Assembly: GCA_018238545.1 (NCBI GenBank)
Contig: JABCTC010000040.1
Location: 1-29,820 of the forward strand
Direction of reading: 5' to 3'
Length of the DNA stretch: 29,820 nt
Source: Candidatus Heimdallarchaeota archaeon
Lineage (GTDB): Archaea > Asgardarchaeota > Heimdallarchaeia > Heimdallarchaeales > Heimdallarchaeaceae
Both the position numbers and the translations under genes were made by a program. Shown here piece by piece: positions 1 through 29,820 of the stretch (positions within the stretch are counted from its first letter, which is position 1; each line of letters opens with the position of its first letter). The notes beneath the pieces are model-generated. The model was not told where the DNA came from and made no database searches. It saw only the letters and a list, made by a program, of their open reading frames with translations.

Positions 1-237
1 AGTTTCCTGGATAATGAGTACCCTAAAAAACGTAAAAAGTACAAGGGGAAAAGGATCCACCGAGGGCTGTTTCGTTCTGCTCAAGGCCACTTGATCAATG
101 CTGACGTTAATGCCGCATACAACATTCTGATAAAAAGCGATCCGAAAGCTCTACCTAAACGTAGTGCGAACGGGGTAGGAGGATACGTGATGTATCCACT
201 CAGAGTAAGTATAGAGTGTCTTCGCCCTATATCATGA
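1..237 (+). mobile_element. tnpB: 3' end of IS200/IS605-family TnpB (RNA-guided RuvC nuclease), truncated by window edge
   Basis: Frame 1 translates as SFLDNEYPKKRKKYKGKRIHRGLFRSAQGHLINADVNAAYNILIK...RPIS*, stop TGA at 235-237. NADVNAAYNI is the RuvC-III motif. Not in the ORF track because the start lies outside the window. Confidence 0.9.
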
Positions 238-310
238 GCTCTAAGCACGACATGTACCTAGCTTTGTCTAATAAGACAAGAAGACAAATAAGCATCATTA
301 AGTGAAAACC
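175..310 (+). ncRNA. Candidate TnpB reRNA/omegaRNA scaffold and IS right end
   Basis: Hairpin GGATAC(181-186)/GTATCC(192-197) lies inside the tnpB 3' end. TTTGTCT(263-269) can pair with AGACAA(274-279) or AGACAAA(282-288). This is where reRNAs normally lie, but boundaries are not determined. Confidence 0.4.
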
Positions 311-361
311 CTCTTTCAGATAAACATACTTTTTAACTTCAAAAAGATAGGAGAAATAATA

Positions 362-2338
362 ATGCCATTAGATATCAAAACTCCTTTAAAGCCAAGAGGA
401 GACCAACCAAAAGCCATTCAAAAGATATTCGGAGGAATAAAAAGAGGGGATCGATGTCAGACGCTTCTGGGAGTAACCGGTTCTGGCAAAACTTTTTCGA
501 TGGCCCATATTATTAACAAAATTAAGAAACCTACTTTGATTATTGGTCCTAACAAAACTCTAGTGGCTCAGCTTTTTGGTGAGTTTAAAACTCTCTTTCC
601 TTCTGCAAGCGTCAACTATTATGTTTCCTTTTATGATTATTATCAACCTGAAGCTTATCTTCCTTCAAAGGATATGTATATTGAGAAGGATGTTGATATA
701 AACGAGGAAATTGAGCGTTTACGCCATACGGCTTTAGAAGCTCTTGCCACTCGTGATGATGTTATTGTATGTGCATCTGTTTCATGTATCTATGGCACCG
801 GTCCTCCTGAATTATACCGTTCCAATCAGATAAAATTGAATATAGGTGATACTCTTGATCGACAAAAATTAATGCTTGAACTTGTCAAAAACCAATATCA
901 ACGAAATGATGTTGCTCTCACTCGTAGATGTTTTAGAGTTCGCGGAGATTCTATTGATATATTCCCCTTATATGGTGATTATGTTTATCGCATAGAATTC
1001 TTCGGAGATGAGATTGAGCGTTTGACTGCCCGCCATCCGGTATCCGCAGAGAAGATGAGAGAATATGAACACTTGTCAATCTTTCCAGGGACACAATACC
1101 TTGCCAATGATGCCTACTTTGAGAGCGCTCTGGAAGATATATCGGTGGAACTTGAAATGCGTTTTGCTGAATTGGAAAAAGAAAACAAAGTGGTAGAAAG
1201 TCACCGATTGAAACAACGAGCACTTTATGATTTAGAATTATTAAGAGAAACTGGATCCTGTCCAGGCATTGAAAACTACTCAAGACACTTTGATAGAAGG
1301 AAACCTGGAGAACAACCTTATACCCTTCTTGATCACTTTCCAGAGGATTTCCTGTTACTTATTGATGAATCACATTTAACGATACCACAAATAAGAGGAA
1401 TGTATGGTGGTGATCGGTCTCGAAAGAAAAACCTGATCGATTATGGTTTTAGACTGCCCTCTGCAGCAGATAATCGCCCCTTTACATTCGATGAATTCAA
1501 TAATTACATGAAAACCGTGATTTTTACTAGTGCTACACCGGGTCCTCATGAATTTGAGGTATCAAGTCAGGTTGTTGAACAAATTATACGTCCTACTGGA
1601 TTATTAGATCCAAAGATAAATGTAAAAAAAACAGATGGACAAATTGTTGATTTGATAAGTGAGATTAATCAGAGAACAAGTAAGGGAGAAAGAGTTCTTG
1701 TAACAACTTTGACCAAACAAAGCGCTGAAACTCTATCAGATTACCTCCTTGATATGAAAATTAAATCAGTTTATCTTCATCATGAAGTAAATACCTTAGA
1801 GAGGATTGCCATCCTCCGCGATTTAAGATTAGGAAAGTATGACGTAGTAGTTGGTATTAATCTGTTAAGAGAAGGCTTGGATTTGCCAGAAGTAGCTCTC
1901 GTAGCTATTCTTGATGCAGACAAGGAAGGTTTTTTGAGGTCTAGGCGTTCCCTAATACAACTAATGGGACGAGCTAGCAGAAATATCCACGGTAGTGTTA
2001 TTCTATATGCCGACAATCTAACTGATTCAATGAAAACAGCTATCACGGAAAATAATCGTAGAAGAAAGATACAACAAGATTACAATAAAAAACACAATAT
2101 TAAACCAGCAACAATCAGAAAAGAAGTTAAATCCATTGTAGAACATCTTATGCAAATTACGCCAAAAGAAGAAGAAAAGATTGAAGTGCCTAAGGGGCTT
2201 ACAAAGGAAGATCTTCTTTATGTTATTGAAGATTTAACAGGTCAAATGGCTGAAGCAGCAGGAAAATTGGATTTCGAAAAAGCTGCTCTTTACCGCGATA
2301 AAATTCGAGAACTTGAGAAATTGGTGGAAAGTAGATGA
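362..2338 (+). CDS. uvrB: Excinuclease ABC subunit B
   Basis: GDQPKAI, Walker A GVTGSGKT, FYDYYQPEAY beta-hairpin, DESH, LREGLDLPEV and C-terminal UVR motif. ATG at 362 follows SD-like AGGAGA (349-354), preferred over the GTG at 302. Confidence 0.97.
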   Translation: MPLDIKTPLKPRGDQPKAIQKIFGGIKRGDRCQTLLGVTGSGKTFSMAHIINKIKKPTLIIGPNKTLVAQLFGEFKTLFPSASVNYYVSFYDYYQPEAYLPSKDMYIEKDVDINEEIERLRHTALEALATRDDVIVCASVSCIYGTGPPELYRSNQIKLNIGDTLDRQKLMLELVKNQYQRNDVALTRRCFRVRGDSIDIFPLYGDYVYRIEFFGDEIERLTARHPVSAEKMREYEHLSIFPGTQYLANDAYFESALEDISVELEMRFAELEKENKVVESHRLKQRALYDLELLRETGSCPGIENYSRHFDRRKPGEQPYTLLDHFPEDFLLLIDESHLTIPQIRGMYGGDRSRKKNLIDYGFRLPSAADNRPFTFDEFNNYMKTVIFTSATPGPHEFEVSSQVVEQIIRPTGLLDPKINVKKTDGQIVDLISEINQRTSKGERVLVTTLTKQSAETLSDYLLDMKIKSVYLHHEVNTLERIAILRDLRLGKYDVVVGINLLREGLDLPEVALVAILDADKEGFLRSRRSLIQLMGRASRNIHGSVILYADNLTDSMKTAITENNRRRKIQQDYNKKHNIKPATIRKEVKSIVEHLMQITPKEEEKIEVPKGLTKEDLLYVIEDLTGQMAEAAGKLDFEKAALYRDKIRELEKLVESR

Positions 2339-4143
2339 GTCTTTTATCAGATTTAGAATCTTTACCTTTGGAACCAGGTGTTTATCTTATTAAGGATAAG
2401 AATGAAAAAATCGTATATGTTGGCAAAGCTAAAAACATTCGAAATAGAGTTAAGCAGCATTTTCAAACTACTCCTGACCCAAAAGAGGAGAAATTACAAG
2501 AGTTAGCAAACAGGGTAGATTGGGTAATCACCAGAAATGAATCAGAGGCTCTGATTTTAGAAAAGAAATTAGTGAAACAACTTTCACCTAAATTAAATAG
2601 TCAACTAAAAGACGATAAATCACATCTTCTAATCCGCATATCGATGGAAGATAAATACCCCCAGTTTTATATTACTAGAGAAACTGATTCTAGAATTCCT
2701 AAAAGTGTATACTTTGGTCCCTTTACTAATGATACAATGCTCAGACAAACAGCAAAGCTTGTTCTGAAACTCTTTCCAATATGTGATTGTGGGAAGTGCA
2801 AAGAACAAACTAGAAAAAGTAAAGCTCCTCTCCGTTGCATGAGAGAAAGATTAGGCAGGTGTTTGGCCCCTTGTGTGAATGATGTTTCTCCTGAAGAATA
2901 CGGAAAAACAGTCAGAAACGTTATCGCCTTTTTAAAGGGAGACGTTGCAGATTTACTTGATAATCTTGAAGGGGAAATGTGGGCGGCTTCTGAAGGATCT
3001 AATTTTGAAAAAGCTGCAAACCTACGTGACCTTATTCAAGCTGTTTATGCAATTTTGAATATGCAAAAAGACCTGCACTCAAAGAAAAGAAATGTTGACT
3101 TATTGGCTTACAGAGAAGAGTCTAATATCCTTTCTTTGTGTAAGATAGAAATTCGCGAATATCGAATTCACAACATTAAAACTTTCATTTATGACGAGAA
3201 AGAAGAAATGGTTAATTTGGGTGAAGCATTGACCTACGTTTATGGATTAGATAAACCGAGACATAAGATTCAAGCTAGTGATAACTTCATTTCTAGGTTT
3301 AATAATGATATCAATCTCCCGGTTTTGAGCATTAGGGGAGACACAGCTAAACAATTGAATAATGTTACTGAGAAGAATGCATCTAAAGAATTGCAAAAGT
3401 ATGTACGCGAATTAAAGTACTATGAGGATGCCGAAACTGTTCTGGAGGAAATGAAAAATATACTTAGGTTAGATGAGATGCCAGAGATTATACATGGTTT
3501 TGATATATCAACATTAAAAGGGCAACATTCGGTAGGTTCTTGTGTAGTTTTTGCTGATGGAAAGCCAAAGAAAGACCTATACCGACGTTTTCGTATTCGA
3601 AAAGAATATTCAGATTCAAATGATTATGAGATGATGAAAGAAGTAATTTCCCGTAGATACAAATCTGAAACTCTTAAGAAAGATCCTCTACCGAATTTGT
3701 TGATAGTTGATGGTGGAAAGGGACAATTGAATGTTGCTGTAAAAGTTTTGAAAGGGTTACAATTAAAAATTCCAATGGTAAGTATTGCTAAGAAGAAAGA
3801 AGAAATATTCGTAGAAAATCAGGATGAACCAATTATACTTGAACAAAGGTCAGCTGTTTTGCGGTTAATCCAATATGTCAGAGATGAATCTCATAGATTT
3901 GCAATAAATTACCATAAGAAGCTAAGAGATAAGTCTGTTAAACGAACAATTTTCGATGATATTAAAGGAATTGGCAAGAGTAAAGTCCAAACTCTATTCC
4001 ATGAATACAAAAATATACAAGAAATTGCTAATTCTGATATAAATAAAATGAAAAAAATTCTAGCTGTCAATGAAGAGATAGCTACAAAAGTTATAGATTT
4101 AGCTAAAAAAAGCTTGCACACAAACTACATTCGAGAAAATTAG
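2335..4143 (+). CDS. uvrC: Excinuclease ABC subunit C
   Basis: GIY-YIG (PGVY..YVGKAKN), Cys cluster, UVR motif (FEKAANLRD), RNase H-like GFDIS/DGGKGQ/RDESHRFA and HhH IKGIG. 4-bp overlap with the end of uvrB. Confidence 0.96.
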   Translation: MSLLSDLESLPLEPGVYLIKDKNEKIVYVGKAKNIRNRVKQHFQTTPDPKEEKLQELANRVDWVITRNESEALILEKKLVKQLSPKLNSQLKDDKSHLLIRISMEDKYPQFYITRETDSRIPKSVYFGPFTNDTMLRQTAKLVLKLFPICDCGKCKEQTRKSKAPLRCMRERLGRCLAPCVNDVSPEEYGKTVRNVIAFLKGDVADLLDNLEGEMWAASEGSNFEKAANLRDLIQAVYAILNMQKDLHSKKRNVDLLAYREESNILSLCKIEIREYRIHNIKTFIYDEKEEMVNLGEALTYVYGLDKPRHKIQASDNFISRFNNDINLPVLSIRGDTAKQLNNVTEKNASKELQKYVRELKYYEDAETVLEEMKNILRLDEMPEIIHGFDISTLKGQHSVGSCVVFADGKPKKDLYRRFRIRKEYSDSNDYEMMKEVISRRYKSETLKKDPLPNLLIVDGGKGQLNVAVKVLKGLQLKIPMVSIAKKKEEIFVENQDEPIILEQRSAVLRLIQYVRDESHRFAINYHKKLRDKSVKRTIFDDIKGIGKSKVQTLFHEYKNIQEIANSDINKMKKILAVNEEIATKVIDLAKKSLHTNYIREN

Positions 4144-4162
4144 AATAAATAACTATAAAAGA

Positions 4163-4188
4163 CACTAAGTGAATAAATTTATTTAGTG
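4163..4188. promoter_or_regulatory. Imperfect inverted repeat between TATA-like box and ATG (operator or leader hairpin candidate)
   Basis: CACTAAGTGAAT-AA-ATTTATTTAGTG gives 12 pairs including two G.T. It sits just after CTATAAAA (4153-4160) and 9 bp before ATG 4198. Confidence 0.35.
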
Positions 4189-4197
4189 AATTAGTAG

Positions 4198-5067
4198 ATG
4201 AGAAAAAGATTATTTGTCAATTTAAGCGTTCTTTTACTTTTTACATCGTTGATTTTTGTTACACCAACAGAAGCAGCAACCAATTGGGGAGTTGAAACAG
4301 ATGTAATAAATAAATATGAACTGATAACTCTCAAGTTGGGAGGTTTAAATTATGCTGATTATTTAGCTGAAAATTTGACTATGAGAGTAGCTTTTGACAG
4401 TTTTACTGATACTGGATATACTTATACTACCTATAATTCTACAGGAGGCACTTCAGTTAATGAAACAATTTTTGTTGAAATGCCTGTAGGAGAAGAAAAT
4501 GTAACTTTACCGGTAGGACTACCCATTGCTCTACCATTGTCTATAGGAACAATTCCTGATTATCTCCTATATTTTGGTCAGTTTATAAATACGTCAAATT
4601 CATTTTACCTTCTTGAGGAATTGTTACTCAACATCACTGAATATGCAAATGTAACATATACTGCAGCACATTCTTTGTTAGATGAAACATATTTGAGATT
4701 GTATTTTGATCTGTTTGCTCCAGAAGTTAACTCATCAATTCTTTCTGAACTGATGGGTGATGGTGATGCAGGTTTACCAATTAGTTTGCCTGTTAATATA
4801 ACAGATTTCAAACTTAATACAACTATTAAATTTAACTCGACAAGTGGTTTATTCTACGATTTAGACATGAAAATACGTTCCAAGTCTCATATTGATGAGT
4901 ACACAGAAGCTTTCGATATCGATATCAAATATGCTCTTTATGTTCCTCCTCCTCCCCCTGAACCTGAGCCTGAGCCTGAACCTACTGAATCTCCATATCC
5001 GTGGTTTATACCATCTATTGCCGCTTTCGCAGTGATAAGTATACTAATAGTTAGAAGAAGGAAATAA
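4198..5067 (+). CDS. Secreted, C-terminally anchored cell-surface (glyco)protein
   Basis: Signal peptide (MRKR + hydrophobic + AEA), many N-x-S/T sequons, PPPPPEPEPEPEP linker, then PYPWF + TM helix + RRRK tail. Confidence 0.8.
   Translation: MRKRLFVNLSVLLLFTSLIFVTPTEAATNWGVETDVINKYELITLKLGGLNYADYLAENLTMRVAFDSFTDTGYTYTTYNSTGGTSVNETIFVEMPVGEENVTLPVGLPIALPLSIGTIPDYLLYFGQFINTSNSFYLLEELLLNITEYANVTYTAAHSLLDETYLRLYFDLFAPEVNSSILSELMGDGDAGLPISLPVNITDFKLNTTIKFNSTSGLFYDLDMKIRSKSHIDEYTEAFDIDIKYALYVPPPPPEPEPEPEPTESPYPWFIPSIAAFAVISILIVRRRK
4945..4989 (+). repeat. Coding micro-repeat (CCT)n/(CCTGAR)n encoding Pro-Glu linker
   Basis: cctcctcctccccctgaacctgagcctgagcctgaacctactgaa. Confidence 0.7.
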
Positions 5068-5110
5068 CTTTCCTTATTTCTTCACTTTTTTGTGCACAAC
5101 TTTTTTTTAA
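5058..5110 (+). terminator. Hairpin plus oligo-T tracts after surface protein gene
   Basis: AAGGAAA-TAAC-TTTCCTT spans the stop codon and is followed by T-runs. Confidence 0.45.
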
Positions 5111-5138
5111 TTCTAAACTATTCGTTTAATGAAATATC

Positions 5139-6254
5139 TTGATTCTTAAACAAGAAGAATATTTGATTCTCAAACATATTCTCAAAGAACCTATCATTCC
5201 TTATAGTAAATTAGCTGAACAAATTAAAATATCTCCTCCAACAGTGAAGAAGCGAATTGAGAAACTAATTGAGGAAAAAGTTATCAAAAGCTTTCATGCT
5301 GAGTATCATCCTGAGTCATTAGGTTTGGAAAGTCACATATTTCTCTTGCGTGTAGATTCAATTGATAAATATAGAATCGTTGAAAAAATTATTGACTATC
5401 ACCCATATCTAGTAGTTAGACAACGATGCTATGGAGGGATAACAGGAATATTTCTGAAAGTACATATCCCTATAGGTACAATAAACAAGTTTCTTGAATT
5501 TCTTAAATACATTAAGGATAGCAACCTTATTGCTGAGATCGTGCATTCAACAACAATAGGAACGGGCATTAAAACCCATAGTGACCTTACATATTGGGAT
5601 TCCAGTACTAGTAAATGGTTCTTCAGTTGGGATATCTGGAAGAAAAATGTTGACAGCGTTGATTATATTCCCCAATATGATTATTTTCAAAGAATAGCTA
5701 GAGAAAAACCTAAGAACGTTTTAAGTCATCTGAAATATCTTGATTTTCTTTTGTTACAAGAGATGGTTCGAGATCCTACCCAGAAATATGCAGACTTATC
5801 AAAACAACTAGGAACACCACAATATACTATTTCTCGCCGTAAGAAATTTTTGAACAAATATGTAATCCGAAATTATCTTGTAGAGGTTGATCGATCATTC
5901 TTTGGGCTTGAAGATGAGTTGGTTTTCAAAGTAATATGTAGTCAGCGTGCAATGACAAAAATTATCTATCTGATTAAGAACCTCCCCCTACCTTTTGAAT
6001 CAGATTTTCGTCATACTGAAAAGGGTTTTCTCTGGAAAATGCTTCTTCCTCCCAAGGACAAATTGGAACTAATTAACCTTCTTTGGTCACTATTTCCTGA
6101 TTTACAAATAATGATGCTTGACCCTCAAACAACTGTTACAAAACCATTTAATCCCAATAATTATTCATATATTGATCAATCTTGGAAGGATTCGGCTGAG
6201 TATATGATAGAACAATCGCTAGATAAAGCTCGTGGGGAATTAATACTAGCATAA
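5139..6254 (+). CDS. Lrp/AsnC-type transcriptional regulator with two tandem wHTH units
   Basis: N-terminal YSKLAEQIKISPPTVKKRIEKL; second HTH YADLSKQLGTPQYTISRR. TTG start. Confidence 0.8.
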   Translation: MILKQEEYLILKHILKEPIIPYSKLAEQIKISPPTVKKRIEKLIEEKVIKSFHAEYHPESLGLESHIFLLRVDSIDKYRIVEKIIDYHPYLVVRQRCYGGITGIFLKVHIPIGTINKFLEFLKYIKDSNLIAEIVHSTTIGTGIKTHSDLTYWDSSTSKWFFSWDIWKKNVDSVDYIPQYDYFQRIAREKPKNVLSHLKYLDFLLLQEMVRDPTQKYADLSKQLGTPQYTISRRKKFLNKYVIRNYLVEVDRSFFGLEDELVFKVICSQRAMTKIIYLIKNLPLPFESDFRHTEKGFLWKMLLPPKDKLELINLLWSLFPDLQIMMLDPQTTVTKPFNPNNYSYIDQSWKDSAEYMIEQSLDKARGELILA

Positions 6255-6280
6255 TTTGCATTTAAGGAAATAAAACTTAG

Positions 6281-6295
6281 TGCCATTTTTTGGCA
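6281..6295. terminator. Palindrome between convergent genes
   Basis: TGCCA-TTTTT-TGGCA directly after the permease stop codon. Confidence 0.3.
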
Positions 6296-9202
6296 TTAAG
6301 TTAATGCTCGAAGCTCATGAACTATTTCATATTTCATCTGCTTTCGGATTGGCGGAATTATTCCTAATACAGCTGCAATTATCAAAGTAACAATCATGAT
6401 AATCAGAGCGACTACGTCAATATGTAAAGTCATCGTCACAACTTCTTGAGACATGAGCAACGGTTTTAGGAAACTGAGTCCCATTAGCGTTGTAATAATG
6501 CCTAAGGGTATCCCAACTATTATTGTGACTAAAACGAATAATGAAATCTCGTAGACAAGCTGTCTTCTTATGTTGCTCTGTCTTCCACCTAATGCCATCA
6601 ACACCGCATATTCCCTTCTTCTTTGTTCTAATATGAATTCAGTTGAGATAACAACATACACAATTGCTATGATGTCAATGAAAATTGCTCCAATCAGTAA
6701 TATTACAGTAATTGGTGGAATATAGTCTGTTATGAAATAACCAATATAGTCAGGGTTGATCTTATCTGGATTTACAATGAACAGAGGATTAAGAGCTTTT
6801 ATTTGATCGCTAATCGCTTCAATATCTGCACCATCACTAACGTCTGCAAGGAAAAGCGTACCATTTTCTACACCTAAATCAGTGAAAAGCTCTTCGTTTA
6901 CAAGTGCCCACTCGCTTGTAATTCTATTCATTTTAGGATCATGTCCATGTGCAACTCCCAAACCTGGTGCTGAATTAATGATAGCAGATACATTGAATCG
7001 CATGTAAAATGGTCCACCTCTAAAATCTGTTACAAACATAGTTCTTCCTACAGAGAAACCAAGTCTTTCAGATGTATACTTACTAAGAATAATTCCCGTT
7101 TGATTCGCACCTAAGTCTGCTAAAGCGTCATCTGAATTAACATCTGGAAAACTCTCATCTAGCCACCTACCTATATTCGAATAATCTGTTGGATTTATGC
7201 CGAAAACCTCTACATTTTGATAGCCGATTGAGGCTATTATTGAATAAAACCCTAATGATTTCTCAATTCCAGGGATACTGTCAATCATCTCTTCGTATTC
7301 TGAAATATTGACTGGGAGAATGCTTTGGATTCTTATGTCTGATCCGTTTCTATAGGCGTCTTCTGCCTTGATATTGTTGATAGTTGTCGATCTTATCATG
7401 ATAAAAGAACTCAATAAACATACCATTAACACTAAGAAGAAAGTCAAATCAGTTAAGCTTTTTCTTGACCTTTTGATATTTCTAAAGATAAAGAAATTTC
7501 TTCTTTTGAATATTCGTTTATATATACCCTCAATATTTTTTAGTAGATAATTTATTCCAATAGCTGTGAAGTAACACCCAAAGAAAATGACTCCAATAAA
7601 AGCGTAGAGAGTCTTGGAACTAGCGGATATTAGATTGAAGCCAAATGTGTAGCTCTGTTTTGCTATGGCCGCATAATCTAAATATAGAAATACAAAACCA
7701 GCAATAATTAAGGCAAATGCAGCTATTTTCATACTTAGACCTACAATCTGTTGCCCCTTTCTAGTTATCAGAAATGATTCTTGAATATCTTTTCTAACAT
7801 ACGAAATTACATTGATTAGTGTGACCCCTAGATATATTCCCAATACTAAAACCGCAAAGATTTCTATCTCATATGGAGAAATCTCCAAGTACTGGAAATA
7901 CCTCACAAAGAGAGTTGTGCTAAAGAATCCACCATGTCCAAATGATGGAATAAGTGCAGAGGTCAATATCCCAAAACCTATGCTTAAAACAAGAGAAATG
8001 CTACTTATAAGAACGAATTCACCGAAGAAAAGTCCAATTATCTGACTGCTTGCTGCTCCTCTTGATCTTAAGAAAGCAATTTCTTCTCTTCTTCTCTTAA
8101 TTGTAATCTGTGTAGATAACACTGTTAGAAAAATTGCTGATGCAATGGTCGGTAGAAATAATGAAGTAGCACTAAAAGCTCTTCGATACTCATCTGCCAT
8201 AGTTTGGATTTCTTGAGAGAGAATATAACAAAACGAATGGTAAAACCTGATTTCTATTCTTTCTTTTAGAGCAAGCAGGTTATCTGGCATCTGAGTGATA
8301 CCACCTTCTCTTAATAATTGTGCATTAGTTTTTATTAGTAATCTAGGTAATAATCCATTGCTGTCCATTACAAATAAATCTACTCCAGTCATATCTTCAG
8401 CTGGAAACAATATTGAGTCAAGTATGATTCCACCAGCACCTGCAACTCCTCCCCCCACTAATCTTTCAATTATTGAATTGTGTCCTACGTAGTTATATAT
8501 TCCTGAAATGGTGTAATTTTCATAACTAGTTTCCTCAATATCATAACATTGCATTGTGTGTTCTCCCATATCTGTGTTTGGGATTCTACGAGTGATCGCT
8601 ACATTGAGAACATACCCTGGAGAAATTGTTTCATTATACACTTTTTCTAGCTGTTTTGCTTGGGTATAACTAACCAATATCTCACCAGAATTTAATGTAG
8701 CATTTCCTTCAATTTCCAGATTGAGTTTTATTCTATCAATAGATCGAGAGGATACAATGAATGCTGATGAGAGTGATAATGGATTAGTCATATTTTCTTG
8801 ATTTTCCTCGGGGTACCATCTATAGAACGGTCCCTTGTCCTCATAATTAAACAGGGCCACTGTTGGAAATATCCAATCTACTTGCTTAACCAATGGGTCA
8901 TAAAAGACAAACTCGTAGACTTCATCCATTGCGTTTATCAAAAATGTTGAAATGAACATTTCATAATCTAAAGTTTCAATATAGTCATCGGCAATGATTT
9001 TCTGTGATGTATTAGTCCATATTGACGAAGTAAAGAGAATAGACATTGAAAAAACTAAACCCACAATAATGATGACAGTGCTTCTTTTTTTGTTCTTAAT
9101 ATTCTTCAAAATTAAACGAAGATTAAATAAAAAACCATGAAACACCCTTGAATAAAACGAATTCCTAGTTTCTGAGCTTACAAAATCGTCTTTTTCCATC
9201 AT
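6296..9202 (-). CDS. ABC transporter permease, FtsX/MacB-like with duplicated FtsX domains
   Basis: Two FtsX signatures (RRREEIAFLRSRGA, RRREYAVLMALGG), multiple TM segments and large extracytoplasmic domains. Confidence 0.9.
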   Translation of the reverse strand: MMEKDDFVSSETRNSFYSRVFHGFLFNLRLILKNIKNKKRSTVIIIVGLVFSMSILFTSSIWTNTSQKIIADDYIETLDYEMFISTFLINAMDEVYEFVFYDPLVKQVDWIFPTVALFNYEDKGPFYRWYPEENQENMTNPLSLSSAFIVSSRSIDRIKLNLEIEGNATLNSGEILVSYTQAKQLEKVYNETISPGYVLNVAITRRIPNTDMGEHTMQCYDIEETSYENYTISGIYNYVGHNSIIERLVGGGVAGAGGIILDSILFPAEDMTGVDLFVMDSNGLLPRLLIKTNAQLLREGGITQMPDNLLALKERIEIRFYHSFCYILSQEIQTMADEYRRAFSATSLFLPTIASAIFLTVLSTQITIKRRREEIAFLRSRGAASSQIIGLFFGEFVLISSISLVLSIGFGILTSALIPSFGHGGFFSTTLFVRYFQYLEISPYEIEIFAVLVLGIYLGVTLINVISYVRKDIQESFLITRKGQQIVGLSMKIAAFALIIAGFVFLYLDYAAIAKQSYTFGFNLISASSKTLYAFIGVIFFGCYFTAIGINYLLKNIEGIYKRIFKRRNFFIFRNIKRSRKSLTDLTFFLVLMVCLLSSFIMIRSTTINNIKAEDAYRNGSDIRIQSILPVNISEYEEMIDSIPGIEKSLGFYSIIASIGYQNVEVFGINPTDYSNIGRWLDESFPDVNSDDALADLGANQTGIILSKYTSERLGFSVGRTMFVTDFRGGPFYMRFNVSAIINSAPGLGVAHGHDPKMNRITSEWALVNEELFTDLGVENGTLFLADVSDGADIEAISDQIKALNPLFIVNPDKINPDYIGYFITDYIPPITVILLIGAIFIDIIAIVYVVISTEFILEQRRREYAVLMALGGRQSNIRRQLVYEISLFVLVTIIVGIPLGIITTLMGLSFLKPLLMSQEVVTMTLHIDVVALIIMIVTLIIAAVLGIIPPIRKQMKYEIVHELRALT

Positions 9203-9951
9203 GTTTTATCACCTTTGAATTTATACTTAAAGTTCGTTTCATCAAACTCTATATTATCAAAACTTGATTGGCCATTTTCGACAACTAAACCATTCTGCAT
9301 TAGAAAAACACGTTTTGCTAGTTTAGTTATATAAGGGTCGTGTGTGGTGTAAATAACCGTCATTTGACGTTTTTGAGCAATATCTAATAATAGATTCATT
9401 ATTTCGTCGCCATTTTTACTGTCCAAGGTTCCTGTTGGTTCATCGGCGATTAGAATCGATGGATAATTTGCTATTGCTCTTGCTATGCTTACTCTTTGTT
9501 TTTCACCTGAGCTCAATTCTTCTGGGTGGTTCATCGCTTTTCTCCGCAACCCTACTTGTTCTAGCAGTTCCAATGCTCTTTCTTTTGCTTCATTTTCTGT
9601 TTTTCCTGCTAATATCATTGACGTCATTACATTTTCTAGCGCCGTTAGATGTTCTAGTAAATAGAACTCTTGAAAAATGATACCAATTTCTCGCAATCTA
9701 AAATCATACAACTTATCTAATGTCCACTCACCGATGTTTTCTCCACTGTATAGAACCCTTCCTGAAGTAGGTGCATCTAGTCCTGCTATTATATTTAACA
9801 TTGTTGTTTTCCCAGATCCTGATATCCCTAATAGACAAATTACATCCCCCCTATTAATGTCAAAACTTGTCCCCTGTAGAACTGTTAACTCTTCAGCTTT
9901 AGAAACATAAGTTTTTGTTAAATTCTCAACAGATATGATTTTTTCGCTCAT
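9199..9951 (-). CDS. ABC transporter ATP-binding protein (LolD/MacB-like)
   Basis: GISGSGKT, LSSGEKQR, ILIADEPTGTLD and TTHD motifs. 4-bp overlap with the permease. Confidence 0.95.
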   Translation of the reverse strand: MSEKIISVENLTKTYVSKAEELTVLQGTSFDINRGDVICLLGISGSGKTTMLNIIAGLDAPTSGRVLYSGENIGEWTLDKLYDFRLREIGIIFQEFYLLEHLTALENVMTSMILAGKTENEAKERALELLEQVGLRRKAMNHPEELSSGEKQRVSIARAIANYPSILIADEPTGTLDSKNGDEIMNLLLDIAQKRQMTVIYTTHDPYITKLAKRVFLMQNGLVVENGQSSFDNIEFDETNFKYKFKGDKT

Positions 9952-9996
9952 AGACTTATCGTTCTTTCCGTTTAGATACTTAAATTGTTTTGGATT

Positions 9997-10140
9997 TTAG
10001 GAAAGAGCTTGAATCACATAATATCCGATTACAATTAATAGGAAAAACAACATAGCTATCCCTACCTTCCCCCAGTCGCGGGAACCCTCCTCCTCCTCCT
10101 CCAAAATTTCCTCGTCTATTTCGGCTGTTTCCTCTGACAT
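9997..10140 (-). CDS. Small acidic tail-anchored membrane protein (47 aa)
   Basis: MSEETAEIDEEILEEEEEG followed by a single C-terminal TM. ATG at 10140 preferred over the upstream TTG. Confidence 0.6.
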   Translation of the reverse strand: MSEETAEIDEEILEEEEEGSRDWGKVGIAMLFFLLIVIGYYVIQALS

Positions 10141-10240
10141 TGTATTCCTTTCTCCATTATAAGATAATAAGTCTTGTTTAATTGGTCTGAAACCAAGCTT
10201 ATATTTTTTCTTATCTCCCAAAAAACTAACTAGCTTGCAA

Positions 10241-10720
10241 TTATTCGATACTGTCGGGACATGTAGAAACTACTGATTTTGAAATGTACATTTGTGAACC
10301 TGCAACTAATGAAAGTAAAGTGGCATGGCTTGGTATCATCTGAAATCTCTGGATTTCGTTAACTCCCTCTAAACGAATTTCTATAGATGCTTGATAAGCT
10401 GTAGAGTATGGGACAATGGAATCAATGATCACTCGTTCTACAACACACAATTCTGGAACCAGTTCAGCTACAGTTAATCTTGAATCCGCACTTTCAACAC
10501 CATCTAGTCTCTTTGCGATTTCTATAGCTATAGAAACAGGTATGCTAGTCATAAGAAAATTCTCCCCATTTTCCAATTCAAAATTAAGAAGTGGAATCTC
10601 TGCGTAATGTTTGCCGGTTGGTCCTTCTTCTGCTGAGAAGATATCTGGACTTGCTGTTAACACATCAATACGAATTACTTTTAGTAGTTCATCATCGTTA
10701 GCAGAGAGATTATCTTCCAT
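10241..10720 (-). CDS. DUF151/bifunctional nuclease-like protein (divergent)
   Basis: RLTVAEL, VERVIID, YQASI, MIPSHATLLSL and MYIS line up with the family pattern RPLTHDL / V..V.I / FYA.I / DARPSDAIALAL / IYV. Confidence 0.6.
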   Translation of the reverse strand: MEDNLSANDDELLKVIRIDVLTASPDIFSAEEGPTGKHYAEIPLLNFELENGENFLMTSIPVSIAIEIAKRLDGVESADSRLTVAELVPELCVVERVIIDSIVPYSTAYQASIEIRLEGVNEIQRFQMIPSHATLLSLVAGSQMYISKSVVSTCPDSIE

Positions 10721-10865
10721 AAGCTAACGGTTCCTTTTATCTTCAAAAATGTTAAGATAGTTTCCATGGTCACACTATAAGAGAAAACAATTTAACACAG
10801 CTTTCTAGGTTGTATTCAAAGGCATATGAACTCTGGCTTGTGATTATCTTTAAGCAGTTGATAAA

Positions 10866-11519
10866 ATGAATAAAACAAAAAAATCGTCTAAGCAGCAAGA
10901 GATAGATAGAATTCAAACAATTCTAAAATTGTCTGTTACTGCAGCACTTGCAAGTTTAGGCATTATTTTATCGGCATTTGTTATTTTCTTTCCAAACTTC
11001 GAATTTATCTCTGTTACGATTTTTCTTATAGCTCTATTATTTGGAATTGAGTATGGACTTCTATCTGCTATATCTATAGCTGTAGTTTACGAGTTTTTAG
11101 TAATCCCAATTTACGGTTCCGGAGGATTACTTATACTTTTCAAACTTCTTTGCTATATTGGTCTCGCTTTAGTAGCTGGTTTGGGGAGAAAATTGTTTGT
11201 AAAACTTTCTTTTTGGGAATTAGGCGTTTTTGGAGCAATTTTTGCTTTAACCTATGATGTAATTACTACACTTTTTGGTCAGATTATTTTTCTTCAACAA
11301 AGTGTGACTGTAACTTATCTGATTAGTCTCCTCATTTTTGGTATTCCTTTTACTATGTCTCATGTGATTGGTAACTTTATTCTGTTTAGCTTAACGAAAA
11401 CTTTGTTTAGCTGGGTCGTTGCCGCTTTTAAATATAGGGGGATAAAACTTTTGATGCTTCCACAGTTATCCGATTCAAGTAAGAACATTCAGACAAATAA
11501 CATTAAAGGAGATATTTAA
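10866..11519 (+). CDS. ECF transporter S component, CbrT-like (probable cobalamin)
   Basis: About 6 TM, PNFE motif after TM1 and GIPF..SHVIGN near the C-terminus. Adjacent to a DUF4430 gene. Confidence 0.7.
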   Translation: MNKTKKSSKQQEIDRIQTILKLSVTAALASLGIILSAFVIFFPNFEFISVTIFLIALLFGIEYGLLSAISIAVVYEFLVIPIYGSGGLLILFKLLCYIGLALVAGLGRKLFVKLSFWELGVFGAIFALTYDVITTLFGQIIFLQQSVTVTYLISLLIFGIPFTMSHVIGNFILFSLTKTLFSWVVAAFKYRGIKLLMLPQLSDSSKNIQTNNIKGDI

Positions 11520-11938
11520 TGAAAACGTCTAAAATAGTTTTTCTGATTATGAGCGTTCTTCTTTTAGCTATAATGACTTCTGGTTTAACATACTACCTCA
11601 TCTACACCTCTAACTCTTCTTCTAATGGTGATATTAGTGTGACAGTTTTCATAAACTATGGCACCTTGAAAGAAGACAATCAAGAAGAATATAATGTGAC
11701 GTTACCAGGTGGCAAATCTGCTTTATCTGCCTTTTCACAAGTGGCAAATCTTGAGTTGGTCAACTATACATTTGGCGTATATGTTGTTGGAGTAAATGGT
11801 TACGAGGAACAATTTCCTGACTATTGGTCATTCTATTACCACGATTCCAGTTCTGGACTGTGGGTATATTCTGAAATAGGTGTGGACAATTATTACCTTG
11901 AAGATGGAAATATGATCAAACTTGAATACACGGGATGA
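11519..11938 (+). CDS. Membrane-anchored DUF4430 (transcobalamin C-terminal-like) protein
   Basis: N-terminal TM, then FGVYVVGVNG, YWSFY and GVDNYYLEDG..I.L.Y. TAATG overlap with the S component. Confidence 0.8.
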   Translation: MKTSKIVFLIMSVLLLAIMTSGLTYYLIYTSNSSSNGDISVTVFINYGTLKEDNQEEYNVTLPGGKSALSAFSQVANLELVNYTFGVYVVGVNGYEEQFPDYWSFYYHDSSSGLWVYSEIGVDNYYLEDGNMIKLEYTG

Positions 11939-11973
11939 ATCAAAAAACACTAAGAACTAAGGTGCTTAATTGA

Positions 11974-12882
11974 ATGAGTTCAAATGAAAAAACACCATTT
12001 CGTTATCTTCTAATAACATATCAAACCAAACAACCTCTTCTTCTAGTGTTATTGCCATTTCTAATAATTAGCAATATAGTGGGATGGATTTACCAATATT
12101 ACGAGATTATAACCCTTGATTTATCATTTTTTGTAGGGGAAGAAGGGGATGTTTCATTCCAGATTATAGATGGAATAATTTTCGTTTCGATAGCTGTAAT
12201 AAGTAGTGTGATAATTGTGTTAACACTCAAATATGGTTTAGAACGTTTTTTAAAAATATTTTTTTCTATATGCTTATTCCTTTCTCCTATCAGTATTCTG
12301 TGGCTTCATGGATATCTTATTGATTTTTACTTGCAAAATGGTCAGTATTGGTTTGAGATATCATTTGCTTTGGTTGGATTAATAACAGGAATCCTTACTT
12401 TATTGGTATTTGTGTTTGACAAGGGGGATAAACATTCTCGAAATTCTTTAGTTGTTTTTCTGGGAATTATTCTAGGTTCAATATTTGGACTATTACTTTC
12501 ATTGGCTACGTTTTTGACTTTGATTATACTAATTTCTATATTCGATATTTACTCAGTTTTCAAAGGGCCAATAAATAAGATGTTTCAGAAAGCAAATATG
12601 CCCTATGAACCAATTAGCAACCCACTTGTAAAGAAGGAAACCGCTATAGGTATTGGCGATTTTATTTTCTATTCCTCACTTGTTACATTTACAGCAACAA
12701 ATTTTGGGTTAGCAATAGGTTTTGCATCTATCGTTGGCTTATTGCTTGGAGTAGTCTTTACTGAACGGCTTTTGATGAGATTTGGGAAATTTCCGGGATT
12801 ACCTCTACCGATTTTCCTGTCACTTGCATTCTTGGGTTTTGGGTGGTTGATATCAAATTATCTCTTAAATTCGATCATTTGA
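11974..12882 (+). CDS. Presenilin-family intramembrane aspartyl protease
   Basis: About 9 TM; ISIFDIYSVFKGP (first Asp), GIGDFIFYS (GxGD) and PGLP (PAL equivalent). Confidence 0.9.
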   Translation: MSSNEKTPFRYLLITYQTKQPLLLVLLPFLIISNIVGWIYQYYEIITLDLSFFVGEEGDVSFQIIDGIIFVSIAVISSVIIVLTLKYGLERFLKIFFSICLFLSPISILWLHGYLIDFYLQNGQYWFEISFALVGLITGILTLLVFVFDKGDKHSRNSLVVFLGIILGSIFGLLLSLATFLTLIILISIFDIYSVFKGPINKMFQKANMPYEPISNPLVKKETAIGIGDFIFYSSLVTFTATNFGLAIGFASIVGLLLGVVFTERLLMRFGKFPGLPLPIFLSLAFLGFGWLISNYLLNSII

Positions 12883-12967
12883 TTTCATTTGAAATTCTAC
12901 AATCTGTAGTAACAAAAATCAAAAGGTTTAAAATGAGTATCGAAGGAATTTAGCTCGGTCGAAAAGC

Positions 12968-13381
12968 ATGTCTTCACGCAAGTTTAGATACAGAGGATTT
13001 ACAATAGAAGAATTGAAACAGAAAAGTATGGATGAGATACTTGAATTATTACCTGCAAGAAGAAGAAGAAACCTATCTCGTCAAGAATTCTGGACACCAA
13101 GAAGAAAGAAGCTATTAGAAGACATTAGGCGAGCTATTGAAGCTCAAGAAAAAGGCGAAAAAGTTGTCGTAAGAACACATGTAAGAGACATGACTGTTTT
13201 ACCAGAGATGGTTGGAGCAACAGTTGCGATTTACAATGGAAAGGAATACATAGAAATTCTAATTCAACTACAAATGATAGGACACGTGTTTGGAGAGTTT
13301 TCACCCACAACTAAGAAGGTTAACCATGGATCACCTGGTATTGGTGCAACTCGTTCTTCGCTATATGTTCCACTTAAATAA
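12968..13381 (+). CDS. rps19p: 30S ribosomal protein uS19
   Basis: FRYRG, LPARRRR, RTHVRDMTVLPEMVG, MIGHVFGEFS, HGSPGIGATRSS. Confidence 0.97.
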   Translation: MSSRKFRYRGFTIEELKQKSMDEILELLPARRRRNLSRQEFWTPRRKKLLEDIRRAIEAQEKGEKVVVRTHVRDMTVLPEMVGATVAIYNGKEYIEILIQLQMIGHVFGEFSPTTKKVNHGSPGIGATRSSLYVPLK

Positions 13382-13431
13382 TCTCTCTTTTTCCCTCAAA
13401 TTTTATAACATACCTTGTTTGTTTCTATTCT

Positions 13432-13818
13432 ATGACTGCTTCTCCTGAAGAAAATTCTGTTTTAAAACCAGAAGAAACTAAAGCTTATCAGAGACTGGAA
13501 AAAAATTTTACTATTGACTTGCTTTGGATTTGGGTACTAAAACTGCTGAGGGAAGGACCAAAGTATGCTTATGAATTGCGTCAAGAAATACAAACTAAAT
13601 TTGGTTTTAGTCCTGCAACAGTTACAAATTATACAATTCTTTATCTACTTGAGCGAGAAGGTGTTGTAGAAAAGGTTGAGAAAAGAAATTCTGATGAACG
13701 GATTGACCGAAAATACTATGGTATAACCGATTTAGGTGAAAAACTAATGGATACTGCGGAAACTTATTTGCGTACAACTATCAATAAACTATTCCATAAA
13801 AGTAGTTCCAGCAAGTAA
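13432..13818 (+). CDS. PadR-family transcriptional regulator
   Basis: LKLLREGPKYAYEL...LYLLEREG...RKYYGITDLG. Confidence 0.9.
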   Translation: MTASPEENSVLKPEETKAYQRLEKNFTIDLLWIWVLKLLREGPKYAYELRQEIQTKFGFSPATVTNYTILYLLEREGVVEKVEKRNSDERIDRKYYGITDLGEKLMDTAETYLRTTINKLFHKSSSSK

Positions 13819-13904
13819 GTATATTCTTGCTCATTTTTCAACAAACTTAAAAATTCATGCAATAAACAGTTAACAGGTTATTATAATGACGGTGTTGATT
13901 TAAC

Positions 13905-14177
13905 ATGCCTAAGAAGAGAAAATCGGGAGGACGATCTGGTGGTAAAAGAGGTCGTGCAACCGCTAAGACCTGTGCCAGTTGTGGTGCCAAAATTCCCACT
14001 GACAAAGCGAAGAAATACACTGTTTATAGCAGTGCTGTAGACTATAGGTTAGCGAGAGAACTTCGACAAGAAGGCGCTCATATCCCTCGCCAGCAAAAAA
14101 TCGTTTATTATTGTGTTTCTTGTGCTATTCATAGGGGACGAACAAATATTAGAGCAAAAAAAGAGAGACGTGGTTAA
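13905..14177 (+). CDS. rps26e: 30S ribosomal protein eS26
   Basis: MPKKRKSGGR, CASC, PTDKA, YYCVSCAIH. Confidence 0.95.
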   Translation: MPKKRKSGGRSGGKRGRATAKTCASCGAKIPTDKAKKYTVYSSAVDYRLARELRQEGAHIPRQQKIVYYCVSCAIHRGRTNIRAKKERRG

Positions 14178-14221
14178 TCTAACTCCACTTCTTTATTCTT
14201 TTCAATTTTAAAGGGATAAAA

Positions 14222-14803
14222 ATGAAGTTTTTTTTCTTAATACCTTCTTCAACAATCAGAACATCAACACTCAAAAAAGTTAAATCCGTAGTAGGTGGAC
14301 AAGAGAGGGCTGATGTTTTCTCAAGAATTTTGCTCAACCTTTATCGTTGGAAAGACAGATGTGATGCTAAATCTGTAGTAGTGCTTTACTTATCTCATCC
14401 CGAGGAAAATTTAACTTTTACAATCCCTTTAGATCTTATATCATCTCCTATTGAGAATGAGTTAGAAGCTACTAAATTCATGATAAATTTGTTAAATTCT
14501 CCAGATGAACTAGGGATTACTTTAGAAAAACAAGATTTTTCCTCTTTACTAAGAAACTTAGCTGCAGATTGTAATCTCTTCTATCTTACGTCAACAGGCA
14601 GAGATATCTCAAAATTAGATGAAGATTCAATTAAATCAAACAATTTTTGCTTCATTTTAGGTAGTCAGGTGGATCTAACCGATGCTCAAGAAAAGGATTT
14701 AAGCAAGTATGACCCCACTTTAATTAGTGTAGGAGATAGGGAATACCTCGCATCTCACGTTGTATCTATCATTAATCATTATCTGTTTACTAAGTTTCAG
14801 TAA
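14222..14803 (+). CDS. trmY: tRNA pseudouridine(54)-N1-methyltransferase-like SPOUT protein
   Basis: R.DV..R near the N-terminus, FILGSQVDL and ISVGDREYLASHVVSII trefoil-knot motifs. Confidence 0.7.
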   Translation: MKFFFLIPSSTIRTSTLKKVKSVVGGQERADVFSRILLNLYRWKDRCDAKSVVVLYLSHPEENLTFTIPLDLISSPIENELEATKFMINLLNSPDELGITLEKQDFSSLLRNLAADCNLFYLTSTGRDISKLDEDSIKSNNFCFILGSQVDLTDAQEKDLSKYDPTLISVGDREYLASHVVSIINHYLFTKFQ

Positions 14804-14852
14804 ACTGGGAGATTACTAAAACTTTAATTCTTGTGGATAGGTGATTAATACA

Positions 14853-15104
14853 ATGGCTAACGATGATAAGAAACCTAAGAAGAAACTTGATAGTTCAATC
14901 GTTTCTAAGAAGATGTTAGCAATTGCTTTTATGGCACCTTCTGTTCTTAGTATAAGTTTTATGGCGATTGCTTTCTTTGCAACACTTAATGCATCTGATA
15001 CAGTGCAAATGATTTTTCTCGTTGTAGCAACATTTCTAGGTCTTGGGCTTTCAATAGTAATTATCTTTCTTATGCAGAAAAGAATCAATAAAAAAATTAG
15101 ATGA
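14853..15104 (+). CDS. Small 2-TM membrane protein
   Basis: SD-like AGGTGA at 14839-14844 before ATG 14853; two hydrophobic helices and basic ends. Confidence 0.65.
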   Translation: MANDDKKPKKKLDSSIVSKKMLAIAFMAPSVLSISFMAIAFFATLNASDTVQMIFLVVATFLGLGLSIVIIFLMQKRINKKIR

Positions 15105-15141
15105 ATCGGAGAAAGAACAAACATAATCCAGTGAACTGTTT

Positions 15142-16293
15142 TCAACTTTTGTTGTTATTCTTAAACCATTGAATAGTCCGTTCAAATGCTTCTTCTCTTG
15201 ATACAACTGGTTTATAACCAAAATCCCTTTCTGCTTTATCGCTAACAAAGGTATGATCAACACAAGTCTGGATAACTGCAAATCTGTTAAAATTGGATTT
15301 TGGAGCTACTTTTTCTGCAAACCATGCAAGAGTGTAAGCTACTTTGTATGGTATGGATATCTTTGGTGGAGAAAGTCCTAAAGCTTCCAAAAATGGTTCC
15401 ATGAAAGTGAATAGATTTTCTGCTGGTTGATGATCTGCAATAAAATAACATTCACCCATTATTCGTGAACCTGTGTAAAGATGTTTAGCGGCTAATATGT
15501 GAGCATGAGCTGCATTTTCTGAATAAACATGGGAAAATCTAGCTGTTCCATTCCCAAGTTTAATGTTATTCTTATTTTTCGCCATTTGAACAATATTAGC
15601 TATGTGATATTTGTCTCTAGGACCGTACATTCCAACAGGGCGCAAAGAAACGGTCATTAAACCTTTTTCACCATTAGCTGCTATAGTAGCTTTCTCTGCA
15701 AGTATTTTTGTTCTTGAGTAATTATCTTTAGGCATATTCTTAGGATAGGATAAGGTTTCATCAGCATACACAATGGGCATTCTTCCATCCACAACAACAT
15801 CCAATGTTGAGGTGTAAACCAACCGTGTTATTCCAAACTTGATGCATGAATCAATTACATGTTGGTTTCCTACAACATTTACTTCATCAAAAAGTATTGT
15901 AGGTGTCCGTGGATTCCAAACTGCTGCTGCTGTCTGAAAAACTGTATCCATCCCATCACAGGCATTTTTCACATCTTCTATGTTCCTAATATCTCCAACT
16001 AGCGATTCTACTCCCTCAATTTCTAGATGTTCAAGATCAAGAACACGAACGAAATGGTTATCTTCACGTAACTGAGATACAATTTCATATCCTAACATTC
16101 CGGCCCCCCCAATAACTAAACACTTACCAAGATTTGTTAGCGGTTCGCCATTAGTTTTCTTAGTGTCTTCATTTATTGAGTTGTTTACAATTTTTTCCGA
16201 TTTTTTGTTACTAGAGAATTGAACTTGATTGTTTAGATTTGTAATTGTATTAAACCTAGTTAGAATTTTATTGAAATTGCTTGTTCTGGACAT
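15142..16293 (-). CDS. Extended SDR, 3beta-hydroxysteroid dehydrogenase / NSDHL(Erg26)-like; start uncertain
   Basis: GGAGMLG, YTSTLDVV, DETLSYP, YSRTK (YxxxK), LRPVGMYGPRD, ENAAHAHILAA. Nearest in-frame ATG (16293) overlaps the ferredoxin gene. Confidence 0.85.
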   Translation of the reverse strand: MSRTSNFNKILTRFNTITNLNNQVQFSSNKKSEKIVNNSINEDTKKTNGEPLTNLGKCLVIGGAGMLGYEIVSQLREDNHFVRVLDLEHLEIEGVESLVGDIRNIEDVKNACDGMDTVFQTAAAVWNPRTPTILFDEVNVVGNQHVIDSCIKFGITRLVYTSTLDVVVDGRMPIVYADETLSYPKNMPKDNYSRTKILAEKATIAANGEKGLMTVSLRPVGMYGPRDKYHIANIVQMAKNKNNIKLGNGTARFSHVYSENAAHAHILAAKHLYTGSRIMGECYFIADHQPAENLFTFMEPFLEALGLSPPKISIPYKVAYTLAWFAEKVAPKSNFNRFAVIQTCVDHTFVSDKAERDFGYKPVVSREEAFERTIQWFKNNNKS

Positions 16294-16517
16294 TGTTCTA
16301 TGCACTTCATACATCGTGTGCATAGTGATAGATAAACGGGCGTTACTCTCCATATTTGCGGGTCATAGGGGTCATCATCTTTTTGAAAATCTAAGGATTG
16401 GTGTAGTAAAAAAATAGCTGGATCACACACCTTTAGGCAGATAGTACAGTTGCGCGGGTCAACTTTATTCCCATCCCCACAAATAGAGTAATCAATCTTT
16501 ATCTTTGTTCTACCCAT
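16260..16517 (-). CDS. 4Fe-4S dicluster ferredoxin with insertion in first motif
   Basis: C(GDGNKVDPRN)CTICLKVCDP and CTRCMKCIEQCP. Confidence 0.85.
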   Translation of the reverse strand: MGRTKIKIDYSICGDGNKVDPRNCTICLKVCDPAIFLLHQSLDFQKDDDPYDPQIWRVTPVYLSLCTRCMKCIEQCPEQAISIKF

Positions 16518-16531
16518 AAGCCCACCTTGAG

Positions 16532-17410
16532 TTAATAATTACCTTTCAGTGCAGGTATCTCGCTTCTAGGAACTATGCTTAAAGCATCAAAGCGACACGC
16601 ATGTAAACAAACACCGCAACCATAGCATTTGGATTGGTCAACTTCAACACGTTTTGTTTTCTCATTGTAGGAAATTGCTCCAAATTGACACATGGTAATG
16701 CATCTCTTACATCCTTGGCAGTTATCTGGATTGTTTTGAACAACATACTCTGCCTTGAAAATTGATTTAATGCCAAATTCCGTACGAGGTCTGAATCCAG
16801 CGCACATCGGTGTTTGGCATGCACATAGATTGTTGATATATGGTGTAGCACCGTACCATATTGTTCCTATGTAACCTTTCTTATTGAATTCAGTGAACTT
16901 TTCAATGGCTTCTTCTTTTGTTATTCTATACTTGCTATCCTCTGGTTCAGGAATGAAACGTGGTAATTTATCTATGATTTCACTCATTATTCCGAAATTT
17001 ATACAACAAGCTTCTTTTTCCCCTTTATGCATATAGCGGCACATACAGTATTTCATGATTAAACCATCTTCAGGAACGCAGGTTTCCAAAATAGTAATAG
17101 CATCGTCAAGTGGAATGACTTGACCAATATGACCTTCAGCTTTGAAAGGATTACGGGAAGGTTTGTCTGTGTGTAACATCCTTTCAGCGAATGTTTTTAC
17201 AATTCGACCAATAATCGGCATCTGCATTTTATATCCTAAACCAACGGCACTAAACACACCAAGATTTCTCACTTGCATGGCTTCGAAAGTTTTGTATTGT
17301 TCCATTAAGAATTCTTTTAGATCCAACTCTTCTGCTAATTCCTTAGAATAATTTCTAGCATTAAAATACCATTTTCCAGCGGTTCCATGCTCCAAACAAT
17401 GATCACACAT
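16532..17410 (-). CDS. 4Fe-4S dicluster domain-containing protein
   Basis: MCDHC N-terminus, CMCR, LCAC, C-terminal CQGCKRCITMC and CYGCGVCLHAC. ATG 17410 follows GGTG. Confidence 0.85.
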   Translation of the reverse strand: MCDHCLEHGTAGKWYFNARNYSKELAEELDLKEFLMEQYKTFEAMQVRNLGVFSAVGLGYKMQMPIIGRIVKTFAERMLHTDKPSRNPFKAEGHIGQVIPLDDAITILETCVPEDGLIMKYCMCRYMHKGEKEACCINFGIMSEIIDKLPRFIPEPEDSKYRITKEEAIEKFTEFNKKGYIGTIWYGATPYINNLCACQTPMCAGFRPRTEFGIKSIFKAEYVVQNNPDNCQGCKRCITMCQFGAISYNEKTKRVEVDQSKCYGCGVCLHACRFDALSIVPRSEIPALKGNY

Positions 17411-17446
17411 ATCGTACACCATGTATCGTAGAGGTGATTCTGGAGA

Positions 17447-17472
17447 CAAGTAGTAATATATAAAACTACTTG
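17447..17472 (-). promoter_or_regulatory. TATA box flanked by perfect 8-bp inverted repeat (operator)
   Basis: CAAGTAGT-AATATATAAA-ACTACTTG; the spacer reads TTTATATATT on the minus strand. Confidence 0.6.
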
Positions 17473-17650
17473 CTAAGCCTCTGAAACTTTATCAGAAGTG
17501 AGAAATGCTTTTTTTTAATAATACAAAATACGTTTCTAATTTTCTGTATTTACCTAAATTTTTCCCTCTTTCTCGATTCTTTCTGTTAGAGCATAAATTT
17601 TTTAAAACTGGATTGTCTAGCTCGAAATAGAAACCTACAAAGGGATTTTA

Positions 17651-18976
17651 ATGGAATTCAAAAAGAGAAAAATTTTGATTATGGGAGCCGCTGGTAGAGA
17701 TTTTCATAATTTCAATACATATTATCGTAATAATGAAAGTTATGAAGTAGTAGCGTTCACCGCGACTCAAATTCCTGATATAGTAGACAGGAAGTATCCT
17801 AAAGAGTTATCTGGATCACTATACCCAGAAGGAATAAAAATATTTGATGAATCTGAATTGTCAAGACTCATCAAAGAATTAGAAGTTGATGAAGTGATTT
17901 TTTCCTACTCAGATGTGACACATGAATATGTTATGCACAAAGCTTCCCTAGTCAATGCTTTAGGCCCTGCTTTTTCATTATTGGGGACAAAAGGAACTAT
18001 GGTTAAAAGCACAAAACCACTAATTAGTGTATGTGCTGTAAGAACAGGCAGTGGCAAATCACAGACTTCCAGAAAAATATTACAGTTAATAACTGAGGCT
18101 GGTAAGAAGATAGTTGCTATTAGACATCCTATGCCTTATGGAGATTTAGCTAAACAAGCCGTACAAAGGTTTGCTGACTATTCTGATTTGGATAAACATG
18201 AAACAACAATCGAAGAGAGAGAAGAGTATGAACCTTATATCGATAAGGGTTTGGTAATTTACTCTGGTGTTGATTATGAAGCTATTCTTAGAGAAGCAGA
18301 GAAAGAAGCAGACGTTATTCTGTGGGATGGTGGAAATAATGATTTTCCATTCTATGAATCTGATTTACAAATAGTGGTAGCTGATCCTCACAGAGTAGGA
18401 CACGAGCTCACTTATCATCCTGGTGAAACCAATCTCAATCTAGCAGATGTAGTTGTTGTAAATAAAATTGCCACAACTGATTACGAAAACGTTCTCGATT
18501 TAGAAGAAAATATTCGTAAAGCTAACCCCAGCGCCGTTATTATCGAGGCTGCCTCTCCAATCTTTGTTGACAAACCAGACCTGGTTAAAGGTAAGAGAGT
18601 GTTAGTGATTGAAGATGGACCTACCTTAACTCATGGAGAAATGCAATATGGTGCTGGAGTTGTCGCTGCCCTTAGATATGGAGCTGAGGAACTAGTTGAT
18701 CCTAGACCTTATTTAGTTGGTAGCATGAAAGATACCTTTGAAAAATATCCAGATATTGGTACCCTACTTCCTGCTATGGGCTATTTTGATCAACAACTAA
18801 AGGACATGGAAGAAACAATCAAGAATACTGAATGTGACGTTGTAGTTTCAGCCACCCCAATTGACATTACAAGACTAATCAAAATAGACAAACCTATGGT
18901 TAGAGTGAAATACGAGTTAGAGGAAATCGGTTTTCCAAAACTAAAGGACGTTTTAAAAGAGAAAGGCTTTATCTAA
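17651..18976 (+). CDS. COG2403 P-loop protein (cyclic 2,3-DPG synthetase-related; arginine synthetase ArcE-like)
   Basis: MGAAGRDFHNFN, FTATQIP, AVRTGSGKS, RHPMPYG, TIEEREEYE, WDGGNND, EDGPTLTHG. Confidence 0.85.
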   Translation: MEFKKRKILIMGAAGRDFHNFNTYYRNNESYEVVAFTATQIPDIVDRKYPKELSGSLYPEGIKIFDESELSRLIKELEVDEVIFSYSDVTHEYVMHKASLVNALGPAFSLLGTKGTMVKSTKPLISVCAVRTGSGKSQTSRKILQLITEAGKKIVAIRHPMPYGDLAKQAVQRFADYSDLDKHETTIEEREEYEPYIDKGLVIYSGVDYEAILREAEKEADVILWDGGNNDFPFYESDLQIVVADPHRVGHELTYHPGETNLNLADVVVVNKIATTDYENVLDLEENIRKANPSAVIIEAASPIFVDKPDLVKGKRVLVIEDGPTLTHGEMQYGAGVVAALRYGAEELVDPRPYLVGSMKDTFEKYPDIGTLLPAMGYFDQQLKDMEETIKNTECDVVVSATPIDITRLIKIDKPMVRVKYELEEIGFPKLKDVLKEKGFI

Positions 18977-19003
18977 ATTTTCTTTTTTTTATCTTTTCTT
19001 TCA
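18977..19003 (+). terminator. Oligo-T terminator
   Basis: T-rich run (ttttctttttttt...) immediately after the stop codon. Confidence 0.5.
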
Positions 19004-19109
19004 TTAATACCAAATAAAATATTGCATGAATTATCCACTTAAGTAAGCTTACCTCTTCTCTATCAAAACAAGTTTTATATTATTTCTTCCTCTGTTGAAT
19101 CTGGTATAG

Positions 19110-19916
19110 ATGAAAGATTCAAGTCTTATTGCAGATAATATTATTGCGGATGGTTCTGATTTATTCATAGTTTTGGACCAAAGAAAGAAATGGCTCGCAA
19201 AAGCGATTTCTGGAAAACAGTTCCATTGTCATAAAGGATTTATTAACTATGATGAGATAATTGGAAAACCGTATGGTTTGCGCGTTACTACGAGCAAATC
19301 AGCAACTCTTTCCATTTACAAACCCTTGCCCAGCGATTATTTGGCAAAAATACCTCATAGTTCCCAAATCATCTATTCTAAGGATGCTGGGATGATATTG
19401 ATGAATACTGGAATAGTTCCTGGCTCTAAGGTTATTGAGACGGGAACAGGTAGTGGGGCTTTAACCTCGATTTTAGCCAATTATGTTAGAACTGATGGAC
19501 ATGTTTTCACATATGAAATAAGAGAAGAAGCATATAACACCGCGTCCAAAAATATTGCGCGATTAGGGTTTGAATCTTACGTAACAATAAAGAATCAAGA
19601 TGCTTCTCTGGGATTCGATGAAACTAATGTTGATGCAGTTGTACTAGACTTGGGTGATCCATGTGAAATCATTGCCCATGCTTACACCTCACTCAAGTAC
19701 AGTGGAATTATCGCAGTTTTTCTCCCAACATATAACCAAGTGGAGAAAGTTTATACCAAGTTACGGGAATGTCATTTTGGAGAAATAACTGCTCTTGAAC
19801 TAATTGAAAGAGAAATGCAATTGAAAGTCAATGCAATAAGACCAAATACAAGAATGATAGGTCATACAGGATTTTTGATTTTTGCGAGAAAATTATTTTA
19901 CGAGGAAGAAGAATGA
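19110..19916 (+). CDS. trmI: tRNA (adenine-57/58-N1)-methyltransferase
   Basis: QIIYSKD, ETGTGSGALT, YEIRE, LDLGDP, RP...MIGHTGF. Confidence 0.95.
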   Translation: MKDSSLIADNIIADGSDLFIVLDQRKKWLAKAISGKQFHCHKGFINYDEIIGKPYGLRVTTSKSATLSIYKPLPSDYLAKIPHSSQIIYSKDAGMILMNTGIVPGSKVIETGTGSGALTSILANYVRTDGHVFTYEIREEAYNTASKNIARLGFESYVTIKNQDASLGFDETNVDAVVLDLGDPCEIIAHAYTSLKYSGIIAVFLPTYNQVEKVYTKLRECHFGEITALELIEREMQLKVNAIRPNTRMIGHTGFLIFARKLFYEEEE

Positions 19917-20383
19917 CAATCATTTTCCGCTGTAATAACTGTGAAACAATTAATGATATTCCAAACAATCATCAGTATAAACTATGTAAAAAATGTACTA
20001 AAATAATTACTTTTGAACCAGGAGAGTCTATTATAGTAAGTGATTCAGAAGCTGAGAGTAGTGTGTTTTTGCAAAGCGGAAAGTTATCTGCTTCCGAAGC
20101 TGAAAAATTCTTCAATATTGCAGACACCCATATTCAACAGATTTCAGCGTTAATAATGGCTCATGGGAAGAAATCAGGGGTCCTACTTAACATTCAGACA
20201 AAAGCTTTACCCGATACTATTCTGTCTATTTTACGACAAAGCACAACAAAAACTCTAGACGAGCTAATTCTGAATTGTAAAATGTTCGAAATTCCTCTAT
20301 CTAAAATCGAACAGATATTAATCCAACTAAAAAAAGAAGGTTTTGTGTATCAACCAAAAAGCTGGTTGATATTATTAACTTGA
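19913..20383 (+). CDS. Zn-ribbon + C-terminal winged-helix hypothetical protein
   Basis: CNNC...CKKC and IEQILIQLKKEGFVYQPK. ATGA overlap with trmI. Confidence 0.65.
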   Translation: MTIIFRCNNCETINDIPNNHQYKLCKKCTKIITFEPGESIIVSDSEAESSVFLQSGKLSASEAEKFFNIADTHIQQISALIMAHGKKSGVLLNIQTKALPDTILSILRQSTTKTLDELILNCKMFEIPLSKIEQILIQLKKEGFVYQPKSWLILLT

Positions 20384-20386
20384 ATT

Positions 20387-21034
20387 TTACTTATATTTTC
20401 TTTTGGCTAATTTTTCTTTTAACCAACCATAAAAGATTAACCCAACAAGTGCCAATACGATAATCATAAATGTTATCCCAATTCCTATGATTGTTCCAGT
20501 AGGACTACTACCAAGATCTATAACCGACACGGTAATGTTTTCTGCAGCGGTAAAATCAATTGATGCTGCACCAAAATCGCTAGATGAATCATATACGTCT
20601 TCAGCCTTGAAGATGATTGAAAGATTATATTTTGCTTCAATATTTACAACCTCAGCTACTATTGTTCCGGTAAATGTATCACCAGATTCAAGTGTTCTAT
20701 GATTTTGATCAAAGTTAATTGTATAATTATAATCAAATCGTTCGTTTCCATCCATGTGCTTGAAATAGGCAGTTAGAGAAATTACATCAAGAGATAAATC
20801 ACCAAAATTTGCTAATGTTGCAAAAACATTTACTTTTTCTCCTCTTACAAGATTTTCTTTTGATATTCCTCCATCAAAGGCTTGAATATATCCACTTTGT
20901 TCAATTACAGAACTATTTTGAATATTGTAATCTATTTCTGCTTTAGTTGTGTTTGCAGATGTAACTAAAGTTAACATCACTAATATTGCTAGAAAACTTA
21001 TTCTTCTAACTGATTTTTTTTGCATTGCAGTCAT
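20387..21034 (-). CDS. Type I membrane protein with Ig-like (CARDB/TRAP-beta-like) ectodomain
   Basis: Signal peptide, GEKVNVFATLANFG, TLESGDT, C-terminal TM and basic tail. Confidence 0.7.
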   Translation of the reverse strand: MTAMQKKSVRRISFLAILVMLTLVTSANTTKAEIDYNIQNSSVIEQSGYIQAFDGGISKENLVRGEKVNVFATLANFGDLSLDVISLTAYFKHMDGNERFDYNYTINFDQNHRTLESGDTFTGTIVAEVVNIEAKYNLSIIFKAEDVYDSSSDFGAASIDFTAAENITVSVIDLGSSPTGTIIGIGITFMIIVLALVGLIFYGWLKEKLAKRKYK

Positions 21035-21666
21035 CCTTCTTTGGTTAACATTAGAGATAACTCTCTTTTTATCTTTCCTAATGCTCTATCTATCCTTTTT
21101 TCGTAAGTGTTATTTATACTTATTTTTCTGTCAGAAGTTTCAACAATTAGTCCTCCCATACAGTCAATGAATTCGTTGGACAGAGTTATCTTTGATTTAA
21201 CGTTATTCTCTTTCTCAGCTTTATCTGCAGCAATCGAAAGAAATTGGTTTGAGAATATTTTCTGATCTTGTTTTCTACAATGAACAATGATTCCTGGTTC
21301 ACTAAGAGTTAAAATTGCTACTGCCAAGAGATTTTCTAAGCTTTTTTCATACTCTTTAGTATTTGACATTGTTTTGATTTTTTCTGTTGCTTTTGTAATG
21401 AATTCATCAACTAATTCATCACGAAACTTTGTTAGTTTTAACCTTAAATCTAATTCTTGCTTAGCTTTTTCTTTTGAAAACACAGCTTCAGCTTTAGTTT
21501 TAGCCGCTTCTATAATCTCACCTTTTTTTTGCTGAATTTTGGTTTCAGTATCTTTGTCAATCTCAAGTATCTCTTTCTGCTGACTTGACACGATATCTTT
21601 GATTAACTTATTCGTGTTTTCACGAATTTTGTTTATGATTTCAGGATTGAAATATTCGTCACTCAT
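21031..21666 (-). CDS. atpE: A/V-type ATP synthase subunit E
   Basis: N-terminal coiled coil, then Y...LENLL, IVHCRKQD, IDCMGGLIVETSDRKISINNTYEKR. Confidence 0.85.
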   Translation of the reverse strand: MSDEYFNPEIINKIRENTNKLIKDIVSSQQKEILEIDKDTETKIQQKKGEIIEAAKTKAEAVFSKEKAKQELDLRLKLTKFRDELVDEFITKATEKIKTMSNTKEYEKSLENLLAVAILTLSEPGIIVHCRKQDQKIFSNQFLSIAADKAEKENNVKSKITLSNEFIDCMGGLIVETSDRKISINNTYEKRIDRALGKIKRELSLMLTKEG

Positions 21667-21769
21667 CTCTTAACTCTCCAATTTAAAGAGAATTTGAAAA
21701 AGTCTTGATAAGTTGAATTATAAAAGTATTGGTTTATAATTAAACTAAAATCAATGCCCTATCGTTTCA

Positions 21770-22792
21770 TCATTCGAATAGTGTCTCGTCCTCTGCATAT
21801 CTATAAGCTATTATGAAAAGGATAAAGAAAATACATGCTGATAGTGCAACAACCAGTGTTATCATTCCATCCCATAATCTTGCCACGAAGTTTACTGCAA
21901 TGAATATGGGAACCATTAGTATTCCTCCTCCTCCACTATCTCTTGACATTTTCTTTCTCCATCGTATGAGAACTTCTAGTAAGCTTAAGCCTACAGCTAT
22001 TCCATTAATTATAAACATCGATAAATGAGATGCATCCCACCCTGCTGCAAATATGAAGATAAGCAAGAACCCTCCAAATAAAAGAGTCTTAATAACAAGT
22101 CCAATTCTGCTTTCAGTTGGTTTTGTATAGGATACTTGAGATGCTCCTTCTCGTAAGAGTAAGAAGAAGTTGGTTATTGCCATTGCACATGCTAAGCACA
22201 AAACTACCCCATAGAAGAACTCTGAATAAACTACCCAAAATTCCCAAATGGGTTGGATTACTGTAGAATATTCAACATAGAAAGCTATGGATACCATTAG
22301 GGGAATCGCAGCTAGTAAGAGACCTGGAATAACAATCAAAATAGCTGGAACATTCTTTTTAACTCCAAATGCATATAATAGTAATTTAGCAGCAAAAAAT
22401 GCTCCAAACACAGCAATAATAGGAGATCCGAAAGGTAGAATGAAGAAGAACAAACAAAATATGGCATTTACCATATAGAATAGTTTTGTGTCGATTCTAA
22501 CTTTTCCAAGAGCTCTCCACATTAGTTCATATGAATTTGCAATTCTATCTCTTTTAACAATAGAAGCTAAAGTGAAAGGCAGTGCAAAAATGAGCGGTGC
22601 AATAATTTTCAAGATGATAAAATCACCACTTCCTGAGGAGAAATAATTGCTATCTGACCAAAAAATGAAAGAATCTAAAGACATGTCTCTCATTGGGCCT
22701 AAAAACGCCCATAAGTAGAAGAAAGTTGGAAAAATAAAGATTTGAAGTAAGACAATGAGTCTATTGACCATCATTCCTCTCATATTTACCAT
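21770..22792 (-). CDS. Multi-pass membrane protein, unknown function
   Basis: About 9-10 hydrophobic segments; no motif recognised. Confidence 0.75.
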   Translation of the reverse strand: MVNMRGMMVNRLIVLLQIFIFPTFFYLWAFLGPMRDMSLDSFIFWSDSNYFSSGSGDFIILKIIAPLIFALPFTLASIVKRDRIANSYELMWRALGKVRIDTKLFYMVNAIFCLFFFILPFGSPIIAVFGAFFAAKLLLYAFGVKKNVPAILIVIPGLLLAAIPLMVSIAFYVEYSTVIQPIWEFWVVYSEFFYGVVLCLACAMAITNFFLLLREGASQVSYTKPTESRIGLVIKTLLFGGFLLIFIFAAGWDASHLSMFIINGIAVGLSLLEVLIRWRKKMSRDSGGGGILMVPIFIAVNFVARLWDGMITLVVALSACIFFILFIIAYRYAEDETLFE

Positions 22793-22847
22793 TTATTAAC
22801 ACCTTGGAAAAAAATAGTAATGGAAATAAAAAAACATTTCCTTTTAG

Positions 22848-23003
22848 ATTCCCAAACGGATCCCAAGCTCGGGTAGCCAATCGGGTTGATTTTTATTCAC
22901 CTTCTAACTTGACGAAGAGCCACAGAGGCATCGCTGCCTCTTTGTTGTGGACCCTTTCCGCCATAGTCTCAGGTGTAGGGTTCCCCTTTTTGACTAAGGG
23001 GTT
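22848..23003 (-). ncRNA. Candidate structured RNA (GNRA-capped helix, possible pseudoknot)
   Basis: GC-rich island with consecutive helices CCCCTT/AAGGGG, ACCCT/AGGGT, CCAC..AGAGGCA-GCGA-TGCCTCT-GTGG, CTTC/GAAG and CCCGA/TTGGG. GNRA loop and G.U pairs favour the minus strand. Confidence 0.55.
22986..22998. repeat. 13-bp direct repeat copy 1 (CTTTTTGACTAAG)
   Basis: Identical to 24017-24029. Confidence 0.85.
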
Positions 23004-23867
23004 CTAAGATTTTGTGGGTTCTTTAATCCCCATTACTTTTTTCCATATTCCGGGGATCAGAAAGACAATGCATGCTATTGTGCTAATTACCGGTGCCATG
23101 ATAAACATTGAGAAGGCCTTCTCTTCTAATTGGAAGGCTAGGATCATGGAATAGATTGCCAAAGGAAAACCACCTACCATACTCACGATTGCCCCTGACA
23201 GACCCATAATTCTCACCCATTCTTTCTTTTTGGCAAGGAAGAGTCCAATTGTGGTAATTCCGAATAAAATGGAAGCAATAAATCCTAAGCGTTGGGTAAG
23301 AATAAACACTCCGGCAACGCCATAATCGGGAGAATATTGGACCATCCTAGTCGTCGAAGCAATTCCATTAATAAAATTCAGGATGAAAGCCATGCCGGTG
23401 AGCATTCCAAATAGCATTTTTATCCAGGATTCATTTCTCATAGACCTTAGAAGAACGAAATACATCACAAGGTTTGGGAGAAAAATCAGAAACCAGACTG
23501 GTAATACTGCCCCACCTTCCATTGTTGGAATATTGGGCCAGAAGCTAGATTTTATTGAAAAAACTACTCCAATTACAGCAGCTGTATAGCCCCATTTCTT
23601 CTTTTGCAAAAATCCAATACCAGCTAATATCCATAATATTCCTCCTAGAATACCAATATCTGCAAATAAAGGGAAGAAAATTGGTGCTGTAGTTACACAA
23701 GGGTTATCTGCTTCTGCAGCCAAGATAGCTTCGAAGAAGAGGAGTGGAAGCAAATAGTGGAGAACTATTCCCAATGTACCCATGATGAGTGAAATTATTC
23801 CCATCATCATAGTTATTCCTGTTTTACTGTCTTCGGTCATTTTTATTTCTGTATTATTTTCAGTCAT
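23004..23867 (-). CDS. Multi-pass (about 8 TM) membrane protein with internal duplication
   Basis: Two similar halves (IGFLQKKKW / IGLFLAKKKEW). ATG 23867 preferred over GTG 23888. Confidence 0.8.
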   Translation of the reverse strand: MTENNTEIKMTEDSKTGITMMMGIISLIMGTLGIVLHYLLPLLFFEAILAAEADNPCVTTAPIFFPLFADIGILGGILWILAGIGFLQKKKWGYTAAVIGVVFSIKSSFWPNIPTMEGGAVLPVWFLIFLPNLVMYFVLLRSMRNESWIKMLFGMLTGMAFILNFINGIASTTRMVQYSPDYGVAGVFILTQRLGFIASILFGITTIGLFLAKKKEWVRIMGLSGAIVSMVGGFPLAIYSMILAFQLEEKAFSMFIMAPVISTIACIVFLIPGIWKKVMGIKEPTKS

Positions 23868-24016
23868 TTTTTTACCTTCTATAATCACTAAATTTCTAAA
23901 TTATACCTGTTTGAAAAGAACAGATGCTTAAGAAGTGTTAAATTTCTGTGTCTTTAAAAATCTTGCTCAAGAAAATTATAGATCAAATTAATTGGGAACT
24001 GGGGTAGAAGATCACT

Positions 24017-24029
24017 CTTTTTGACTAAG
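24017..24029. repeat. 13-bp direct repeat copy 2 (CTTTTTGACTAAG)
   Basis: Identical to 22986-22998; lies inside the GGGAACT(23994-24000)/AGTTCCC(24028-24034) inverted repeat, overlapping its right arm by 2 bp. Confidence 0.85.
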
Positions 24030-24102
24030 TTCCCCTACAAATTTGTGGGCGTCACTGAACTAAACTTTATTAAATCTTATTTATTAATATTCAATGAGGT
24101 TT

Positions 24103-25368
24103 ATGACAGGAAATCCGGCTTCTCTGGAAGACATATTAAAAAAATATGGTCTCCAAATTCACGACTTAGAATACATCTTAAACTTCATGCAAAAAGAGAG
24201 TATTTCTCCTCAATTAGCAATGCGCAGAATTAAACTATTTGAGAAATTACAAGAAAAAATGTCTAAAACTCAATCTGATGACAAAGTAAAAGAACTTACA
24301 TCAGAACTTGATCACTTGTCAAAACTGGTAGAAGAGCTTCAAACTGAAAAAACAGAATTAGATAAAGAAATTGAGGATACAAGATTAGAACAGGATCTTT
24401 TCAACGCTGAAAGAGAAGAATTGAAGATACAAATGCATGCTCTGATGGGTTCTATCGAAACTATTGAATCAGAAGCTGTAGAAGAAGAAGGAAAACTAGA
24501 CGAGGAAAATAAGAGCCTAAAAAAGAAAATTAGTGTAATGACTGCCGGATGTCAAACTGTAAAAGATAGGATTCTTGAGATTGCGTCAGAGAATTCTTCA
24601 CTTCACACATTAGCTCAAGGTCTGGAAAAGAGTCTAGACATTATAATAGAAGGAAATCAAATTCCAAATGAGTTAGGTATTTCAGTTCCAAAAGAAATGA
24701 TTGCTAAATCTCCCATTAAAAGAAGTGAACCTAAAACTGCATCAACTCCAAGCTCAGTTTCTGTAACTGAAACAATATCACCTGATCAAGTGAATTTTGC
24801 TGCAAAATCTCCTGTCTCTGAATCAATGCCTTCATCTCCGTCTGCTGCATCAACTCCAGCAACAACTGCTCCTGTTTCAGAACCAATTTCTCAATCTTCT
24901 ACCGAACCCAAAGAAAGTTCTAGTTCTGTGTTAAGAAAACCTGTTATAAAAGAAAAGTTATTTGCGGAACCTGAAGATATTAAAAAACCTGTATCAACTC
25001 CTTCAAAAGAATCTAAGCCGGCTCCTCAACCAGAACCAAAGCCAGAATCTGAACCTAAATCCAGACCAATTGAGGAAGACAAACCCAAGAAGATTTCAGT
25101 AAGTTCCAAACCTGTACCAGAAGGAAACCAAGTACCTGCTAAAATAGAAAAAATATTACGTCTTTTCATTTCTTATGCAGAACAAGCAGATACGGATGAG
25201 AACTGGAAAGCAAGAATTTCAGCAATCTGTGATATGGATGAAGCTTATATTGAGCTAGGTGGTTTGGCTATGTCTCAGATATACTCTTATCAAACTCAAA
25301 CTCTAAAGAAGAGGAAAGAATTCCAAAGATTGCTTAATTCATGGATTGAAAACGGGATACCTCGATAA
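24103..25368 (+). CDS. Coiled-coil + Pro/Ser/Glu/Lys-rich disordered linker + helical C-terminal domain protein
   Basis: Heptad-rich residues about 45-180, low-complexity about 200-345. GAGGT precedes ATG 24103. Confidence 0.8.
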   Translation: MTGNPASLEDILKKYGLQIHDLEYILNFMQKESISPQLAMRRIKLFEKLQEKMSKTQSDDKVKELTSELDHLSKLVEELQTEKTELDKEIEDTRLEQDLFNAEREELKIQMHALMGSIETIESEAVEEEGKLDEENKSLKKKISVMTAGCQTVKDRILEIASENSSLHTLAQGLEKSLDIIIEGNQIPNELGISVPKEMIAKSPIKRSEPKTASTPSSVSVTETISPDQVNFAAKSPVSESMPSSPSAASTPATTAPVSEPISQSSTEPKESSSSVLRKPVIKEKLFAEPEDIKKPVSTPSKESKPAPQPEPKPESEPKSRPIEEDKPKKISVSSKPVPEGNQVPAKIEKILRLFISYAEQADTDENWKARISAICDMDEAYIELGGLAMSQIYSYQTQTLKKRKEFQRLLNSWIENGIPR

Positions 25369-25468
25369 AGCTAATCCCCTTTAACTTTTATACTTCTATT
25401 ATTTTCTAATTCATTTGTAAGGTTTAGCAAAAATTAAAAAAGGTTAGAAAGATTTCGAATTAGTATAT

Positions 25469-25564
25469 GGGCCAGTAGTCTAGTCCGGATAAGGCACCAG
25501 CCTTCGGAAGAAATGTTCTGAAGACAGCTGGGGGTCGCAGGTTCAAGTCCTGCCTGGTCCGCCA
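25469..25564 (+). tRNA. tRNA-Arg(TCG) with 18-nt canonical 37/38 intron (25508-25525), CCA encoded
   Basis: Acceptor GGGCCAG/CTGGTCC+G+CCA, anticodon stem CCAGC/GCTGG, anticodon TCG at 25504-25506, T arm GCAGG-TTCAAGT-CCTGC. Strict BHB: CTTC/GAAG helix, GGA and ACA bulges, AGAA/TTCT outer helix. Confidence 0.96.
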
Positions 25565-25623
25565 CTTTCTATGGTTATAAGTAAGACAAAACCTTATTAA
25601 AAAAATTTTAACTATAAATATTA

Positions 25624-26361
25624 ATGAAAACAGGTGTTAAATTTTTTAAGTCCACCACATTTCAAGTGGTTGCTATTCTTTGCATTTTGAATATGATTTT
25701 AACTTCGGTAGTTACAGGAAACCAAAATCTAAATCTTAAATCTGGAAATATGATTGAATATGCCATACTAGATTCAAGTGAAACCACAAATCTCTTCTAT
25801 GGTGCTTGGCCCCCTGGTAATTACTATGGTAATTGGTCTGTCTGTCAAAACGAGAAGATTGTTTATGAGATTACCAATGATACTGAAGATGAAATGGAAG
25901 GGGTTCTAGTTTTAGGTAATTACACTTTCAACAATATACGTAATATTGATGTAGCAAGCGCTTTGGCACTTAGTGTCTATCCTTGGAACGGAGGTTTCTT
26001 TGCAAATACTTCAGATTGGACAGGCATAACAGAAATGATTGAAAATACGAATACTTCTATGACTCTAATAGAAGATTATAATCAAACCATCAATGATGAT
26101 GATTACGCGCTTGATATCTATGAATTCAATGTAGAGGACTATTATGGACAATATTCTCTGTTTCGTTACGATGTTGAAAGTGGGATATTGTTAAACGCAT
26201 TCACATCTTTTGGGGCTTACTATCTCAATATTTCCTTGTCCTCAACAAATATTGACATACAAGGAATGATAACAAACGCAATAACATATTATTTCTTACC
26301 AGCTGTTGTGTCATTCATATTCATTGGGTATTTTCTTCAAAAAAGATTGCGAAAAATGTGA
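25624..26361 (+). CDS. Secreted C-terminally anchored protein
   Basis: Signal peptide, Asn/Tyr-rich ectodomain with sequons, YDVESGILL, C-terminal TM + KRLRKM. Confidence 0.75.
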   Translation: MKTGVKFFKSTTFQVVAILCILNMILTSVVTGNQNLNLKSGNMIEYAILDSSETTNLFYGAWPPGNYYGNWSVCQNEKIVYEITNDTEDEMEGVLVLGNYTFNNIRNIDVASALALSVYPWNGGFFANTSDWTGITEMIENTNTSMTLIEDYNQTINDDDYALDIYEFNVEDYYGQYSLFRYDVESGILLNAFTSFGAYYLNISLSSTNIDIQGMITNAITYYFLPAVVSFIFIGYFLQKRLRKM

Positions 26362-26467
26362 TAAATCCGAGTATTAAGATAATTTTTCTTGTTGAAAATA
26401 TGTGAAAGTTAATGAACTAGCCACAAGAAATATTAAACCTAACCGAATATAAAGAAATGAGTAACAT

Positions 26468-27289
26468 ATGAGTGAGAGTACACAAAAGTGCCCAAGTTGT
26501 TCTGAGACTGTACCATTAGAATATTCTGTATGCCCTTTTTGTGGATTTGGTTTATTAGAATATGAACTTAAAAAATTTTCATTCAAGCCTAAGCTAAAAG
26601 AAGTATTTATTCGGATATATTCCTTTTTCAGAAGACCTTTCAAAACAAGTGAAGAATTTGGTGTTGCTACAGAATCCAAAGGTACAAACATATTATTGCT
26701 TTTATTCTCGTTATTCTTATCTCTCAGATATTATGTAGTTATTTTGAAAGCTAATCTTGATTATGCATTTATAGTTGTAATCGGAAATCCAGAAAAATTC
26801 CATATTTCACTTTCTATGGGATTAATACTGTTTTTGGTAACTTTACTTCTAATGCCCTTAATTGTGTGGATAATATACAAACTGCTTTTTGTTCTCGGAA
26901 CTTGGCTAATGTCAAAGTTTGCTAATATGCTTGGATCTGAAACAACAAAGAAACAATATCGAACCATTATAGGCTATGCAATTACACCAATTGTTATAGG
27001 TGAATTTCTAGGTATTCTTTTTACTTTGATAGGACCTTCTGGTTCTTTAGGATCTACAGGTGGGATAAGCTTTGATGAATTTGCATCTTATGTAACGAAT
27101 TTATACACCTCGCCCGTTATGCTAGTCTTCAAAATACTGATGATTATTATGTGGGTTATCATGATAATTTATTCAACAATTGGCTTGCGTGTGGTTGGAC
27201 AAATGAATTGGATTTCTGCAGCACTTTCCACTACTTTGCCCATCGCCATTTTTGTTTATTTCTTCTATTTCCTCAATCTTTTTGGATGA
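26468..27289 (+). CDS. Zn-ribbon + Yip1-domain membrane protein
   Basis: CPSC..CPFCG, RPFKT, LG......YRTIIGYAITP, about 5 TM. Confidence 0.75.
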   Translation: MSESTQKCPSCSETVPLEYSVCPFCGFGLLEYELKKFSFKPKLKEVFIRIYSFFRRPFKTSEEFGVATESKGTNILLLLFSLFLSLRYYVVILKANLDYAFIVVIGNPEKFHISLSMGLILFLVTLLLMPLIVWIIYKLLFVLGTWLMSKFANMLGSETTKKQYRTIIGYAITPIVIGEFLGILFTLIGPSGSLGSTGGISFDEFASYVTNLYTSPVMLVFKILMIIMWVIMIIYSTIGLRVVGQMNWISAALSTTLPIAIFVYFFYFLNLFG

Positions 27290-27387
27290 GGAAAATTACC
27301 CTTCTTTTCTATTGTTTTTTAATACTCGATATATGTGCTCTAGAAAAGGTTTTGAATGAAGGAGAGGAATATTTTTGAGGACGTTCA

Positions 27388-28389
27388 ATGAAAGAAGGAA
27401 AAAAGCCTTCCCTGAAAGATATAGGTGAGAAACAATTTTTATCAAAAATCTCTCAGTATGTTGACACTCCTCTCATAGATTTTAATGACGATGCTTCTGC
27501 AATTGAATTGCAATCAGGAGAACTATTAGTAATTAATGTAGATATGTTAGTTCAAGGAACTGATGTGTTACCAGGAATGTCCTCTCTTCAAATTGGTAAG
27601 AAAGCAGTAACTATGTCAGTTAGCGACATTATAGCAAAGGGAGTAACGCCAATAGGTTGTTTGGCTAGTGTTGGTTTTTCTTCAGAGATAACTATTGATG
27701 AAGCAGAGACAATAATTCAAGGCATTAAGGAACAATGTTCATTATATGGATGCTTGTTTTTAGGAGGGGATTTAAACGAAAGCAAGGAAACAATCGTGGA
27801 CATAGTTACTTTTGGTACTTGTAGTAAAACCAATCTTGTCCTGCGGAAAGGTGCAGTTTCAGGAGATATACTGTATTCAACTGGTTTGTTTGGTTTTACT
27901 GCTATAGGTTTTGAAATGCTACTCAATGAAAAATTTGTTGAAGACTCTTTCAGAAAAAAAATACTTGAATCTGTCTATGAACCACTCGCAAAAATAGAAT
28001 TTCTTGATATTTTGCAAGAGTTACCTATCAAAATCTGCATGGATAGTTCTGATGGACTTCTAGTTACTCTAACTGATCTTTCATTTTTAAACAATCTTGG
28101 AATTAATATAACTAATATTCCTATTCAACCAGAAGCTAAGGGTTTCGCAGAAAAAAATGGTATTAACCCTCTAGATTTAGTCTTTAGAGGTGGAGAAGAA
28201 TTTGATTTAATTTTTTCTGTGTCTCCTGATTTTACAGAAATTATTGAAAAACAAGTTGCAAATATGGGTCTTGCAATATATAGAATAGGTTTTTTTGATG
28301 AGAATCTTAAAGGACTAACCATAACTGATGATGCTTTTAGTCACTATAAATTTCCAGAAAGTGGGTTTGAACATTTTACAGATAAGTAG
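27388..28389 (+). CDS. thiL: Thiamine-monophosphate kinase
   Basis: IGE, NDDA, VDMLV, SDIIAKG, GGDLN, MDSSDGL, GGEEFDLIF, GFEHF. Confidence 0.93.
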   Translation: MKEGKKPSLKDIGEKQFLSKISQYVDTPLIDFNDDASAIELQSGELLVINVDMLVQGTDVLPGMSSLQIGKKAVTMSVSDIIAKGVTPIGCLASVGFSSEITIDEAETIIQGIKEQCSLYGCLFLGGDLNESKETIVDIVTFGTCSKTNLVLRKGAVSGDILYSTGLFGFTAIGFEMLLNEKFVEDSFRKKILESVYEPLAKIEFLDILQELPIKICMDSSDGLLVTLTDLSFLNNLGINITNIPIQPEAKGFAEKNGINPLDLVFRGGEEFDLIFSVSPDFTEIIEKQVANMGLAIYRIGFFDENLKGLTITDDAFSHYKFPESGFEHFTDK

Positions 28390-28444
28390 TGATATACTGA
28401 CAAAAAGTGTTTAATAACGAAGTTAAATTTATCTTTTGATTATC

Positions 28445-29695
28445 ATGCCAAAGATAACAAAGATTATCGCAAGAGAAATTTTGGATTCAAGAGGAAATCC
28501 AACCGTTGAAGTGGATCTTTTTACAACTGAAGGTTTTGGTAGAGCACTAGTTCCTTCTGGAGCTTCAACTGGAGAACACGAAGTTTTAGAATTACGAGAT
28601 AAGGATGAACGTTTTCTAGGAAAAGGTGTGAAGAAAGCTGTAAAAAATGTTATGGAACTTATTGCACCAAAATTGATAGGTGAAGAAGTTACAAACCAAG
28701 AAAATATAGATAAAATAATGCTTGAGCTAGATGGAACTGAAAACAAATCCAAACTTGGTGCAAATGCTATGCTTGGCGTTTCTTTAGCTGCTAGTAAAGC
28801 TGCTGCGAATGGTTTGAAATTACCGCTATATGCATATTTAAACAGTGATGCTACAACAATTCCGGTTCCCATGTTAAACGTAATAAATGGTGGTAAACAT
28901 GCTGGAGGTCACCTAAAGATTCAAGAATTTATGCTTATACCACATGGATTTAAAAAATACAGTGAAGCATTGCGTGCTGGTTGTGAAGTTTACCAAGTTT
29001 TGAAGAAAAATCTAAAGAAGTTTGGTCCTTCGGCAATAAACCTTGGAGATGAAGGAGGATTTGGAAGCCCTGTAGATACTGCACTTGAAGCACTACAAAT
29101 GCTAGTTGATGCAATAAAAGATGCAAAATATATTCCTGGGCAAGAAATCTCAATTGGTTTGGATTCTGCAGCTGCTGAATTCTATTCAGATGGACTATAT
29201 GAAGTAGATGGCAAAAAACTAACTGGAGATGAATTAGTTGATTATTATATTGACCTAGTTGAGAAATATCCTATTATCTCACTTGAAGATCCTTTTGATG
29301 AAAATGATTTTGAATCATTTGCAAAACTTCATGAGAAACTTCCAAAAATTTCAGTTGTTGCTGATGATTTAACTGTAACAAACCCTAAACGAATCCAGAT
29401 GGCAATAGACAAAAAAGCTGCCAATTATCTATTACTCAAAGTTAATCAGATTGGAACTTTAACTGAATCCTTACAAGCAGCAGAACTTGCACGAAGTGAT
29501 GGTTGGGGGATAAATATGTCACATAGGTCAGGAGAAACAGAAGATACGTTTATTGCAGATTTAGCCGTTGCGATGGGTGCTGAACGAATTAAAACAGGTG
29601 CACCAGCTCGTGGTGAACGCACAGCAAAATATAATCAACTTCTAAGAATTGAAGAAGAATTAGGTGAAAAAGCAAAATATTTAGGTAACAAATAA
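28445..29695 (+). CDS. eno: Enolase
   Basis: [59 protein letters not shown] at 28445. Confidence 0.98.
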
Positions 29696-29820
29696 TCTTT
29701 CTACAATTCCTTTCTTATTTTATAATAAATTTTTGTCTTGTAGTCATATTAGCTACAATTGTATCAGTTTAAATGGATGGGTTAAAGTGAATATTACGGG
29801 AGTTTTTATAAGAATCTCTA

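Follow-up and report, generated by a model that had tools for sequence, protein, structure and literature searches.

The attC sites of integron cassettes contain RYYYAAC and GTTRRRY cores, whose pairing closes a long bulged hairpin at its base. Cassette arrays without integrases have been reported to be enriched in Asgard archaea (PMC9668308). The locus analyzed here lies in a window of 29,820 nt, whose positions serve as coordinates throughout, from an Asgard assembly of 3.63 Mb and 92% completeness (G000; other G and L codes denote the genomes and contigs of relatives). It resembles integron cassettes and CALINs in that one ORF, encoding an 8-TM membrane protein, is followed by a structured repeat (trailer A), with a second copy of the repeat (A') before the ORF, and in that some genomes have the unit enclosed by the repeats while another lacks it. 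It differs from integrons and CALINs in having no array, attI or IntI at the locus, in that the unit carries its own promoter region, and in the repeat itself, which measures about 170 nt and is confined to one locus. The hairpin H1 of the trailer also departs from attC, since it lacks the RYYYAAC and GTTRRRY cores, its arms reading GTAGGGGAAC ... GA(Y)CCCCTAC (GGGGAAC...GAYCCCC), and since it has a stem of 6-7 bp and a loop of 18-21 nt rather than a long bulged hairpin.

A likeness to solo-LTR or 'pop-out' arrangements lies in the long direct repeats flanking the unit, which were near-identical at insertion and have decayed with age, and in a natural allele of one relative (G016), which keeps one repeat at the same junctions, the interior apparently having been lost. 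Unlike LTR elements, the insert encodes neither a reverse transcriptase nor an integrase, nor any other function of a mobile element; its interior is one membrane-protein gene whose stop codon is overlapped by the repeat, and one insertion is known. The locus shares with IS200/IS605 elements the hairpins near the ends of A, the lack of terminal inverted repeats and the tetranucleotide GACG at the left flank and the right terminus, as well as an excision that could be precise. On the other hand, the assembly has neither the Y1 transposase of IS200/IS605 nor the DEDD transposase of IS110/IS1111, the element is single-copy, and its two ends share the entire trailer of 130-170 nt and not end hairpins only. 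A bridge-RNA or circle-junction promoter arrangement of the IS110/IS1111 kind was not evident.

The locus can also be compared with lineage-specific islets acquired illegitimately. As in these, the insert stands in a conserved neighbourhood, with two divergent promoters left intact on either side of it. The 8-TM family, which occurs in related families, was found in 1 of 23 congeners and is otherwise absent from the genus, and the cargo gene is under relaxed yet purifying selection. Simple islet capture, however, does not predict the long terminal direct repeat and structured trailer found here. We consider it probable that the locus holds the worn remains of long direct repeats flanking one old single-gene insertion that homologous recombination can delete.

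Boundaries and content of the inserted segment

The extent of the insertion was determined by alignment with empty sites. The two flanking genes are adjacent and divergent in 12 genomes of the same genus, where they lie 96-104 bp apart, compared to 1301 bp in G000. The empty sites of G010 and G002 read CCTTTTAG directly followed by CGTCACTGAAC, and the junctions were mapped to the base. In the preliminary description the ends of a cassette had been read from a pair of 13-bp direct repeats, which implied boundaries at 22986 and 24029. These were wrong, the empty-site alignment giving 22848 and 24049: the left 13-mer sits 138 bp inside the left boundary, whereas the extended right repeat ends precisely at the right boundary, 24049. 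The features of the locus are as follows.

21770-22792, minus strand: gene for a 340-aa membrane protein, left flanking gene
22793-22847, no strand: left native spacer, next to the 340-aa gene; the other filled loci match that of G000 at 91-98% identity
22848-24049, minus strand: whole inserted segment, 1202 bp, defined by empty-site alignment and absent from the spacer of about 100 bp in 12 congeners
22848-23018, minus strand: trailer A, downstream repeat copy, 171 nt (fold z-scores, compensatory changes, covariance model)
22970-23018, minus strand: hairpin element H1 of copy A (comparison with G021)
22974-22980, plus strand: left inverted-repeat arm, the 3' arm of H1 in A, CCCTACA on the gene strand (H1 comparison)
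22986-22998, plus strand: left 13-mer, the H1 loop block of A, CTTAGTCAAAAAG on the gene strand (orthologue alignment)
23004-23867, minus strand: 8-TM membrane-protein gene, 287 aa from a conserved ATG at 23867 (family, structure and dN/dS data)
23868-24000, minus strand: segment B, upstream region belonging to the insert (six filled loci aligned)
24001-24049, minus strand: A', decayed upstream copy of the trailer (empty-site alignment, profile and covariance model)
24017-24029, plus strand: right 13-mer, the H1 loop of A' (motif mapping)
24033-24039, plus strand: right inverted-repeat arm, the 5' arm of H1 in A', TGTAGGG on the gene strand (H1 comparison)
24050-24093, no strand: right native spacer, next to the 424-aa gene, beginning CGTCAC (empty-site alignment)
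24094-25368, plus strand: gene for a 424-aa coiled-coil protein, right flanking gene

The left native spacer holds a palindrome, GGAAAT-N8-ATTTCC, and, at about 22830, a run of seven T residues that could terminate the 8-TM transcript. Read along the gene strand, GACG directly precedes the insert at its upstream junction; it is also the insert's own terminus in G021 and L070, other lineages showing variants. The GACG at both junctions could be a target-site duplication of 3-4 bp or a junction microhomology; the pattern fits equally well an insertion of the IS200/IS605 type 3' of a tetranucleotide, a 4-bp duplication and microhomology. Terminal inverted repeats were sought both for A and for the insert as a whole and were rejected, the match being inconsistent and limited to about 5 of 9 positions. 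A tRNA or known RNA as target of the insertion was likewise discarded, as ARAGORN found no tRNA in the window and there was no genuine Rfam match.

The insert encodes the 8-TM protein alone. The family is known only from Promethearchaeota (Lokiarchaeota-type) records, and the single one of the 23 congeners to carry the gene is G021. The protein has no Pfam or NCBIfam match, and its predicted structure (pLDDT 88) has no PDB fold match, the sole close structural twin of the model being an uncharacterised atlas cluster. Selection on the gene is relaxed yet purifying, with dN/dS values of 0.25-0.6. The nearest homologues outside the clade are 55-60% identical and have UbiA, AA_kinase or HTH_10 genes as neighbours; a donor locus was not found among them, since they sit in unrelated contexts without A-like sequence. 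Upstream of the gene, the alignment of six filled loci revealed in segment B a conserved 5' hairpin and a conserved AAGATTTTTAAA block, which resembles BRE/TATA promoter elements and probably serves as the promoter.

Structure of the trailer and origin of the repeats

The motifs first described at this locus were all found in the window at the positions claimed: the 13-mer CTTTTTGACTAAG at 22986-22998 and 24017-24029, TGTAGGG at 22974-22980 and CCCTACA at 24033-24039, and GTTCCCCT at both ends (22980-22987 and 24029-24036). An exact scan of the 3.63-Mb assembly gave just these two copies of the 13-mer. Pairs of exact direct repeats of at least 13 nt at a spacing of 50-1500 bp are common, however, with 6 independent pairs in the window and 858 genome-wide, against about 2 per window in Markov simulations, and an outer 7-nt inverted repeat is also present in 11 of 545 (2%) genomic 13-14-nt pairs. 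Judged by repeat statistics alone, the 13-mer pair is not above chance, and a chance repeat, that is, two copies without shared origin, was the initial default.

The comparison with orthologous loci led to a different view. In G000 the repeat stretches beyond the 13-mer to 33 nt at 76% identity (25/33), and the remnant consists of the 13-mer, a second 8-mer and one surviving stem arm per copy. In G021, A and A' match over about 50 nt and each copy has its own H1, with arms GTAGGGG and CCCCTAC and a loop of about 20 nt. In L069 and L070, A' is still about 150 nt long and matches A over about 130 nt at 83% identity, while in most lineages A' has lost about 105 nt. In G000 only the H1 part of A' is left, about 50 nt ending exactly at the insertion boundary. 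A profile of the orthologous copies, built without the upstream copy of G000, hit positions 24003-24048 (E = 5e-7) and nothing else in the whole genome, and the covariance model of the trailer also found the A' of G000 (E = 1e-6). Since the orthologous loci show the same two copies over 50-130 nt, and since independent profile and covariance-model searches land on the upstream copy in G000, the 13-mer repeat is true homology despite its chance-level statistics, and the probability of a chance repeat is negligible. The identity of A' to A within L069 (83%) equals that of A to orthologous A between lineages (78-82%), which means that the two copies were near-identical at insertion.

Trailer A starts 5 codons before the stop codon of the 8-TM gene and extends as far as the insert's left boundary; the covariance model hit it at E = 5e-45. 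Its hairpins are three in number: H1, H2, whose loop is of the GNRA type, and H3. The loop block of H1, CTTAGTCAAAAAG, is its best-conserved part across orthologues. In the A copy of G000 the 5' arm of H1 is mutated and the 3' arm, CCCTAC, is intact (TGTAGGG on the plus strand), whereas in A' it is the 3' arm that is damaged. The sequences of the 'outer inverted repeats' were correctly reported, but they are not a separate element: they are the two arms of H1, of which one survives in each decayed copy.

The folding of A was compared with that of shuffled sequences. In G000 the gene strand gave z = -3.8, against -0.4 for the antisense strand, and 4 of 5 orthologues folded better than shuffled sequences (z = -4.3, -2.8, -2.6 and -1.6); in most lineages the antisense strand folds less well. 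Compensatory changes were seen in H1, H2 and H3, with 5 pairs changed on both sides, and 79.5% of cells were paired, compared to 31-49% when the partners were slid. Covariation against a shuffle control was not significant with the 6 sequences. A search of Rfam at E up to 1 gave no match to A, its one result being a spurious miRNA match. The hairpins, with their compensatory changes, are retained even in the solo copy of G016, which could reflect a role in recombination and not in RNA.

These results bear on the mobile-element readings that had been proposed for the repeats. A resemblance to an attL/attR pair does not hold, as the 13-mer is a hairpin loop within a trailer of about 170 nt, the left copy lies 122-138 nt inside the boundary, and neither the 13-mer nor A occurs in G010 and G002 at the empty site. 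Ends like those of IS110/IS1111 are contradicted by the lack of a DEDD transposase and by the position of the motifs, which lie neither at the insertion boundaries nor at other sites. Pairing of the two ends of one transcript over the ORF, which had also been suggested, can be dismissed, since the copies are repeated directly and the upstream one is situated past the likely promoter.

Distribution, alleles and inheritance

The same insertion was found at the same site, between the same two neighbours, in seven other assemblies (G021, L069, L070, L071, L072, L090 and L091), with 68-87% identity to G000 in the 8-TM protein. The filled loci are thus eight in number, G000, G021 and the six metagenomic contigs, and in all of them a single gene lies between the two conserved core genes. 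Because these seven assemblies carry the insertion at one site at such protein identities, it is old and vertically inherited. Identity between lineages is 70-75% for A', B and A, 86% for the ORF and 92-93% for the native spacer, and the proportion of synonymous differences (pS) is 0.20-0.36; by this comparison the non-coding parts of the insert change at about the neutral rate.

A third allele was found by BLAST over 40 relatives and with the covariance model of A. Between CCTTTTAG and CGTCACTGAAC, G016 has a single full-length A of 171 nt (L094:1477-1647); this assembly, which is 81% complete, gave no match to the 8-TM gene. In the solo A, both H3 and the GNRA loop show degradation. Three alleles therefore share one site and the same junctions: empty (12 genomes), full (8 loci) and solo (G016). 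A deletion between the repeats had been predicted, and G016 matches it, with one A at the same junctions and no gene. The solo A could instead be a precursor state, for which the expected sequence relationships are identical to those of a deletion.

The order of these alleles was analyzed in two trees. In a tree of the distal 10 kb the filled G000 and G021 form a clade (support 100/100), the empty G002 is the outgroup, and the empty G010 and the solo G016 join at a poorly supported base outside G000 and G021. In the tree of the flanking genes, on the other hand, the empty G010 groups with the filled G021 and L071, and approximately unbiased (AU) tests with the flanking genes gave p = 0.03 against a single filled clade (range 0.03-0.23), a marginal result from conflicting trees. 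Since the distal 10 kb puts G010 outside G000 and G021, its local placement could reflect recombination or lineage sorting rather than precise loss; if neither had occurred, the placement would imply a base-precise loss, beyond simple recombination between the repeats.

Other copies, other cargo and enzymes were sought in the assembly and beyond. Neither A nor the H1 element occurs elsewhere in G000 (blastn-short, nhmmer), and the covariance model did not detect A beyond this locus in 82 genomes of the class, apart from one marginal 23-bit hit in G040. Degenerate patterns of the H2 core and of H1 hit the G021 contig only in the species genome collection, and gave 0 hits in the metagenome collection and 0 in the viral collection. 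The expectation that the same ends would enclose other cargo genes was not borne out in the genome, in the 82 class genomes or in the genome, metagenome and viral scans. The 92%-complete assembly contains no Y1 (IS200/IS605) transposase (PF01797) and no IS110 DEDD transposase (PF01548), control genomes having given matches for the latter. Its only two tyrosine recombinases (Phage_integrase matches) are on other contigs, C3 and C13, and no recombinase was seen on or beside the locus.

The view of the locus as a discrete cassette is thus upheld in one part, the 8-TM gene being on an inserted segment bounded by direct repeats. Its mobilisation in trans is not upheld, as the segment occupies a single locus, is old and has no candidate enzyme. 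There is no evidence for an att core, IS110-like ends, other cargo or present mobility.

Proposed history and significance

The comparisons show that a single insertion took place long ago into the spacer of about 100 bp between the two divergent genes, in the ancestor of a small species group within this Promethearchaeota (Lokiarchaeota-type) genus. The inserted segment, of 1.2-1.4 kb and with the layout A'-B-ORF-A, had long direct terminal repeats and brought in the 8-TM gene, its own upstream region B, a structured A of about 170 nt overlapping the stop codon and a near-identical A'. The non-coding parts have since drifted, with A' shrinking to about 50 nt in the G000 lineage. In the history that we favor, crossing-over between A' and A by ordinary homologous recombination would remove B and the ORF and leave one A, the allele seen in G016. 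The original insertion may have been illegitimate and of the microhomology type, the duplication being already present in the captured donor fragment; a dedicated recombinase was probably not involved, and the G000 unit would now be a fixed, single-copy accessory gene. Several points count against this history: no donor that was observed accounts for the terminal duplication, the solo A could be a precursor, G010 groups with filled alleles in the flanking-gene tree, the GACG could be a target-site duplication, and the retained hairpins could serve recombination.

A stepwise origin, in which a solo A came first, a state that G016 would have kept, and circular DNA carrying A, B and the ORF then integrated by homologous (Campbell-type) recombination, would account for terminal repeats that started near-identical and for an insertion that begins and ends exactly with A; moreover, G016 branches at the base of the group, outside the clade of G000 and G021. 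It requires, however, two independent arrivals of the same otherwise unseen sequence at one site, and A is found nowhere else. The degraded H3 and GNRA loop of G016 are those expected of a leftover, and the sequence relationships, being the same as in the deletion scenario, do not discriminate. We regard this origin as rather unlikely. Miniature elements of the IS200/IS605 type are normally multicopy, whereas A is single-locus in every genome searched. An A acting as such a palindrome-associated miniature element, two copies of which moved the gene as a composite and inserted 3' of GACG without duplication, would fit the position of H1, which starts 11 nt from the 5' end of A, and of H3, which ends 3-7 nt from its 3' end, as well as the GACG found both in the upstream flank and at the 3' end of A. 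Precise excision would also explain the empty G010 among filled alleles in the flanking-gene tree, yet the distal 10 kb gives G000 and G021 together (100/100) with G010 outside. Since, in addition, no Y1 transposase occurs in the 92%-complete assembly, the end hairpins H1 and H3 are unrelated to each other and the whole 130-170 nt is duplicated and not just the end hairpins, this origin is very improbable.

Site-specific movement of a single-gene cassette, with A (or H1) as an attC- or att-like site and B-ORF-A moved by a recombinase encoded elsewhere, would explain why exactly the repeat-bounded unit is present or absent (G016), and why a structured repeat whose stems co-vary while its sequence drifts stands at the 3' end of the ORF. 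The GACG at both junctions, the two tyrosine recombinases elsewhere in the genome and the integrase-less arrays reported to be enriched in Asgard archaea (PMC9668308) agree with it. Nevertheless, one locus, one cargo and one event were found across the 82 class genomes and three public collections, the short stem of H1 (6-7 bp, with a loop of about 20 nt) has no attC cores, the unit has its own promoter region, A' was allowed to decay, with about 105 nt lost in most lineages, and there is no adjacent integrase or attI; we consider such movement improbable. There is a similarly slim chance that A is the recombination end of an undescribed Asgard single-gene cassette system, with a structured direct repeat of about 170 nt targeting GACG, a recombinase elsewhere, and excision that is either precise (G010) or between the repeats (G016). 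If the trailer were indeed a recombination site and not an RNA element, it would represent a new gene-cassette route in the archaeal relatives of eukaryotes, which the data do not favor.

The motifs originally described are real but were parsed at the wrong scale. The locus also serves as a warning: what looks like a short direct repeat with an 'outer inverted repeat' can be all that erosion has left of a much longer hairpin element in two copies, and the true boundaries of such elements appear only on comparison with relatives. Although a modest finding, it brings together the empty, solo-repeat and full alleles of one site within an Asgard genus as a clean natural series, and shows an accessory membrane-protein gene entering between two core promoters, together with repeats able to remove it.

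Insertion point and structured trailer

The insert (22848-24049) is found in the spacer between two divergent core genes, and the native part of this spacer contains the following feature.

22822-22841, palindrome GGAAAT-AAAAAAAC-ATTTCC, native spacer between the two divergent core genes

Alignment of the spacer showed that the palindrome is conserved in close relatives and recognisable genus-wide, and it is a candidate for a shared operator or terminator. The insertion point is 6 bp from the palindrome, which was left intact.

Outside the loci that carry the insert, the structured trailer A was analyzed as a solo copy, lacking the 8-TM gene, in genome G016 (L094:1477-1647). The H1-type stem of this copy is maintained by paired changes, with GGAGG/CCTCT replacing TAGGGG/CCCCTA. 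In the same copy both the GNRA loop and the 3' hairpin have degraded. A covariance-model search with A revealed a marginal match in G040, which belongs to a sister genus (L117, G040:C12:167726-167794; 23 bits, E = 0.009). This match is probably noise.

The 8-TM protein and a possible leader element of its gene

The model of the 8-TM protein P0001 (m7da5b1f26852) was confident, with pLDDT 88. A PDB fold search using this model gave no match, and one near-identical fold (TM 0.85/0.94) was found in the ESM Atlas, where it belongs to an uncharacterised cluster with the label Chloroflexota. Each half of the model resembles 4-helix membrane proteins such as DUF8058, suggesting an internal duplication within the protein. 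Every named homologue of the protein carries the label Promethearchaeota, Lokiarchaeota or Hermodarchaeota. The contig of genome G021 (L075, BPTM01000069.1) is labelled 'Candidatus Heimdallarchaeota archaeon 7H_bin003', a Heimdallarchaeota label that may be outdated.

A small hairpin was located upstream of the 8-TM start codon, with the TATA-like block on its other side.

23906-23926, minus strand, small hairpin with a U run, CTGTT-CTTTTCA-AACAG on the gene strand

At minimum its CTGT/ACAG stem is present in all six aligned loci, and the surrounding upstream region of the insert (segment B) is conserved only to about 72%. The hairpin may act as part of a 5' leader or in the manner of an attenuator.

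State of the cargo gene and trees around the locus

The 8-TM gene was shortened yet still open in three of the eight carriers.

L070, 2592-3386, 23 codons missing, in frame
L072, 2408-3160, about 37 codons missing, in frame
G021 (L004), 1492-2241, first 38 codons gone after a 107-bp deletion

Since these shortened genes are accompanied by dN/dS values of up to 0.6, the results suggest that some lineages can do without the cargo.

In trees of the flanking genes (21770-22792 and 24094-25368) with their relatives, the empty-site genome G010 groups with the filled loci of G021 and L071. On the other hand, the tree of a more distant 10-kb region placed G000, the genome of the window, together with G021 (support 100/100). 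This disagreement suggests that recombination has taken place around the locus among these closely related species.

Follow-up and report, generated by a model that had tools for sequence, protein, structure and literature searches.

The locus raises the question of what the folded, non-coding island at 22848-23003 (minus strand), between a 287-aa gene and a 340-aa gene, represents. The window, i.e., the whole stretch of 29,820 nucleotides of contig JABCTC010000040.1 of a Candidatus Heimdallarchaeota archaeon, was compared with orthologous loci in relatives; the window's genome is denoted G000, and the other G and L numbers denote these loci. The sequence-only reading had described a structured island starting at a stop codon, and all the motifs that it quoted were found where it had placed them. 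The minus strand of the island had a folding energy of −58.9 kcal/mol (z = −4.37), and none of 200 shuffled sequences folded as well, which bore out the structured character of the island on this strand. The plus strand was unremarkable (z = −0.43). The GC content was 49%, compared with 20–25% in the adjacent gaps and 34% in the genome. The folding z value of the window copy was the strongest among 11 homologues, in which the values ranged from +0.5 to −3.9.

A DNA search of 60 relatives recovered the island in two congeners and the downstream host gap alone in eight others. The insertion site was GTGACG^CTAAAAGG, and three allele states were observed there: empty (3), solo (2) and two direct copies (9). 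In the empty alleles (G010, G002 and L065), GTGACG ran directly into CTAAAAGG, and five more distant congeners had the same short gap without the insert. The solo alleles (G016 and L066) carried a 171-bp insert at the same point. In the nine copy-gene-copy alleles (G000, G021, L058-L062, L064 and L068), passenger DNA that was missing at the empty site was bracketed by two related elements. The left copy was about 50 bp long in most of these composites, about 138 bp in L059 and L060 and of full length in L068, which thus held two full copies; the L058 contig starts inside the left copy.

The window insert spans 24049-22848 (1202 bp). Its right element copy (22852-23018, minus strand) is a non-coding sequence of 167 bp with 49% GC, running from CCCAC to TTTGG, and its homologues include the two L068 copies as well as the solo inserts (171 bp) of G016 and L066. 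The right 4-bp target duplication (22848-22851, minus strand), located by comparison of the junctions with the empty alleles, has decayed to GAAT (GACG in G021 and L060). The whole right insertion is 171 bp (23018-22848). Its first 15 bp still belong to the upstream gene, the start lying at 23018 and not at the stop codon. The truncated left copy (24001-24049, minus strand), about 49–58 bp long, was recognized by comparison with the other alleles and by R1 (E = 8.7e-7), a covariance model of the element that was used with BLAST in the searches for copies. The left target duplication GACG (24050-24053, minus strand), just after which the insertion point lies, was invariant in the carriers with a recovered left junction and in the empty alleles G010, G002 and L065. 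One of the earlier suggestions, a guide-type RNA, had tied the island to a flanking repeat and to mobile DNA. This link was borne out, as the repeat proved to be another copy of the element, in truncated form.

The gaps on both sides of the insert lie outside the element. The gap before the 340-aa gene (22793-22847, minus strand) is present in the empty alleles and contains an AAGGTG ribosome-binding-like motif and a purine-rich and T-rich block, which was invariant even where the 340-aa orthologue was only 65% identical. The block is putatively the BRE and TATA box of this gene. The GGAAAT/ATTTCC hairpin and T-runs (22841-22822 onwards), formerly counted as part of the island, are host sequence that is present in the empty alleles, and the hairpin is not invariant. 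The gap before the divergent 424-aa gene (24054-24093, plus strand) is also kept in the empty alleles, and its TATA-like box (24065-24074) would serve that gene. Promoter-like blocks thus occur on both sides, and the insert would lie between two promoters. The closest named relatives of the 340-aa protein were from Heimdallarchaeaceae, and its gene was in pieces in L062, which may be an assembly error. Between the 340-aa gene and the V-ATPase E gene, on the opposite strand, an IS200/IS605-type element with tnpB or a tnpB remnant was seen at L068:5100-5900 and L069:5090-6130; window positions ~21670-21770 are an empty site for it, and its end resembles a large TnpB family of G000 finishing in CATCAT. 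A tRNA at 25469-25561 (plus strand) has about 21 extra bases, probably an intron, just after CUUC in the anticodon loop and was found by Rfam and missed by ARAGORN (bacterial mode).

The passenger gene (23004-23867, minus strand) encodes a hydrophobic protein of 287 aa from ATG 23867 (294 aa from GTG 23888) without a Pfam family; it is rare in the genus, with a match in only one of the 23 other genomes. Its last four codons and TAG stop (23006-23004) are supplied by the right copy. The upstream region of the gene inside the cassette (23868-24000, minus strand) was alignable in the nine composite alleles, with a mean identity of 75%, and was absent from the solo and empty alleles. The next relatives of the passenger (50–60% identity) were named Promethearchaeota. 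One of these, with 59% identity, lay in another context without the element, and its protein ended at the residue where the element begins. No element match was found beside the distant cargo homologues. The protein family was widespread in Promethearchaeota and close to unnamed Chloroflexota clusters by language-model features (0.94), and two relatives lay near a UbiA-family gene. In the allele with both full copies, the gene (L068:2950-3787) was broken by frameshifts into three called pieces, which may be an assembly error.

The outer junctions in the best-kept alleles were GACG|CCCAC and GTGGG|GACG, and the right GACG had decayed elsewhere to GATG, GACA, GACT, GGCT or GAAT. GACG occurred on both outer sides of the insert and singly in the empty alleles, which denotes a target-site duplication. 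The inner junctions were AGAA|CCCAC (A-rich|CCCAC generally) and ATGGG|TCAT, the inner right flank being readable in L068 only, and had nothing in common with the outer GACG. A GACG confined to the outer sides is expected if both outer ends served to mobilize the whole unit and 4 bp of the target were duplicated. A cut-and-paste (DDE-type) enzyme is tentatively proposed as the best fit to this pattern. The terminal inverted repeat CCCAC/GTGGG was only 5–6 bp long, and the right end was perfect in two of the nine full copies (L060_R and L068_R). In the consensus, the left end of the element (window 23009-23018 and 24033-24049) is a DNA palindrome of 17 bp that is nearly perfect (ACAAATTTGT core); this is a possible protein-binding site and has decayed in the window's right copy.

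The fold of the element was examined in the window copy and across the homologues. Hairpin A (22983-23001, minus strand) had pair probabilities of 0.90–0.98 and was the inner part of a longer 5′ hairpin in the homologues, with 81–93% of the cells paired across the copies. The long central hairpin (22898-22975, minus strand) was part of the minimum-energy fold; its apical stem was 94% paired, and its GNRA cap (GCGA, 22934-22931) was kept in 8 of 11 copies. The terminal 3′ hairpin (22851-22885, minus strand) also belonged to the minimum-energy fold and finished at the right end of the element, with 75–92% of the cells paired; a shorter, unrelated-looking end took its place in L061 and L062. Among the helices proposed from the sequence, helix A was supported, as were two that belong to the minimum-energy fold, helix C (GCGA loop) and the CCCGA/TTGGG hairpin at the 3′ end. 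Helix B, the pairing that resembled an 11-nt GNRA receptor and the two mutually exclusive TAGTCAA pairings all had a probability of 0.00 in the nested ensemble, with pseudoknots outside the model. The receptor motif was peculiar to the window copy. A 7-bp partner of the TAGTCAA loop (G.U allowed) occurred in 3.8% of the shuffles, and 12 of 150 island 7-mers had a full 7-bp partner (G.U allowed) within the island. The 5/5 and 7/7 loop pairings were complete in the window copy only, and the other copies had 2–4/5 and 3–6/7. Neither the receptor-like halves nor the switch pairings were kept among the 11 copies.

The mean identity of the 11 copies was 74%, compared with 75% for the cargo upstream region and 62–97% for fourfold sites of the neighbouring genes. 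The two copies of a composite were about 72% alike. With the consensus taken as the ancestor, the per-site frequency of GC-to-AT changes was 2.2 times that of AT-to-GC changes. For C residues, the frequency of change was equal in stems and loops (0.195 and 0.198), and G changed somewhat less in stems. Pair-keeping C-to-T changes were counted in 17 pairs and pair-breaking G-to-A changes in 14 pairs, numbers too small to call. Covariation among the homologues, which the sequence-only reading had named as a check, did not exceed that of shuffles: for the 39-pair structure taken from the folds, 264 of 500 shuffles reached the observed score, with limited power from 11 related sequences. Pairing was observed in 85.5% of the cells and in 85.1% after shuffling. 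Deletions of about 47 bp or of the 3′ end were found in some copies and an 11-bp duplication in some, and the element length and GC content of about 50% were fairly well kept. In the lineage of the window, L058 and L064, several changes lengthened the GNRA stem. Stem-perfecting changes can also come from template switching at DNA quasi-palindromes. The structure of the element appears to be under no visible selection now, and its hairpins would have been inherited from the parent element.

The history of the alleles was explored with the trees of the two flanking genes, both of which rejected a single carrier clade (AU p = 1.3e-9 and 0.016). In the 424-aa gene tree, the sister of one empty allele was a solo allele, and a second empty allele was placed as sister of two composites, both with 100/99 support; two base-exact empty alleles were nested among the carriers. 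Since the carriers were not one clade, exact loss, repeated insertion or allele exchange occurred more than once. The flanking genes of the window and L062 were 96–97% identical, whereas their right copies were only 74% identical. L066 and the window had 43 of the last 45 bases in common but only 78% identity overall.

We consider it probable that the island is the right copy of a decaying non-autonomous mobile element (MITE-like, 167 bp plus the 4-bp duplication), and that the pair of copies formed a compound transposon. The mobile reading is carried by the insertion at an exact site, the three allele states, the GACG at the outer sides only, the divergence at a synonymous rate and the lost pieces. 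In the donor genome, the two copies would have landed on either side of the membrane-protein gene, the right one at the natural end of the gene, which this copy now supplies. A transposase working in trans would then have carried the compound transposon, consisting of copy, gene and copy, to its position between two promoters, neither of which would be disturbed. Recombination between the direct repeats would have left solo copies, and exact loss or allele exchange among close relatives would have led to empty sites and mosaic copies. A role of the right copy in 3′ processing or stabilization of the mRNA of the 287-aa gene, as a secondary use, is possible.

Further copies of the element were not found in G000 by BLAST, nhmmer or the covariance model. 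Searches of 82 genomes of the class, of 151 and 399 of the phylum and of 87 of another class yielded neither further copies nor an autonomous partner. Each of G000, G016 and G021, whose assemblies are incomplete, had one locus only. Plasmids and phages gave no match to the element. Contigs of viruses, metagenomes and genomes yielded either no match or chance matches, which were rejected by the model or fell within coding DNA; these exact-pattern scans were insensitive and do not imply absence. The contigs of four DNA runs contained only the known allele types, with no second genomic context and no circle junction. Other GC-rich ORF-free islands of G000 (C63:4006-4312, C34:5372-5716 and C109:29723-29940, the last from a 7-member family) had no similarity to the element. 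An IS607-like family of G000 (e.g., C102:49271-49420, C21:11424-11823 and C43:96165-96560) had about 27 right ends, and its members comprised a serine recombinase and TnpB-domain ORFs of 600–650 aa as well as ORF-less forms of about 390 bp. Its target was YCG|T or CTG|T, its right end was ACGTG(C/T)GT, and the loop of a hairpin, ACGCACG, was the complement of the final 7 bases, in keeping with an omega-RNA pseudoknot.

Several other identities were tried and rejected. A resemblance to RNase P RNA depended on a P4-like AAGTCCAC/GTGGCT pair in G021, which was broken in the window, and this identity was rejected because the genome has its own RNase P RNA. By inspection, neither stem I nor stem II of a hammerhead (CUGAGA...GAAA) can form. 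The element limits had no GUGYG start or AY end of a group II intron. A coding remnant was also rejected; the consensus element had stops in all six frames and no tblastx partner.

The decaying-MITE reading has several points against it: a terminal inverted repeat of just 5–6 bp that is rarely perfect; one locus per genome and no dispersal; no autonomous partner by BLAST to 399 Asgard genomes and three model searches; base-exact empty alleles nested among carriers, which are unusual for DDE elements; a length, a GC content of about 50% and a GNRA loop (8/11) that are fairly well kept; and a slight excess of pair-keeping C-to-T over pair-breaking G-to-A changes, in numbers too small to call. 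The element was not filed in a named IS family because it has marginal inverted ends, no dispersed copies and no known partner. The main rival, although unlikely, is a recombinase-type, RNA-associated relic, i.e., an RNA-only IS110/IS1111 module like MITEPpu9 or an IS607 or IS200/IS605 derivative reduced to its ends and omega-RNA. It would recombine by way of a circle at a short core inside GACGC and could leave no scar on excision, and the folded body would be an old bridge or omega RNA. The size and multi-hairpin fold suit such RNAs, and two exact empty alleles are nested among the carriers. The target and the right end have up to 5 bp in common: with C as the following base on either side, GACG extends to a possible 5-bp core, GACGC. 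RNA-only IS110 modules moving in trans exist (PMC12288879), and G000 had 36 TnpB-domain matches and the IS607-like family with ORF-less forms. However, the inner junctions had neither the core nor a common target motif. The matches of candidate bridge-RNA guide segments were at chance level; the best scores were 12, and the null means were 11.6 for the target (P = 0.54) and 11.8 for the donor (P = 0.63). No IS110 recombinase was found in the 92%-complete G000, and in these respects the guide-type RNA proposed earlier gained no support. One of 24 congeners had an IS110 gene, without an element model match nearby, and IscB had no match in G000 in a search without a positive control. No homology to any G000 TnpB end was detected, the best alignment being to an IS607-like end (p = 0.03, one of 22 tests), and no tnpB-like reading frame was seen in the element. 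A candidate nexus pseudoknot amounted to at most a 4-bp GTCC/GGAC by eye in one alignment, and no such helix was present among the candidate helices. An IS607/IS200/IS605 derivative is opposed by the GTGACG before the left copy compared with the A-rich sequence before the right copy.

All copies were found at one exact site, the three allele states were scattered over the flank trees, and the copies were mosaic (window/L062 and window/L066). These observations favour an undescribed site-specific docking or cassette-boundary module, in which a host or phage recombinase would swap repeat-gene units at one promoter-adjacent site. This reading is nevertheless improbable: one cargo gene only was ever seen at the site and its tree broadly tracked the flank trees, selection on the structure was not visible, no recombinase was found beside the site, and the mosaics require no more than ordinary homologous recombination between closely related genomes. 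Little probability is also assigned to a mobile system of Asgard archaea, so far undescribed, whose unit of recombination and docking would be the structured 170-bp repeat: single-gene cassettes would be integrated and exactly excised at one site between two promoters by a recombinase in trans, possibly guided by the repeat RNA. The lowest rank is given to a host regulatory RNA, either the riboswitch-like leader of the 340-aa gene that had been suggested or a co-opted 3′ structure that would stabilize or terminate the cargo mRNA, and this is very improbable. The strand-asymmetric folding of the window copy, the lengthened GNRA stem in the lineage of the window, L058 and L064, and the position of the right copy directly after the cargo stop codon speak for such an RNA. 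Against it, the element was absent in eight orthologous loci, lay upstream of the conserved promoter-like block and was partly deleted in L061 and L062; the receptor and switch pairings were not conserved, and covariation did not rise above shuffles. The Rfam search returned nothing relevant for the window copy and two other copies at the gathering and E-value thresholds. These results did not support the leader proposal.

With the decaying mobile element as the preferred reading, the locus is a clear small case of gene gain by Heimdall archaea, in which a membrane-protein gene was captured between repeats and both neighbouring promoters would have been spared. Empty, solo and composite alleles are all on record for this one gene-gain site, and a false riboswitch candidate is removed. 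Since exact loss or allele exchange recurred and none of the families searched matches the element, the importance would grow if its parent enzyme turned out to be a recombinase of a new type, either site-specific or guided by RNA.

The element was compared with known systems. A GNRA tetraloop is present as in Moco/Wco and other GNRA-receptor riboswitch motifs. Unlike these motifs, the element had no Rfam match and was not tied to the downstream gene, and its receptor-like halves were 2 nt apart and variable between copies. A GC-rich end region with multiple stem-loops and exact empty sites is shared with the omega-RNA ends of IS607 and IS200/IS605 (PMC10690162) and with the ORF-less derivatives of G000. 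It differed from them in the lack of a sequence or model match to G000 TnpB ends, of a common target motif before both left ends and of a convincing nexus-to-3′-end pseudoknot. IS621-type bridge RNA elements (PMC11208160) likewise have a structured non-coding sequence of about 170 nt and a short sequence common to the target and the element end, whereas matches to target- or donor-binding loops and an adjacent recombinase were not found here. MITEPpu9/ssr9 of ISPpu9 (IS110 family; PMC12288879) is also a small structured non-coding module, alone or joined to a gene-bearing segment, with a specific intergenic target. MITEPpu9 has an AG core at every module end and a known transposase (PMC12288879), whereas the inner junctions of our element were coreless, no recombinase was found and the guide matches were not above chance. 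MITEs of such a size have inverted ends of 4–30 bp, fading duplications, folded transcripts and flanked cargo, and MITEs flank class 1 integrons in Acinetobacter (PMC10969869). The present element differed from prokaryotic MITEs in its inverted ends of 5–6 bp, in being GC-rich and not AT-rich, and in its single locus per genome. Like them, it is shorter than 500 bp, has no ORF, lies in an intergenic region and has a predicted folded transcript and a short, fading target duplication. Compared with MITE-flanked compound elements, no partner transposase was found and the two copies were about 72% alike and not identical, but the arrangement of two copies around passenger DNA and the proposed recombination between the copies are common to both.
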